DNA of 64,000 nt, taken from NCBI GenBank assembly GCA_050013255.1, contig JBEKFP010000001.1, positions 128,001-192,000 on the forward strand. Reading direction: 5' to 3'. The notes under the pieces were generated by a model. The model saw nothing but the letters and a program-made list of their open reading frames with translations. It did not search any database and was not told the origin of the DNA. The position numbers were made by a program, and so were the translations under genes. Of the stretch, positions 1 to 64,000 are shown one piece after another (within the stretch, counting starts at the first letter, position 1; the number at the start of each line of letters is the position of its first letter). This DNA is from Candidatus Bathyarchaeia archaeon. GTDB lineage: Archaea; Thermoproteota; Bathyarchaeia; 40CM-2-53-6.

Positions 1-1211
1 ATTTTTGATGCTTTCCAAGCAGGATAAAGACCCGCCACAATAGCGATAACAATTGGGAAGAACAAGCTGAACAGAATTAGTTCTGGGCTAAAGACGGGGC
101 TAGAAGCAAATGACGTTGAACTCGTGCCACCTCCAGCTCCGAATCCGCCTCTGCCACCGCCGAATAGGCCACCTCCTATCACGAACGATAACAGGTAACC
201 AGCCGCCGTACCGAGTAAGCCGCCGATTAATCCGATGAGGATGTTTTCGGAAAGAAACATGGCAAGTATTTGGTTTCGTCTGAAACCTAGTGCTTTCAGG
301 ATTCCGATTTCTTTTGTTCGCTCTATTACTGCAACGTAAGTTGTGTTAGCAACCATTATTGCCGCAACGAATAGTGAAACGGCTCCTATGCTTCCGAGAA
401 ATATCGTTAATTGCCCGGTGATTGCTGATATGCTGCTTGCAATTGAGCCCGCACTTATTACTGAAATATCGGTGCCGTACACACCTTGAATTTCCGATTG
501 AACGGTTGCAACGTTATCTGCTGAGTCAACGATCACGTAGATTGCGCTGAAATTTTGAATTTTCATCAATATTTGTGCGGCTTGTAGCGACACGAATATG
601 TTGTTGTCAACATTACTGAATAGAGCGGAGCCATATGGCGAGAGGATACCTTTCACTAGGAAACTGAGGCTTGAGCTGCTTGAGCCTATTTTCATGGAAA
701 CAACTTGATTCAACCCAACCAATCCCTGACCTGATGAGGGATAAGCGATGTTGTACCCGATTGTGGCAGAAGTAGACTCATATGAGTCTGGGAACTGCCC
801 GTCTTCAAGCGCTAACCCTTTGAATATCAATGGGAGCGCCCTTGAATCAATTCCAATGAGTGTTCCTGAAACTGATTGACCTCCCACGCTCACGGTTGCT
901 GGTCTACTGTAGTATGGGTAAACCTGGGTGACGTATGGAAGATTACCTAACCGTGGAATATCTTGAATGGAAAGCGCAAAAGACGAGGAACTTCCTGTAA
1001 GGAAGTTTGACCCTCCAGCACGAACTATGAGAACGTTGGCGCCAATCTTTTCCACTTGAGCGTTTATGCCAACGCTTAATCCGCTTGAACTTGCAATCAA
1101 AGCCATGATTACGGCTGAACCAATCATTATTCCAATAACGGTCATAGTGCTTCGGGCTTTTCGGTCAACTAGAGCTTTAACCGCTAATTTGAATAAATCA
1201 TTTACTCGCAT
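1..1211 (-). CDS. ABC transporter permease, MacB/FtsX family (3' end runs off window)
   Basis: Manual translation MRVNDLFKLAVKALVDRKARSTMTVIGIMIG...ERTKEIGILKALGF...IVAGLYPAWKASK; not in ORF track because the stop is outside the window. Confidence 0.9.
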   Translation of the reverse strand, partial: MRVNDLFKLAVKALVDRKARSTMTVIGIMIGSAVIMALIASSSGLSVGINAQVEKIGANVLIVRAGGSNFLTGSSSSFALSIQDIPRLGNLPYVTQVYPYYSRPATVSVGGQSVSGTLIGIDSRALPLIFKGLALEDGQFPDSYESTSATIGYNIAYPSSGQGLVGLNQVVSMKIGSSSSSLSFLVKGILSPYGSALFSNVDNNIFVSLQAAQILMKIQNFSAIYVIVDSADNVATVQSEIQGVYGTDISVISAGSIASSISAITGQLTIFLGSIGAVSLFVAAIMVANTTYVAVIERTKEIGILKALGFRRNQILAMFLSENILIGLIGGLLGTAAGYLLSFVIGGGLFGGGRGGFGAGGGTSSTSFASSPVFSPELILFSLFFPIVIAIVAGLYPAWKASK

Positions 1212-1310
1212 AGGGTTTCACATTTCATATTTTCTAGCGTCTCATTGCCTTGTCAAACAATGGTATGGCGACAGTCACATCATATCATTCCTTATTCGTT
1301 CGCTTCCATA

Positions 1311-1387
1311 TATCGGTGCGATACTATCTTATCGATAGTTGGTGATGGGTAATATTAAAATACGCCGCCTGATGTATCGATGCGATA
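1311..1387. promoter_or_regulatory. Three palindromic boxes TATCG-N3-CGATA (putative PadR operators)
   Basis: TATCGGTGCGATA 1311-1323, TATCTTATCGATA 1325-1337 (1 mismatch), TATCGATGCGATA 1375-1387, between the divergent permease and PadR genes. Confidence 0.6.
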
Positions 1388-1405
1388 TGGATGCGGGGAT
1401 GGCTC

Positions 1406-1801
1406 ATGGCGAAGGGATTTCAGACTGGCCCGTACGAGGTAATGTTCTTTCTGGCTTTGAAGGATGGACCGGCGTATGGGTATGAGTTGGCTACGCGGTT
1501 TAGGAAGATGACTAGAGGGCACATTAAGGTCAGTTTTGGTACGATCTATCCTTTCCTTCGGCGCATGGAGCGCAGAGGAATAATCAAATCGACTCGAGAT
1601 GAGGGGTCGAGTAGAGTTTACTATGCGCTTACGCCCAAGGGTCGAACGGCTCAAACGAAGATTTTGAAACGGATCAAGGAGTCGCAGAAGGAATGGGAAG
1701 AGAAATTGCTTGGAATTCTGGCGATGCATGCAGAAGTGTTCGGACGGAGAGCGCTTCACGCCCTGTTGGAACGTGGAAAGCTCTTGGCGAAAACGTCATG
1801 A
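1406..1801 (+). CDS. PadR-family transcriptional regulator
   Basis: GPAYGYEL...GTIYPFLRRMERRGII...RVYYALTPKGR winged-helix motif; start may be 1391 or 1406. Confidence 0.9.
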   Translation: MAKGFQTGPYEVMFFLALKDGPAYGYELATRFRKMTRGHIKVSFGTIYPFLRRMERRGIIKSTRDEGSSRVYYALTPKGRTAQTKILKRIKESQKEWEEKLLGILAMHAEVFGRRALHALLERGKLLAKTS

Positions 1802-1820
1802 TAGGGGGTCTGGTGAAAGC

Positions 1821-2003
1821 ATGAAACGACGAGCCTTCTCGATCGTTGGTGCAATAATCGCGCTGTTTGGTTTGGTATGGTTCCTACAGGGAGCCGGCAT
1901 GCTTCCTGGCAGTGTGATGAGTGGTTCGCAATTCTGGGAAATAGCGGGCGCACTAACTCTCATTGTAGGTATCGCAATCGTTGCTTATTGCCTGAAAGCT
2001 TGA
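1821..2003 (+). CDS. Small two-TM membrane protein
   Basis: MKRRAFSIVGAIIALFGLVWFLQGAGMLPGSVMSGSQFW...; GGTGA upstream. Confidence 0.7.
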   Translation: MKRRAFSIVGAIIALFGLVWFLQGAGMLPGSVMSGSQFWEIAGALTLIVGIAIVAYCLKA

Positions 2004-2020
2004 GATGGATTAAGTGGGAG

Positions 2021-2434
2021 ATGAAAGAAATGCAACCTTGGGTCGAAGTCGCGAACGTCAACGAGGTCACACCGGGCAAGATGAAACACGTAGAGGTTGA
2101 GGGGGAGGAAATTATGGTCGCTAACGTTAACGGCAACTTTTATGCTGTTAGTGATCGGTGCGGGCACACTAATGCACCACTATCTATGGGTGGCTTGAGG
2201 GAAAACATTGTCACGTGCCCATTACATGGCGCCCAGTTTGACGTCACCTCTGGACGAAAGATTGCGGAACCCAAAATGGGCCCGCTACCAAATGTAGAGC
2301 AACTCCCTGAGAGCTTCCTTAAGCTTATCGAGCATTCAAGCCGAATCACGGGGAAGATCAAGACGTATGACCTCACCTCTTACGAATTGCGTGTTGACGG
2401 CGACAAAATAAAGCTCAAAGTTCCGACGCACTAA
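2021..2434 (+). CDS. Rieske [2Fe-2S] ferredoxin
   Basis: CGH...CPLHGAQFD Rieske motif. Confidence 0.9.
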   Translation: MKEMQPWVEVANVNEVTPGKMKHVEVEGEEIMVANVNGNFYAVSDRCGHTNAPLSMGGLRENIVTCPLHGAQFDVTSGRKIAEPKMGPLPNVEQLPESFLKLIEHSSRITGKIKTYDLTSYELRVDGDKIKLKVPTH

Positions 2435-2680
2435 TGTGATTTCAAAGACAAATCCGATCATGGATGGATATCAACCAATATTGCAGACGTCATCCTCCCA
2501 GTTTCCTCACCCAAAGTAACTACGCCCTTTTTGTCCCCACAATAATCACCCCTCCCAACCTTCCTTGGCCCGTGTGTAAGGTTTCTTACCAAACAGACAG
2601 AGTTTTGGAACCTGAAAAATTAACAACGGTTATCAGCCACTGTTCGGTGATACCGCGACAAAGCTCTGGGGAATGGAAGA

Positions 2681-3847
2681 GTGGTTTCAAAGGATCAGGT
2701 CATGGCGGCACTTAAAGACGTCATGGATCCTGAACTTCACATTTCCATAGTTAACCTACAAATGGTCAAGAAAGTTGACATTGAAGGGGACAGGGTGAAG
2801 GTTCTTGTCGCGCTTACAGTCGGCGGTTGCCCGCTGTCCAAGACAATTTCAAGCGACATTGAAAAGGCAGTAACGAAGCTGCCGGGCGTCACGGTTGTTG
2901 AAGTTGAAACAAGTGTGATGACGAAGCAAGAACTTGAAGGCGTGCGCAAGCAGATTCAGTCCCAGATGGCTGCGGCCCAAACGCAAAAGGCGGGGCCCGG
3001 AGGCATGCCCCCTGGAATTAACCGATTGGAAAGGAAAGGAATTCGAAACGTCATCGCAATAATGTCGGGCAAGGGCGGAGTCGGAAAATCGTTCGTAACA
3101 GGCTTCTTGGCTGTTCAACTAACAAGGCTGGGCTACAAGGTAGGCATACTCGACGCAGACATCACAGGCCCAAGCATAGCGAAAATGTTCGGGCTGAAAG
3201 GCCCCCTCTTCGTAACACCCGACAAACACGTCCTGCCAGCAACGTCGCATTTGGGAATCAAAGTCGTCTCGATGAATCTCATCCTCGAAGAACCACAGAT
3301 GCCTGTCATCGTACGAGGCCCAATCATCAACAGCGTGATCCGCCAAATGTTTCAGGACATCGAATGGGGAGACCTGCACTTTCTACTCGTCGACCTCCCT
3401 CCAGGGACCTCGGACGCCCCGTTGACCGTCTTCCAATCGCTCCCATTGCAGGGGGTCGTTGTGGTTACGACGCCGCAGGACCTTGCACTGATGGTCGTAG
3501 GTAAGGCGATCAATATGGCGAAGACACTCAGCGAGCAACTCGTTTCCGTGAAGATTCTCGGCCTAATCGAAAACATGAGCTACATGGTTTGCCCACACTG
3601 CGGTGAGAGGATCGAAGTCTTCGGCCGGAGCAAAGCACCGGAGGCTGCCAAGAAGGCGGGGATACCATTCCTGGGCACCGTCCCAATCGACCCTGAAATT
3701 GCCAAGTTAGCTGACGAAGGAAAAATAGAGGAATACGCCAACCCATTATTCGAAGACGTTACGAGGGCTGTGAGGCTGAACGCGAACAGGTTGCTCGAAC
3801 CGATTCCCGGCGCTATGCCAATAGCCTGGTCTGAACAGAAAGCGTAG
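2681..3847 (+). CDS. Mrp/NBP35 (ApbC) Fe-S carrier ATPase with N-terminal DUF59 domain
   Basis: DPEL...TVGGCP (DUF59); GKGGVGKS; DLPPGTSD; ENMS..CPHC. Confidence 0.93.
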   Translation: MVSKDQVMAALKDVMDPELHISIVNLQMVKKVDIEGDRVKVLVALTVGGCPLSKTISSDIEKAVTKLPGVTVVEVETSVMTKQELEGVRKQIQSQMAAAQTQKAGPGGMPPGINRLERKGIRNVIAIMSGKGGVGKSFVTGFLAVQLTRLGYKVGILDADITGPSIAKMFGLKGPLFVTPDKHVLPATSHLGIKVVSMNLILEEPQMPVIVRGPIINSVIRQMFQDIEWGDLHFLLVDLPPGTSDAPLTVFQSLPLQGVVVVTTPQDLALMVVGKAINMAKTLSEQLVSVKILGLIENMSYMVCPHCGERIEVFGRSKAPEAAKKAGIPFLGTVPIDPEIAKLADEGKIEEYANPLFEDVTRAVRLNANRLLEPIPGAMPIAWSEQKA

Positions 3848-3952
3848 GTTGTCTCACGGGTTTAAGGGAACAGACTAAGATTAATAGGGAAGGCAAATGC
3901 CGAGTTGTCACGGAAGACTTGCTCGCTCCCGAACGTGGAGGTGAATTGAAGA

Positions 3953-4255
3953 TTGGTTACTAAAGATGAAATCATAACCGTGCTGAAGGATTGCTACGAC
4001 CCAGAAATCCCAATCAACATCTGGGACCTAGGGTTAGTGTATGACATTAACGTTCTAGATGATGGTAACGTGGGAATCAAGATGACGCTCACCGCTCCAG
4101 GCTGCATGATGGGTGGAATGATTGCTGAGGAAGTCAAATCAAAGATCAAAGCCATGAACGGCGTCAAGGATGCGAAGGTTGATCTTGTGTGGGAACCGCC
4201 CTGGTCACCAGACAAGATGAGTGAAGAAGCAAAAGCACAGATGGGGATATCCTAA
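3953..4255 (+). CDS. DUF59 / SufT-like Fe-S assembly protein
   Basis: DPEIPINIWDLGLVY...TLTAPGC...WEPPW. Confidence 0.92.
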   Translation: MVTKDEIITVLKDCYDPEIPINIWDLGLVYDINVLDDGNVGIKMTLTAPGCMMGGMIAEEVKSKIKAMNGVKDAKVDLVWEPPWSPDKMSEEAKAQMGIS

Positions 4256-4303
4256 CCGGCCTGGGCCAACCCACCTTCTACTTCTCTTTTCCCTTTTGAA
4301 ATT

Positions 4304-4449
4304 CAGACCGGCAGTTCTATGCAAGAATGAGCGCTGACCACGTGTGGAAGCGGGTGGATCCACCCATTGAGGGGTGGTGCCAAACGGTGCCAAGCGAAGG
4401 TAACGCTCGGCTCATTTTACGCCTCGATCCCCTCATACGAAGCGGTCTG
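4304..4449 (-). ncRNA. Candidate structured RNA (multi-stem, pseudoknot) downstream of rpl40e
   Basis: Complementary pairs 4304-4310/4443-4449, 4326-4332/4410-4416, 4368-4374/4429-4435 (crossing), 4352-4356/4361-4365, 4391-4396/4404-4409 (G-U on the minus strand). Confidence 0.35.
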
Positions 4450-4481
4450 CTGGTTGACTATGCGAATCAGTGTGAGTGGTT

Positions 4482-4646
4482 CTACTTGGCGCCCAGCTCA
4501 CGTTTCTTCCAGCGCAGGTTGTGGCCGTGGCATTTCCTGCACCGATTAGACGGGCCCGGGTTGCGTGCGCCGCAGTCGCGGCATACCTTGTAGTGCAACC
4601 TTACCTTTTGCGCGAGCTGTTTCTTCACAACATCGGTGATGGGCAT
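4482..4646 (-). CDS. rpl40e: 50S ribosomal protein L40e
   Basis: Manual translation MPITDVVKKQLAQKVRLHYKVCRDCGARNPGPSNRCRKCHGHNLRWKKRELGAK (54 aa, below ORF-track cutoff). Confidence 0.95.
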   Translation of the reverse strand: MPITDVVKKQLAQKVRLHYKVCRDCGARNPGPSNRCRKCHGHNLRWKKRELGAK

Positions 4647-4751
4647 ATACGATTACCTTGAAGCGAATTCGCTACAAGCGAAAAGAGGCATATATACCGT
4701 GCGTTAACAAAATCCCGGAAAGCGCAATCTGACTCACCCGGAAATGCGGAT

Positions 4752-5327
4752 GTGATTTCGACGCAAGCGGAAGACTCGCTGGAGAAGATCTCAAACGAAG
4801 TGGTTTCTTGCAGGAAGTGCCGGCTTTGTGAGACGAGGAAGAAAGCAGTTCCCGGTGAGGGGTCATCAAATGCGAGGGTGATGTTTGTCGGGGAAGCCCC
4901 AGGAGAGCAAGAGGATATTCAGGGTCGTCCATTTGTTGGAGCTGCTGGTAAACTTCTCACCGAGCTCCTTGCGTCGGTAAATTTGGGGCGAGAAGAAGTT
5001 TACATCACGAATATTGCGAAGTGTAGGCCCCCGAACAACAGGCCGCCCAGAAAGGATGAAGCGGCAGCTTGCAGGCCGTACCTTGAACGGCAGATCGCCC
5101 TCATTCAACCAAGCGTAATCTGCCCGATGGGAAACTCAGCGATACATGCGCTAATCAACTCGGATGATCCCGTAACGGAAGTTCATGGTATACCCTTCGA
5201 GGTCGGTGGGAAGACATACTTTCCCATGTACCACCCAGCTGCCGCCCTCTACACCTTCAGTTTGAGGGAGGTGATGCTGGAGGATTTCAGGAAGTTGCGT
5301 GCACTTCTTGACTCTACAGTAGACTAG
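4752..5327 (+). CDS. udg: Uracil-DNA glycosylase, family 4
   Basis: CRKC.LC Fe-S motif; GEAPG; GRPFVG; KCRPPNNR; HPAA. Confidence 0.95.
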
Positions 5328-6301
5328 TCTTCTTCGAAGACAGGTTTGTTGCCTAGGACTTTATCGATTCGGTCCATAACCTCCGAATCTAGCTTTGAAA
5401 CTACTTCTGAGGCTTTCATGTTCTCTACGACTTGTTCCGGTCGGGTTGCGCCCGTAATTACCGTGCTCACATTCGGGTTCTTCAGGCACCATGCCAAAGC
5501 CAATTGCGCCATCGTACAACCCAGTTCAGAAGCAATGGGTTGCAACAGTTTCACTTTCCCAATGTTCTGCGGTGTGAGAATGTATTCGCGTAACCACTCG
5601 TAGCCTTGAAGCGAACCCCGAGTTCCTGCTGGGATGCCTTCGTTGTATTTGCCTGATAGTAACCCTGATGCCAACGGGCTCCAGATCGTTGTGCCCAAAC
5701 CAATTTCACGGTATAAGGGAAGGTATTCTTTCTCCACTCGGTCCCGATGCAACATATTGTATTGCGGCTGTTCCATCTGCGGCGTGTTCAGGTGCTGTTC
5801 TCTTGCAATAGCGTGGGCACGCATTATGTCAGCTGCACTCCACTCTGAGGTACCCCAGTATAGGATCAAACCCTGATGGACCAAATCGTCCATCGCCCAA
5901 ACTGTTTCCTCAATTGGAGTAGTCGGGTCGGGACGGTGGCAGAAGAATAGGTCCAGGTAATCGAGCTGAAGGCGTTTCAGGGACTTCCGGCAAGCTTCGT
6001 AGATGTGTTTGCGGGAGAGCCCCCTATCGTTAGGGCCTTCTCCACCCCAGAAGACTTTGCTGGACACAATGAAACTCTCGCGTGACCAACCCATCTTCTT
6101 GAGTACGTTTCCCATGACCTTCTCGGCGTTTCCTTTCGCATAGGCTTCAGCGTTGTCGAAGAAATTCACTCCAGCATCGTAGGCGGCAGACATGCATTTC
6201 AGCGCGGCATCTTCGCCGACTTGGCCCCCATATGTAACCCAAGCTCCCAAAGAAAGTTCGCTAACCTTCAGGCCTGCGCTACCGAGACGCCTATAGTTCA
6301 T
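5324..6301 (-). CDS. Aldo/keto reductase (Kv-beta-like)
   Basis: [19 protein letters not shown]; FFDNAEAY; SKVFWG; WSPLASG; start trimmed from 6526 to 6301. Confidence 0.93.
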
Positions 6302-6383
6302 AACTTGTCCACATCTCCCAGATTGAAAGGGCCATATTAAAGCGGTACCAATCTGAGCTGCCTTACAACCTTCGCAATCGACG

Positions 6384-6926
6384 TTATTTAGCCGCAGAAA
6401 TCGCCCTGAATATGTCGCCAGCTTTCGGACTAAAGTAACAATCGAACAGTAGGTTCGCGGCGGAGAGCAAGAGGAGAAAAACGCTAAACACCATCGGCAA
6501 GTCTCGAAACGAGGCAAATGCAACAAAAAATGGAAACACCATCGACGCTACAGCTCCTGAACTAAACATTGCAATACGCCCGCCACGACCGACCGATTGA
6601 AGTGACCCTCGATCGACCTTCAATGTCAAGACGGGTGACCTCGACGCGATCACGCTAAGGAATGGTATTCTGAGTCTGTAAACGGAAGACTTACCGAACG
6701 AGTAGTACCGAAACCTCACCCCAACCAACCTGCCTACAGCATAGTGTGTTAGGCTGTGTGGAAAGAAGAGTAAGCAAACCCACGCAACCAAGTATAGAAT
6801 CAGCTTCAAGGGAACGAGGGTAACCTCAGGAGCCATCACAATTAGGTACAGGGCGAAGAGAATGCCAACGATCTCAACTAGGTTACCAACCGCAATAGGA
6901 ATCCTCGATATAGTCAAAGGTGACAC
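6384..6926 (-). CDS. Membrane protein with HxxxH-like motif (M50-like fold, uncertain)
   Basis: Several hydrophobic segments; PHSLTHY and C-terminal SPKAGDI. Confidence 0.6.
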
Positions 6927-6948
6927 CTAACAACGTGCCAACCTTGGC

Positions 6949-7104
6949 TCACCATCTCTTGTAGTACTTGGTGCGATTCCGGCAACGCGTGCACGCTGCC
7001 TCTCGGTAAGGTTTACCCACCATCGGTTTTTTCCTTTCCCAACCCAAATCGTGTTTAGTCTCGGCCTTGCACTTTTCACAATAGAGGGTGACCCATTCCA
7101 CCAA
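6949..7104 (-). CDS. Small zinc-ribbon protein
   Basis: MVEWVTLYCEKCKAETKH...ACTRCRNRTKYYKRW, two CxxC pairs. Confidence 0.6.
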   Translation of the reverse strand: MVEWVTLYCEKCKAETKHDLGWERKKPMVGKPYREAACTRCRNRTKYYKRW

Positions 7105-7350
7105 ATCAAGGCTTCCCCACATTGTGCCAGCTTGTTTAGTTATTTTAACTCGCGCACATGAACCCGCAGAACCCACAGCAATCCTGACTGCATCCGAACG
7201 GTCTCATTTGAGCTCTAAAAGAGTGTGAACTTTCGCGAAATGCTTGAAGCACAGCCACAATCACAAACACAGCAAAGTAACACGTTCTCCCCATAAAATT
7301 ACACCACCCACCCCCCCCTCGCCGAACACCTGCGCCAGGCACGGTTGTGT

Positions 7351-8718
7351 TCATTCTCCAGCGACAGTCATGCTATTGACTTGCGTGGTCGGTGCGTACA
7401 CTGCTCCTGCGCTGTGAAGGTCATTTGCGCGGAGGTCCATCTTTCCTTTGAGAATATCAAAGAAGTTCGACGCAATTATCACGCCTTTGACGGCCCTCGT
7501 GAGTTCCCCGTTCTCTATTAGGAAACCACTGCTGAGCGTCGCGCTGAGTTCTCCGCTAATGGGGTTCGAGAGCCATTCTCCTATCGTTTCCACAACATAG
7601 AGGCCATTCTTAGTTTCCTTGATTAGTTCCTCGGCAGTGGCGTCTCCGGGTTCGACTACTAGGTTGTTCGGGTACGGGGTCGGAGTTTTCATGTAATTTG
7701 GTTGGGAGCCGAAGGTTCCAACGTCTCGGTGGGCATTTCCCGTGGAGAGGCGGCTCTCTTTGCTCGCTGTATAGTTATCGTATAGGAATCCCCGCAGTAT
7801 CCCCTTCTCGATAACTGGGGTGCGTGTCTGTGGGGTTCCGTCATCGTCGAACTGTCGTGTTCCGTTTCCAGCTTCCATTCTACCCTCGTCGACAATTGTG
7901 ACGCCATCGCTAGCCACATGTTGGCCAATTTTCCCAGCCCATGGCGACCTGTTCTTCTGAATAGCGTCTGCTGTGATTGTGCGGGTGAGCATAGCGTCAA
8001 TTATGCTTGAGAATGAGTCGTGTCGCCAGACAGTGTTCATTTTTCCATTCGGAATCTGAACCGCGTCCACCATTTTGACTGCCCTTTCGGCCACTGCGTG
8101 TGCGAGCTGTTTTGTTTTGAGTTCTTTCCACAGGCGTGTCACGCTGAATTCGTTGCTAACTCCCTTTTTGTCGGCTGTGCCCGCTTTTACAGCAAGTGAC
8201 AGTACGGCGAGGGTCTCCTTTCTTTCCAGTCTACATCCATGGGAGTTTGCGATAGCGTTCGACATGACGTTGGTTAGGAGGAAACCTCGCGTAATGTCCG
8301 CGGAACCTACCTCACGAACGGTATTGATTGCAAGACGCACTTCGTCAACAAGGTCCTTAGCCGTGGCATGCTCAATGTTCGTGTCTCTGATTTTCTGAAC
8401 GCTGGCTTTTCCGTATTTTCGCGGGAGCGATCTCCATGCAGGGTCCTCGGTGTTCGCTCTTGCGATCCTAAGAGATTCGTCAACCGCTGCTTCAATGTCT
8501 GAGTGTTCGAGTGAGGATATTGAGAAAAACCCTGTTCGCCGGCCAACGATGCCTCTAACGCTCAGCCCCGCAACTGTACTGCGCCTTGTCGCTTCGATAG
8601 TATTGCGGAAGATGATATCACGGCGTGTAATCTTGGTCGCGAAGGCTTCTGCTTCGTCGAACCCTTTCTTCATTGCAAGCCTTACTGCGCTCTCGGCGGC
8701 TGGTAGAATTTCTGTCAA
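7351..8718 (-). CDS. TldE/PmbA family protein
   Basis: FDDDGTP...IEKGILRGFLYD...STGNA; follows TldD. Confidence 0.9.
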   Translation of the reverse strand: MTEILPAAESAVRLAMKKGFDEAEAFATKITRRDIIFRNTIEATRRSTVAGLSVRGIVGRRTGFFSISSLEHSDIEAAVDESLRIARANTEDPAWRSLPRKYGKASVQKIRDTNIEHATAKDLVDEVRLAINTVREVGSADITRGFLLTNVMSNAIANSHGCRLERKETLAVLSLAVKAGTADKKGVSNEFSVTRLWKELKTKQLAHAVAERAVKMVDAVQIPNGKMNTVWRHDSFSSIIDAMLTRTITADAIQKNRSPWAGKIGQHVASDGVTIVDEGRMEAGNGTRQFDDDGTPQTRTPVIEKGILRGFLYDNYTASKESRLSTGNAHRDVGTFGSQPNYMKTPTPYPNNLVVEPGDATAEELIKETKNGLYVVETIGEWLSNPISGELSATLSSGFLIENGELTRAVKGVIIASNFFDILKGKMDLRANDLHSAGAVYAPTTQVNSMTVAGE

Positions 8719-10115
8719 TCAGCCCTTCCGCCTATTGTGATCTTCCCGAGGCGTACGTGTGGGCCGCCGTCGCCGACCTTCGCCATTTGGCCGTCTTTCC
8801 CGCACCCGCCGAATACGCTGGTTGAAATGGAGAAGTCCTTTCCGACTGCATTGATGGTTTTCAGCGTTTCCAGAACTTTCCCCGCGAAGTTCACCGCTCG
8901 AACCATGTGCTTCACTTCTCCTTTCTCGATTAGATATGATGGGCCGGATCGGAATGTGAACGTCCCACCGCCGACATCAACCTGGCCGCCGAGGCTGCCT
9001 CTTCCACGAATGTAGAATCCGTGGTCAATACCTTTCACAAGTTCTTCGAAGGATAGGTCACCGGGCTCCATGTAGACGTTCGTCATGCGAACTATGGGTT
9101 TGTGCTCAAAGTTCTGTGCTCTAGCGTTTCCCGTTGGTTTAAGCCCTAATTCGGTTGCTGTGTCTCTCGATAGAAGGAAACCTTGCAGCTTACCTTTCTC
9201 CACCACAGTTGTTTTGCCCTTCGGTACTCCTTCATCATCAAATGGAACCATGTACCCGCCTGCGATTCCACCGTCATCATAAACCGTCACGGCTTCACTT
9301 GCAATTGAGGCGCCAAGCCTTCCTTCCAGGACTGACTCTTTCGTGGCGACGAGGTCTCCCTCCGACGCATGCCCCAGGGCTTCGTGGAGGAAGAGCCCTA
9401 TGAGTTCAGGGTCGAGTATCGCAGGGTAGGTTCCAGGTGGAGGCATAGGTGCCCCGACGACCTTGGCTGCAAGTTGAGAAACTTCGGCGGCGAATGTATT
9501 CCAATCCGTACTCTCAATGAATTCGTATCCGACACATTGGGACCGTTGCTCGGGTACGCGTTCCATAGAGCCGTTGGCACCGGCGACGCTAAGCTGGCTG
9601 AACCCAGATGTCGTAACATCGGTCTTTACATTTGTCCCCTCAGATGAAACGAAAACTCGGACATCGTGCAAAAATCCTAATCGCGAAGTTGAGTTCTTGA
9701 TGCCAGCTATTGTCAGTGCTGCTTTGTTTGCCTCCAAAAGGAGTTTAACTTTTGCATCAGGTGGTACGTTGTCTGGGTCACTTCTAACGGGAATCTTTAC
9801 TGTTGATTCCATGGGCTTAATTTTGGCGAGTTGTACGGGAGTGGATAACTTCCTAGTGGCTTTCGCCATCCTGACGGCTTCCGACGCCATCTGTCGCAGA
9901 TTCCCTTTCTTTAGAAGGGTTGATGATGCGAGGCCCCAGGCTCCTCCAGCGAGAACCCTGATCCCTATCCCAGTCGAACGGTCCGATTCGTAGCTTCGGA
10001 GAGAACCATTCTCCGCGATGATGAGTGTCTGCCTTAGGTCTTGGAAGCGGGCGTCGGCATATTGAGCGCCAAGGTCACGTGTTCGGTCGACTGAGTACTT
10101 CAACAAGTCATTCAT
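8715..10115 (-). CDS. TldD family metalloprotease
   Basis: HEALGHASEGD; FDDEG; PIVRMTN; GCGKDGQ; start trimmed to MNDLLKY. Confidence 0.92.
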   Translation of the reverse strand: MNDLLKYSVDRTRDLGAQYADARFQDLRQTLIIAENGSLRSYESDRSTGIGIRVLAGGAWGLASSTLLKKGNLRQMASEAVRMAKATRKLSTPVQLAKIKPMESTVKIPVRSDPDNVPPDAKVKLLLEANKAALTIAGIKNSTSRLGFLHDVRVFVSSEGTNVKTDVTTSGFSQLSVAGANGSMERVPEQRSQCVGYEFIESTDWNTFAAEVSQLAAKVVGAPMPPPGTYPAILDPELIGLFLHEALGHASEGDLVATKESVLEGRLGASIASEAVTVYDDGGIAGGYMVPFDDEGVPKGKTTVVEKGKLQGFLLSRDTATELGLKPTGNARAQNFEHKPIVRMTNVYMEPGDLSFEELVKGIDHGFYIRGRGSLGGQVDVGGGTFTFRSGPSYLIEKGEVKHMVRAVNFAGKVLETLKTINAVGKDFSISTSVFGGCGKDGQMAKVGDGGPHVRLGKITIGGRAD

Positions 10116-10191
10116 GTCGTGAGGCTTCCGGTTCGAAGCAGCTATCGCCTTTGGACGGCAATATATAGTATCGTCAAGAAAACTGGCGCGA

Positions 10192-11058
10192 TCATTTCCT
10201 TTCCCGCAGTTTCCAGATTCCGAATTCGCCGACCGTTTGAGTGGTTTCAACAGGGTTGTACCATATCTTCTTGGTACCGACGATTGAGCGCATCTTCCAA
10301 CCTGTGCTCTTGGGCTTGGTCTCTATGGCTCGCAGAAGGCGGTCTATCTTCGATGTGAGGTCCTGCTTATCCTCAACTGTGAGACTCTGAGCGTCTTCGA
10401 CGTACTGCCGCAGGCCGCTCAGGTTTGATGTTACGGTATACCAGAAACCCCAATCTGAGGCAAGTTTGGCGGCGACGAGTTTCGTGTTTATCTTATTCTT
10501 CTCCTCTTCTTGTGAAATGTCATGCGCCCGGAGAACTAAGAGTAGATCCTTGATGTCCTTCTCACCGGGGAATACGATCTGCAACTTTTCAAGTAACAAA
10601 TCAGCGGGCGTTATGGTCGGCGAATCTAGCTCCAATCGTCCCCTGAAATCCAACGGATGGTTAGCGGCAAGTAATTTGTCGTAAAAGACGTCGACGTAAA
10701 ACCAACCTTTCGGGTGGAAGTAAATTTGCCTCTGGGTAGCGGCGGTCGACATTGTTGTCGGCCTTTTCTCATAATCCATCTCTTCAAAGAATTCTCTCAT
10801 CTTACTTCTTCGGAATCTCATGTATGACATAAAGTCCAGGTCGGTATACTCCTGCTGGCCCTCTCCTAGTCGCATGAGTTTCTCAGCGAAATCTAGGAAT
10901 TCTAAACAGTGGATACGAATTGCTACGCCTCCGAGAAGTCTAATCGGTATTTCTCGTTTCGCAGCTTCGTCGACTAACCGCTTGCCTTCATCGATAAAGA
11001 CCTGGGTCGGGATAATGCCGCCCCATTCCTGTGGCATCTCGACTTTTCGCTCTTCCAA
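10192..11058 (-). CDS. Nucleotidyltransferase-superfamily hypothetical protein
   Basis: LLGGVAI...YTDLDF (GG..DxD) and LLLEKLQI...KDIKD. Confidence 0.6.
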   Translation of the reverse strand: MEERKVEMPQEWGGIIPTQVFIDEGKRLVDEAAKREIPIRLLGGVAIRIHCLEFLDFAEKLMRLGEGQQEYTDLDFMSYMRFRRSKMREFFEEMDYEKRPTTMSTAATQRQIYFHPKGWFYVDVFYDKLLAANHPLDFRGRLELDSPTITPADLLLEKLQIVFPGEKDIKDLLLVLRAHDISQEEEKNKINTKLVAAKLASDWGFWYTVTSNLSGLRQYVEDAQSLTVEDKQDLTSKIDRLLRAIETKPKSTGWKMRSIVGTKKIWYNPVETTQTVGEFGIWKLRERK

Positions 11059-11166
11059 GAAATCATTCCAGCACTGCTATCCTCGAGTTCCGTGGATTTT
11101 TCCTTTCCGTTTACGGGAAACCTCTTAACTCTATGACAATCACAACCCGTTTCGGGTGGTACGGAT

Positions 11167-12345
11167 TTGGTTCGCGACGAAGTCAAACTCAAACGTGTCT
11201 GGGAAATGATGCGCACGGAAGGCCTCGAGGCTTTAGTTTTGCGCCTACCCGAAAACGTCACGTACCTTTCGGATGCTTGGAGCGGCAGAGGCCTAACTTA
11301 CCTAGTTTTCCCGCTCGAAAGAGACCCAGTCCTAATACACCCCGCAGGAGAGACCCTGCCACCTACTTGGGTTTCGGATGTCAGGTTGTACAAGTGGGAG
11401 ACATTCGAACATCTAGGCAGCGCCCTTAACGTGGGCTCGGAACAAGTTCTCAAGGCACTATCGGACATCGGAATAAGTTCCGGCGCCATCGGAGTTGAGG
11501 AGGCCTGGGAATTCATCCTCTCGTCAACGTTAAGGTATGAACTGAACGTGATCGGCCAAAAGACGCTGACGACTCTTAGGGAGAAACTCACAAGGTATGA
11601 GTTGAAGGACGCTTCTAGGCTGCTGATTCAAGCACGCGCAATAAAGACTATGGAAGAAGTGAAAGCCCTCAAGAAGGCGAATCGAATCGCACGCATCGGA
11701 CTGGAAACATTCGAACGAAATCTGAAACCCGGCCTTTCCGAAATTGAGTTATCAACCAAGATTGAGCACGACATAGTCACGCAAGGTGTGATGGAGCACC
11801 GGGCTAATCGTGTCGTCGCGTGCGCTTTCGTAGTATCAGGGCCGTCAACCGCTGAAGCGTACAAGTACGTTGTCGGTAATACGCGGCGCAAGTTGAAGCG
11901 CGGTGACCTCGTGCTATTGGAACTTGACGTGATAGCGGACGGCTATAGTTCTGACACCACAAGAACTTTCATTGTCGGAAAACCTAACAAAGAACAGATG
12001 TCGCTTCTTGAAGCGGTTCTCGATTCGGAAAGCACCGCGATATCGTCAATAAAACCGGGGGTCAGCGCAGCGAAGATTGCACGAATATCGATAGATGTCA
12101 TACGGCGCCACGGACTTGGAGAGTATCTGGTGCATCGGCTTGGGCACGGGATTGGTGTGGGAGTTCACGAACCTATTCCTGCATTGCACGTCGAGTCAAG
12201 TGACCTCCTCAAGCCTGGCATGGTACATAGTGTTGAGCCTGGGATTTATGGCCCGAAGATTGGCGGAATCAGAATAGAGGACGACATACTAGATACGGAA
12301 AAGGGCACTGAATATCTATCGAACTTCCCTAGAATCCAAGAATAG
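11167..12345 (+). CDS. Xaa-Pro peptidase family M24
   Basis: GYSSDTTRT; HRLGHGIG; HE.P; EPGIY; GIRIED. Confidence 0.92.
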   Translation: MVRDEVKLKRVWEMMRTEGLEALVLRLPENVTYLSDAWSGRGLTYLVFPLERDPVLIHPAGETLPPTWVSDVRLYKWETFEHLGSALNVGSEQVLKALSDIGISSGAIGVEEAWEFILSSTLRYELNVIGQKTLTTLREKLTRYELKDASRLLIQARAIKTMEEVKALKKANRIARIGLETFERNLKPGLSEIELSTKIEHDIVTQGVMEHRANRVVACAFVVSGPSTAEAYKYVVGNTRRKLKRGDLVLLELDVIADGYSSDTTRTFIVGKPNKEQMSLLEAVLDSESTAISSIKPGVSAAKIARISIDVIRRHGLGEYLVHRLGHGIGVGVHEPIPALHVESSDLLKPGMVHSVEPGIYGPKIGGIRIEDDILDTEKGTEYLSNFPRIQE

Positions 12346-12391
12346 CCTACATGAATTGTGGCCTGAGAAATATTGGGCGATGGGGAACGCG

Positions 12392-13189
12392 ATGAGTGGG
12401 TTTGATAGGTTATTTCATGTTGCATTCGTTCGCCCGCCGTCAGACAGTTACATTAATTGCGTCTCCTCGAACCCAAGCAAAGGCGATATCGACGTAACGC
12501 TAGCGAGGGAACAACACCGAACGTATACCTCAATCCTGAAAGAAGCGGGCGTTGAAGTAATCGGGCTTCAGTCATTGGAAGCGTACCCAGATTCGGTTTT
12601 CATGCAAGACCCAGCTCTATTGGGTGCCTCTCGCTCCATAATAGGCCGGTTCGGAGAGGAGACTCGCAGGGGTGAGGCGAAAGTTCTCACCGACGAGCTA
12701 AGAAGTCAAAGAGCCCAAGTTGGCGTGTTGAATTTCGTGAACCCTCCCGGCACTTTGGAAGGGGGCGACGTGGTTGTTACTGACAGGGGCATCTTTGTGG
12801 GCGACTCCAAACGAACTAACGCGAGTGGCATTAAGCAGCTGAACGCTATCCTCGACAATCAGGACGTGAGGGCAGTAAGAACGGGGCTTATGCACCTCTT
12901 ATGCGGATGCTCGTACCTAAACAATGGAACGATGATAATAGCGCCTGACCTGGTTAACCCAGATTCATTCCCGCGGTTCAGGTTCATCAGAATACCTGAG
13001 CGCGAATCCTATGCTGCCGATGCATTATACATCGGGGAAGACAAGGTTCTCATACCATCCGGGTTTCCCAAAACTGTTGCCAAACTGAAGGATGTGGGTT
13101 ACCGACCGATCGAAATCGACGTCTCAGAATTTCGGAAGGGCGATGGTGGCGTAACTTGCCTCAGCTCACCAGTCTTTGAACTCTTCTAA
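12392..13189 (+). CDS. Dimethylarginine dimethylaminohydrolase / amidinotransferase family
   Basis: PDSVFMQD; LEGGDV; KGDGGVTCLS. Confidence 0.9.
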   Translation: MSGFDRLFHVAFVRPPSDSYINCVSSNPSKGDIDVTLAREQHRTYTSILKEAGVEVIGLQSLEAYPDSVFMQDPALLGASRSIIGRFGEETRRGEAKVLTDELRSQRAQVGVLNFVNPPGTLEGGDVVVTDRGIFVGDSKRTNASGIKQLNAILDNQDVRAVRTGLMHLLCGCSYLNNGTMIIAPDLVNPDSFPRFRFIRIPERESYAADALYIGEDKVLIPSGFPKTVAKLKDVGYRPIEIDVSEFRKGDGGVTCLSSPVFELF

Positions 13190-13207
13190 TCAGGCTGTAG
13201 GTGCGCG

Positions 13208-13801
13208 TCACCAATGTTCATAGTGAACGACCTCTTTGATGGGCCTTCGACCCCGCTTAAGGGACGGGGATTTCACATCCTTTGCGGCGTAGCCTAAGGA
13301 CAGAACCCCGACTGGGTGGAAGTGATTTGGGATCCCGAGAAGCTGTTTCATCTGGTCGACGCGAAAGACACCCGTAAATGCTGCCGCCAAACCTTTGTTG
13401 ACAGCTGCGAGGAAGATCAACATGCACACGCATCCTATGTCGAAAAACCAGTAAGGAGTTGGCCATTCAATCTCGGTTCCATCTTCATTCAGCTTGTCGG
13501 GTTCTCGGTAACGGTCGTGATAGATCTTCTCGCTGGTGCAGGCCACGACCAGCACTGGAGCCTCTGAAACGAACTTATGAAAACGACTGGAAGCGTAATA
13601 GTCAACCTCTCCCTGAAGCTCCCCAATCTTCTTCTTCAGTTCCTGTTCGGTTACTACTACAAAGGCCCAGCCTTGGCTAAAACCGGCACTTGGCGCATGA
13701 AGGGCCAACTCAAGTAGGCTGTTGATCAGACCAGCGCGGATTGGGTCAGGTCGAAAATTGCGCACCATTCTGCGTTTTCGAACTAACTTGTCAAATTCCA
13801 T
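13208..13801 (-). CDS. Nitroreductase family protein
   Basis: RRMVRNF; APSAGFSQGWAFVVV. Confidence 0.9.
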   Translation of the reverse strand: MEFDKLVRKRRMVRNFRPDPIRAGLINSLLELALHAPSAGFSQGWAFVVVTEQELKKKIGELQGEVDYYASSRFHKFVSEAPVLVVACTSEKIYHDRYREPDKLNEDGTEIEWPTPYWFFDIGCVCMLIFLAAVNKGLAAAFTGVFRVDQMKQLLGIPNHFHPVGVLSLGYAAKDVKSPSLKRGRRPIKEVVHYEHW

Positions 13802-13904
13802 TTCGATTCGGTAACTTACTGTTCACGTTCTGATTTGAACTATTGCAAAAATGCAATGAAAATTTAGAAAGGAAAGGGGGAGACGATAACTGCAGGTTTA
13901 GAAC

Positions 13905-14048
13905 CTAGTATCGTCTGTGTTTCTGGTAGCATGCCCTACAATATACTGGTCGGCCTTGTGTTGGCTTGAACGGCACTTCAGTTTCAGCGCCGCAGTCAGA
14001 ACATGTAACTTTGAACATGCTTCGGCCGCCGTATCCTTCTTGACTCAT
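13905..14048 (-). CDS. CxxC-x17-CxxC domain protein
   Basis: Manual translation MSQEGYGGRSMFKVTCSDCGAETEVPFKPTQGRPVYCRACYQKHRRY (47 aa). Confidence 0.9.
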   Translation of the reverse strand: MSQEGYGGRSMFKVTCSDCGAETEVPFKPTQGRPVYCRACYQKHRRY

Positions 14049-14525
14049 AATCCACTTACACCACTTTACAGGTTAGTTACGCCCAAGATAATACTCAAAA
14101 GTAGAATCCGCAGCGTACCGAACCCTAGGAAGCACCCAACCGTAATTAAAGCTATACCACAAACCCATGTTGACCGATACATGAAGATAGAAAGTAACAT
14201 AGTTTGCTCCTAAACATGCGGCACCCCCCTTGCCTCAGCGAAATCGACCTTTTCCCCCGGAAAACGACTGTTTTCTGCTGTAAGGGACCTCTAAACAGGG
14301 CAATTCCTAAGGAAAAACCGTGAAGATTACATCTCCCATCAGCCTGTATGGCGTTCAACTGAATCAGGCTCGCGGTGGTGAATATTTTGAAAAGCAGTTA
14401 CTGGTATTGGCGGCGGGAAGGCAACCCAACCAAGGAGGACCGGAAAGAACGGAAGGATTAGAGCTTAATGTTGCTAGCCCGCTTATGGCGATCTCAAGTC
14501 GTCATTACCCTGGGGGCTCGGTTAC

Positions 14526-14780
14526 GTGAGAATTGAAGACATTCGCAACGGTATGAGGAACATCCACATCGAGGGCAAGATCGTTGACATGAACCAATTT
14601 ATGCTCGTTCTTGACGACGAGTCAGGCCGCACCTTCGTCAGATACAGCTACAGAAACCTGGTAAAGCCTGTTCAGAAGGGCGATTACGTCAAGGTTGACA
14701 ATGGTCAGGCCGTTAATTACTCTGGGATCCTGCAACTTAAACTCCCGAGGAACGGTCAGATAACACCCTCTCAGGGATAA
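14526..14780 (+). CDS. Single OB-fold nucleic-acid-binding protein (SSB/RPA-like)
   Basis: IEDIRNGMRNIHIEGKIVD...LDDESG...GDYVKVDNG...YSGILQL. Confidence 0.7.
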   Translation: MRIEDIRNGMRNIHIEGKIVDMNQFMLVLDDESGRTFVRYSYRNLVKPVQKGDYVKVDNGQAVNYSGILQLKLPRNGQITPSQG

Positions 14781-14830
14781 CTTAACTCTCGACAGCACAC
14801 TAGCTTTTTGACTTTGAACTGGGATCGATC

Positions 14831-15742
14831 GTGGCCACAGCATCAATAATACTCAGGTTAAGCCGCGCCCAATTCCTGCCGGTGATTCTCTCACCAGTTC
14901 TTGTTGGCACTGCCCTTGCATGGTGGACCGACCGCATCTTCAACCCGTACCTGTTTGGGCTAGTTGTCTTAGGAAGCATTTCGATCCATCTGGCGGCAAA
15001 CACGGTTGATGATGTTTACGATTTTGAGAGCCAAGTGGATGTTGTGTCAAACAGCATGTTTCCACCTGATTTTGGCGGGTGGAAGGTCTTGCCGCGAGGG
15101 TTGATGAGCTTCGGCCAAGCGAAGTTTACCGCCTACCTATTTTTCATTCTGACCACAATTGTAGGCCTCTATTTGACTCTCCTAACAGGTCCGCTTGTCC
15201 TATTGCTTGGTGCAATTGGTATCTTCTTTGCATACTTCCATGTCGCCCCGCCTCTTAGGCTAGGGTACCGCGGGTTAGGTTTGAGTGAACTTGGAATCCT
15301 TCTATCGTTCGGCGTCCTGCCCGTAATTGGATGCTTCTATGTGCAGGCTGGATACGTATCTCCACTGCCCGCGCTCGCAGGGTTACCGCTAGGGTGCCTG
15401 ACCACCACGGTCCTCATCAACCATGACCAAATCTTCTTCGACGCTTACAAGAAGAGCGTCAAGAAAAGTTACACGGTTACCGTGGGGCGCAAGAAGGCCG
15501 TTGTCACCGCCTTCGCGCTAACTCTAATCTCATATGCAACAGTACTAGGAGCTATTCTGTGGCGGTTCCTCCCCGCTTTTACGGGCTTGGTTCTCTTAAC
15601 CCTCCCCCTCTACTTTATTCAAATCCGATTGTACCAAACTCCCGCCAAGTCCCCTTTGCACTACGTGAAACTCACCCAGACAACCTTCGCGCTCTCGGTA
15701 GTCTTCGGCCTGCTACTCACCCTAGGCCTTCTGATCGGCTAG
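14831..15742 (+). CDS. UbiA/MenA-family prenyltransferase
   Basis: NTVDDVYD Asp-rich motif; PPLRLGYRGLG; multi-TM. Confidence 0.85.
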   Translation: MATASIILRLSRAQFLPVILSPVLVGTALAWWTDRIFNPYLFGLVVLGSISIHLAANTVDDVYDFESQVDVVSNSMFPPDFGGWKVLPRGLMSFGQAKFTAYLFFILTTIVGLYLTLLTGPLVLLLGAIGIFFAYFHVAPPLRLGYRGLGLSELGILLSFGVLPVIGCFYVQAGYVSPLPALAGLPLGCLTTTVLINHDQIFFDAYKKSVKKSYTVTVGRKKAVVTAFALTLISYATVLGAILWRFLPAFTGLVLLTLPLYFIQIRLYQTPAKSPLHYVKLTQTTFALSVVFGLLLTLGLLIG

Positions 15743-16362
15743 GCTAATGGGGCAATCACGAAGATTAGCAAATCGAACAAGACATGTGAAACTATAACCG
15801 GAAGCAAACTTCCTGTCCTTTTGTAAATATACCCCCACACAAGGCCTCCGATAAATGCGGTCATGATCAGGGGTAAGTCCAGCGTAGGAAGATGAACCAA
15901 AGCATAAGCGCAACTTGCGGCTAAGAGTCCGGTGCTGGGTCCTAATCGCTCCGAGAATCTGCGCTGAATCAAACCCCGCCAATAGATTTCCTCACCAGGT
16001 CCGATTGGGAAGACTAAAGCTAACGCGATGAGGTAGGTTGGTACAGTTCGGAGTTCGTAGACTCGGCCCACGCCTTCACTGAAGATCGGGTTTGACTTAG
16101 TCGCTTGAAAACCAAAGTAGAACAGAAAATACAGTAGTACTCCACTTACAACGCCCAGAAGCACCAGCCTGCTGTTAATGCGAACTGACTTCTTGCGGCG
16201 ATTGATAGCGAGCGCGACAAGTAGGAGAACTATCGTAGAGAGGCTTAACATCAGCCAGAATTCGAGGGGCCGAACAATGAATACCAGAACCCACAAGCTG
16301 GCGGCTAAAGCAAGCGAGAGAACGGCCCATTCGAAGGGGGTAGCACGCAAGGCTTGGCCCAC
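15739..16362 (-). CDS. CPBP (Abi/CAAX) intramembrane protease
   Basis: EEIYWRG; YALVH; SH..FD. Confidence 0.88.
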   Translation of the reverse strand: MGQALRATPFEWAVLSLALAASLWVLVFIVRPLEFWLMLSLSTIVLLLVALAINRRKKSVRINSRLVLLGVVSGVLLYFLFYFGFQATKSNPIFSEGVGRVYELRTVPTYLIALALVFPIGPGEEIYWRGLIQRRFSERLGPSTGLLAASCAYALVHLPTLDLPLIMTAFIGGLVWGYIYKRTGSLLPVIVSHVLFDLLIFVIAPLA

Positions 16363-16387
16363 AATTAACCAGTTGCCAAGTTCTGAC

Positions 16388-17374
16388 TTATTTTGTGGCG
16401 AATGCTCGTACCGCTGCGTTGATGTCGCCGATGGGCATTATTATTGGCAGTTCCACTCCAGCTTTCCTGTAGTCCTTCAACCGCTCAACGCAATGCTCTG
16501 CACTCCCAGCCAGCGTCAGGGCATCGACGGCAGCATCAGGCATGACCTTAGCAGCCGCTGAAAGGTCCCTCTTGCGCCAAGCCTCCTTTATGGGTTCGAG
16601 ATCCTTCTCTTTGAGCCCGTAGATTTCGAATATCTCCGGTTTGAGAACCTCTGCGACTTGGTATTGTAGAAAGTAATATGACTTCATCAGCTTGCGGGCC
16701 TGCTGAACATCACTTGAGACTGCTGATAGAATGTATGAGGCAACATCAACTCTCTTGCCTTCGCGCTCTCCCTGCCTGACAAACTTAATTTTCTCCCCAG
16801 TGACCTCGGGCGTCATCAAGGCAGGGGAGATGATTACTCCGCTGACAAACTTGGCGGCCATCTTGAGGGACAGTGGTCCAAATGCTGCGAGGTAAATTGG
16901 AAATTTTCTAGAAGGTTTTGTTTCAAGCTTGATATCTTGAACCTTGAAGAATTCCCCGTTTAGCGAGACCGTGTCGCCGTTGAGTAGTCCATTGGTTATG
17001 CTCAGAAATTCTCTGATTCTCTTCAGAGGCTGAGTTTCCTGCACGGGAAAGACGTTAACGCCAAGTTTGGGAAGCCAAGGAAATCCCCCTAGGCCAATAC
17101 CCATGATTACCCTTCCCTCAGAAATGTCGTTCAGGGACAAGAACGTAGTAGTCGCGAGTAGGGGATGACGAGTGACCACACTTACGCACCCAGAACCTAG
17201 TTTGATCCTACTCGTTGCGGGTATCGCGCTTGAGAGGAGGGAAACTGCGTCTTTTATGAAGGGATGTTCATGAACCCAAAAGGATTCGTAACCGTGCGCC
17301 TCTGCGGTTTGCGCGTACTCTGCGGCCTCTTTTCCGGAAATAGTCGGGTTGAAGCCTATGGCGATTCTGTCCAA
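16388..17374 (-). CDS. LLM-class (luciferase-like/Mer-like) oxidoreductase
   Basis: AEAHGYESFWVHE; TSRIKLGSG; RHP; GRVIMGIGLG; IYLAAFGP. Confidence 0.88.
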   Translation of the reverse strand: MDRIAIGFNPTISGKEAAEYAQTAEAHGYESFWVHEHPFIKDAVSLLSSAIPATSRIKLGSGCVSVVTRHPLLATTTFLSLNDISEGRVIMGIGLGGFPWLPKLGVNVFPVQETQPLKRIREFLSITNGLLNGDTVSLNGEFFKVQDIKLETKPSRKFPIYLAAFGPLSLKMAAKFVSGVIISPALMTPEVTGEKIKFVRQGEREGKRVDVASYILSAVSSDVQQARKLMKSYYFLQYQVAEVLKPEIFEIYGLKEKDLEPIKEAWRKRDLSAAAKVMPDAAVDALTLAGSAEHCVERLKDYRKAGVELPIIMPIGDINAAVRAFATK

Positions 17375-17520
17375 AGCGAGGTCAATGCCTCCTGACGGTC
17401 AACGAATTTATCCCTATCTGGGAACCGACGAAGGCGCTTGCTTAGTTCCATCCATTGCCGCCCACAAGAACCAGCGAATTCGCTTATCTGACCGTCATGC
17501 TTGAACAGGTCGAATGAAAA

Positions 17521-20187
17521 TTGGCGAACATTGAGAGAATGCTCAACCCGAGAGCTGTAGCTGCAATTGGTGCCTCTGACGAGGACGGGTCCGTGGGTCA
17601 GTCGTTGATGAAGAATCTCCTCCTAGGGAAGGATCGAAGAAAGATCTATCCTGTCAACAATAGACGAAGCAGCGTTATGGGCCTGAAGTGTTACGTAAGT
17701 ATTGCTGAAGTCCCAGAGCACATTGACCTAGCCATCATCGCTACACCAGCCAAGACGGTCCCCGCCTTGGTGGAAGATTGCGCCAAGGCTGGCGTTGAGG
17801 GAGTGGTGATAATCTCAGCTGGATTTCGGGAGGTTGGCCCAGAGGGAGCTAAACTAGAGGATGAGATCAAGAGCATTCAGGCAAAACATGGCATACGAGT
17901 TCTGGGACCTAACTGCGTCGGCCTCATAAGGCCGGAGGTCGGACTGAATGCGACTTTCCTAAGGGATAACCCACAGCCGGGTCAGATAGCTTTCGTTTCT
18001 CAGAGCGGCGCTCTGGGCTCCGCGATGCTCAATTGGGCCGTCAGTGCTGGAATTGGCTTTAGCATGTTCGCCTCCCTTGGTTCGACTTTGGACATCGACT
18101 ACGGAGACATGATTGACTACTTAGGTGAAGACCCCCACACCAGAAGCATAATCATCTACATGGAAGGCGTCGGAAACGCCAAGAAATTCATGAGCGCTGC
18201 TCGTGGTTTCGCCCGAACCAAACCAATTATCGTCATCAAAGCGGGAAAGCATGCAGCAGGTGCCAAAGCAGCTTCATCTCACACGGGCGCATTGGCGGGG
18301 GACTACGCCGTTTACGACGCAGCATTCAAACGAGCAGGCGTCGTGATGGTCGACGAAATAGGAGACCTCTTCGATTGTGCGACCGTCTTGGACTCCAGAT
18401 TCCTACCCCAAGGCCCTAAGCTCGCAATAGTTACGAATGCTGGTGGACCAGCAGTGCTCGCGGCAGATTCCATCATTACAAATGGGGGCGAACTGGCGCA
18501 GTTTTCGGACAGTACCATTCGCACAATGGACGCTGCCCTCCCACCATATTGGAGCCACGGAGACCCCATGGACATACTAGGGGACGCGGATATCAAGCGA
18601 TACGAGCAGGCCGTGAGAACATGCATTGCCGACCCTAACGTGGACGGCCTCCTAGTCATCTACACTCCCCAAGGAACGACGCAACCTACTCTTGTGGCAG
18701 AAGCAGTGGCAAAGATAGCCGCCGACCGTCGTAAACCAATGCTCACAGTTTGGATGGGAGAGAAGAGCGTCCTCGAAGCTAGACAGGTGTTCTACAGGAA
18801 TAACATACCAACTTACGCAACCCCAGAAGAGGCCGTCAAGAGCTACATGTACATGTATCGCTACAGACGGAACCTCGACCTTCTCTACGAGACTCCGGAG
18901 GAACTTCCAGTCGACTTTGCGCCGCCGAAGAGCCACCTGAAAGTCTTGATCCGCAAAGCCGCCAAGAATAGAACAGCGTTAACCCAGCCCGAAGTTGATA
19001 GATTCCTAGACGCCTACAATATCCCACGAGCGAAAGGATCACTAACCAAAAGCGCGGAACAGGCTGCAATGGTTGCGTCGGACATCGGCTATCCCATTGT
19101 TATGAAAATCTCGTCCGAAGATATCTTGCACAAGACAGACATCGGGGGCGTGATTACGGGCATTGACTCATCGCAAGCACTCAAGGACGCGTACAAGACG
19201 CTCTTAGAACGGGCGCGGAAAGCCAAACCCGATGCAAAGATAGACGGTGTGTACGTCCAGAAGATGATGAGTAACCTCGATTACGAATTGATACTTGGGG
19301 CAAAGAAAGACCGAGACTTCGGTTCAGTCATCTTATTCGGAATGGGAGGAATAGGCGTGGAATTACTACACGATGTTTCAATCGGCCTTCCCCCATTAAA
19401 CCAAGTCCTAGCCCGGCGAGTCCTTGAGGAAACAAAAATCTACCAGGCGCTCTCAAGAGGCCTCAGAAATAAACCGCCAATAGACCTCCGCTTGCTAGAG
19501 GAAATAATGATACGCTTCTCAAACTTAATCGTTGACTTCCCCGAAATTGGGGAAATGGACATTAACCCGCTAGTTGTCTCGGAAGGCAGGCTGTGCGTTC
19601 TAGATGCGAGGATTATACTGGATAAGAACGCCCTTGATCGTACTGAGACATATCCCCACCTCGTAATCATGCCTTACCCAACGAAGTGGGTTACGCTTTG
19701 GAGGACAAAGGACGGGACCGAGGTGACCCTTCGCCCTATTAGGCCCGAGGATGAACCCATGGAACTAGAGTTCATTCGAGGCCTGTCGTCGGAGACAAGT
19801 CGCTTCAGGTTCTTTCAAATCATCAAGGATCTCCCTCACGAGGCACTGGTACGTTTCTGCAACATCGACTACGACAGAGAGATGGCGTTCATAGCAGAGA
19901 CACGAGAGGGAGACCGCAAGGTAGAGGTCGGCGTAAGCCGCCTGATTCTTGAGCCCAACAAAAAGAAAGGGGAATTTGCCGTTGTCGTGTCGGATAAATA
20001 TCAAGCGAAGGGCCTTGGGATCAAACTAGTTGACATGCTAATTGAAGTCGCCAAAGAGAAAGGGGTGGAGAGCATCTACGGAATAATCATGGGGGAGAAC
20101 TTGAAGATGATACGCCTCTGCGAAAAACTTGGATTCACAACAAAGAGAGAACACGAAGATGTGCTCGTAGAACTCAAGCTCAGGTAA
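17521..20187 (+). CDS. NDP-forming acyl-CoA synthetase-like + GNAT fusion (Pat/PatZ-type protein acetyltransferase)
   Basis: GPNCVG; SQSGALG; SHTGALAG; ATP-grasp region HKTDIGGV; C-terminal GNAT LRPIRPED...YQAKGLG. Confidence 0.9.
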   Translation: MANIERMLNPRAVAAIGASDEDGSVGQSLMKNLLLGKDRRKIYPVNNRRSSVMGLKCYVSIAEVPEHIDLAIIATPAKTVPALVEDCAKAGVEGVVIISAGFREVGPEGAKLEDEIKSIQAKHGIRVLGPNCVGLIRPEVGLNATFLRDNPQPGQIAFVSQSGALGSAMLNWAVSAGIGFSMFASLGSTLDIDYGDMIDYLGEDPHTRSIIIYMEGVGNAKKFMSAARGFARTKPIIVIKAGKHAAGAKAASSHTGALAGDYAVYDAAFKRAGVVMVDEIGDLFDCATVLDSRFLPQGPKLAIVTNAGGPAVLAADSIITNGGELAQFSDSTIRTMDAALPPYWSHGDPMDILGDADIKRYEQAVRTCIADPNVDGLLVIYTPQGTTQPTLVAEAVAKIAADRRKPMLTVWMGEKSVLEARQVFYRNNIPTYATPEEAVKSYMYMYRYRRNLDLLYETPEELPVDFAPPKSHLKVLIRKAAKNRTALTQPEVDRFLDAYNIPRAKGSLTKSAEQAAMVASDIGYPIVMKISSEDILHKTDIGGVITGIDSSQALKDAYKTLLERARKAKPDAKIDGVYVQKMMSNLDYELILGAKKDRDFGSVILFGMGGIGVELLHDVSIGLPPLNQVLARRVLEETKIYQALSRGLRNKPPIDLRLLEEIMIRFSNLIVDFPEIGEMDINPLVVSEGRLCVLDARIILDKNALDRTETYPHLVIMPYPTKWVTLWRTKDGTEVTLRPIRPEDEPMELEFIRGLSSETSRFRFFQIIKDLPHEALVRFCNIDYDREMAFIAETREGDRKVEVGVSRLILEPNKKKGEFAVVVSDKYQAKGLGIKLVDMLIEVAKEKGVESIYGIIMGENLKMIRLCEKLGFTTKREHEDVLVELKLR

Positions 20188-20233
20188 TGAGACTTCTTTC
20201 CTATTTGAGACGGGACCATCATGACAGTTGGGG

Positions 20234-20328
20234 TGGTGGGCCCGCCCGGGTTCGAACCGGGGATCTCCGCCGTTCCCATATCATCGATAATGTGAGGGCG
20301 ACGTCTTAACCAGCTGGACTACGGGCCC
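20234..20328 (-). tRNA. tRNA-Val(CAC) with 18-nt canonical 37/38 intron (20273-20290), CCA encoded
   Basis: GGGCCCGTAGTCCAGCTGGTTAAGACGTCGCCCTCACA[TTATCGATGATATGGGAA]CGGCGGAGATCCCCGGTTCGAACCCGGGCGGGCCCACCA; bulge-helix-bulge visible. Confidence 0.95.
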
Positions 20329-20392
20329 AAGGGATGCTTCATCTCATCGGGTTAGCTGCCTAAATTTGTTTGCGAAGGGTACTAAATTCAAC

Positions 20393-21133
20393 CTAGCCTA
20401 TGTAACCCCTTTTGTCCCGCTCAGCGCGCTCTTTCTTTGCTCCCATTGACTTCTGGTGATCAGATTCCGCTGCCTTCAAATCAAGTTCTGTAAGGTCTAT
20501 AGGAATTCCGAGTTTTTTGCTCAACACTTGCAGGACGGCACGTGCTGCCCTAGCATCAACAATGTGTCCTGACGTTTCGCCTGAAATGAAGATGGCTTTC
20601 ATGTTGCGCAGTTTCGACAGGCCCACTAGCAACCCATTCATCCAAGTTACACTCCCCTCGTTGATCTGAGATACGCCGATTGCCTCAAGCTCTCTGAGCA
20701 ATTCCTTGTCGGTTGCGGTTCCGAACACTCTAGGTTCCCTAGAGACTTCACCTGTTATGTAGGCTCCAACTGTGAGAACAGTGTCTGCTCCAAGGTTTTG
20801 GCCTATCTCAAGAGCCTTGTCGGCTAGGGCATAGGCAGCTTCTGGATTAGAAGGTTGAGCGTCCCCCGTATAGAAAACAACCTCCTTTCCGCCTCCATCT
20901 TTCCAGAAGAACATTGAATGCTTCATGACGTCAACAGTTCCGTCTTCGCGAATTCTAACCCGCGGTGGCAACGAGTTTGAATAAATCTCCGCGAATTTCT
21001 CCGCTTTCAGCTGCTTCACCAGCTGTTCGATGACCAACTTCGCTACGTTTCCACTATCGGGAAGCCCGCAAACCATTATCGGCTTGCGAAGTTTCGGCGT
21101 GTTCTCAATGTAGACTCGGACTCTCGACGCCAA
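20393..21133 (-). CDS. PAC2-family proteasome assembly chaperone
   Basis: GLPDSGNVAKL; TGDAQP; GETSGHIVD.RAA; C-terminal GYIG. Confidence 0.85.
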   Translation of the reverse strand: MASRVRVYIENTPKLRKPIMVCGLPDSGNVAKLVIEQLVKQLKAEKFAEIYSNSLPPRVRIREDGTVDVMKHSMFFWKDGGGKEVVFYTGDAQPSNPEAAYALADKALEIGQNLGADTVLTVGAYITGEVSREPRVFGTATDKELLRELEAIGVSQINEGSVTWMNGLLVGLSKLRNMKAIFISGETSGHIVDARAARAVLQVLSKKLGIPIDLTELDLKAAESDHQKSMGAKKERAERDKRGYIG

Positions 21134-21207
21134 CGACTAGGCAGCTTCCTTTTGAACGGATGGCGTTAGTTGATAAGACAGGGCTATAGGTTTTTGAACG
21201 AACAGGG

Positions 21208-22245
21208 ATGTCTGGGATGAAGGCAGCGGTAATTTCTGGCAGGGGGATCGTCGAACTCAAAGAATTACCCACACCCAAGATTGGCCCTGGCGAAGTTCTC
21301 GTTCACATGCGGGCCTGTGGCGTATGCGGAACAGACCTAGAGAAGATTCATGGTGAAAACATTACACCACCTATCCTCGGACATGAGGTAGCTGGAGAGG
21401 TTGAACAAACAGGGGAACACGTGCAGGAATTCAAGAAAGGAGACAGAGTACTAGTTCACCATCACGTGTCGTGTAGAAGTTGTTTCTACTGTAAGAATGG
21501 GCTCGAGACACTCTGCGAGGCTTACCCTAAGAGTAACCTCGACCCATGCGGTTTCGCAGATTATTTTCGCGTACCCTCAACACTAGTCGCAGGGGGCACG
21601 GTATACAGGCTGCCCGAATCGATGAGCTACGAAGAAGGTTCGCAAGTGGAACCAACCGCTTGCTGCATCAGGGCGCTAAGCAAGATGGGAGTCAAAGCCG
21701 GAAACAGCGTAGCCATTTTCGGTGTCGGTCCCGTCGGCCTAATGCATATGCAGTTAACAAAATTGTATGGGGCAGCCCCGATTATCGCAATCGATGTCCT
21801 TGAGAACCGCAGAGAGCTCGCGGCTAGGCTTGGGGCGGACAGAACGCTCAATCCCACAACTGACGATGTTCCAAAGACAGTTTCTTCGATGACTCAAAGT
21901 CTTGGTGTCGACTACGCCATCGTTGCAACTGGGAGCTTGAAGGCTACCGAACAAGCTTTCAGCTCCATTCGCAAAGGCGGAAAAGTTGTTTTATTTGGAG
22001 CCCCAGCAAAAGGTGCACAACTTTCCATGGACATCAGCCGCCTGTTTCTACATGAAATAAAAGTCGAATCAAGTTACTCAACCTCCGAGACCGAGATGAG
22101 AATGGCGATTGACTTGATCGAGAAAAAACGGATCAATCCGTCGAAACTTATCACGCATCGGTTGCCACTAGCGAAAGCATTAGAGGCTTTCAGCCTAGCT
22201 CAGAGAGGCGTGGACGTTGTCAAGGTTGTTGTCGAGAACGAGTGA
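21208..22245 (+). CDS. Zn-dependent alcohol/polyol dehydrogenase
   Basis: CGVCGTD; GHE; CRSCFYC..C; GVGPVG. Confidence 0.92.
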   Translation: MSGMKAAVISGRGIVELKELPTPKIGPGEVLVHMRACGVCGTDLEKIHGENITPPILGHEVAGEVEQTGEHVQEFKKGDRVLVHHHVSCRSCFYCKNGLETLCEAYPKSNLDPCGFADYFRVPSTLVAGGTVYRLPESMSYEEGSQVEPTACCIRALSKMGVKAGNSVAIFGVGPVGLMHMQLTKLYGAAPIIAIDVLENRRELAARLGADRTLNPTTDDVPKTVSSMTQSLGVDYAIVATGSLKATEQAFSSIRKGGKVVLFGAPAKGAQLSMDISRLFLHEIKVESSYSTSETEMRMAIDLIEKKRINPSKLITHRLPLAKALEAFSLAQRGVDVVKVVVENE

Positions 22246-22304
22246 GCATGTGACAAGCCGGCTTAGAAGCCAATTTAATAGCCCTACCTAAGCTCTGTTT
22301 CCTC

Positions 22305-23360
22305 ATGCCAAACTCGATGCTCGCAGTCCGCTTCTACAAACCTGGGGAATTGAAAGCAGAGCAAGTTCCCATCCCAAAAGCTGGCCTCGGGGAACTGGTT
22401 GTCAAGAGCCAAGTTGCCTTGACATGTGGAACGGACGTGAAGATGTTCAAACGCGGCCACCCGTTGGCCAAGCCACCTCAAATCATGGGGCATGAGTTCG
22501 CGGGGACCATATCGGAGGTTGGATCGGGTGTGGGGAATTTTAGGGTGGGCATGAGGGTTGTTGCGGCTAATTCTGCGCCTTGCAACAAATGTTTCTACTG
22601 CTTAATGCATCAACCGAACCTCTGTGAGCATTTGGATGAGAGCATTGTAGGATTTACTTGGCCAGGCTCGTATGCGGAATACGTTAGGATTCCCGAAAGA
22701 ATCGTGCGGCAGAATACTTTCCAAGTTCCTGATGGTGTGCCGTTGGAAAGTGTCGCAAGCTTGGAGCCGCTGGCGTGCGTCGTTCATGGTTGGGACTTGG
22801 TTGGGCAAGTCCCGGGCGGTACAGCGGTCATCATTGGCGGTGGACCCATCGGGTTACTTCATGCGCAACTCGCACGTCTTAACGGTGCGAAGCAGGTAGC
22901 AATGTGCGACGTGGTTCCGGAAAGACTACGGGAAGCCGAGAAAATCGGAGTCGACAATGCGATAAATTCTGCGAACGAGAACCTTGTTGAGCGGGTGTTG
23001 AGGCTCACGGATGGTAGGGGCGCTGATATTGTGGTTGAGGCTGTTGGGCGTGGTGAAACTTGGGAATCAACTATTGGCCTAGTCAGAAAAGGCGGAAAGA
23101 TTCTTCTTTTTGGCGGCTGCGCTTCGGGAACGATGGTCTCCTTCAACGCTGAGAAAATCCACTACGGTGAGATACATATTCAGGGAGCATTCCACCATAC
23201 GCCAGCTGCCGTCGAACGCGGCTTTCGCCTTATAGTCTCTGGGCAGGTTTCGATTGAACCGTTAATTTCTCATGAAATGCCTCTGGAGAAGGCGGAGGAG
23301 GCTTTGCGTTTGATGGGGGAGGGGAAAGCGTTGAAGGTTGCGCTTCGCCCACCTGGCTGA
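22305..23360 (+). CDS. Zn-dependent alcohol/polyol dehydrogenase (paralog)
   Basis: TCGTD; GHEFAG; CNKCFYC; GGGPIG. Confidence 0.92.
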   Translation: MPNSMLAVRFYKPGELKAEQVPIPKAGLGELVVKSQVALTCGTDVKMFKRGHPLAKPPQIMGHEFAGTISEVGSGVGNFRVGMRVVAANSAPCNKCFYCLMHQPNLCEHLDESIVGFTWPGSYAEYVRIPERIVRQNTFQVPDGVPLESVASLEPLACVVHGWDLVGQVPGGTAVIIGGGPIGLLHAQLARLNGAKQVAMCDVVPERLREAEKIGVDNAINSANENLVERVLRLTDGRGADIVVEAVGRGETWESTIGLVRKGGKILLFGGCASGTMVSFNAEKIHYGEIHIQGAFHHTPAAVERGFRLIVSGQVSIEPLISHEMPLEKAEEALRLMGEGKALKVALRPPG

Positions 23361-23371
23361 AAGAGCGTTTC

Positions 23372-24568
23372 TTAGAGCAGAGACTCGGGGTCTTCTAGGT
23401 TGCGTTTCAAATCCTGCAGGAATCTCGCTGCTGGCACGCCATCCACGATGCGGTGGTCGAAGACCAAGGTCAGCATGGTGGAAGGCCTTGCTGACACTCG
23501 GCCGCCCAGAGCAAATGGTTTGTAAACGATTCGCCCTAGCCCGAGAATCGCACATTGTGGTGGGTTGATGACGGGTGCGAAGGACTCAATGTCATGAGCG
23601 CCGAGATTCGTTATTGTGAAAGTCCCTCCAGTCAAGTCTTCTATTGTTAACCGTTTTTCCTTAGCCTTCTGCGATAACTCATCGATCACTAAGTTGATTT
23701 CTTTAAGGGGCTTCTCGTTCGCTTTCGAAACAATTGGAGCAACGAGCCCTTCTTCAGTGTGGATGGCAACAGCGACGTTCACTTGAGTGTAAGTTGTGAT
23801 CTCGTCTCCCTCTATCGTTGAGTTGATTGCGGTGTGTTTCTCGAGTGCTTTTGCGGCTGCTTTCACCGCGAAAGCTGTGAAGGAGATGTGGCTTTCCTTC
23901 TCCTTCATGGCGACAAGTTTTGTTGCGTCAGCCTCCATTGTAATAGTAACGGGAACGCACGTTCTTGCGCTGAAAGACAGCCTTTCAGCAACTGCTTTTC
24001 TGATTCCCTCAAGCTTCACCCTTCTCAGAACCGGCGGCTGAACCATCTTAGAGACCGCGGCCGCAACCTTTGGAGCCTGCTCGACTGCGGCGATAACATC
24101 TTCCCGTGATATGCGGCCGCCGGGCCCTGTGCCGCTCAGAGTTGCGAGGTCAACGTGATGCTCCAGTGCTAGCCTTCGGGCTGCTGGGGAAGCTACTATT
24201 CGGTAAGCAGTCGCGGGAACTTTTGCAGTGGAAGGTCCTGGGGGAACGTAGCTCTGTGGGGAAGGCATGCTACCTTGATTGGCGCCTTCCTGTCGAACCG
24301 TTCTTGATGACGCTTCTGACTGCGACGTTCCGCCGGATTCGCCGATAATCGCAACTGGTTCGGCAACCTGCACGTCGTTTCCGACCTGTGCCAGAATCTT
24401 GCTTAGCACTCCGCTATCGGGTGCTTCTATCTCGAAGGTTGTCTTCTCCCCTTCGACAACTAGTATCGCCTCGCCTTTGCGTACTTGATCGCCCTCTTTC
24501 TTCAGCCATTCAACGATTTTTCCGCTCTGCATCCCGGGATCGAGACGGGGCATCACAACATCAGTCAT
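23372..24568 (-). CDS. 2-oxoacid/acetoin dehydrogenase E2 (dihydrolipoamide acyltransferase)
   Basis: Lipoyl domain EGEKT; E3-binding ASPAARRLA...GTGPGGRI; DHRIVDG. Confidence 0.93.
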   Translation of the reverse strand: MTDVVMPRLDPGMQSGKIVEWLKKEGDQVRKGEAILVVEGEKTTFEIEAPDSGVLSKILAQVGNDVQVAEPVAIIGESGGTSQSEASSRTVRQEGANQGSMPSPQSYVPPGPSTAKVPATAYRIVASPAARRLALEHHVDLATLSGTGPGGRISREDVIAAVEQAPKVAAAVSKMVQPPVLRRVKLEGIRKAVAERLSFSARTCVPVTITMEADATKLVAMKEKESHISFTAFAVKAAAKALEKHTAINSTIEGDEITTYTQVNVAVAIHTEEGLVAPIVSKANEKPLKEINLVIDELSQKAKEKRLTIEDLTGGTFTITNLGAHDIESFAPVINPPQCAILGLGRIVYKPFALGGRVSARPSTMLTLVFDHRIVDGVPAARFLQDLKRNLEDPESLL

Positions 24569-24574
24569 GGCAGA

Positions 24575-25552
24575 TCACCGACCAAGCACCGTATCAACCG
24601 CTTTAACCACGCTTTCGGCGCTCGGCATGTACAGTTGCTCAAGTTGCCGTGAGAACGGTATGGGTGTATCTGGGCAAGCGACTCGCATTATTGGGGCATC
24701 TAGATAGTCGAAGGCGGCCTCGGTGACAGAGGCGGAGATTTCAGCACCCACGCCGCCCCTCTTGACATCGTCAGACGCGATAACAAGCCTTGAAGTTCGC
24801 TTTACCGACTCAACGATCGCATCGAGGTCGAGAGGTTGAAGCGTTCTCACGTCTATAACTTCAGCTGAGATATCTCTGTCTTGCAGTTTCCTAGCTGCGC
24901 TTAGAGATTCACCAACCATCCTTGAGACAGCAACGATCGTTATGTCATCGCCCTTCTTCTTCACGGCTGCTTTTCCGAGTGGGGTGGTGTACTCCTCTTC
25001 GGGAACTGGGCCTTTCGTCCGGTAGAGTAGCCCACCCTCCACGAAGAGGACTGGGTTGGGATCACGGATTGCTGACTTCAGAAGGCCTTTGGCATCGTTC
25101 GGGTCTGAAGGAAGAACTACTTTCAACCCTGGGACCTGCAAGAACCATGCAGGTGTAAATTGGGAGTGCTGCGAGCCATGTTGTCGCCCCAAGCTGTACT
25201 GCGTTCTCAGCACCATTGGAACGTTGAGTTGCCCTCCACTCATGAATCGCATTTTGGCTGCTTGCGTGGATAATTGATCCATGCAGATTGGAAGAAAGTC
25301 CATATACATGATTTCGGCGACCGGCTTAAGGCCCGCCAATGCAAGTCCGACTGCTGCACCAGCGATGGCTGCTTCAGAGATCGGGGTGTCTCTTACACGT
25401 TCAGGGCCAAATTCGTCAAGCAAACCGCGCGTGACCTTATAGACGCCGTTGAAAACGCCAATCTCTTCTCCCAACAGTATTACGTTCGGATCGCGTATCA
25501 TTTCTTCGCGCAATGCTTCTCGAAGAGCGTCGGCGTAGGTTAGCTCTCGCAA
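24575..25552 (-). CDS. 2-oxoacid/acetoin dehydrogenase E1 beta
   Basis: RVRDTPISE; QHSQ; DYLDAPI. Confidence 0.93.
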   Translation of the reverse strand: MRELTYADALREALREEMIRDPNVILLGEEIGVFNGVYKVTRGLLDEFGPERVRDTPISEAAIAGAAVGLALAGLKPVAEIMYMDFLPICMDQLSTQAAKMRFMSGGQLNVPMVLRTQYSLGRQHGSQHSQFTPAWFLQVPGLKVVLPSDPNDAKGLLKSAIRDPNPVLFVEGGLLYRTKGPVPEEEYTTPLGKAAVKKKGDDITIVAVSRMVGESLSAARKLQDRDISAEVIDVRTLQPLDLDAIVESVKRTSRLVIASDDVKRGGVGAEISASVTEAAFDYLDAPIMRVACPDTPIPFSRQLEQLYMPSAESVVKAVDTVLGR

Positions 25553-25558
25553 CTCAAA

Positions 25559-26581
25559 TCACTTCTCCGCGTATACGTATTGGTTGATTTCCTCGAACGG
25601 CAGAACGGGACTTTGGATTGCAAAGACAACGGCCTCCTCAATTTCCTGCTTCACCGCCTTCTCCATTTTCCCAATTTCATTATCCGCTACTAGGCCCTGT
25701 TGGAGCATTCGATTCTTGAATGTGAGAATTGGGTCTCGGTCTAACCATTTGGCGACTTCTTCCTTTGGGCGGTAATCGCCTTTGTCGTATACGCCGTGGC
25801 CCTTCATTTTGTAGGTGACACATTCGATGAAAGTGGGTTCAGAGAGTTTCCTCGCCCTTTCAGCAGCCTCTTTCGCGGCTACATACACTGACACCACATC
25901 GTTTCCATTTACGACCGTGGTCTCCAATCCATACGCATGGGCTCTCTCCGCTATGCTCGGGCTAGAAACCGCTTTCTCCACCGGCGTTGACATCGCGTAC
26001 TTGTTGTTCTCACAGAAGAGGAGGACCGGTAAACGCCAAAGCGCGATTAGATTTACACCTTCATGAAACGAGCCTGTGTTACAAGCGCCATCCCCGAAGA
26101 ACGTAGCTGCTATTTTCCCGCTCTTCTGCAGCTTCAGGCCGAGACCGACGCCCGCGGCTATTGGTATTCCGCTCCCGACAATCGCCGTGGCATACAAAGA
26201 ACCGGTCTTGGGGTAGATCGCTACATGCATCGAGCCCCCTAGACCTTTGCAGTTGCCTGTAGATTTTCCGAACAACTCGGCCATACAGAGCTTTGCAGGA
26301 ACATCCTTCGCGAGGGCATGTCCATGCCCACGGTACGTTGTTATCGTCAAGTCGTCTGGCTGCAGAGCCGACATGGCGCCTACCGCGATTGCTTCTTGGC
26401 CAAGATAGAGGTGTGATGGGCCGATCAAGAGGCCTTTTACCATGAAGAGTTCCTCAACTTTCTCCTCGAACTTCCTCAGTAGAAGCATCTTGCGGAGCAT
26501 CTCATGAAGCATTTCCTTCGTCAAGCCATGCTTCGAATAGTCATTCTGCGATATTTCTTTCACCTGAGTTATTGTCGCCAA
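25559..26581 (-). CDS. 2-oxoacid/acetoin dehydrogenase E1 alpha
   Basis: GQEA; YRGHGH; GGSMH; GDGA...ENNKYA (TPP motif); start uncertain. Confidence 0.93.
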   Translation of the reverse strand: MATITQVKEISQNDYSKHGLTKEMLHEMLRKMLLLRKFEEKVEELFMVKGLLIGPSHLYLGQEAIAVGAMSALQPDDLTITTYRGHGHALAKDVPAKLCMAELFGKSTGNCKGLGGSMHVAIYPKTGSLYATAIVGSGIPIAAGVGLGLKLQKSGKIAATFFGDGACNTGSFHEGVNLIALWRLPVLLFCENNKYAMSTPVEKAVSSPSIAERAHAYGLETTVVNGNDVVSVYVAAKEAAERARKLSEPTFIECVTYKMKGHGVYDKGDYRPKEEVAKWLDRDPILTFKNRMLQQGLVADNEIGKMEKAVKQEIEEAVVFAIQSPVLPFEEINQYVYAEK

Positions 26582-26774
26582 GCTGCACTCAACTGCGCTT
26601 GCTATTCGCAAGCCAGTTCTTTATGCCTTCTGCGTAACTCCGTCATTCGCAAGAGAACCGGACCTTTGCGAGTCTCAAACCATCTGACTTTGCATCTCCG
26701 GAAAATCAGGCTACTTAAATTGTCACCCGAATTCAGATTTTGGACAACGGGATGGGAGGGGGGATACGTAACCG

Positions 26775-27551
26775 ATGGACCCGCCAAAGGTCATTTATGC
26801 GATAGCTGAGAGTTGCCCGTTCGACGCGTTACTCATCAGAGATATGAAACGCGCCGTTAACTCCCTGATGCAACTCAACCTGAAGCGGTTCAGGGTCCCC
26901 GGGAAGTCTCTCGCTAAGTACTCGGCCTTGGATGTCATCAAGCAAGCACTGGAGCTTCTATTCGAATTTTCACCTTCCGAGAAAAATTACCGCGAAGCAA
27001 TGCGGACAATTCAAGTCTACTCAGAAGGGGATGAGGAGATGGTGCGCACAATGAGTGATAGCTTCCGTGTGATTGCGAACGCAGTGTACAACGCATATAA
27101 TGGACAGCGCCACGCAGAGTCACTCGCACCTGAGATACTCTTCCTAGAAGGCGTACCATTCGAACCAATAGAACTTCAACAATCTTTCAGGTTCGTTGGC
27201 GTTCGCCCCCCTGACATAAGCCCACCCAGCGTCAAGCGCACGGTCTTTCTGGATGAAGGCTTCGAACCCTACAAGCTGCTATTGGAAGGAAAAATACCGC
27301 GTGAAAAAGCCCAGAAAGGTAGGGAAAACCACTGGGTTAAGAACATCAAGGCCACGTTGAATGATTATGGAACCGCCCTAATTCGCGCAGGCGCCGAGCA
27401 CGTGATCCCACCGAAATCTGCAATAATGAAAATGCTTACCGAAATCCGACGGTCAGCCACTGGACGATTGCCGGAACTCCTCGAACGAGAAGGGATGACA
27501 GTCAATGTAATCTATCGGAACCTAGACGTCAATGAGGCCTATGGAAAGTAG
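26775..27551 (+). CDS. Hypothetical protein
   Basis: 258-aa ORF filling the intergenic space; no motif recognised. Confidence 0.6.
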   Translation: MDPPKVIYAIAESCPFDALLIRDMKRAVNSLMQLNLKRFRVPGKSLAKYSALDVIKQALELLFEFSPSEKNYREAMRTIQVYSEGDEEMVRTMSDSFRVIANAVYNAYNGQRHAESLAPEILFLEGVPFEPIELQQSFRFVGVRPPDISPPSVKRTVFLDEGFEPYKLLLEGKIPREKAQKGRENHWVKNIKATLNDYGTALIRAGAEHVIPPKSAIMKMLTEIRRSATGRLPELLEREGMTVNVIYRNLDVNEAYGK

Positions 27552-27573
27552 CCACGACGGCTCAAAGTTCGCT

Positions 27574-28272
27574 CTATCTTCGCTTCTTGGCGGTCAATAG
27601 GTATTGGTAGACGAAGCCCGCGAGTAAGGCTCCGAGAATGGGGCCAACCCAGTACACCCACAGATTCCCGAATGACCCAGACGCTATTGCGGGCCCGAGA
27701 GCTCGGGCAGGGTTCGCCGCACCACCCGTCAAAGGCCCCGCAATCAGAATGTCGGCAGTCAACGTCATGCCGATCAACAGGCCTGACGCGCCGGCAGGGA
27801 CATTATTGGTATACAATACTGCATAGACGGAGAACATTAGGAAGAAGGTGATAATCAACTCCACGACCACCGCCATAGCATCGCTTTGCCCTATGTAGGC
27901 AGAGGGGGCTGGTGAACCAAAGCCCGTTAGGGCACCATTCCCGGGTAGGATTAGCTTATGGGCTAAGCCAGCGAAAGTTGCGCCTAGAACTTGTGCCATA
28001 ATATATCCGATGCCGTCGTCAAAGTCCAATTTTCGAAGCGCGACAGCTGTAATCGTGACGGCTGGGTTAATGTGACAACCTGAGATGGAGCCGATCGCGT
28101 AGACCATCACCATTAGTATTAGGCCGTGGGCAAGGGCGATTCCTATGAACGAGGCGGCAGGCGATGCCAACCCCATGATTGGAAGGAAGATGGTTACTGA
28201 AACGGAGCCGAAGAATACCAGCGCGAATGTTCCGATGAATTCAGCTGTGTACGCTTGCCTTCCCATCTTCAT
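27574..28272 (-). CDS. MIP/aquaporin channel
   Basis: SGCHINPAVT and ANPARALGP (two NPA motifs). Confidence 0.95.
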   Translation of the reverse strand: MKMGRQAYTAEFIGTFALVFFGSVSVTIFLPIMGLASPAASFIGIALAHGLILMVMVYAIGSISGCHINPAVTITAVALRKLDFDDGIGYIMAQVLGATFAGLAHKLILPGNGALTGFGSPAPSAYIGQSDAMAVVVELIITFFLMFSVYAVLYTNNVPAGASGLLIGMTLTADILIAGPLTGGAANPARALGPAIASGSFGNLWVYWVGPILGALLAGFVYQYLLTAKKRR

Positions 28273-28362
28273 CCCTAACACCAGCGGGTCTGCTTAGCCT
28301 TTCACATTCCTATAAAACACTTAAGGCGCCAATGGAATTAGCAGCGCGGCGGAGTCTCTGAG

Positions 28363-28827
28363 TTAGAGCTGCTCGCCGATTCTGTACGTGTATATCGTGT
28401 GCCCGAGCAACTCATCATAGATTCCAATAGGTTTCCAACCGGGGACTTTGAAGTCATGGGACACTACGCGCACGCCAGGCTTCAATTCCGCCTCTAACTT
28501 CGGCCGAAGACGTTCGTTCGCACTTGAAGTAAGGTACAGGGTGACCACGTTTGCATCCGATATGTTCACGTCAAAGAAGTTCCCCTGAATCACTTTCACT
28601 TTGTCTTCCAGGTTCAATCTCTTGATCTCCGTTCTGGCTCGTTCCACGAGATCTTCCCTCAACTCAATGCCAGTGGATTTCGCCCCAACATCTTTCGCAG
28701 CAAGAATGATCAGTCGACCGTCACCACAACCAAGGTCGTAAAGAACTTCGCCCGGTTTGATTTGCGACAAGTCCAACATCTTCTTCGCAACCTCGAGGGG
28801 AGTCTGAACAAAAGGTGCGATGCTCAT
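28363..28827 (-). CDS. Class I SAM methyltransferase (archaeal protein-lysine MTase aKMT/FAM173-like)
   Basis: APFVQTP...YDLGCGDGR...VVTLYL...RVVSHDF. Confidence 0.85.
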   Translation of the reverse strand: MSIAPFVQTPLEVAKKMLDLSQIKPGEVLYDLGCGDGRLIILAAKDVGAKSTGIELREDLVERARTEIKRLNLEDKVKVIQGNFFDVNISDANVVTLYLTSSANERLRPKLEAELKPGVRVVSHDFKVPGWKPIGIYDELLGHTIYTYRIGEQL

Positions 28828-28865
28828 GAATTCAATCTTCCCGAACTTCGCCTTTACTGGGTGAT

Positions 28866-29195
28866 TTATGCGTATCGTCTCTCGCTTTCAGAACGTTCAA
28901 CCTTTGCTGTCTTGAAGGCCATTGGCATGCTCTTCTCTTTCTTCCCAGTCCACTTTACATCTTCTTCCAAAAAGCGAAGGCAAACGTCCTTGAACTGTTT
29001 GAAAATGTCTTTCAATTCCTCCTCGGTGAACGTGTCAATGAAAGATGGGTTTCTCAACCAGCTGTCCCACCCGCGAACGCTCTCAAAAAGCACTGAATTC
29101 ATCCGAATTAGACAAGCGTAGAGTCCCAACCGGTCGGCAGGGTCAAGCTTCTTAATGTCGTCGAGAGCCTTTGTTCGTTCTTCAGTCCATGACAA
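28866..29195 (-). CDS. DUF2153-like archaeal protein
   Basis: DRL...SVRGWDSWLRNP...F.EEELKDIF pattern. Confidence 0.7.
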   Translation of the reverse strand: MSWTEERTKALDDIKKLDPADRLGLYACLIRMNSVLFESVRGWDSWLRNPSFIDTFTEEELKDIFKQFKDVCLRFLEEDVKWTGKKEKSMPMAFKTAKVERSESERRYA

Positions 29196-29418
29196 ACTCT
29201 TCGAGGCACCTTCTAATCCACGTCCACTCGCCCAACCGTAATTTAGCCTTATTCCCGATGTGAAATGGGCTCAGCACGAATTATCGCTCCCATGCATGAC
29301 TAATGTTCGCATTTCCCGTAGCCTGAACCGCTCGAGCGCGTCATGTTCTTGCGAAACCTAATTCAGGAGCGAAGCCATTCATCACGCCTAGAAAAGGGCT
29401 CGAAATGGTGATCTTCGT

Positions 29419-30204
29419 TTGACTCGTATTGAGCCTAAAGTCATTAAACTCGCTGAAACGCGGCTCGACCCAAAGGGTATCGAACAATTAGCGCGGCACT
29501 ACGCCGCCACGGAGTGGTTGGACAGAGCCAAGAAACTTCAACCAAACGAATCCGAGTTTCTCATTGAACTCTCGGGCCGTGTTTGCTACAAGAGTTTTGG
29601 TGTCGGTCTGAACCCTAATGTGACTAAGATTCGCGATAATCCCAAAGATTACATTGCAAACGTTTTGGAAAAGGGTGATGGAAGCATCCTCGAACATGCG
29701 ACAGTAACTTTTGCCTTTCTTAATGTGAGTAGGATTTTCACCCATGAGTTGGTTAGGCATCGCGTCGGGACAGCAATGAGTCAGGAGAGCTTGCGGTACG
29801 TGCGCCCCAAAGAAGTCAATGTCTGGGTTCCGCCGGATGTTGAACCGGTGGCTAAGAGGTTTGTCGAAACAGTTGAGGATATTCAGAAGCATTACCGCGA
29901 GTTGGAATCGGGGTTTGACTGGGACAAGATGACCTTCGAACAGAAGAAGCGAGTAACGTCGGCCCTGCGCCGTATCCTGCCAGACGGCATTGCGACCAAC
30001 ATTATTTGGACTGCGAACCATAGAACGTTAAGGTGGGTAATAGAAATGCGAACAGACCCTAGCGCTGAGGTTGAAATTCGTAAGGTTTTCGGCCAAGTAG
30101 CTGAGATTTGCATGCGGGATTACCCGCTCCTCTACTCGGACTTTTCAAAGACGAAACTTCCTGACAACAGCTTCCAGTATCTGCCGAAGTTTTCAAAGGT
30201 GTAG
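29419..30204 (+). CDS. thyX: FAD-dependent thymidylate synthase
   Basis: SILEH; SRIFTHELVRHR...SQESLRY; A..EIR. Confidence 0.95.
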   Translation: MTRIEPKVIKLAETRLDPKGIEQLARHYAATEWLDRAKKLQPNESEFLIELSGRVCYKSFGVGLNPNVTKIRDNPKDYIANVLEKGDGSILEHATVTFAFLNVSRIFTHELVRHRVGTAMSQESLRYVRPKEVNVWVPPDVEPVAKRFVETVEDIQKHYRELESGFDWDKMTFEQKKRVTSALRRILPDGIATNIIWTANHRTLRWVIEMRTDPSAEVEIRKVFGQVAEICMRDYPLLYSDFSKTKLPDNSFQYLPKFSKV

Positions 30205-30234
30205 AGACCTACACTGCCAACCAGGTCAGAAGAT

Positions 30235-31017
30235 ATGCCTGAACCCTTTTGGAAAACCTCAATATCAAGAGTGGAACCAAACAAGATTTTGGTCCGCGGC
30301 TACAACCTCATGGACCTTGTTGGAAAATACAGCTACTCTGACTTGACATATCTTCTCTGGCAAGGGGAACTTCCATCACCTAACCACTCCCGCATCATGG
30401 ACGCTTTGCTCACAGTCTGCCTCGAACATAGCCTGAACTCGCCTTCAGTCGACGCGACACGCTTCGTGGCATCATGCGGCGTCCCGTTACAATCTGCTGT
30501 ATCTGCTGGGGTCGCCGCGATTGGAGATTGGCACGGCGGCGCTATAGAGCAGGCAGCGAAAATACTCCAGGAAGGGATCGCCGACATGAAGGACACGAGG
30601 CTCTCACCGAAAGAATGCGCTGAGAAGATTCTACGAGATGTTACAAGCCGCAAAGAGCGGATTCCTGGGTTTGGGCATCCCACCCACACTAAAGACCCTA
30701 GAACCATTAGGCTTCTGGAGATTGCGAAAGAAGCTCAGCTACTTGGGTCACACGTTGAACTTGCTCAGGCCATCGAGTCGTTGACTGAGAAGTTCTTCGG
30801 CAAACGCCTCATATTGAATGTAGATGGTTGCATCGCTGCCATAATATCGGATATGGGGTTTGATTGGAGGTTGGGAAAGGCTTTCTTCATTGTAAGCCGA
30901 ACACCAGGTCTGATTGCCCACGCTTATGAGCAGATGTACAGTGAGAAACCGTACAAGTCTGCCCAATGGGATGAGATCGTATACACAGGCCCACCTGAGC
31001 GGCAACCGCCAAAATAA
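30235..31017 (+). CDS. Citryl-CoA lyase / citrate-synthase-fold protein
   Basis: WKTSISRVEPNKILVRGY; HGGAIE; RIPGFGHP..KDPR; LNVDG. Confidence 0.85.
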   Translation: MPEPFWKTSISRVEPNKILVRGYNLMDLVGKYSYSDLTYLLWQGELPSPNHSRIMDALLTVCLEHSLNSPSVDATRFVASCGVPLQSAVSAGVAAIGDWHGGAIEQAAKILQEGIADMKDTRLSPKECAEKILRDVTSRKERIPGFGHPTHTKDPRTIRLLEIAKEAQLLGSHVELAQAIESLTEKFFGKRLILNVDGCIAAIISDMGFDWRLGKAFFIVSRTPGLIAHAYEQMYSEKPYKSAQWDEIVYTGPPERQPPK

Positions 31018-31173
31018 TTATTGAATCGATTCAGCTGGCGCTGCCACGGCTCTTCGCCAGACAGGCAGCAGCTAGTTCGCGCATTTCTCAACCAAGCTTC
31101 AACTTCCCTTCTTGTTCGAACTGCGTGGCGGAATCGTTGGAGAAGCCAGCGGCTTTCTTCCGGCGCGGATAGG

Positions 31174-31827
31174 TTAGCGTTCCTTTTCCAATATCTTGAC
31201 ATCACACTTAACGAGCGTTTGGAAAGTTTCAGCGTCATTTCTGCTGCCTACTATTGCGCCGTAATGCATCGGGATGACGATTTTGGGATTAAATGATGCT
31301 ACAGCTTCAGCCGCTTCTTGCGCGGTCATTACATAGGTGCCTGAGACCGGGATGAGAGCGATGTCAGCCCGTATGTTCTTCATTTCAGGGATATGATCCG
31401 TGTCGCCTGCGTGGTAAATGCGAACCCCTTTCACGGTTACGATGAACCCTAATTTTCCATCCTCCTTCGGGTGGAAGACCTTTCCTGGTTCACGGAACTT
31501 GTTCAGATTATACGCCGGGACGGCTTCAACCTCAATGTCACCGAACTTAACCTTGTCGCCCGGTTTTATGATCTTGATATCTTTCACTTTCAGCTTAGAT
31601 AATTCGTTCTTGGATTGGGCGTGCGCGACGATCGTTGTGTTGGGAGTGGTGATCTTCTTCAAGTCATCGACGCTGCAATGGTCACCATGCTCGTGGCTGA
31701 CGAGAATGAGATCCGCTTTGGGCCCGCCTTCGATCTGGTACGGGTCGATGTATAGGACTTGACCGTTCTGAATTCTGAAGCCGTCGTGTCCTAACCAGGT
31801 GAGTTTGACATTTTGGTACTCGTACAT
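31174..31827 (-). CDS. MBL-fold metallo-hydrolase
   Basis: WLGHDGF; SHEHGDH; YHAGDT; PMHYG. Confidence 0.9.
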   Translation of the reverse strand: MYEYQNVKLTWLGHDGFRIQNGQVLYIDPYQIEGGPKADLILVSHEHGDHCSVDDLKKITTPNTTIVAHAQSKNELSKLKVKDIKIIKPGDKVKFGDIEVEAVPAYNLNKFREPGKVFHPKEDGKLGFIVTVKGVRIYHAGDTDHIPEMKNIRADIALIPVSGTYVMTAQEAAEAVASFNPKIVIPMHYGAIVGSRNDAETFQTLVKCDVKILEKER

Positions 31828-31976
31828 CTCTGGAACCGCCAAGATAGTAGCCATTCCTTTCATTAAAAAAGGGCACAGTTCCGTGGCCGAGACGTTCCGA
31901 TCCTACTGACTCCCTTCAATGTTTTTTTGTTTCAGATTCTATGGAATAGGCCTCTGCGTGAGGGCTGGTTGGCAAG

Positions 31977-34832
31977 CTGACTGAACAAGTTTTTTCGAAC
32001 CTGTCAAAAGCGATTCAGGAAGCCCTAGCTGAGTCCGGCATTAGGAAGCCTACGCCCCCACAACTGGTCGCTATTCCGAAGATCATGGGTGGTACGAATG
32101 TTCTGCTGATTGCCCCGACCGGTTCGGGGAAGACTGAAGCAGTTCTACTCCCGATCCTAGACCAGCTCACGAAGCTGGAAAACCGACAAGGGATTTCGGT
32201 AATATACATAACGCCATTGCGAGCATTGAACCGGGACCTCATGAAACGCCTCGATTTCTGGCGAACAAAACTTGAATTCACAGTTGAGGTGAGACACGGA
32301 GATACGCCGCAGAAGGAGAGACGCAGACAGGCAATCAAACCGCCAGATTTCCTGGTTACAACACCTGAAACGTTGCAAGCAATCCTTCCCGGCAGACTGA
32401 TGCGTTCCCACCTGCAGCACGTTCGGTGGGTTGTCATCGACGAAGTTCATGAACTTGCGGGCGACAGACGTGGCGTCCAGTTGATGATTGGGCTTGAGAG
32501 ACTCAGAAAGTTAACGGGCCATGAATTCCAGAGGATCGGCCTATCAGCCACTGTTGGGAATCCGGAGCAAATCGGGGCATTCATAGCGGGAAACAGACCA
32601 TATGAGGTAATCCAGGTTCTACCTCCGAAAGCGGCAAAGTACTTCGTTGAATTTCCGCACCCAACCGACGAAGACAACATAGTGGCACAGAGTCTGTACA
32701 CCGCTCCTGAGGCAGCCGCCCGACTGAATAGGATATGGGAATTAGTCGAGGACCATGAATCGACCTTAATCTTCGTCAACAGCCGCACCAACGCGGAAAC
32801 CTTGGGGTCGAAGTTCCATCAACTTAAACGAAACGTGGGCGTTCACCACGGCTCCCTGCCCAAGGAAGAAAGAGTGCGGGTTGAGGATGATTTCAAGAAC
32901 GGCAGAATCAAAGCCTTAGTCTGCACTTCAACGCTTGAACTCGGAATAGATATTGGAAATGTGGATTTGACAATCCAATACATGTCACCTCGCCAGGTTT
33001 CAAGCCTTATCCAGCGTGTGGGACGATCAGGTCACAGACTGGATCGAGTGTCCCAAGGCTCAATTTTGGCTGTGTCAACGGAAGACATCTTAGAATCTGT
33101 TGCCGCGGTTCAAAAAGCACAGGAGAAATCAATTGAACCAGTGCAGATTCATGAGAAGACGCTCGATGTGCTCGCGCACCAAATCACTGGTACCGTCTTG
33201 GAATCGGAAAATGGGATCAAGGCTGACGAAGTATTCGGACTGATACGGCAAGCCTACGCGTATCGAGAGTTGTCTAGGGAAGAATTTGACAGAGTGGCCT
33301 CCTTCATGGAGACGATGCGTTACCTCAGAGAAGAAGGAGGCTTGCTATTTCGCGGGAGCAGAACCCGTCAATACTACTTCGAAAATCTCTCTATGATCCC
33401 CGACGAACGAAGGTACCAAGTCATCGATGTTTCAACTCAGCAGTCTGTGGGAATTCTAGGCGAGGAATTCATGATGACCAAGGCAAGGTTGGGCTTGCAT
33501 TTCATCATAAAAGGGAGGGTTTGGCAGATCGAGCAGATCTCTGATGATGCTCGTGTCTACGTGACTCCGGTTGAAGACCCAACTGCCGCCGTTCCAGGAT
33601 GGGACGGAGAGATGCTGCCTATCCATTTTGACCTAGCTCAGAGAGTCGGCCAACTACGATCAGAAGTCGCGCAATCACTTGAAACCAGTGCACCGACATC
33701 CGTGGTCACACTCCTCAGCGGTACATGGCCGACAGAGCGTTTCGCCATACGCAAGGTCGTCGAGGAGATTGACGGCCATAGAAAAATGGGTGCACCGGTT
33801 CCAACCGACAAACGGATTGTACTGGAAGCATTTGATAGGTTCCTGATAGTCCACGCCTCGTTCGGCGAAACCGTGAACAATACCCTTGGAGAAGTCTACG
33901 AGGAACTGCTCTCCAGAAAGGGCCTAGTAGGGCAGTGGTGGGCTGATGGCTACCGCATCCTACTAGAATTAACCAGCCCCACCGACGACCTTTCCTTGGA
34001 GGAAATGCGCGCAACCATCTTCGATCTTGATGCGGGCGTTCTGGAAGGCGTATTCAAAGGCGTATTGCACAGACACTTTCCGTTTGGTTACTACATGAAA
34101 TTCATCGCCGAACGTTTCGGGGCCATGCGGCGCGGGCTTATGTTCTCAGGTGACAACCTCAGGGAACTTGGCTTACGTTTCCGGATGACGCCAATCTATG
34201 ATGAAACAATTCGTGAAGCGCTGATGCTTCATGTAGATTACCCCCGCGTGCGAGAAATCTACCGAATGATAAGAGAAGGCGGGATGGAAGTTGCACTCTT
34301 CAGGGCGGGAGAAAAGCCGACCCCGTTAGGTTTTCACCTTCTCAACAAGCATGTCGACGTACCGGAATTAATCGCTCCAGAGACTGTGGAGAGGGATACG
34401 ATTGCGAGGCTCCGGTACAGCTTGGGGAATATGACTGTTGATTTGCTCTGCTTCGAATGTGGAGAATTGATGCAGGCCCAAGTTGTCAAGGCTCTCCCAA
34501 ACAAGCCTAAGTGCTCATCCTGCAGCTCCGGCCTGTTGGCTGTATCTACGTGGTCCACGGACTATCCCTCCCGTTTATTGGAGAAGAAACTTAAGGTTAA
34601 GACTCTGGAGGACGCGGAAAGAGATAAGCTCGCCCGAGCCAGGCGCTCAGCCGACCTCGTCCTTTCATACGGACAACGAGCCGTAATAGCGCAGTGCGTT
34701 TACGGCATCGGACCGCAAACAGCCGGCCGAATCCTCGCGAAGATGCATGACGACGAGAAGACGTTTTACAAGGATCTCTTGGAAGCGAAACTCAAGTTCA
34801 TAACGACAAGGCCGTTTTGGGATAAGCCTTAG
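31977..34832 (+). CDS. lhr: Lhr-like DEAD/DEAH-box helicase
   Basis: PTPPQ Q-motif upstream of the first ATG (32085); APTGSGKT; DEVH; LSAT; QRVGRSGH; C-terminal CxxC pairs; start inferred at CTG 31977 or 31965. Confidence 0.92.
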   Translation: MTEQVFSNLSKAIQEALAESGIRKPTPPQLVAIPKIMGGTNVLLIAPTGSGKTEAVLLPILDQLTKLENRQGISVIYITPLRALNRDLMKRLDFWRTKLEFTVEVRHGDTPQKERRRQAIKPPDFLVTTPETLQAILPGRLMRSHLQHVRWVVIDEVHELAGDRRGVQLMIGLERLRKLTGHEFQRIGLSATVGNPEQIGAFIAGNRPYEVIQVLPPKAAKYFVEFPHPTDEDNIVAQSLYTAPEAAARLNRIWELVEDHESTLIFVNSRTNAETLGSKFHQLKRNVGVHHGSLPKEERVRVEDDFKNGRIKALVCTSTLELGIDIGNVDLTIQYMSPRQVSSLIQRVGRSGHRLDRVSQGSILAVSTEDILESVAAVQKAQEKSIEPVQIHEKTLDVLAHQITGTVLESENGIKADEVFGLIRQAYAYRELSREEFDRVASFMETMRYLREEGGLLFRGSRTRQYYFENLSMIPDERRYQVIDVSTQQSVGILGEEFMMTKARLGLHFIIKGRVWQIEQISDDARVYVTPVEDPTAAVPGWDGEMLPIHFDLAQRVGQLRSEVAQSLETSAPTSVVTLLSGTWPTERFAIRKVVEEIDGHRKMGAPVPTDKRIVLEAFDRFLIVHASFGETVNNTLGEVYEELLSRKGLVGQWWADGYRILLELTSPTDDLSLEEMRATIFDLDAGVLEGVFKGVLHRHFPFGYYMKFIAERFGAMRRGLMFSGDNLRELGLRFRMTPIYDETIREALMLHVDYPRVREIYRMIREGGMEVALFRAGEKPTPLGFHLLNKHVDVPELIAPETVERDTIARLRYSLGNMTVDLLCFECGELMQAQVVKALPNKPKCSSCSSGLLAVSTWSTDYPSRLLEKKLKVKTLEDAERDKLARARRSADLVLSYGQRAVIAQCVYGIGPQTAGRILAKMHDDEKTFYKDLLEAKLKFITTRPFWDKP

Positions 34833-35137
34833 GTAGAAAAGTAGAACAAATTCCTTTTTCTAACGTAGCTCTAAGTGTTCCAAGCCACTTTAAATCGCCT
34901 AACGACCAAGGATTTCTTCAGTGATTGGGTTGTACCATTTACACCAACACGAATTTCATCACGCTATGCCTTTGGGCATCATGAGTTGTGTCTACTGTGG
35001 ATTGCGAAAGGCCGTTTACAAGGAACGACTATCAGCCAGAATGTACTCTGCTGGACGCTGATGAGTTAGTAGGCGTGAAAACGCTCGATTTTTAAGCGCT
35101 AGGCTGCTCAGCCCCGACAAATTCGGGGCTATGCCTT

Positions 35138-35794
35138 GTGGTAGCAGAGCTTGAACGTAGACTGGTTGAGCTGAGGTTTATTGAAGGCATCGAGAAAGTT
35201 GAGCACGTACCCTACCCTACGGGTGACCAGTTCTGGGTCCGTTTCAACCGCCCGTTGGATTTCGCGCACCTCAAGGACTTGGTCAAGAAGCACGGTTACC
35301 TCATTGTCGAATTCGCGAAACTGCCGTCGAAGCTGCCCCGCGGCCTCTCCGAGATGCTATGGAATGGGGTCACTCATGTTATTGCTAGGAAGATGAGTGG
35401 ATGGTCAAAGTTCACTTCATCCCTAGGCCTTGAACCAGAAGGAATTGCAAAAATCGCATGCGACCTACACGGCCAATACCAGATCTTCATTGCTACGACT
35501 GAAGAAGGCGTCGAATTATTGTACGAGTATCTCGGAGTGAAATATGTCCCACCAGCCCCGCCTCCACCCGTTACCCCAGCCAAACCGCCCATGCCTGCTA
35601 CCGGAAAATCAGCGCCCGTTGTCGCTAGGCCGGCCACCCCCGCTGCCCCAGTTAAGCCACCAACCGCTGGCCAACCATCACAGCCGACACCTGCGCAACC
35701 TGCTCCCCCACAGCCACCCGGAGCCGCCGCTAAACCTACGACCGCTGCATTAATCCAACCTAAGAAAGACCCGACTACACAGCCCACGAGCTGA
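35138..35794 (+). CDS. Hypothetical protein with Pro/Ala-rich disordered C-terminal tail
   Basis: Globular N-terminal ~135 aa followed by ~80 aa of P/A/T/Q-rich sequence. Confidence 0.75.
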   Translation: MVAELERRLVELRFIEGIEKVEHVPYPTGDQFWVRFNRPLDFAHLKDLVKKHGYLIVEFAKLPSKLPRGLSEMLWNGVTHVIARKMSGWSKFTSSLGLEPEGIAKIACDLHGQYQIFIATTEEGVELLYEYLGVKYVPPAPPPPVTPAKPPMPATGKSAPVVARPATPAAPVKPPTAGQPSQPTPAQPAPPQPPGAAAKPTTAALIQPKKDPTTQPTS

Positions 35795-36036
35795 CCATTT
35801 AGGTTGGTGGAAGCGAATCAACCTTCTTCGGTTCGACAGTGAAGGATACGTCTTCATCAACATCGAGAGAGTCTGAATAAAGGGCCTCACCTAGGACTGT
35901 CGGCATATATGTCTACACGAGAGCGTTTCTTCAAAGAAGCCGCCAGCCCAAGAGTCCCCCAGGCAGGCCTAGTAAGGTTTCCAACCGGAAAGGAATTCTT
36001 GCGAAGAACAAGATGACACCAGGCCGGTCTACGTTG

Positions 36037-37032
36037 TTAGCTTCCAAACGTTTCGATGCACGGTCGAACATTGGAATCAAGATCACCCGGCGTATAGGAA
36101 GGCTGAATCACGGGCAGCTTCACTCCCGCGCGCCTGTATTCGCTAACTCTCTTCAAGCAATCCTGCGAAGACCCGACGATGAGTAGGTCTCGCGCCATTC
36201 GTTCCGGTACCTGTAATAGAGCGTTTTCCATGCCGCCCTTCGCCCATGCTTCCTTGAGAAGGTCCGCTTCCTGCCTGTATCCCATCTTCCGGTATAGCCG
36301 CCTGTAATGTATTGACCGCCCATAACCAGCAACAGTCTGACGCGCCTCCTTCATCACCCTCTCACCGTCCTCCATGAGAAACGTTGGCAGGTAGCATGCG
36401 ACATCAACCTCACCGAATGGCCGATTTGCCTTCTCAGCCCCTTCTTGGACAGCTTTGACCAGTTCCCTTGCTCGATTTGGCGAAACGAGCACGAAAATAA
36501 CACCATCCGCAATCTCGCCAGCGACACTCGCCAGCCGCTCACTTACCGTGGCCACGTAAATCGGAATCCGGTGGCGTACGGGTTGAAGATTCAGTTTGAG
36601 GTTCCTTATCTGAATATGTTTGCCTTCATAGTTAACTTGACTTCCGCCTACAAGTTTTCGGAAGACGTCGATGTACTCTCGCATTCGGTTGATCGGGTCG
36701 CTGAAATCCATTGAGTGGTATGGGCTTATGACCCAGTGTCCCGTCCCAATCCCTAGAATCATTCGGGCCTTGGACATTTCATCCAGGGTAGCCATAGTTG
36801 AGGCGATCAACGTGACGGATCTAGAGAAGACGTTGATTATCCCTGTGGCTAGGCCAATGCGTTCTGTTGAAACAGAGAGCGCGCCTAGGTAGGAGATGGC
36901 ATCCTTTCCCGGAGTGAGACTGCTCTCGACTACCCAAGCAGATTCGAACCCTCGCTTTTCAGCCTCTTTCACGGAGGTTAACGTGTCACCGATTGTCATA
37001 CTGCTCCAAACGCCGAAGCCGATTCTATCCGT
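36037..37032 (-). CDS. LLM-class oxidoreductase
   Basis: AEKRGFESAWVVE; TERIGLATGI; RMILGIGTG; frame extends upstream to ACG GAT AGA ATC GGC TTC (xDRIGFG); first ATG at 36999. Confidence 0.88.
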   Translation of the reverse strand, partial: TDRIGFGVWSSMTIGDTLTSVKEAEKRGFESAWVVESSLTPGKDAISYLGALSVSTERIGLATGIINVFSRSVTLIASTMATLDEMSKARMILGIGTGHWVISPYHSMDFSDPINRMREYIDVFRKLVGGSQVNYEGKHIQIRNLKLNLQPVRHRIPIYVATVSERLASVAGEIADGVIFVLVSPNRARELVKAVQEGAEKANRPFGEVDVACYLPTFLMEDGERVMKEARQTVAGYGRSIHYRRLYRKMGYRQEADLLKEAWAKGGMENALLQVPERMARDLLIVGSSQDCLKRVSEYRRAGVKLPVIQPSYTPGDLDSNVRPCIETFGS

Positions 37033-37306
37033 AGAAACTCACCGTACCTGAACTGAGATTTGCCAGCTAAATAAGACTGGGGAGGCCAGACCGAATTATT
37101 CACAGCCATCGCATAGATAACTCCAGTATGGCTGCGAAAGCGGCGGTCAGGGCCGGAGTCGCAAGCATCCTCATCGCTATTTTCTATTCAGAGGCTTTGA
37201 AGTTTCGGCGATACGAAGAGGCGAGCTACAAGAGTCCTATCGGGAGCATTCCGTTGCTTCCGACATGCTATTCTAGAAGTAGGCCACTGAGCATAGCGGC
37301 CGGTTT

Positions 37307-37415
37307 GCCGGGGTAGCCAAGAGACCGGTATCCGGTCGGGCAACCTGGTATGGCGTCGGATTGCTAATCCGATGATCGCAAGGTCTCGTGGGTTCAAATC
37401 CCACCCCCGGCGCCA
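37307..37415 (+). tRNA. tRNA-Ser(GCT) with 22-nt non-canonical intron at 15/16 (37322-37343), CCA encoded
   Basis: GCCGGGGTAGCCAAG[AGACCGGTATCCGGTCGGGCAA]CCTGGTATGGCGTCGGATTGCTAATCCGATGATCGCAAGGTCTCGTGGGTTCAAATCCCACCCCCGGCGCCA; long variable arm, G73. Confidence 0.93.
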
Positions 37416-37530
37416 ACTCCTTCCGTCTATCCTAGACGTAGGAGAGAAGAGAGGGAGATTGTTACCACAGATATGCTTGATGTCTTGCTCTGAGACTTTT
37501 CTCCGCCGCTGTATTTTAAACGAGGACGGT

Positions 37531-38379
37531 TCACTTGTCATTCATGAAAATTGCACTCATCTCTCTCGGGTTCACGGCCTCAGCTGCGAAGGAAAAAGTA
37601 CCATGCTCCCTCATTTCGCGGGCAGCGCGAAGAAAGGCGCCAAGGGCGGTGCGACAGAGCGCGCTCCCAACGCTTACCCGTTTGACTCCGATCTCTGAGA
37701 GTTCAGCTAAGCTTAGTTGAACGCCTTGCAGCCCCATCACCACGTTCACGGGGCGGTTCACAGAGTTGACAACTGCTGCAATATCCGCCTTAGTAGCTAG
37801 GCCCGGGGCATACAGGACATCCGCCCCCGCCTCTTCATACGCTTGCAGCCGCTTGATAGTATCTGCAAGGTCTGACCGACCATGCCAATAGTTCTCCGCA
37901 CGAGCGGTCAAAGTGAAAGGAAACGGAAGGGCACGCGCCGCCGCTACCGCCGCCCGAACTCGCTCAATCGCAGGCTCTATTTCATAGATCGGATGGTCCG
38001 AGCGCCCGGTTGCATCTTCGATTGAACCCCCGACAACTCCTGCAGCGGCGGCAAGTCTGATTGTTTCGGCAACGACTTCAGGCGAATCTCCAAATCCATT
38101 CTCAAGATCGGCGCTTACAGGCAGCTGGGTGGCTGACGCAATTGCAGACGCGTACGCCAACGTCTCATCGCGGTCAAGGGTGTTATCTCGCCTCCCGAGA
38201 GAAAACGCGTAACCCATACTAGGAGTAGCAAGCGCCTCAAACCCCACGTGTGCCAGCAGGCGCGCGGTACCTACATCCCACGGATTGGGAATGATGAATG
38301 CGCCACTACGCTCATGAAGTGCCCGAAAAACCCGTCCCCTCTCCGCCTGCGTCGCCAAAGCTCCATCGCTCGAAGTCAT
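37531..38379 (-). CDS. Isocitrate lyase/PEP mutase family protein
   Basis: PNPWDVGTA; LPVSADLENGFG; SIED; ARAEN; AGADVLYAPGL. Confidence 0.9.
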   Translation of the reverse strand: MTSSDGALATQAERGRVFRALHERSGAFIIPNPWDVGTARLLAHVGFEALATPSMGYAFSLGRRDNTLDRDETLAYASAIASATQLPVSADLENGFGDSPEVVAETIRLAAAAGVVGGSIEDATGRSDHPIYEIEPAIERVRAAVAAARALPFPFTLTARAENYWHGRSDLADTIKRLQAYEEAGADVLYAPGLATKADIAAVVNSVNRPVNVVMGLQGVQLSLAELSEIGVKRVSVGSALCRTALGAFLRAAREMREHGTFSFAAEAVNPREMSAIFMNDK

Positions 38380-38474
38380 CGCAATCGCGCCTCCTTAGCT
38401 TCGGCAATGAGGAGAAAAACATTGTGGGTGTGCGGCGAGCCATTCGGGAATTCTATGGTGAAAATCGTCGGCGA

Positions 38475-38579
38475 TTGGAGATTAGGACTGAGCGGATTTG
38501 GAACGTAGCCTTGAATATTCTTGTCATACTGCTCTCGGCCATTGTTGGATTCGTATTCGGTCGACTGGGTTCCAGATAG
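38475..38579 (+). CDS. Putative single-TM microprotein
   Basis: TTG start: MEIRTERIWNVALNILVILLSAIVGFVFGRLGSR. Confidence 0.4.
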   Translation: MEIRTERIWNVALNILVILLSAIVGFVFGRLGSR

Positions 38580-38716
38580 AATTGCAGAGTGTTCTGATTT
38601 GCGCGGTGCCGCAAGAGTTCTCTAGGTTCAGGTGCTTTTTCCTTTTTCTTGCGGGGGTGCGCACCACGACACATTTAATCATCGTTAGGCCCTGGAAGTA
38701 CAGAGAGGAGAGCAAG

Positions 38717-39061
38717 ATGAGCAACGAACAGGTGGCACCTGAGACGAAAGGCGTTACGGTGAAGTTACTTGCAACGGTTGACCTTGGCCCTGAGATCGAG
38801 GGCATGGCAGGGCGCCAGCTTCGAATGCGTATGGTGACCATCGAGCCTGGAGGCGTCATTGGCCCGCTTCACGACCATAAAGACAGACCAGGCACCGTCT
38901 ACATACTGCAAGGAACGATCACTGACCATCGAAATGGAGTCGCTACGGACTTTGGGCCGGGAGTGGGCTGGCCCGAGGATAGGAATACCATACACTGGCT
39001 TGAGAACAGAGGAACGATTCCGGCGGTGGAGATCTCGGTCGATATAGTCAGGCAAGAGTAA
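38717..39061 (+). CDS. Cupin domain protein
   Basis: EPGGVIGPLHDHKDRPGTVYILQG...E...HWLENRG; GGAG upstream. Confidence 0.88.
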   Translation: MSNEQVAPETKGVTVKLLATVDLGPEIEGMAGRQLRMRMVTIEPGGVIGPLHDHKDRPGTVYILQGTITDHRNGVATDFGPGVGWPEDRNTIHWLENRGTIPAVEISVDIVRQE

Positions 39062-39303
39062 GCTCAGGCTGAAAGACTGCGTGGGATACGCACCACGAGA
39101 CACACACACCTCCCCCCAAAAAAACGGATAAACCCAGAAAAAAGAATAAACTGCGAACACAGAGTCAAATTATGACGCTCACATCATTAGAGCCATGCAG
39201 GAAGAATCAGAGTTCTATTATGCTGTAAGCGCGCGCTAGAACCCAACCTTTGTGTTTTGTGCTCCTCTGGTTGCAGCAGCGATTTCGATAACAAAAGAGC
39301 GCA

Positions 39304-39507
39304 TCACGTCGATCCCTTCTCGAGTAGCCTGAGTCTTGCACGTCGTAGTTGTTGCTCGTCCAGTTTGTTGAAGTATTCTGTTAGCGCCTGCCTTATGGCT
39401 TCAGGCTTCGAGCCAACAACTCCTCTCTGGATTATTTCGTCCAATCTTCTTGCCAGTTCGCCTGTGAGGTCGAAATCTATTCTCGTGCTATAGCGGTCGT
39501 TCTGCAT
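39304..39507 (-). CDS. Ribbon-helix-helix (CopG/Arc-like) protein
   Basis: TRIDFDLTGELARRLDEIIQRG...SKPEAIRQAL. Confidence 0.75.
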   Translation of the reverse strand: MQNDRYSTRIDFDLTGELARRLDEIIQRGVVGSKPEAIRQALTEYFNKLDEQQLRRARLRLLEKGST

Positions 39508-39650
39508 CCTCCACTTTCCCCTCTTCCCTGTCGTGGGTTTCGATTTTATCGTCGTCTGCTTCAGAGAGCAGCTGGTCAAGGTCTATGGTGAGTTCGGGGG
39601 GGCTTATAGTAGTGCGGGCAGCTGAAATTGAACTCGACGTGATTGGATGT

Positions 39651-39796
39651 CGACCTAAGAGTTTAGTGTAAGGTAAGCATTATTCATGAACGATAGTCAG
39701 TTTGCCAGAATCGAAAAACTCAGCGAACGATAAACTTCCGGGGTTCATCCAGCCAAGCACAGAAAACCACGGGGGTTCAAATCCCACCCCCGGCGC
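39651..39796 (+). repeat. att-like repeat 1 (tRNA-Ser 3' end 39773-39796 plus conserved 122-bp upstream arm)
   Basis: GGGTTCAAATCCCACCCCCGGCGC identical to 37390-37413; upstream arm aligns ungapped with repeat 2. Confidence 0.9.
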
Positions 39797-40006
39797 TTTC
39801 AGCTCCACCCCCTGCATCGAACCTTGAAATCGTAGGAGAAATGGGACAAATATGCCAGTGAGGCTGATCTGTATTTTGTTAGGGGCTGCCGTGCTGCCGA
39901 CGTAGTTCGTAGTTGATTGTGACCGGGTGGCCGCGTTTGTGTCTTATGTCGAACTTGTAGGGGAAATTGTATAAGGATTCCCGCAAATTATCATACAAAT
40001 TGTCGG

Positions 40007-40039
40007 GTGTATAACACCAAAAATTCATGTGTTATACAC
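40007..40039. repeat. Perfect 11-bp inverted repeat GTGTATAACAC-N11-GTGTTATACAC
   Basis: Read directly; ends 10 bp before the arm of repeat 2. Confidence 0.8.
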
Positions 40040-40048
40040 GCGCTCAGA

Positions 40049-40194
40049 CCACCCAAGGATTTAGTGCGGACTTCGCATTATAGAAGTACGCGAATCTAAT
40101 TGTCCGACGAAGAAACTCCTCCAAATGAAAATCATCCGGTGTTCGCGGAGTCAAGCACGGGAACTGCGGGGGGTTCAAATCCCACCCCCGGCGC
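40049..40194 (+). repeat. att-like repeat 2 (tRNA-Ser 3' end 40171-40194 plus arm)
   Basis: Same 24-nt core; 40130-40193 differs from 43805-43867 by two substitutions and one G indel. Confidence 0.9.
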
Positions 40195-40347
40195 TTTCAA
40201 CGTTACCCACCGTATCATAACTCTGGTTTTGTCGACCAGCCTCTACTGATTATACAAGCCGAATATTCGTGGTTGCTCCTCGGCGTCAAACATCATTACG
40301 TGAGCGCCTGGCGGGACGATGTTTGCAATCCAAGCGCTGATTGCTCC

Positions 40348-40563
40348 TCACTTCCTTATCATCCTTCGAACAATTCTGGAGAGTGGGGCCGTTGAGCAGT
40401 GCGGTCCCCCTACCATGTCCAGGTAGCTGTCATCCCATTTCTTAACGCGGATTCCGTTTTGTTTCAGCGCTTCAAGGGTTGGCTGTGGTTCGGGCGTAGG
40501 ATATGACTATGCCCGCTTTTATGGTCACTATATTGGTTGCACCTCGAGTTTGTTGTTTGATAT
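40348..40563 (-). pseudogene. Frameshifted C-terminal fragment of an arginine deiminase/amidinotransferase-family gene
   Basis: Frame 1 QQTRGATNIVTIKAGIVISYAR; frame 2 TLEALKQNGIRV...GGPHCSTAPLSR (family C-terminal catalytic Cys motif). Confidence 0.7.
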
Positions 40564-40842
40564 CTCAGGATTCTACTCATTTCGCGGAATATGTCCCCTT
40601 AGATCGAGAAATATGAGGCCTTAACGCGTGCTTGATTACTTAGGAAGCATCATTCGAACAGTTTTATCTTTGCGGGACTCTTGTCTCAAGCTGAGTCGAT
40701 ACATGATGGGCATGTTAGCTTTCACGCTCCTAGGGCATTGGTCGCACAAGTGCTTGCAACATACTTGACCTGGCGCGACTGGTCAGTAACTTAGTTCATG
40801 AGAGAAAATCGTTTTCTGATTTTCCAAATTGAGATGGGACGA

Positions 40843-41805
40843 ATGAAGAAGATAGCCGTGGTTACAACTGGTGGTGATGCGCCTGGCATGAATGCTGCCA
40901 TCAGAGGCGTTGTCCGTATCGCCTGTTCAAAGAAGTTCCAAGTTCTGGGTTTCAGGAGAGGGTGGGAAGGCTTGATTACAAATATGTTTACCCAGTTGAC
41001 GCCTCGATCCGTAGGCGGCATTCTACAATTAGGTGGAACAATTCTGCATACATCAAGATGCCCGGAGTTCGAGAAGAAAAAAGGAATCGGGAAAGCTGCG
41101 GAAACTCTCGCATCGAATCATATTGATGGACTCGTTGTCATCGGCGGTAACGGCTCTTTCAAGGGCGCTCTTGAGCTTAGCGAATACACAGATACAATGA
41201 TAGTTGGAATTCCTGCGTCAATCGACAACGATGTCTTTGGAACAGAGGAAACCATAGGTTTTGACACGGCTGCAAACACAGCAGTCGCCGAAATCGATAA
41301 GATCCGAGACACGGCAGTTTCCGAGGAGAGAGTTTTCATGATTGAAGTGATGGGGCGAGAGAGGGGTTTTCTCGCGTTGGAGATCGGCCTCACCGTTGGC
41401 GCGGAGATAATTCTAGTTCCAGAAGTGAAATATCAAAACGAGAACCTCTTCGAGACCGTAAGAGAAAACATGGCCAAAGGAAAGAAGTCAGGCCTGATCG
41501 TGGCGGCTGAAGGAATCGGAGACACTCGTCTTCTTGCAGGACAGATCCAGCGAAACACAAAGGCAGAGGTCAGATTGAGCATCATAGGCTACGCCCAAAG
41601 AGGCGGCAATCCCACGGTGAGGAGCAGGCTCTTGGCCAGCCTATTCGCAAACAAAGCGATCCAGCTATTGTCACACAAAGACGGTAGCAGAGTAGTCGGA
41701 TTGCAAGATGGCGAGATTGGAAGTGTGCAGCTTCAGAAATCATGTAATACGAAGAAAGTGTTGGATCCAAACCTACTTAGACTGGCTAATTTACTTGCAA
41801 CATAA
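40843..41805 (+). CDS. pfkA: 6-phosphofructokinase, PfkA family (ATP-type residues)
   Basis: TTGGDAPGMNAAIR; GGTIL.TSR; GGNGS; PASIDND; IGFDTA; EVMGR; QRGG. Confidence 0.92.
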   Translation: MKKIAVVTTGGDAPGMNAAIRGVVRIACSKKFQVLGFRRGWEGLITNMFTQLTPRSVGGILQLGGTILHTSRCPEFEKKKGIGKAAETLASNHIDGLVVIGGNGSFKGALELSEYTDTMIVGIPASIDNDVFGTEETIGFDTAANTAVAEIDKIRDTAVSEERVFMIEVMGRERGFLALEIGLTVGAEIILVPEVKYQNENLFETVRENMAKGKKSGLIVAAEGIGDTRLLAGQIQRNTKAEVRLSIIGYAQRGGNPTVRSRLLASLFANKAIQLLSHKDGSRVVGLQDGEIGSVQLQKSCNTKKVLDPNLLRLANLLAT

Positions 41806-41901
41806 AAACACAACAACATCTTCGCGTGGAGGTCTTGATACAATACCGAGCAAGGTTTGGGGGATTCGTAGCCCGATCTATTCGGTTGCGGCGTCCGGTT
41901 G

Positions 41902-42693
41902 TCATGTATCGGGGAAAGGTACAACTTTGACATTCTGAATTATCCTTCTTATCAGTTTCTTCGTTTCCTTCGGGCCCGAGACTGATATGCACTTAATACC
42001 CGTGCTCTTCATGATGTAGTCGTTCCCACCTCTGAACAAAGCATCCCCGACAAACAACATACCCTTTCGTTCCACACCGAGGTGTTCTTTCAGCTTCTTT
42101 ACGCATAATGTCTTGTCAACGCCTTTTCTCGTGACGTCGATGGAGGTGGTTCCGCCAATAGATATCTCGAAGTTGGGCAGCTGCGTTCTCAGGAGCTTTC
42201 TAATCCTGAGACGCTTCTGCTGATTGGGATCCCATTTACGCTTGAATCGCAGCGGAGCCTTTTGACCCAAGGCGGAGAAAGTGAGCTGACTGCCCCTGTT
42301 CTCGAAAACTGGTCCGTAAGTCTTTGTTGGGTCAACATATTCGGTTTCCGCGAAGACTCTCCGGAATGATCCGAGTATTTTCTTGACATCCTGCGCGGAC
42401 AGGGGATTAGTGTAAGCTTGAAAGAAACGAAGTCGTTTTCTGTCATAATAGTAACCGCTGGCCGAGCAGGTCGGAAACAGGAGCAAGTTGCGTAGGTTGC
42501 TGCTCTCTGGCAGTCCACTCAGGAATTGGCTCTCAAACTGTTGAAAAGAACAGCCTGAGGTCACTGCAACGTATCTTAGCCGAAGCAGTTCGCAAATCAG
42601 CGAAGCCATTTCATGATCGAGGTCTGACTTGCTCTTGGTTAGAGTACCGTCAAGATCGAAGATGATGATTTTCTTATGCGATATGGAATTCAC
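41902..42693 (-). CDS. HAD-IIB hydrolase, eukaryote-type phosphomannomutase-like
   Basis: FDLDGTL; ENRGSQLTFSALG; IGGTTSIDV..KGVDK; FVGDALFRGGNDY. Confidence 0.85.
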   Translation of the reverse strand: MNSISHKKIIIFDLDGTLTKSKSDLDHEMASLICELLRLRYVAVTSGCSFQQFESQFLSGLPESSNLRNLLLFPTCSASGYYYDRKRLRFFQAYTNPLSAQDVKKILGSFRRVFAETEYVDPTKTYGPVFENRGSQLTFSALGQKAPLRFKRKWDPNQQKRLRIRKLLRTQLPNFEISIGGTTSIDVTRKGVDKTLCVKKLKEHLGVERKGMLFVGDALFRGGNDYIMKSTGIKCISVSGPKETKKLIRRIIQNVKVVPFPDT

Positions 42694-42713
42694 AAGCTTT
42701 GATAGGACGAATT

Positions 42714-43643
42714 CTAGCTGTAGCTTTCTAAGGCTTCTATTAGCAATTTCATTGGGACACTCGCGACACAGCAGATTCTGTCTGCTCCGCCGTAGAAGAC
42801 TTTGAGGTCATCCTTTACCACGACTGCACCTTCCGGGAAAACAACATTAGGTACCACTCCGACCCTTTCGAAGTCTTCTTCCGGTTCTAGGATGGGTTCC
42901 GGAGTTCGAGCGATCACTCGGAATGGGTTTTCAAGATCAAGGAGGGCTGCCCCTGCACGGTATACAGTGTTAGAATCCACGCCGTGATAGATGACTATCC
43001 ATCCAGCGTTGGTTCGGATCGGCGGGGGGCCAATTCCAACCTTCTTCTCTTCCCACTTCCACTTTGGTTTCATGATAGTGTTTGCTTCGATGCGTTTGAG
43101 GTAGTTCTTCGAGTATGGGTTTTGCGAAACCCTCTCCATCTGCTTGATGCTATCATAGAAAGCCAATTCGATGTTGGGTTCTATTCTGTGTACAACGGCG
43201 AATTTTCCGCGGATGAGCTGAGGAAAGAGGGCGGCGTCCTTGTCGTCGTAGTCCGGACCTACCAATCCGTAGCGTTCGTAGCTCCTAAAGTCATTTGTCG
43301 AGGCCAAGGCAATTCGTGGGCCTCGTCGCGAATACGCCGTATAGAAAACGTAGAATCCTCCATCGAAGGCTGTTATGCGCGGGTCTTCACAGCCCAGTTC
43401 TTCCCAAGTGTCAACCGGGGCGAGGGCAGGTTCCAGAGATCGGTCAACGATCGTTTCGCCGTCTGTCGTTGTTGCATGGCCAAGGGACGAGATGTTGTGT
43501 TCGTTGACCGCCCTATACAGTATGTGAATAACCTCACCGTTTTTTGCAGCTCCGGGATTGAAGGTGGCCATGATTTCCCATGCTATGTCGGCTCTTGGTT
43601 CAATGATGGGATTCTTGGGGCTTCGGACGAGCTTGACTCTCAT
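42714..43643 (-). CDS. GH130 glycoside phosphorylase/mannosidase
   Basis: FNPGA; LYRA; GCEDPRI; YTAY; KDAALFP; HRI; YHGV; VPNVVFP; YGGAD. Confidence 0.9.
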   Translation of the reverse strand: MRVKLVRSPKNPIIEPRADIAWEIMATFNPGAAKNGEVIHILYRAVNEHNISSLGHATTTDGETIVDRSLEPALAPVDTWEELGCEDPRITAFDGGFYVFYTAYSRRGPRIALASTNDFRSYERYGLVGPDYDDKDAALFPQLIRGKFAVVHRIEPNIELAFYDSIKQMERVSQNPYSKNYLKRIEANTIMKPKWKWEEKKVGIGPPPIRTNAGWIVIYHGVDSNTVYRAGAALLDLENPFRVIARTPEPILEPEEDFERVGVVPNVVFPEGAVVVKDDLKVFYGGADRICCVASVPMKLLIEALESYS

Positions 43644-43804
43644 ATCATCACTTCATTGAACAGTCGTTTTGTCTGTGTGGGTACTGGTGCGAGCAGAGCA
43701 ATTTGAACTCAACATTGTCCGACGCTGACCCAAACATTTTCTGTAAGATATGCTCTATGCAGAGCGTGAGTTTAGTGTCTTACGAGAAAGGTTCCCCTCC
43801 TGGC

Positions 43805-43867
43805 AATCATCCGGTGTTCGCGGCGTCAAGCACAGGAACTGCGGGGGTTCAAATCCCACCCCCGGCG
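43805..43867 (+). repeat. att-like repeat 3 (tRNA-Ser 3' end 43845-43867)
   Basis: AATCATCCGGTGTTCGCGGCGTCAAGCACAGGAACTGCGGGGGTTCAAATCCCACCCCCGGCG; GAGTTTAGTG motif at 43768-43777. Confidence 0.9.
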
Positions 43868-44042
43868 TCATTGGATTTTCGTAGTTGGTGCTAGAGGAGT
43901 TTGCTTCGTTCCAGGAGAAGTTCTGAGTCCGCATAGTCTAAACCGTACATTTTTCTGATCACCAGAAATCGCTTCAGTCTCCACGCTAGCGGCACGGGAA
44001 ACAAGAAAAGAACAAGGGTTGTCGAGTAGAGAAGTCTACGGA

Positions 44043-44225
44043 TTACATCGACTTGTCTACTATCTCTGCGGAGGCGGCGTTTGTCTTAACGGATTGAATT
44101 CCGTTCATGCATGCTTCCTTCGATTCGTAAGCCTCGCTTGACGCAATTACTTCACCGTTTGCAGCTACCAGATTGAATCTGAATTTTCCCGCCTTGTCTT
44201 TCTTGATCTCAAACTTTCCTGCCAT
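44043..44225 (-). CDS. YegP/DUF1508 family protein
   Basis: KFEIKKDKAGKFRFNLVAANGEVIASSEAY..K..C.NGI.SVK.NA; GGAGGTGAGGTG SD. Confidence 0.92.
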   Translation of the reverse strand: MAGKFEIKKDKAGKFRFNLVAANGEVIASSEAYESKEACMNGIQSVKTNAASAEIVDKSM

Positions 44226-44288
44226 AACACCTCACCTCCAAACGCGATCATCATCTTGTTTGTTCTGGTTGTTGCGGTCCTATTTCTA

Positions 44289-44531
44289 CTAACCCATCAG
44301 CGATTTCATGTTACTCTGGGCAATAAGACCTCCTGAAGCTCCACCCGGCGTTGCTGCTTGGAGTGGATTTCCGCCCATCATAGCTCGCATCGCAGCTTGC
44401 ATAGCAGCGGATTACGTGTCTGAACCCGACGCCTTAGCGCGCATGAATCCCATCGCACTTAGCTTATCGAAAACCATGAGAATCAAACCAAGAGCGCCAA
44501 TTAGAAGCAAGTATCTCCAAAGTAAATTCAA
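44289..44531 (-). pseudogene. Small membrane-anchored ORF interrupted by an in-frame TAA (44412-44414)
   Basis: MNLLWRYLLLIGALGLILMVFDKLSAMGFMRAKASGSDT*SAAMQAAMRAMMGGNPLQAATPGG... Confidence 0.35.
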
Positions 44532-44664
44532 TGGCCCGCAAACAACTCCTAGAAATCTAAGGACTTGTCGCGACTCCCGTTGCCCTCAGGAACTTCGTAA
44601 AGTTGAGGTTTGGGCGCAAGATTCGGAGTCAAACTACTTATTTTGTTGCGAACAAAATTCCCAC

Positions 44665-45795
44665 ATGTTTACCATCGATCCGAGCAGCACCGAGTTGCAA
44701 AGAAAGAAGGGAGAGTCTACGAAGAATTTGCGGACAGAGGATGAAAAATGGAACGCGGTGCTAGCTAGAGATGGGAAGTTTGATGGTGCGTTTGTGTTTG
44801 CCGTGCGGTCAACGGGAATCTATTGTAAGCCATCGTGTGCTGCTAGACGCCCCCGCAGAGAGCAAGTAGTCTTCTTTGCTGGGCCCGATAGGGCTGAACT
44901 TTCTGGTTTTCGACCATGCCTACGTTGTCAACCTCGGGATGTTGGACCCTCACCTAAAACGGAATTGATTGCGCGCGTCTGCAAATACATTGAATCCAAC
45001 CTGGACAGAAAACTCAGTCTTTCAAACCTTAGCGCTCAAGCAGGAATTAGTCCATATCATCTTCAAAGAACCTTCAAGCGAATCGTCGGTATCTCCCCAC
45101 GCGAGTATGTCAAAGCCCGTAGATTATCAAAGATGAAAAGTTCGCTAAGGAATGGGCAAACGGTAGCGAAGGCACTCTACGGAGCTGGATTCAGCTCAAG
45201 AAGCCGAATCTATGAAAAGGCCCCCACTCAATTTGGCGTGAATCCGGGAACGCTTCGCCGAGGCGGACTTGGACTCAGAATTGAATACGCAATAGTGGAT
45301 TGCCCTCTAGGTCGTTTACTCGTGGGGACCACGGAGCGTGGGATATGTGCTGTTTGCATGGGCGATTCGGATGCAGTGGTTGAGGCCGCGCTCACCAACG
45401 ACTACCCTTCAGCAGATATCCACAGAAACGATGAGGCAATGCGGGGCTGGGTTGGTGCACTTACAAAATATTTCAGTAGTGAAGAATTCGATCTCAACCT
45501 GCCTCTAGACGTTCGGGCCACCGCATTTCAATGGAAGGTCTGGAAGGAAATTCAATCTGTCCCATATGGCAAAACCACGACCTACAGCAAGATTGCAAAC
45601 GCCTTGGGCGAACCTGACTCAGCCCGTGCTGTGGCTAGGGCATGCGCGACGAACCCAGTGTCGCTTGTGATCCCATGCCACCGAGTCATTGGTGAAGATG
45701 GTGAGCTGCATGGATATCGCTGGGGCAAGAAGAGAAAACACGCTCTACTTGCCCTCGAACAGAGAGCTCACCGCGAAGCTGTCAAAGTTGTCTAG
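44665..45795 (+). CDS. ada: Bifunctional Ada regulator / O6-methylguanine-DNA methyltransferase
   Basis: TGIYCKPSC...GFRPCLRC (Ada Zn); AraC HTH; IPCHRV; start 44665 or 44728, not 44308. Confidence 0.92.
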   Translation: MFTIDPSSTELQRKKGESTKNLRTEDEKWNAVLARDGKFDGAFVFAVRSTGIYCKPSCAARRPRREQVVFFAGPDRAELSGFRPCLRCQPRDVGPSPKTELIARVCKYIESNLDRKLSLSNLSAQAGISPYHLQRTFKRIVGISPREYVKARRLSKMKSSLRNGQTVAKALYGAGFSSRSRIYEKAPTQFGVNPGTLRRGGLGLRIEYAIVDCPLGRLLVGTTERGICAVCMGDSDAVVEAALTNDYPSADIHRNDEAMRGWVGALTKYFSSEEFDLNLPLDVRATAFQWKVWKEIQSVPYGKTTTYSKIANALGEPDSARAVARACATNPVSLVIPCHRVIGEDGELHGYRWGKKRKHALLALEQRAHREAVKVV

Positions 45796-45806
45796 CGCAG
45801 GCATTT

Positions 45807-46739
45807 GTGGCTTTCATGAAAACGAAATTCCCTACTAAGGTGACACTGCAGAATCTAACCACAGCCAATGGCGGAGCACGGATTTTCAATTACAGCCTTG
45901 TAATAACTCTCAGCGTAATCTGGGGGTTGGCTTTTGTCGCAATTAGAAGAGCGGAGTTCGAGCTAAGCCCGGCCAACTTGACCATACTCAGATGGTTGAT
46001 CGCGTCTGGGGGCTTCTTGGTCTTGGCTCCCCTTTTTGGTAGGCCCAAGAAACCCATTAAGAGACGGCACATTCCGAGGATACTTTTGGTTTCATTTGCG
46101 AGTGTAGTCGGATACCATTTTTCGCTGAACTACGCTGAGACCATTGTGTCGTCCGGCCTTGCAGGACTTCTAATTTCCTTTGGCCCCATATTCGTCGTAT
46201 TGCTTTCGGCTCTCTTCTTGAAGGAGAAGATTGGAAGCAGGTTGATGCTCGCGTTGGCGTTAGCAGTAGCTGGCGCGGTGGTACTCTCGATTAATACGGA
46301 TCTAAGCTTTCTACAGATTACGGGCCCGTTCGCGGTCGTATTAGCGGCATTCATGTACAGCATATTCTCGGTGGGTTCCAAGCCGCTTGTGAAGGAGTAC
46401 GGTGCTTTGCCCACTGCAATATGGGTTGCAGCAATCGGTACGGTTTTCACTTTGCCCTTGGTATCTTGGAGCTTCCTCGCTCAGGTTTTCACTCTCTCAG
46501 TTGTTGGATGGCTCTCTGTGCTCTATCTCGCGGTTCTGAGCACAGTGGTTGCCAACATGATACTCTACACGCTCATCAGCAATCGTGCTGTCTCTAGACT
46601 TTCAGTGCAACTCTACTTGGTTCCCTTGGTAAGCCTAACAGGCGGAGTATTATTGCTCGGTGAGAACTTCTCCGCCTTCACAGTCTTAGGGGCATGTTTT
46701 CTGTTCGCAGGAACAGCACTCGCCACGCATAAACACTGA
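45807..46739 (+). CDS. EamA/DMT family transporter
   Basis: IWGLAFVAI; LKEKI; ~10 TM in two repeats. Confidence 0.9.
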   Translation: MAFMKTKFPTKVTLQNLTTANGGARIFNYSLVITLSVIWGLAFVAIRRAEFELSPANLTILRWLIASGGFLVLAPLFGRPKKPIKRRHIPRILLVSFASVVGYHFSLNYAETIVSSGLAGLLISFGPIFVVLLSALFLKEKIGSRLMLALALAVAGAVVLSINTDLSFLQITGPFAVVLAAFMYSIFSVGSKPLVKEYGALPTAIWVAAIGTVFTLPLVSWSFLAQVFTLSVVGWLSVLYLAVLSTVVANMILYTLISNRAVSRLSVQLYLVPLVSLTGGVLLLGENFSAFTVLGACFLFAGTALATHKH

Positions 46740-46827
46740 ATCATCCCACATGGGTTACTATTGAGGCTGATGCCTTCGCTGGCGCCATCAGGGATTACAT
46801 AGAGAAACGACCCGACAGTTGCCAAGC

Positions 46828-47046
46828 CTAACCAAAGATCAACAAGACGGTTCCTACCACGTAATAGAATACGAGGACTGAGCTGAACCCTATCTTGACG
46901 CCCCTATGCCTTGCTGGTAACTCCCTTCCGAAGAAGTCGAAGACCCCCTCTCCCTTGGTTAATGCGTACCAGTAGACTTTGGTATCGTATGCACCGAAAA
47001 CCAATAGTGACACGCCCACAAGTTTCAAGAAAATGCTCGGCAGCAC
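46828..47046 (-). CDS. Small membrane protein
   Basis: Two hydrophobic segments, 72 aa. Confidence 0.5.
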   Translation of the reverse strand: MLPSIFLKLVGVSLLVFGAYDTKVYWYALTKGEGVFDFFGRELPARHRGVKIGFSSVLVFYYVVGTVLLIFG

Positions 47047-47178
47047 TAAACTTCATTCCTGCAACGTCGGGAAAGAAGAGAGAAGAGAACGCCTGCACAA
47101 TCACGGCACACAGTTTGCACTGAATCCGTGCTATGCTTCCGCCCGCACCGGGTGCACTCCAAGTGGGACAGGAACATG

Positions 47179-48153
47179 CTAGAAGTAGTGGTGAAGGACC
47201 TCATTTACATTGGCTTCATAGTCCCCGAAGGGCGACGGCGAAACGAAAACATCATCCACACCATTCTCGTGATATTCCTTCACCCTTTCTCTTAGTTCAC
47301 GGACGGTGCCAAGAACCGCTAGCTTGTCAATCATCTGACGGCTCACGCTTCGTTTAACAGCGTCTCGATCTTTCGCTTTCCAAGCAGCCATCATTGCATT
47401 TGCCTCGGTAACGAACCCTAGGCTTGAGAAGAGCGCAGAGTAGGCCGGTGCGCTAGCATAGAAACTAATCAAATCCTTAGCAGCCTCCAAGCCTTTGCTG
47501 TCGTCCCCTAGAACGTAGGAGTAGAGCATCACTGACAATGTCGGACACTCTTTTCCACCCACCTCTCGGCATCCTTCATTCATGAGTGAAAGCGCGTGTT
47601 TGATTCGGTCTGTTGGGTATAGATTCAATATCACCCTGTCTGCGAGCTTGGCCGCCCTCTTGATCATCTGGTCATTCAAGGCGGCTAGGGCGACCTTGGG
47701 CGGTGGCCTAGTTCTCAATCTCGCGTTAACGGGTGAGTAATATGGGCCCTGGTGACTGAATTTTTCCCCGGAGAAATATTGGTCAACTAGTTTTACGGTT
47801 TCCTCCAGCCTCTGCATTGGGTTCCTGAAGCGTTGGCCGTGCCAGTTCTCCACGATTGCCGCTGTGCTCACACCCAGACCGAGTGTGAACCTTCCTCCGC
47901 TGAACTCATTTAGAGTGGTCCCGAAGAGAGCCAACTGACTCGCCGACCTAGTGAAAACGTTCACAATGGATGTCCCAAGCGGGATCTTTTTGGTTGAACA
48001 TGCCGCAATCGTGGCGAGCACTGAGGCATCGCGCAAGGTTGTCTCACCAAACCATATCCCGCCGAAGCCCTTCCCTTCAGCTTCTCTACTAATCTCGGGT
48101 ATCCGCAAGGACGAAAGTTCTCCGTTGCCGCTTAACATAATACTCGTTGACAA
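47179..48153 (-). CDS. LLM-class oxidoreductase
   Basis: AEGKGFGGIWFGE; LGTSIVNVFTRS; GGRFTLGLG. Confidence 0.88.
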   Translation of the reverse strand: MSTSIMLSGNGELSSLRIPEISREAEGKGFGGIWFGETTLRDASVLATIAACSTKKIPLGTSIVNVFTRSASQLALFGTTLNEFSGGRFTLGLGVSTAAIVENWHGQRFRNPMQRLEETVKLVDQYFSGEKFSHQGPYYSPVNARLRTRPPPKVALAALNDQMIKRAAKLADRVILNLYPTDRIKHALSLMNEGCREVGGKECPTLSVMLYSYVLGDDSKGLEAAKDLISFYASAPAYSALFSSLGFVTEANAMMAAWKAKDRDAVKRSVSRQMIDKLAVLGTVRELRERVKEYHENGVDDVFVSPSPFGDYEANVNEVLHHYF

Positions 48154-48234
48154 TGCAATTTGCCCTGCTATCCGAGTCTGGTTAAAAGGCTAATGAAATA
48201 GGTGAGTTAAGAAAGCATCTGGGTCTGAAGATAG

Positions 48235-49857
48235 TTGCACGAGGTCGAAATCAATAACCTGTCATTCACCTACGAGAATCGTACTGACCCAGCCCTAGAC
48301 AAAGTCGACCTCGCAATTGATAATCACGACTTTGTTCTCCTTGCAGGCGCCAGTGGCTCTGGGAAATCCACCCTGCTAAAGTGCATCAATGGTCTGATTC
48401 CCCACAGGTACCTCGGCCAATACTCGGGCGAAGTGAAAGTAAGAGACCAGCCCGTACCGAAATCCCCCTTCCTCAAACTTTCCTTGACGGTGGGTACGGT
48501 ATTGCAAGAGGCCGACAAGCAACTCGTATCATCAATTGTCGAAGATGACGTGGCTTTTGGGCCTGGGAATTTGGCGCTACCAAGGGTGGAGGTTGAGCGC
48601 CGCGTTATGCACAGCCTCGAATCGATGGACATTCTTCAGCTACAGAGAAGGTCTATCTTTGAAATCTCAGGCGGCCAGAAGCAAAGGCTAGCTATCGCTG
48701 ATGTTCTGGCAATGGAGCCAGATATTTTGTTGTTCGACGAGCCATTGGCCAACCTCGATTCGAATGGCGTTAAGCTCATGCAAGGCATCTTCCGAGATTT
48801 TCACAACTCGGGCAAAACCATAATCGTAGCTGAACATCGAACAGAAGAAGTTCTACGCGCCAACCCAACTCGGATTGTGGTAATCAACAAAGGCCGCGTT
48901 GTGGCCGACAAGAAAGACCCCGAAGCCCTAATCGAATTCGGCGACGTCATCAAGATTCCTGCTGAGTATGTTCTGCGTGGAAATCTTAAGACCGAGAACG
49001 AACTCGCAGCCCCCACGACGGAAGCCACTCCCCCAAAGAATCAACAGTTAGGCCAGGAGCTGGTTCGAGTTGAGAACCTCAACTTCGAGTATCCCGGGGG
49101 AATTCTGGCGCTTAAGGACCTAAACCTGACCATTCGCGAGGGCGAAAGAATAGCACTGCTTGGTAACAACGGCGCGGGAAAGTCGACACTTGCCCTAAGC
49201 CTTGTTGGGTTACTGAAACCAACATCAGGCCGGGTTCTCGTAATGGGTCAAGATACACGCAACCAAACGACTGCCGAGATCGCACGTGCAATATGCCTCG
49301 TCTTTCAAAGCCCCTTCTCGATGCTCTTCGCAAAAACCGTCCGCGATGAACTCAGTTTTGGCCCAAAGAACATAGGCGTTCCACCCGATGCAATTTCAAA
49401 GATCGTCCCTGAAACTGCAAAACAATGCTCGATAAGCCACTTGCTTGAAAACTCTCCATTCGCCTCGAGTTTCGGGGAAAAGAAGCGAATCTGCGTAGGT
49501 TCTGTACTAACCATGGAGCCGAAGTGCATTATATTAGACGAACCAACCGCAGGTCAAGATTTCAAGAGTTATTCCAATTTCATGAACTTTATCTGCTCGC
49601 TAAGCGAGCGGGTCAAGTCCTTCGTAGTAATCACTCATGACCCGGACCTGGCGATTGAGTATACGGACCGTTCGATTGTCCTGAACGCTGGCTGCGTCAT
49701 AGCAGACGGGCCAACTCACAATATTCTAGCTGACCCGTCCATCCTCGCGGCAGGGGCTATTCGGGAAACTTCCTTAATCGAAATCTCCCGCAAAATCACG
49801 GGCGGCAAATCGGTGTTGACTTTGGCCGAGCTCGCACAGGCCGCTCGGAAGAGCTAG
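48235..49857 (+). CDS. ECF transporter fused A-A' ATPase
   Basis: GASGSGKS/SGGQKQR/DEP and GNNGAGKS/SFGEKKR/DEPT. Confidence 0.92.
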   Translation: MHEVEINNLSFTYENRTDPALDKVDLAIDNHDFVLLAGASGSGKSTLLKCINGLIPHRYLGQYSGEVKVRDQPVPKSPFLKLSLTVGTVLQEADKQLVSSIVEDDVAFGPGNLALPRVEVERRVMHSLESMDILQLQRRSIFEISGGQKQRLAIADVLAMEPDILLFDEPLANLDSNGVKLMQGIFRDFHNSGKTIIVAEHRTEEVLRANPTRIVVINKGRVVADKKDPEALIEFGDVIKIPAEYVLRGNLKTENELAAPTTEATPPKNQQLGQELVRVENLNFEYPGGILALKDLNLTIREGERIALLGNNGAGKSTLALSLVGLLKPTSGRVLVMGQDTRNQTTAEIARAICLVFQSPFSMLFAKTVRDELSFGPKNIGVPPDAISKIVPETAKQCSISHLLENSPFASSFGEKKRICVGSVLTMEPKCIILDEPTAGQDFKSYSNFMNFICSLSERVKSFVVITHDPDLAIEYTDRSIVLNAGCVIADGPTHNILADPSILAAGAIRETSLIEISRKITGGKSVLTLAELAQAARKS

Positions 49858-49900
49858 CTCTTAAATAGATAGAGCACAGAATCGTCGCCTGTGAAGAAAA

Positions 49901-50470
49901 TTGGGTATGAAAGAAATGAAAGAATCGATGTTCTCAGCTAAACAAATCGTCGCGATGGCAGTTGGCACAGCGCTCTACGCAGCACTAACAATTCCCTTCA
50001 ACACGCTGCAAATTCCGGGTGTTGGCTTGGTGGCCATTAGGCCCACAGTTGCAATTCCAATGCTCTTCGGGTTTGTCTTCGGACCCTTAGCAGGGTTCGT
50101 TTCAGGATTTCTTGGCAACATACTGTCCGACGCAGTCTCCTTCGGTGGATTCTTCTGGAACTGGGACATCGGCAACGGCTTACTCGGCGCTATCCCTGGA
50201 ATCGGGTACTTCATAGTCAAACGCACTAACTGGACCAAGGCACGAGCTCTAGCCAGCGCCTCAGTGCTCGCAATTATCGGAGCGGTAGTAGGAATCGCAT
50301 TTGCTGCGATGACAGATTTCGCCTTTCAAATTGGCCTTAGCACAATGGACGCTGCGCTCACCGAATTCTACACTGCTGCTGCAACCGACGCAGTGAACGG
50401 AGCCATCCTGACGCCGATTCTCCTGTACGCCTACGCAACGGCTACAGCTGGGCGTGCGCGACGGGTCTAG
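49901..50470 (+). CDS. ECF transporter S component
   Basis: AVGTALYAAL; FGPLAGFVSGFLGNILSD. Confidence 0.88.
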   Translation: MGMKEMKESMFSAKQIVAMAVGTALYAALTIPFNTLQIPGVGLVAIRPTVAIPMLFGFVFGPLAGFVSGFLGNILSDAVSFGGFFWNWDIGNGLLGAIPGIGYFIVKRTNWTKARALASASVLAIIGAVVGIAFAAMTDFAFQIGLSTMDAALTEFYTAAATDAVNGAILTPILLYAYATATAGRARRV

Positions 50471-50480
50471 CAGAAACTAA

Positions 50481-51290
50481 ATGATTCGGATCAAGTACTT
50501 TCCCGGGACAACATTTCTGCACAGGTTGGACCCGAGAACCAAATTCCTACTTGTTATTTTATTCATCTTCTCAGAAGTCGCCTTCCTCGACATCAGAATC
50601 TTGCTGTTCCCCTTCACCGCCTCCATCCTTCTCTACCTATCAGCAAGAATTCCTTTCAAAGAAGTGAAAGGAACATGGAGGTTTCTACTTACCATCATTG
50701 TCATCATTTCCTCGGTAAACGCCTTCTTCACATTCTTGGGAGTCTCAGTCCAACACCCCCACATCATCGCGGCGTTCTGGATCTTTAAGTTCACAGTTGA
50801 GGGCATTTTCTTCGCCCTAGCGTCAATCATGCGTTTTCTCTCCTTGGCCATAATTTCGCTTTGTGTGATCATGACGACGGATCCAGGCCTTTACGCTCCA
50901 GCTCTGTCGAAACTTAAGATGCCGTACAAAGGTGCATTCGTCGTGGACCTGGCCTTACGATACTTGCCAGTTTACGTTGATGAATTGGAAACTACGATGA
51001 ACGCTCAGATGGCACGAGGCTTCAAAGTGAAAGCGAGAGGAGGGCTATTCGCCCGTATCCTCAATACAGTTCCGCTGCTCGTCCCGGTTGCAATCAACGC
51101 AATGCTCTCTATTTACGATGTGGCCGACGCCATGGAGCTTCGGGCCTTCGGAGCCGAAAAGAGCCGCACATGGTACCGAACCGTCTCTTTCAAGCCAAGA
51201 GACTATGTATCCACGATCACCCTGTTCTCACTACTCATCCTTGCCATCGTTCTCAGAACAAGAATCACGACATACTGGATCCCCGCCTAG
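50481..51290 (+). CDS. ECF transporter T component
   Basis: LHRLDPRTK; AQMARG; AMELRAF. Confidence 0.92.
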   Translation: MIRIKYFPGTTFLHRLDPRTKFLLVILFIFSEVAFLDIRILLFPFTASILLYLSARIPFKEVKGTWRFLLTIIVIISSVNAFFTFLGVSVQHPHIIAAFWIFKFTVEGIFFALASIMRFLSLAIISLCVIMTTDPGLYAPALSKLKMPYKGAFVVDLALRYLPVYVDELETTMNAQMARGFKVKARGGLFARILNTVPLLVPVAINAMLSIYDVADAMELRAFGAEKSRTWYRTVSFKPRDYVSTITLFSLLILAIVLRTRITTYWIPA

Positions 51291-51393
51291 GCAGACCGGA
51301 ATGTGCCTGCTCCGTTGGAAGCAAAGGATTTTTATTAGCCAAGCCTGCACGTTCCCCATTAGTTAATCCATATGGCATAAACGGGTCCGAAAA

Positions 51394-51774
51394 ATGGAAA
51401 CAGTTTCGCAACCACAGCTCAATTTCACGGAGAAGGCATTGGGTAGGGCGAAGGCAGTGCTGCAGAAGCCTGAGAACGTTGGGAAAGCCCTGAGGGTTTT
51501 TGTTTTCGGGGGCGGTTGCGCGGGCCTCAACTATGGTATGGCTATTGGTTTCGTTAAGGCTGACGATTACGTACTCGAGAGCGATAGCTGCAAGATCGTT
51601 GTCGACCCGAAGAGCATGGAACTATTGAAGGGAATGCAGGTCGACTATTACGAAAGCATTCAATCGTCCGGGTTCAAGTTCAACAACCCGAATGCTATTG
51701 CAAGTTGCGGTTGCGGCCTATCATTCAAAACAGCGCAGAAGACCGAAATGGCGCAAACTAAACCGTGCCACTGA
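51394..51774 (+). CDS. HesB/IscA A-type Fe-S carrier
   Basis: GGGCAGLNY; FKFNNPNA..SCGCGLSF. Confidence 0.92.
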   Translation: METVSQPQLNFTEKALGRAKAVLQKPENVGKALRVFVFGGGCAGLNYGMAIGFVKADDYVLESDSCKIVVDPKSMELLKGMQVDYYESIQSSGFKFNNPNAIASCGCGLSFKTAQKTEMAQTKPCH

Positions 51775-51843
51775 ACGTAGAGGACGCCTTACCGTGTATA
51801 ACATAGGCTAGACAGCTTTTCAAGACTGCCTTATGCCCTTCGG

Positions 51844-52074
51844 CTAAGGGCCCTGTGGCGAGGACACTCGCTTGACGGCCAGTTGTATGTCCTGAGCTTT
51901 CACAGTCTTCCTTCCCGCATGGCGAGCTAGGCCAGTTGCTTCTGTCCCAACCTTGACGGCATAATCCTCCAACATCTTACCCAGCTCCTCGACGGCATCA
52001 TCTCCGACCCTATCAGCTCCGGCCATTTCTATGAGGCGGCGGACTGCAGCCGTGGAAAGCTCTTCAGGAGGCAT
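51844..52074 (-). CDS. Archaeal histone
   Basis: ELSTAAVRRLIEMAGADRV...ARHAGRKTVKAQDIQLA. Confidence 0.93.
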   Translation of the reverse strand: MPPEELSTAAVRRLIEMAGADRVGDDAVEELGKMLEDYAVKVGTEATGLARHAGRKTVKAQDIQLAVKRVSSPQGP

Positions 52075-52274
52075 GAAAGAAACACGATTCTTCACGCGTG
52101 CGGTTCGGAGCTATTAAAACTTGCCCCGTGGGCCTAACACGGCTTGATAGATGCACGTTTTGGATTCTCTGGCTTACATTGAGCGAAACTAACCCTTTTA
52201 TTGTAAAAAACGCCTCGCTTCAACATGCGAAACTCACACATTACAAGTATGAAACCGGAGGGCAGAGAGCCGCC

Positions 52275-53045
52275 TTGAGCTACGCAGACGCCCACCTACA
52301 TTTGGCGGACCCTGGCTTTGCCGGCCGCACAGAACAGGCCATTGATGATGCGACCAAGAACAAGGTGATGCGCCTTCTCTCAAACTCGGTGGATTATGAG
52401 ACGTCAACCCAAACCATAGCCTTAGCGAAACGATACTCCCCGAGGGTTCTCGCGGCCATAGGAGTTCACCCTTCGACGGTCATGAACACAAAAGACCAAC
52501 GTCTGGACGAGTTTCAGAAGCTAGTTGAGGAAAATGCAGGGTACGTTGCCGCAATCGGAGAGGTAGGTCTTGACGGAAAGTATACGCAAGACGAGCAGGT
52601 TAGAAAACGCCAGTTGGAAGTTTTCAGGTTCTTCCTTGGCCTGGCCGAGCGTAGAGGGCTACCAGTCGTAGTCCACTCGAGGATGGCAGTTGATGAAGTG
52701 CTACGAACCTTGCAAGACTTCCGTCTCCCCAAAGTCTTGTTACATTGGTATGATGGGCCGTTAGACAAACTTGAGGTGATTAGAGATAGAGGTTACCTGA
52801 TCTCGATCGGGCCAGCAGTATTCTACTCTCGGGCAATAAGCCAAGTTGCAGCTAACGTAGCATTGGACATGATATCGAGCGAAACCGATGGCCCCGTAAA
52901 ATACCACGGACCTTTCGAAGGCCGGCTCACGCAACCTTCTTTCGTAATAGAAGTGGTACAGAAATTAGCTGAGATTAAGGGCCTCCACATTGACGCAGTG
53001 CGAGAAGCGGTCTGGAGCAATTTCCAAAAACTCATTCCGCAATAG
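52275..53045 (+). CDS. tatD: TatD family hydrolase
   Basis: DAHLHL; GVHP; AIGEVGLD; VVHSR; LHWY; ETDGP; start trimmed to TTG 52275. Confidence 0.92.
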   Translation: MSYADAHLHLADPGFAGRTEQAIDDATKNKVMRLLSNSVDYETSTQTIALAKRYSPRVLAAIGVHPSTVMNTKDQRLDEFQKLVEENAGYVAAIGEVGLDGKYTQDEQVRKRQLEVFRFFLGLAERRGLPVVVHSRMAVDEVLRTLQDFRLPKVLLHWYDGPLDKLEVIRDRGYLISIGPAVFYSRAISQVAANVALDMISSETDGPVKYHGPFEGRLTQPSFVIEVVQKLAEIKGLHIDAVREAVWSNFQKLIPQ

Positions 53046-53067
53046 GACTGTACAGTTCCCGCATTAG

Positions 53068-53105
53068 GGATCTGCCAAACTATCTCTCGTATTCTTGGCA
53101 GAATC
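53068..53105. mobile_element. 38-bp internally deleted IS6-like remnant (unit A)
   Basis: GGATCTGCCAAA...TTGGCAGAATC; right end reads GATTCTGCCAAGAATACGAGAGATA, resembling unit C end GGTTCTGTCAAAAGTACGGGAGATA. Confidence 0.75.
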
Positions 53106-53157
53106 CGCATTAGGGCTCTGTAAAGTCTGCATCGGTTATTGCACTTTGAATATGGCT

Positions 53158-53292
53158 ATGAAGAAAATGATGATATCCGTATCCGACGACATGCTCAAAG
53201 CACTAGAAGCAGAACGCAAGGCACGAAAGTTAGAGACAGTACCAGAAGCCGTAAGAGCCGTGCTTGGAGAATACTTCAAGACGAAGCAATAA
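53158..53292 (+). CDS. Ribbon-helix-helix protein (unit B)
   Basis: MKKMMISVSDDMLKALEAERKARKLETVPEAVRAVLGEYFK. Confidence 0.75.
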   Translation: MKKMMISVSDDMLKALEAERKARKLETVPEAVRAVLGEYFKTKQ

Positions 53293-53304
53293 GAGGGGTT
53301 AAGG

Positions 53305-54090
53305 ACGGTCAGAAGAAGCCGATTCTTAGCACTTGCCATTATCTTTTGGCTAGCGTCAATAGGCTCCTTAGTAGTGGGAGCAGGGACGAACCCTGACCTC
53401 ATCTCTGGAGTCTCTTCGTTCTTGGTACGTGTGGGTTGGAGCAAACCTCCACTCATACCACTTGTTGAGTACTCTTCATCGATACAATTCACGCTTCCTC
53501 CATCGGTTCCCACTACTCCCATAGAGCCAGTAACCATGAAAGTTACACTGAGAGGAGAGGCTATTGTGGACAACGCGCCATTGACGATGATTGTAGACGC
53601 TCCAATCTCGGTCTTTGCAAAAGGAAATTGGACAATTGGCCCGACGATGGTAACTCCTGATAATGCACGCCCAGTTTCGTCTGGTATGCCTTCAACGCAA
53701 TTGAACTTGCGCTGGTGGACCACTGATGAATATGGTACCGAAATGTGGAATGGAACTGAGACATTCGAACTCACAACCTTTGGGGTCTTTGGTGTCACTA
53801 TTGGGATGTACATTGACCCTAGTCCACCAATGCGAGACTTTGAGAGTAGGACGGGTAAGTATGTAGGGTATGGTGGATACCTAACCATACACAACTCAAC
53901 AAAAATTATCGTTAATTCATCGGAAGTTAATGCCGCCGAACTAAGTGCGGAAAGAGCGATAGCGACAGGAAATAGTTTAGCATGGTTCATCATTTTCTTT
54001 GCCTCGCTTGATATTGGGTTTAGATTTTACGATTACAGTTCTGATGAAAAGGAGAATCATAGATGCGAACGCGAACCCGAAGAACCCTAA
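53305..54090 (+). CDS. Membrane-anchored/exported hypothetical protein (unit B cargo)
   Basis: Signal anchor VRRSRFLALAIIFWLASIGSLVV upstream of GTG 53374; C-terminal TM; start inferred at ACG 53305. Confidence 0.6.
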   Translation, partial: TVRRSRFLALAIIFWLASIGSLVVGAGTNPDLISGVSSFLVRVGWSKPPLIPLVEYSSSIQFTLPPSVPTTPIEPVTMKVTLRGEAIVDNAPLTMIVDAPISVFAKGNWTIGPTMVTPDNARPVSSGMPSTQLNLRWWTTDEYGTEMWNGTETFELTTFGVFGVTIGMYIDPSPPMRDFESRTGKYVGYGGYLTIHNSTKIIVNSSEVNAAELSAERAIATGNSLAWFIIFFASLDIGFRFYDYSSDEKENHRCEREPEEP

Positions 54091-54276
54091 GAATAAGCCA
54101 CCGCATGCCAGTTCGAGCCAAACATGAGACTGAAGGAATTCCTCGTTCATACTAAGGAATCCCATTATGATAAGAGTCCAGATAATACCGCTTAAGGGCA
54201 CGAAAAACCCGAATATCACCCAGTCTTCGTCACTTATGCTCACTATACGCGCCCTGATTTGAGAGAGGCGAACCAT
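53977..54276 (-). CDS. Small two-TM membrane protein (unit B cargo)
   Basis: Two hydrophobic segments; 3' end overlaps the convergent ORF. Confidence 0.5.
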   Translation of the reverse strand: MVRLSQIRARIVSISDEDWVIFGFFVPLSGIIWTLIIMGFLSMNEEFLQSHVWLELACGGLFLGFFGFAFASMILLFIRTVIVKSKPNIKRGKENDEPC

Positions 54277-54423
54277 CTCTCAGTTCGCCACGTAACCGAC
54301 GGTTCTTGACAACGGTAAAAATTGGAAGCGTCGGAACCAACCGCCGCCAACTTGACAGCGTCCGCATCAGGGTTCTGTCAAAAGTACGGGAGATAAATTC
54401 GCCTGTAAAGTCGCGGGAGATGC

Positions 54424-54744
54424 CTAACTTGATTTCCGCAATTTTTCAGTGATTATTCTAACGATTTCTCCCTTATCGAGTTGAACTTCCGTTCTTTCCA
54501 CGGTGATTTTAGCTCGATTATCTGTTTTCAATTTGTCGTACAACCAATTGGTGAATAGACCAATCGCCACTTGGCTGGATATAGTCAAGATGACTTGCGT
54601 TATCAGTAGTGCTTCTTCACTGTCCGCCCCTGAACTTAGCCCAAATCGGGCACTAACTGTTCCGCTAAAGATTTTCTTGTCATTAATTTCGCTGTAGATT
54701 TCTGAGGCTAATTTGAAGTCATGCGTTACCAAAACGATTTCCAT
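54424..54744 (-). CDS. Hypothetical protein (unit C cargo)
   Basis: 106 aa with hydrophobic helix ending IGLFTNWLYDKLK. Confidence 0.7.
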   Translation of the reverse strand: MEIVLVTHDFKLASEIYSEINDKKIFSGTVSARFGLSSGADSEEALLITQVILTISSQVAIGLFTNWLYDKLKTDNRAKITVERTEVQLDKGEIVRIITEKLRKSS

Positions 54745-54850
54745 AAAAGGAGAACTCTAACCTATCCTCTTATGACTTGCGTTCTGGGGTAACGCGTCGT
54801 TGTTGTTTGGTATGGGAAGGCGCGGCAAAGCGTTTGGTGGGGTTTTGAGG

Positions 54851-55297
54851 CTACTTTTCGAGAGTTGGTTTGTATCCCAGAATGTCAGGTTTGAACAAGC
54901 CTGATAGAAGGTTCCAGAAGGATAGGTATTGATGGCGAATCTTGTCATAGTCAGCTCTTATGATTCTTACGAAGTCATCCTGCCGATTTCCCACGAAGGC
55001 ATCCTCTGATGGTTTGGTCGCCAAAATATATCCGACATAGAAGTGGTGAAGGTTACGACTCATGAGATAATTCTTCTGATGAAGTAATTCGAGTAAGTCA
55101 TGATAATCCTGTTCCCCATGTTTCGGAAAGTGCTCTCTATCACTAAACCACGCATAGCGAAGAAGCGGAGAATACAGGCCGTCTAGCCGTTTCTCAATCG
55201 TCCTATGTCTTTGATTTAACGCTCCGACAAGGAGCGCGAACACGGCCACTATTAGAGCGGTAAGAATAGGGATTACTGTGCTAACGTTTTGGTCCAT
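54851..55297 (-). CDS. N-terminally membrane-anchored hypothetical protein (unit C cargo)
   Basis: MDQNVSTVIPILTALIVAVFALLVGAL...RLDGLYSPL; overlaps the transposase stop. Confidence 0.65.
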   Translation of the reverse strand: MDQNVSTVIPILTALIVAVFALLVGALNQRHRTIEKRLDGLYSPLLRYAWFSDREHFPKHGEQDYHDLLELLHQKNYLMSRNLHHFYVGYILATKPSEDAFVGNRQDDFVRIIRADYDKIRHQYLSFWNLLSGLFKPDILGYKPTLEK

Positions 55298-56429
55298 TTT
55301 GCTTCGAGGCATTCTGTATGATGGTCAGCCATTTGTCTTGCCCTTTGACCTCGATTCCCGCAACTTCTGAGGGTGTTTTCCCGTCTAGGGCTTCGTGTGG
55401 ACGAATGTAGTTATGGTAGATTTGTAGCCCTGTTAGGATTGGGCCGTCTGGTTTCTTGAGGTTTCTAGTTACTCTCTCGCGGTCGCGGATTTCTCCGTTC
55501 ATGCGTTCCATCTTGTTATTGTTGTGCTGTCCTGCCAAAGTGATTTGTCGAATGTGTACGGTGCTGTCGGATAGCTTGTTGGTTCGGAACTCTTTGAGCC
55601 ATGCATCGTGGTAAGAGCGTAGTCCGTCTGTGATTAGGATTTGCGGTTTCTTTCCTGCTCTATCCTTTGCCATTTGGAACAAGTGCCGTGCGTCATGTGT
55701 ATCTTTCGTGTCTGCTACTTCTTGTGCTATCCAGAATCTTGTCTCGTCGTCCATCATAGCGAAAACGTACTTCATGTTCCCGTGAAACTTCATGTAGAGC
55801 TCATCAGCCCGCCAAGTATCCGAAACTTGTGGCGTTATCTTGTCTAGGTACTTCTCCATCAGAGCCGTGTATCGCTTAATCCAGTTGTAGATTGTCTGGT
55901 GAGATACTTCCACGCCTTGAAGTCGCAAGAACTTCTTCGTGTTCCGTAGGCTCTCACCTGTGAAGTAGAGTTGAAGTGCGCTTGTCACGATTTGTGGTGT
56001 GGCTTTCAATCGCTCGAAACCTAGGTTCCTCACGAAGCGTTTTCCACAATTTTTGCATGTGAAGCGTTGAATGTCTCCGTTCTTGTTGTGTCGTAACCCA
56101 TCTCGAACTAATGTTTGCGAATCGCAGTAGAGGCATTTTGTTATGTCGAGAGGTCTGATTACTACTTGGTTGCTGACTTCGGCTCGTAATGCTTGCGAGA
56201 ATTCGACAGCCCAAATATGCTTACACTTAACCTCACGATAGATATGGTCGGGGCAACTGCAACGCCAAGCACGAAGATGATTATCCTTAACGACGGTGTA
56301 GAGGCCGTGTCCCGCTTGAGATTTGACCTGATAGGTTCCGTCGTCTAGCCGTGCGATTTGGCCTTCTAGCTTACAAATTTGTTGACCTCGCATTACTCGG
56401 CCTTCATCTATTTCACGTCTGAACGGCAT
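55281..56429 (-). CDS. IS6-like DDE transposase with N-terminal SWIM finger and Zn ribbon
   Basis: CSCPDHIYREVKCKH (SWIM); CLYC...CKNC; HTH SLR...VSHQTIYNWI; WRADE / ITDG / NNKMERMNG (DDE); YHNYIRPHEAL.GKTP. Confidence 0.92.
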   Translation of the reverse strand: MPFRREIDEGRVMRGQQICKLEGQIARLDDGTYQVKSQAGHGLYTVVKDNHLRAWRCSCPDHIYREVKCKHIWAVEFSQALRAEVSNQVVIRPLDITKCLYCDSQTLVRDGLRHNKNGDIQRFTCKNCGKRFVRNLGFERLKATPQIVTSALQLYFTGESLRNTKKFLRLQGVEVSHQTIYNWIKRYTALMEKYLDKITPQVSDTWRADELYMKFHGNMKYVFAMMDDETRFWIAQEVADTKDTHDARHLFQMAKDRAGKKPQILITDGLRSYHDAWLKEFRTNKLSDSTVHIRQITLAGQHNNNKMERMNGEIRDRERVTRNLKKPDGPILTGLQIYHNYIRPHEALDGKTPSEVAGIEVKGQDKWLTIIQNASKQNGPKR

Positions 56430-56439
56430 CTCAATCCCT

Positions 56440-56493
56440 GCCACAATATTGTGGCGTAACCCAAATATAAGCCTTGCCACTATATTGTGGCAA
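56440..56493. promoter_or_regulatory. Paired palindromic operators around a divergent promoter
   Basis: GCCACAATATTGTGGC (56440-56455, perfect) and TTGCCACTATATTGTGGCAA (56474-56493) flanking AAATATAAG. Confidence 0.75.
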
Positions 56494-56690
56494 TGGTGAT
56501 AAGAACGGTAAGAAAAGAAATTCTCGGTCAATCCGAACGTAGGATACTCGAAGCTTACCTGAAAGGCGAACGACTCAAAGGGTACAATACACTTCTATGG
56601 CGAATCCGTACTATCGGTCTTAGAGCAATCATAGAAGGTTGTGAGAAAGACATAGCACTGCTAAGGAAACTCGCACAAAAACTATCCTAA
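56493..56690 (+). CDS. Small basic helical protein divergent from the transposase (putative repressor)
   Basis: MVIRTVRKEILGQSERRILEAYLKGERLKGYNTLLWRIR...; start overlaps the second operator. Confidence 0.7.
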   Translation: MVIRTVRKEILGQSERRILEAYLKGERLKGYNTLLWRIRTIGLRAIIEGCEKDIALLRKLAQKLS

Positions 56691-56960
56691 ATGCAAAACG
56701 ACGACTAAGATTAGTAACCCCAAGTAAAGCAAGGGAAGGATAAGCAAAACCGCTACAAGTGCTACCTGCTTCCAACTCTCTCCTTCCCCTAGAATGAACC
56801 ACGCACCAGCAATAAATGGGGGGATTGTCAGAACAACAAGAATTGTCTCTTCTACAGACAATCGAAAGAACCCTACGTCGAAGGTGAAGAACCAGAACAG
56901 GTATGCATAGAGAGCGAGCAACACCATTACTGGTATAGATTGAAGTACGCCTTTGGCCAC
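56682..56960 (-). CDS. Three-TM membrane protein (unit C cargo)
   Basis: Very hydrophobic, 92 aa; abuts the upstream ORF. Confidence 0.65.
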   Translation of the reverse strand: MAKGVLQSIPVMVLLALYAYLFWFFTFDVGFFRLSVEETILVVLTIPPFIAGAWFILGEGESWKQVALVAVLLILPLLYLGLLILVVVLHLG

Positions 56961-57446
56961 CTAGTTCCCCTCACGGTCAACTAATAGAATTAGCTGGGCA
57001 TTGTAGCCTACTGCAATCAGAAAACCGAACAATGCCACGGCGAATAATATCCCTTCCCAACCCGAAGTATTTTGCGGAGATATGATGCCGTTGTCTATGC
57101 TTAGTCTAATGAGGATGGAACCTAGAAAGACCAAGCCTGCGAAGAGGTAGAATTGAAATGCTAAATCTAGCCGTTTGGCGGGTTCTAAAGCGGTTACGCG
57201 ATAGTCGGACATGCTGAAGATTTGGTTCTCTATTGTACGAATTTGTCTTGAACTGGCTCGTTTTAGCAGTTTTCTAACTTTCGCTCTACCTGTTCTGATT
57301 CGTTTTTCCTTAATCTTCCTAAGATTTGCTGAATACCTATGATGGACATCAAAACCGAGTCCCAAACTTAATGCCATCAGTGTAAGCGATACCCACCATA
57401 GCTCAGCGGCCATCGAGAAATCAGGAAAAGGAATCATCGATTGCAT
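56961..57446 (-). CDS. Membrane protein (unit C cargo)
   Basis: TM, basic linker, then two TM segments. Confidence 0.65.
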   Translation of the reverse strand: MQSMIPFPDFSMAAELWWVSLTLMALSLGLGFDVHHRYSANLRKIKEKRIRTGRAKVRKLLKRASSRQIRTIENQIFSMSDYRVTALEPAKRLDLAFQFYLFAGLVFLGSILIRLSIDNGIISPQNTSGWEGILFAVALFGFLIAVGYNAQLILLVDREGN

Positions 57447-57514
57447 ATTTGTTGTTTGCTATCTCCCGAACTTGACACAAGAAAAATCTCCCGCTCGTTT
57501 GACAGAACCCGCAT

Positions 57515-57528
57515 CAGCAAAGTTTATG
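57515..57528 (+). promoter_or_regulatory. Putative BRE/TATA of rps17e
   Basis: CAGCAAAG-TTTATG, TATA-like element ~45 nt upstream of the TTG start. Confidence 0.5.
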
Positions 57529-57570
57529 TTGAGTGCGCTTTGCTCTTGGTTCGATTCAGAGCTGTTAGGT

Positions 57571-57822
57571 TTGGGGAAAGTTCGCACTGATACAGTGAAG
57601 CGAGTTTCTAGGGAGGTACTTAGAAGATTCCCCGAACGTTTCGCTGGAGACTGGGAATCCGACAAGCAGGCCGTTAGTGACTTGGTGTCTACGCAGTCTA
57701 AACGCTTGCGTAACAGGATAGCAGGGTACGTGACAAGGCTGAAGGTTGTCGAAGCGGAACGCGCGGCCGCCACTGAGGTTGCCGCTGAGGCTCCCGAAGC
57801 AACGGAACCAGACGAAGAATGA
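57571..57822 (+). CDS. rps17e: 30S ribosomal protein S17e
   Basis: MGKVRTDTVKR...SKRLRNRIAGYVTRL. Confidence 0.95.
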   Translation: MGKVRTDTVKRVSREVLRRFPERFAGDWESDKQAVSDLVSTQSKRLRNRIAGYVTRLKVVEAERAAATEVAAEAPEATEPDEE

Positions 57823-57957
57823 GGCAATAGCCTCATCCCCAATTCTATTTCCTTGCGGGAAACACTAAAAGGGCAGTCTATGCTCTCCCGAACGAAAATT
57901 CGAATTACCCCGCAATGGGCGCAGGAAACAAATTCCGCTGGATAAGGTTGAGACGTA

Positions 57958-59865
57958 TTGCACATCGTTGTCTGTGTTAAGCATGTTCCCGATGCCACGG
58001 ACATTCGTTTTGACCCAATTACGCTCAATCTGATCCGTGAAGGCGTCCCCTCGATAGTCAACCCCTTCTGCCTCAACGCCCTCGAAGAAGCGATTCGGCT
58101 GAAGGAGAAGTTTAGCGGCAAAATCACTGCGGTAGCAATGGGTCCGCTGCAAGCTCAGGAGGGCTTGCGAGAAGCCCTCGCCATGGGCGCCGATCGGGCG
58201 GTGATGGTCTCGGATCGGGAAATGGCGGGAGCAGATACCCTAGCGACGTCCTACACGCTTTGGAGGAGTATTGCAACGATAGCGCAGGCCGACCCGTTTG
58301 ACCTGATCCTAACTGGAAAGGTTGCAATCGATGGTGAAACAGGCCAAGTTCCACCCGGCCTCGCTGTGAGATTTAGCATTCCCATCATTTCGAACGTCAC
58401 GAAGATAGAGGAAGTCGACCTGAAATCACGAACCATAGTAGCAAAGCATAGGTTCGACGATGGCATTGAGATGGTCAAGGCGAGCCTCCCAGCTGTTCTG
58501 ACTATTACTGAAGAAGCAAACAAGCCGAGAAAATTCACGGTCGAAGGCATGCTAAACGCAAAGAGAACAAACATCGAAGTCTGGGACAAGAAAGCGATAA
58601 ACGCCGACTCAAATCTTCTAGGCCTCAAGGGTTCCCCGACAATCGTCAAGAAAGTATTTCCTCCCCCCGGAAGGAAACAGGGGGAAGTATTCGACGGGAA
58701 CACGGACCCGAAAGCCGCCGCAAAATGGCTGGTCCAAAACTTCATCCGAGTTCACGCACTCGGACCCCCACCACCAAAACCCGCCGAAACCGTGCCCGAG
58801 CTTCCAAAAGAGAGGGGAAAGGTTGAGAATTCCGGGAAGTACGGCGAGGTTTGGGTCTACGTTGAACACCTTCATGGAAAACCCTCCCAAGTTTCATGGG
58901 AACTTCTAGGCGAAGGAAAACGGCTCGCAGAGATCTACGGAACCAAACTCGGGGCAATAATCATCGGCCACAATGTTGGACACCTTGCGAAGGAGTCGTT
59001 TGTTCACGGCGCGGACAAGGCATATTTGGTCGAGGATGAGCGCCTCGAGAATTACCGGACGCAGCCTTACGCCGTTGCCATGGAGGAGGCCGTTAGGAAA
59101 TTCAAACCCGAAGCTCTCTTGGTCGGTGGAACGATTAGGGGCCGGGACCTAGCGGGCTCAGCAGCCACCTTCTTGGAGACCGGGCTTATTGCGGATTGCA
59201 CTGGGTTGGATGTGGATATGGAGACTGGCACTTTCATGGGCACGAGGCCCGATTACGGCGGCAACCTCATGTCCACTATAATCTGCCCCAAGGACAGGCC
59301 GACTATGGCCAGCGTCCGCCCCCGCGTTATGAAGAGCCTGCCCCCAGAGGAGGGAAGAGACGGGGAGATAATCAACGTGGACTTCTCGCTCAAACCTACC
59401 GACCTAAACACTGAATTGGTGGATTTCGTCCCGATCGAGAAGGTAGACGTTCGCCTGGAAGATGCTCAGGTTATCGTTTCCGGAGGAAGAGGGCTAGGAG
59501 TAGCCAAGAACTTCCAACTAATCGAGGAACTCGCGAAAACTCTCCAAGCACAAGTAGGTGCTTCTAGGGCGGCAGTGCGAGCCGGATGGATAAGCCCCGA
59601 ACACCAAGTTGGCCAAACAGGGTTTACGGTCAGGCCGCGCCTCTACGTCGCCGTTGGCATTTCCGGAGCGATTCAACACATTGTCGGTATCATGAACGTT
59701 GACTATATTGTTGCGATAAACCGAGATCCCGAGGCGCCCATCTTCAAGATGGCCGACTTCGGCATCGTTGGCGACCTCTTCAAAGTCGTCCCAGCCCTAA
59801 TTGATGAGCTCAAGAATGTTCACACAGCTGAGTTGGCGTCATGGCAGAGAAGTTCGACTCAGTAG
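57958..59865 (+). CDS. Electron transfer flavoprotein beta-alpha fusion (FixA-FixB)
   Basis: Beta: VCVKHVPD, GADTLAT, DGETGQV; Pro-rich linker; alpha: VSGGRG, QVGQTG, GISGAIQH. Confidence 0.92.
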   Translation: MHIVVCVKHVPDATDIRFDPITLNLIREGVPSIVNPFCLNALEEAIRLKEKFSGKITAVAMGPLQAQEGLREALAMGADRAVMVSDREMAGADTLATSYTLWRSIATIAQADPFDLILTGKVAIDGETGQVPPGLAVRFSIPIISNVTKIEEVDLKSRTIVAKHRFDDGIEMVKASLPAVLTITEEANKPRKFTVEGMLNAKRTNIEVWDKKAINADSNLLGLKGSPTIVKKVFPPPGRKQGEVFDGNTDPKAAAKWLVQNFIRVHALGPPPPKPAETVPELPKERGKVENSGKYGEVWVYVEHLHGKPSQVSWELLGEGKRLAEIYGTKLGAIIIGHNVGHLAKESFVHGADKAYLVEDERLENYRTQPYAVAMEEAVRKFKPEALLVGGTIRGRDLAGSAATFLETGLIADCTGLDVDMETGTFMGTRPDYGGNLMSTIICPKDRPTMASVRPRVMKSLPPEEGRDGEIINVDFSLKPTDLNTELVDFVPIEKVDVRLEDAQVIVSGGRGLGVAKNFQLIEELAKTLQAQVGASRAAVRAGWISPEHQVGQTGFTVRPRLYVAVGISGAIQHIVGIMNVDYIVAINRDPEAPIFKMADFGIVGDLFKVVPALIDELKNVHTAELASWQRSSTQ

Positions 59866-61118
59866 TCGTGGGCGCGGGCCCTGCTGGAATCGCAGCGGCC
59901 TATACGATGGCTAAAGCTGGGCTGAAGGTTCTCGTTCTCGAAAAAGGGGAGAAACCTGGCGCCAAGAACATGTTTGGCGGAATCATCTTCAGGCATCACA
60001 CTGAGAAACTTGCGCCCGAGTTCTGGAAAACAGCACCGGTCGAGCGGCACGTGATCGAATATCAATATTGGTTTCTCTCAAAAGACTCACACCTACTGTT
60101 AAGTCATAGAAATCAAAAGTTCAACGGCCAGTACAACGCCTTCACAGTCCACCGTGCAAAGTTTGACCCCTGGTTCGCTAAACTGGCGGAGGATGCGGGA
60201 GCAGTTATCATCAACAGAACCACTGTGGATGATGTTCTGGTTCAGGATGGAAGAATTGTCGGCGTCAAGACTGAACGCGGCGACATTCTGGCGGATGTTG
60301 TAATAGCAGCTGACGGCGTAAACTCAATGCTTGCCAAACAAGCGGGAATAAGGGAAGAGCTACCACAAGACGCCGTCGTATTAGCCGTGAAAGAGGTCAT
60401 TGCAATTCCAAAACAAAGGATTGAAGAGCGCTTCAACCTCGGCACGGATGAGGGGGTAGCCGCGTTACTGGTTGGTTGGGGACCTGGAATGCACGCTGGG
60501 TTCATGTACACTAACCGAGACACGATCTCCATTGGTATAGCCGTCAGCATGCGTGACCTAGACAAGAGCAAGCAACGCCCGAACGTTTTGTTTGAACAAT
60601 TCAAGAACCACCCGTCAATAGCCCCGCTAATCAAGGATGGGGAACTCAAAGAATATTCTGCCCACTTAATCCCTGAAGGCGGGTACGATTACGTAGCCAA
60701 CATCTACACGGATGGGATGCTCGTCGTTGGGGATGCTGCGATGTTGGTCAACGCTGTGAACTGGGAGGGCACAAACTTGGCTATGACTTCAGGAATTATC
60801 GCAGGAGAAACCGTCATCGAGGCCAAGAAGAAGAATGACTTCTCATCTAGAACCCTAAAGAAGTACAGGGAGAGATTGGAAGAAAGCTTTGTTCTGAAAG
60901 ATTTGAAGAAGTATAGGGGCATCCCGGAGTTCTTCTCATCAAACCCAGACTTCTTCACAGTTTACCCTGAAGCTCTTAACGAGCTCTTTTACATGTGGCA
61001 TGTCGTGGACGATGAATTCAAGGGGGACAGGATTAAGCGCATGAAGGCCACGCTTTTCAAACGGCGCTCAAGAATTAGCCTAATGCGAGATTTCTACCAT
61101 CTCTGGAGGCTATTCTGA
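59841..61118 (+). CDS. fixC: FixC-like FAD oxidoreductase
   Basis: VVGAGPAG; GAKNMFGG; EYSAHLIPEGG; VGDAA. Confidence 0.9.
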   Translation: MAEKFDSVVVGAGPAGIAAAYTMAKAGLKVLVLEKGEKPGAKNMFGGIIFRHHTEKLAPEFWKTAPVERHVIEYQYWFLSKDSHLLLSHRNQKFNGQYNAFTVHRAKFDPWFAKLAEDAGAVIINRTTVDDVLVQDGRIVGVKTERGDILADVVIAADGVNSMLAKQAGIREELPQDAVVLAVKEVIAIPKQRIEERFNLGTDEGVAALLVGWGPGMHAGFMYTNRDTISIGIAVSMRDLDKSKQRPNVLFEQFKNHPSIAPLIKDGELKEYSAHLIPEGGYDYVANIYTDGMLVVGDAAMLVNAVNWEGTNLAMTSGIIAGETVIEAKKKNDFSSRTLKKYRERLEESFVLKDLKKYRGIPEFFSSNPDFFTVYPEALNELFYMWHVVDDEFKGDRIKRMKATLFKRRSRISLMRDFYHLWRLF

Positions 61119-61402
61119 TGACTCAGCGTGTTCTGTCTATCGAGGACAAGCTGTACCGGAACCGCTACAAGGTCGACGAAGAATCACACCTGTGGATCAA
61201 AGATCCCAAAATGTGCCTGCGATGCCCTTTCGACTTTGCGTGCATCAGGGTCTGCCCCACGGACGTATACAAATGGGAAGAAAGCAAGATCACGATTACC
61301 TACGATGCTTGCGTAGAATGCGGGGCCTGCAGGATTGCTTGCTATGATGTCGGTTGGAAGAACCCGAAGGGCGGGTTTGGAATTTCTTACAAGTACGGGT
61401 GA
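61118..61402 (+). CDS. fixX: FixX-like ferredoxin
   Basis: CIRVCP; CVECGACRIAC; PKGGFGISYKYG. Confidence 0.9.
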   Translation: MTQRVLSIEDKLYRNRYKVDEESHLWIKDPKMCLRCPFDFACIRVCPTDVYKWEESKITITYDACVECGACRIACYDVGWKNPKGGFGISYKYG

Positions 61403-61413
61403 AATCAGTCCCG

Positions 61414-62475
61414 CTATAGCTTGACCGATTCGTAAGTTACCTGTAGCATCTCGGTTTGGTTGCTCCAGTGAAACCTCGGCACGTGCCGCCTGAATCTCTT
61501 AAACCGTTGACTAAGCGCGTGGGTAACTATTGGGAGAGCAATCGTCGCGTCGGTGAAACACTGAACCATCCGAGAATGACGGTTGTACTTACCCCAGCTT
61601 TGCGCCTCTTCGAAGGTCGATCCGCTCAACCCGCCCCATTGGGGGACATCAGTCGTAAACTGAATCGCAAAGTCGTGCGTTCGGTCGTGACGGGTTTGGT
61701 AGCTTGCTATCACGGCCGTTTGTTGTATGAAATTCTTCGGAACACCCCCACCGACAATAATCACGGCCGTGTGGCTTGACTTCTCTGTAATCTTAGAACT
61801 CTCGTCAACATCCCGCATGTGGTCGACTATGATGCGGCGTCTCCTCCTCCTGTTTGCGAACATGAGCGAGAAACCTAACCCGCTGTCGCAAAATGCCGGG
61901 ACGAATATGGGGACGCCCATTTCGTATGCTGCTACACAGATTCCGTCCCTGCCTTTTGCCATTCGTGAAATCCATTTGCCAAACTCATGCATAATCTCAC
62001 GCGAGGAATACGGCCGTCCGGATTGGAGGTGTGAAGAGAATTCTTTCTCTATCATTACGTCTAGGTGGTAGAATTTTCGCTCGTCGGCATAGACATCGTA
62101 CATCCGGTCGATTCTGTTTCGCCTGAGCATTACGTTGTCTATTTGATCTGTTCCCTGGAAGTGTTTGCCACCGATAGTTTCGTAAGCATCATGATAGAGT
62201 GTTGCACCTGTCGTTACCAGCACGTCGACCATTCGCCGCCGTACTAGGTAGGTGATTAGTTCACGCATTCCTGCGGGAACCATGGCACCAGCAAGGCCTA
62301 ACCATATCACGATCTCGCGTTTCTTGAGCACCGCCGTCCAAGCGTCCGCGGCTTCACCAAGTTTCCGACCTTGAAACCCTGTGAGCGCCATATCGCCAAG
62401 TAATTCACTGATTGTTTTCTCCGGTTGAACTTCGATAGGTCGGGTAGGATGCCTTAGAACTTGTTCTCGCTGCAA
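61414..62475 (-). CDS. Deoxyhypusine synthase family protein
   Basis: GFQGRKLG; AGAMVPAG; GGGVPKNF; GGLSGSTFEEAQSWGK; DATIALP. Confidence 0.92.
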   Translation of the reverse strand: MQREQVLRHPTRPIEVQPEKTISELLGDMALTGFQGRKLGEAADAWTAVLKKREIVIWLGLAGAMVPAGMRELITYLVRRRMVDVLVTTGATLYHDAYETIGGKHFQGTDQIDNVMLRRNRIDRMYDVYADERKFYHLDVMIEKEFSSHLQSGRPYSSREIMHEFGKWISRMAKGRDGICVAAYEMGVPIFVPAFCDSGLGFSLMFANRRRRRRIIVDHMRDVDESSKITEKSSHTAVIIVGGGVPKNFIQQTAVIASYQTRHDRTHDFAIQFTTDVPQWGGLSGSTFEEAQSWGKYNRHSRMVQCFTDATIALPIVTHALSQRFKRFRRHVPRFHWSNQTEMLQVTYESVKL

Positions 62476-62542
62476 TGTTTCCGCCCAACTAATCCATATT
62501 TAGTTCAATTAAAGCCTACGAATTAGGAAATTCGCGTGCGAT

Positions 62543-62752
62543 TTATGATTCTCCTATAATTTCAGTAATCAGTTTTGCCTCGCTCGCACCTTTCTTGCTA
62601 TCTCCGTATTTCTTCCAATGCTTCTCGAACCGGTTTATTATTGCGAGCACGTCGGGTAAGGGCACCCAATCAGAAGTTATCGGGTAAATCTTCTCAGCTA
62701 TCGGAGATTTCCCAAGCGCCTTGACTTCACGCTTCACTTGTTCCAAGTTCAT
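62543..62752 (-). CDS. Hypothetical protein
   Basis: 69-aa ORF with GGAGG upstream. Confidence 0.55.
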   Translation of the reverse strand: MNLEQVKREVKALGKSPIAEKIYPITSDWVPLPDVLAIINRFEKHWKKYGDSKKGASEAKLITEIIGES

Positions 62753-62823
62753 AGGTTCTCCATCCGAACCTCCTTATGCTTCGCGATTTGCATTTTAGCT
62801 TATTCTAATAGTGGAAAGATTCG

Positions 62824-64000
62824 TTATTTCAGCGCTTTCGTGGCTTTCGAAAACAGTTGTTTGTCGTAGCTCTTCGCTTCGATGATTGTAACTTTCATTT
62901 TTCTCCTAAACTTGGTCCTTATTGCTCGCGCAATTCTGCCTTGCCATGGTTCCTCTACGAAGATTAAGCAGCGTGCGTATGCTGCCGCTTTCAGGTATTC
63001 CGTGATCCGTCTCAGGGCGTTGTTTATCGCCATGTTGGTTGGTGAGAGGGCGCTCTCTGTTTGGGAAAGAGGGTAAACGTCGAGTAGTTCTTGAGGGACT
63101 ATTGCGAATGTGAGGCCGTACGCGCAAAGGTGAACGTCGCTTCGCCTCTCGAACCTTCGTAGCGGGGTTTGGAGGTTAGAATCCTCTCGGAATGGCTCCA
63201 GTTGGGATTCGGGGAGAAGAATCAGTTTCGTGGCGCGGGTCGGTGGACGGTATCTCTCGAGTAACCGCTTTTGGTAGCGAAGAACTTCTGGGCGGCGTAG
63301 GGAGGTCTCAGTGAAGATGAATGGACCCTTCTTCTTTCTTACGGGCGTTCCTTCCTCCAGATTCTCAGCGTAAGTTAGCAGTCTCTTGAATGCGGTGTGG
63401 AGGGCGGGGTGAGCTCGCGACCTTGTTTCAACAAGTTCCCAGAGCCTTCCATCAACTATGGCCTGCTTGATGGTTTGCAGCTCGCCCATGCACGTGTGTA
63501 GGTTATGGGATGCCAGGAAACGGTCCCGATCCATCAGGAGAAACTTCTTGACGTCATCAGGAGTTTTCTTGTGGCAGGCGGGGCAGCTGCAGGGGAAATA
63601 TTCCAAATCCTCAATCTTTGCTGTACCTTGAGTGGTCATGTAACGCCCGTTTCGAGCGAAGAGCGCATAGGCGGCGGAATCGAAGATGTCGCAACCTAAC
63701 GCCACCGCCAATGAGAACATCATGGGATGGCCCGCCCCGAACAAGTGCAGGGGTCTGTCTGGGGGCAAATTCAGTTTTGCGGCCATTATCATATCGACCA
63801 AGACGTCGTACCGATATTGTTGCATGACGGGAGTTGGGCTTCCGAGGGCGTAGATCTGGAAATCCCGTTTCGCCATTTCCTTGGCGGAGTAGGCTACAAG
63901 GTCCGGAAAAACGCCTCCCTGGATGGGCCCTACCCAGAGTATGTCCCGACGCTCGACAACCTTCAATGATTGGTCTGCCCTGCGCAAGGTCTCCTCAACA
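62824..64000 (-). CDS. tgtA: Archaeosine tRNA-guanine transglycosylase (5' end outside window)
   Basis: PIQGG; HLFGAGHP; GCDIFDSAAY; CSCPAC...HNL; GRLWELVETRSRAHP. Confidence 0.92.
   Translation of the reverse strand, partial: VEETLRRADQSLKVVERRDILWVGPIQGGVFPDLVAYSAKEMAKRDFQIYALGSPTPVMQQYRYDVLVDMIMAAKLNLPPDRPLHLFGAGHPMMFSLAVALGCDIFDSAAYALFARNGRYMTTQGTAKIEDLEYFPCSCPACHKKTPDDVKKFLLMDRDRFLASHNLHTCMGELQTIKQAIVDGRLWELVETRSRAHPALHTAFKRLLTYAENLEEGTPVRKKKGPFIFTETSLRRPEVLRYQKRLLERYRPPTRATKLILLPESQLEPFREDSNLQTPLRRFERRSDVHLCAYGLTFAIVPQELLDVYPLSQTESALSPTNMAINNALRRITEYLKAAAYARCLIFVEEPWQGRIARAIRTKFRRKMKVTIIEAKSYDKQLFSKATKALK

Follow-up and report, generated by a model that had tools for sequence, protein, structure and literature searches.

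Organization of the tatD-rps17e locus

The window (the whole 64,000-nt stretch of DNA that was analyzed) contains a series of transposon-type units lodged between a tatD-like hydrolase gene and the ribosomal protein gene rps17e. The source genome, a 2.46-Mb assembly, is designated G000, and the other G numbers refer to relatives from the same Bathyarchaeia genus. The features of the locus are given below in their order along the DNA, with inverted repeats abbreviated as IR, target-site duplications as TSD, and a strand shown for the genes, promoter and leader.

52098-53045, plus strand: tatD-like hydrolase gene (Pfam TatD_DNase, E 5.5e-60)
53038-53045: oldest 8-mer copy, CGCAATAG; its last 3 nt are the tatD stop TAG (53043-53045)
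53046-53059: 14-bp near-palindromic, ends-only stub that reads as left and right end tips fused
53060-53067: 8-mer CGCATTAG, from the sequence
53068-53105: E1, a 38-bp ends-only unit with IS6-type ends
53106-53113: 8-mer CGCATTAG, from the sequence
53114-54362: E2, a 1249-bp cargo unit without transposase and with IS6-type ends (IR 17/24, TSD 7/8)
54363-54370: distal E3 target-site duplication CGCATCAG, matching 57510-57517
54371-57509: E3, a 3139-bp IS6-like cargo transposon with inverted repeats and a perfect 8-bp TSD
57486-57509: right terminal inverted repeat of E3 (25-nt pair at 88%; partner 54371-54394)
57510-57517: promoter-proximal E3 target duplication CGCATCAG, ending in the purine that forms BRE position -6
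57518-57530, plus strand: rps17e promoter, with BRE-like CAAAG (57518-57522) and TATA box TTTATGTT (57523-57530), conserved in 15/15 genus genomes
57531-57570, plus strand: rps17e initiation region and short 5' leader (40 nt), read from the sequence
57571-57822, plus strand: rps17e with a TTG start (Pfam Ribosomal_S17e, E 6e-16)

Between the tatD stop and the rps17e promoter there are five related 8-mers that separate four units with IS6-type ends, in the order tatD stop, stub, E1, E2, E3, promoter; the copies at 53060, 53106, 54363 and 57510 are each bounded by such ends. The 8-mer series is perfectly nested, running from CGCAATAG through two copies of CGCATTAG to two copies of CGCATCAG, with an A-to-T change common to copies 2-5, a T-to-C change common to copies 4-5, and derived bases restricted to the more promoter-near copies. 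The 8-mers on the two sides of E2 differ at one base (CGCATTAG versus CGCATCAG), and the two long ORFs of this unit had no Pfam match. The 8-mer was rejected as a sequence-specific target, as CGCATCAG alone occurs at chance level in the window (3 matches versus 2.5 expected) and the duplications of the family are alike only in their last two bases. Its significance stems from its context of IS6-type ends and not from its frequency, and junctions made of an end, 8 bp and another end were found within the whole 2.46-Mb genome only at the tatD-rps17e locus.

Remnants consisting of ends only were observed in several stacks, including the 14-bp stub and the 38-bp E1 (window 53046-53105) and an 84-bp unit in locus L074; positions 5296-7233 of locus L033 in G018 were listed among them as well. 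Together with the solo right ends seen in G003 and G012, these remnants suggest frequent internal deletion, or recombination between repeated modules of an end plus an 8-mer.

The segment 57486-57571 is the joint between transposon and promoter, in which the E3 right end is followed by the 8-mer, the BRE/TATA, the leader and the rps17e start. The initial annotation had placed the last 8-mer (57510-57517) directly against CAAAG-TTTATG, which the sequence bears out; the BRE/TATA-like element that it described about 45 nt before rps17e was also found, at a distance that is actually 48 nt from the TATA start and 53 nt from CAAAG. TTTATG (57523-57528) has one mismatch to TTTAWA, and a G and then CAAAG lie directly upstream. 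All 15 genus genomes have the core CAAAGTTTATGT unchanged and its adjacent bases are variable, which is the pattern expected of a promoter, and the BRE/TATA lies 48-53 nt upstream of the rps17e TTG in all 15. From the usual archaeal distance between TATA box and start site, transcription of rps17e would be expected to begin near 57550.

The rps17e gene is single copy in the source genome (one match in a genome search). Its TTG at 57571 is where position 1 of the Pfam Ribosomal_S17e profile aligns, and AGGT is found 1 nt upstream of this codon. An in-frame ATG at 57526, within TTTATG, was considered as an alternative start and is contradicted by the S17e profile and by the retention of the TTG in all relatives. 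A search for structured RNA or leader elements in 57300-57900 gave no Rfam family match.

E3 and its transposase

The terminal repeats of E3 are perfect over their first 12 nt (GGTTCTGTCAAA) and match at 21/24 positions overall, and the 8-bp TSD is perfect. Besides the transposase, E3 carries five passenger ORFs. The transposase gene is as follows.

55281-56429, minus strand: intact transposase, 382 aa, ATG at 56429, DDE_Tnp_IS240 core

The catalytic core was assigned to PF13610 (E 4.1e-16; 59.8 bits versus a cut-off of 27), and the N-terminal part contains a SWIM finger (E 3e-4) and a CxxC..CxxC ribbon. Its identity to 14 relatives ranges from 55 to 80%, and many Cys, His, Asp and Glu residues are invariant among them. 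Its AlphaFold2 model was poor, at a mean pLDDT of 57 and with the catalytic half disordered.

Elements were recognized in the scan as identical 8-mers bracketing 20-nt inverted repeats. A related end-pair scan of the source genome returned nine pairs with an IR of at least 16/24 and a TSD of 8/8, and zero when the flanking 8-mers were offset as controls. The median span of E3 relatives is 3.5 kb.

E3 is like the IS6/IS26 family (IS26, IS257, IS240), as portrayed in PMC7986276 and PMC6807381, in three respects, namely the IS240-type DDE catalytic domain (DDE_Tnp_IS240), the 8-bp duplication and the end motifs, a GG tip with cTGTt and caaa being present at both E3 ends (GGTTCTGTCAAA). It departs from this family in that it is not a small single-gene element and its transposase is not a protein of 213-254 aa built of H-HTH plus DDE only. 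In the IS6 review (PMC7986276), the elements are about 700-890 bp with a transposase of 213-254 aa as sole gene, a single member is listed with a passenger gene, and zinc-finger extensions are mentioned only for Clostridial clades h and i. Compared with an IS6 element of about 0.8 kb and one gene, E3 has 3.1 kb and five passenger ORFs, a 382-aa transposase with SWIM finger and zinc ribbon, and long two-module ends.

Two 17-nt palindromes of the GCCAC-N6-GTGGC type were also observed at window positions 56439-56492, in the interval that separates the transposase start from a divergent ORF of 67 aa (56487-56690). They resemble an operator pair for a small regulator encoded by the element.

Spacing between duplication and TATA box across the family

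If the determinant of targeting lies on the promoter side, as the initial annotation had suggested, the distance from TSD to TATA box should be constant among archaeal members of the family. The transposase has at least 551 relatives in total, and 80 loci were drawn from other species, covering Bathyarchaeia, Nitrososphaerales, Nitrosopumilales, Nitrosotalea, Methanoperedens and an Asgard chromosome. The spacing was assessed in 57 non-redundant elements with perfect 8-bp duplications, spanning several archaeal phyla. A TTTAWA box with at most 1 mismatch starts exactly at +6 in 36/57 elements, compared with 2.3% of control positions in the same loci (p about 1e-44), and an exact TTTAWA is found there in 14/57 compared with 0.2% of controls (p 1e-25); orthologous sites of related species are only partly independent of one another. 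The constant spacing was thus observed, and the peak at +6 is essentially one base wide. The rps17e TATA box in the window follows its duplication at this distance too.

The flanks of these elements give the logo [A/C][A/G] / [C/A]AAWN TTTATAT, in which the slash marks the edge of the duplication. The BRE consensus is RNWAAW, and the logo reads as this consensus with a TATA box behind it. Conservation is confined to the purine at -6 (position 8 of the TSD is A or G in 92% of family elements), the AA and TTTAWA; TSD positions 1-6 and the DNA 3' of the TATA box are unconserved. In 29/34 cases an ORF of 60 aa or more begins 25-130 nt downstream. The transposase was seen in both orientations (21 versus 16).

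The strict motif is absent at +6 to +8 in 16/57 elements, most of which, by eye, have a weaker A/T box at +6, and a few elements are clearly sited elsewhere (L056/L077, L065 and L072). Among the small MITE-like units of the source genome and two TnpB-carrying units with similar ends, a TATA box adjoins in only about 3/9.

Counted on both strands, TTTAWA occurs 326 times in the source genome versus 2402 expected. This 7-fold depletion makes a TATA box at +6 a rare signal, and it is consistent with a purging of spurious TATA boxes. A control promoter set from the same genome (TTTAWA upstream of ORFs) was noisy and gave an almost flat logo, so that the set is probably polluted by non-promoters; the upstream regions of its tRNA genes provide a small usable promoter set.

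The same transposase, with an archaeal-type TATA box at +6, was also encountered in L087, L093, L095 and L123, which are filed as 'bacterium', Pirellulales, Limnocylindrales and Saccharibacteria MAGs. These are probably misbinned archaeal contigs.

Other promoters occupied by the family

At loci of transposase homologues in the genus, the outer flank consists of an 8-mer, 3-5 bases, a TATA box (at +3 to +6) and a gene. The genes behind these boxes encode the thermosome, hsp20, an M48 (HtpX-like) peptidase, a cysteine-desulfurase-type (class-V) aminotransferase and COX2. The hsp20 promoter is occupied in five species and the thermosome promoter in four, the latter at four slightly different offsets and with four 8-mers. 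Three promoters are occupied in the source genome, those of rps17e, the thermosome and hsp20; the last was considered as an empty site and rejected, a decayed element being already there.

Just after the TATA box, the heat-shock-type promoters of the genus (hsp20, thermosome, M48 peptidase) carry a palindrome, found at the following places.

L047, L048, L050-L055, L058, L060-L062, and G000 C1 at ~106.3 kb and C2 at ~559.15 kb: [G/T]TTAC-N5-GGTAAC palindrome

The operator of the repressor Phr has been described as having 'TGGTAA at the start site' (PMC6316755). The palindrome resembles this operator and probably serves a Phr-like heat-shock repressor as its binding site.

Two further units with similar ends lie outside the window.

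G000 C2:62149-63427 and C1:854024-855281: TnpB units of ~1.27 kb with IS6-like ends (IR 22/24, TSD 7-8 of 8 bp)

Their sole gene encodes a TnpB/IS1341-like protein of ~400 aa, and the copy at C1:854024-855281 lies 2-3 nt upstream of the CTTTAAT box that belongs to a tRNA-Ser gene. Here an IS6-type shell may be carrying TnpB as cargo.

Position of insertion and polarity of the stacks

Four things are direct observations: the anatomy of the locus, the fixed spacing throughout the family, the repeated occupation of given promoters across species, and stack polarity. We regard it as highly probable that this transposase family inserts at a fixed spot upstream of the TATA box, that the promoter sets the position, and that a one-sided stack is the outcome. 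The transposase joins the ends such that the duplicated 8 bp correspond to -13 to -6 from the first T of the TATA box, and the duplication preserves 13 native bp upstream of that box. With these 13 bp kept, BRE and TATA are intact and the host gene would presumably still be expressed. Since the position would be set by the promoter, the next element would enter the same 8 bp, re-duplicate it and displace the older elements, and the result would be a stack that grows on one side, with the newest unit beside the promoter. The family-wide spacing supports the earlier proposal of a determinant on the promoter side and of insertion just upstream of the promoter without its disruption.

In nine of 13 stacks, the promoter-proximal unit has an intact transposase and the most distal unit lacks one; no stack shows the opposite arrangement, and four were ties (sign test p 0.004). 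The suggestion that new insertions favor the promoter-proximal copy is hence upheld by these 9/9 informative arrays and by the nested variants of the 8-mer. The stacks have a bearing on the idea that a resident end is the guide, with new elements drawn to the 8 bp beside an existing inverted repeat (as in IS30-type IR targeting or the targeted mode of IS26) and the promoter being incidental. Stacks do re-use one 8-mer at several loci, one MITE sits within an end-8 bp-end junction in L051, the solo right ends of G003 and G012 are exactly 8 bp from CAAAG, and IS26 preferentially integrates beside another IS26 (PMC7986276). A resident end would, however, act symmetrically and offer both flanks as well as inner junctions, whereas the stacks are one-sided in all informative arrays. 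In addition, single elements without a neighboring end are also found at +6 from a TATA box, the thermosome promoter is occupied at differing offsets in the four species, elements off promoters (L056, L065) have no stack, and the end-8 bp-end junctions of the source genome occur only at the rps17e promoter. We therefore consider guidance by a resident end very unlikely.

Random insertion followed by selection is in our judgment highly improbable; on this reading, insertions would survive only where they fall in the handful of harmless base pairs that separate a promoter from the gene upstream of it. The genomes are compact, with about 87% inside long ORFs. In G010 a native gap of 12 bp separates tatD from the promoter, and in the G000 lineage this gap is apparently 0 bp. 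The +6 peak is nevertheless one base wide across promoters with long or short upstream spacers, controls in the same loci show the motif at 2.3%, and the identical 8 bp are re-used although the first insertion supplies kilobases of dispensable DNA upstream. Survivorship must contribute to the observed pattern, as gene-internal insertions are lost and the native rps17e gap is at most 12 bp.

The rps17e locus in related genomes

The tatD-rps17e synteny is kept in 14 further members of the genus. Of these 14 relatives, 12 have an IS6-type right end at a distance of exactly 8 bp from CAAAGTTTATG (the CAAAG side), and the first 4-5 bases of the 8-mer before CAAAG differ between species. In G018 and G014, the closest relatives, the promoter-side 8-mer is CGCATTAG. 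G010 represents a naive site, with the tatD stop, 12 bp and CAAAG and with no transposon end, and the rps17e sites of G003 and G012, which retain the solo right end, are nearly empty.

Promoter-proximal elements with perfect paired 8-mers were identified in G000 (CGCATCAG, 3.1 kb), G018 (CGCATTAG, 4.7 kb) and G016 (CTGATTAG, 1.0 kb). The G018 element encodes a transposase 80% identical to that of E3, and the G016 element has none. G000 and G018 share only 66% identity in tatD, a divergence at which neutral 8-mers could not have remained matched since the common ancestor. Differing proximal elements with 8-mers paired within each species therefore indicate separate, recent and independent hits on one point. 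One ancient insertion before rps17e, inherited genus-wide with no recurrent targeting at the locus, would fit the right end plus 8 bp in most relatives and the E2-like left ends common to G000 and G014, but can scarcely be credited given that bases 1-4/5 of the 8-mer vary freely between species while the flanking copies are identical within G000, G018 and G016, around elements of different size and content.

What the transposase may recognize

With the promoter as the feature that very probably sets the position, two receptors come into consideration. We lean slightly, at close to an even call, toward a guide that consists of the promoter occupied by TBP/TFB, or of the DNA distortion that these factors cause. 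On the proposal of the initial annotation, the promoter or its bound TFB/TBP would be recognized perhaps by way of the SWIM/Zn-ribbon N-terminus. A TBP/TFB platform would fit because the target carries just the information that TFB and TBP read, and because the favored promoters are strong or poised. Phr blocks the recruitment of polymerase and not the binding of TBP/TFB. We tentatively propose that the transposase docks on the TBP/TFB-occupied promoter as an archaeal DNA-transposon counterpart of Ty3/TFIIIB, with Phr-type promoters being favored as they would long be occupied by TBP/TFB without polymerase. If this docking is correct, each stack would preserve, in order of arrival, the transposon invasions that a promoter has undergone. 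The source genome was noted to encode two paralogues each of TBP and TFB (C3:103221-103835, C2:743967-744533, C2:185389-186318 and C2:326169-327122).

It is also quite possible, as far as the receptor alone is concerned, that the transposase itself reads the BRE/TATA DNA, using the SWIM/zinc-ribbon/HTH region at its N-terminus and without contacting TBP/TFB. Site-specific prokaryotic transposons use their own DNA-binding proteins, such as TnsD of Tn7, which is a precedent for direct reading. The AA at -4/-3 is found in 78-84% of targets compared with about 30% in a crude genome-wide TATA set, and the E3 family has an N-terminal extension that is missing from the classical 213-254-aa IS6 transposases (PMC7986276). 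The information in the target logo is, on the other hand, confined to positions read by TFB/TBP, and the preferred targets are strong or poised promoters (heat-shock, ribosomal protein and tRNA), neither point being decisive. The sequence data would fit equally a TFB/TBP tether and a direct reading of BRE/TATA with selection removing the non-promoter hits.

Relation to known systems

The yeast Ty3 integrase is targeted by TFIIIB (TBP/Brf1) to Pol III start sites, and Dictyostelium TRE5-A and S. pombe Tf1 are further elements in this comparison. Ty3, by analogy, is the nearest functional counterpart of the E3 family, since both keep a fixed, narrow distance from the site of a TBP-containing initiation complex, insert in both orientations and leave the host gene functional. 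Ty3, TRE5-A and Tf1 are eukaryotic retrotransposons with retroviral-type integrases, whereas the E3 family is an archaeal DNA transposon placed at the edge of the BRE and not at the start site, for which TBP/TFB contact is hypothetical. The Drosophila P-element prefers Hsp70 promoters, its hot spots being broad regions of open chromatin; like the E3 family it is a DNA transposon that favors heat-shock promoters, but it lacks an offset from TATA that is a single base wide. Tn7 has one attTn7 site per genome, read by TnsD, and its target immunity prevents stacking. With this and other site-specific transposons the E3 family shares a safe-harbor insertion point that depends on a conserved feature of the host next to an essential gene, yet it occupies many promoters in each genome and can stack over and over at a single point.

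As in IS26 targeted conservative transposition and IS30-type IR targeting, new copies come to lie immediately beside resident ones. The targeted mode of IS26 produces no new duplication and leaves a shared IS copy (PMC7986276), whereas here each unit keeps both ends with a re-duplicated 8-mer between units, and growth is one-sided. Leader-proximal acquisition of CRISPR spacers and attI-proximal integron cassettes also yield a polarized, chronological array growing beside a promoter-bearing leader. This is an analogy only, as the E3 family employs a DDE transposase and not Cas1-Cas2 or a tyrosine recombinase, its units are whole transposons, and any adaptive function is hypothetical.

Neither fixed-distance promoter targeting nor polarized stacks were found for the IS6 family in a term search of PMC7986276 and PMC6807381, and a full-text search of a literature library, itself incomplete, returned no description of promoter-targeted archaeal transposons.

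Implications

As far as could be found, this would be the first prokaryotic DNA transposon family with an integration point set by a core promoter of the archaeal/eukaryotic type. To our knowledge, integration set by a promoter has hitherto been a strategy of eukaryotic retrotransposons. With one transposase, TBP, TFB and a short promoter, the family would offer a tractable system for how a transposase senses an initiation complex, and it suggests a route to tools for safe promoter-adjacent integration in archaea. For annotators, the insertions would be a free marker of archaeal promoters. Promoter-set insertion would also account for the cargo and defence islands that stand before chaperonin, ribosomal-protein and tRNA genes in uncultured archaea, and the one-sided stacks would provide a relative time-line of the invasions that these genomes have received.
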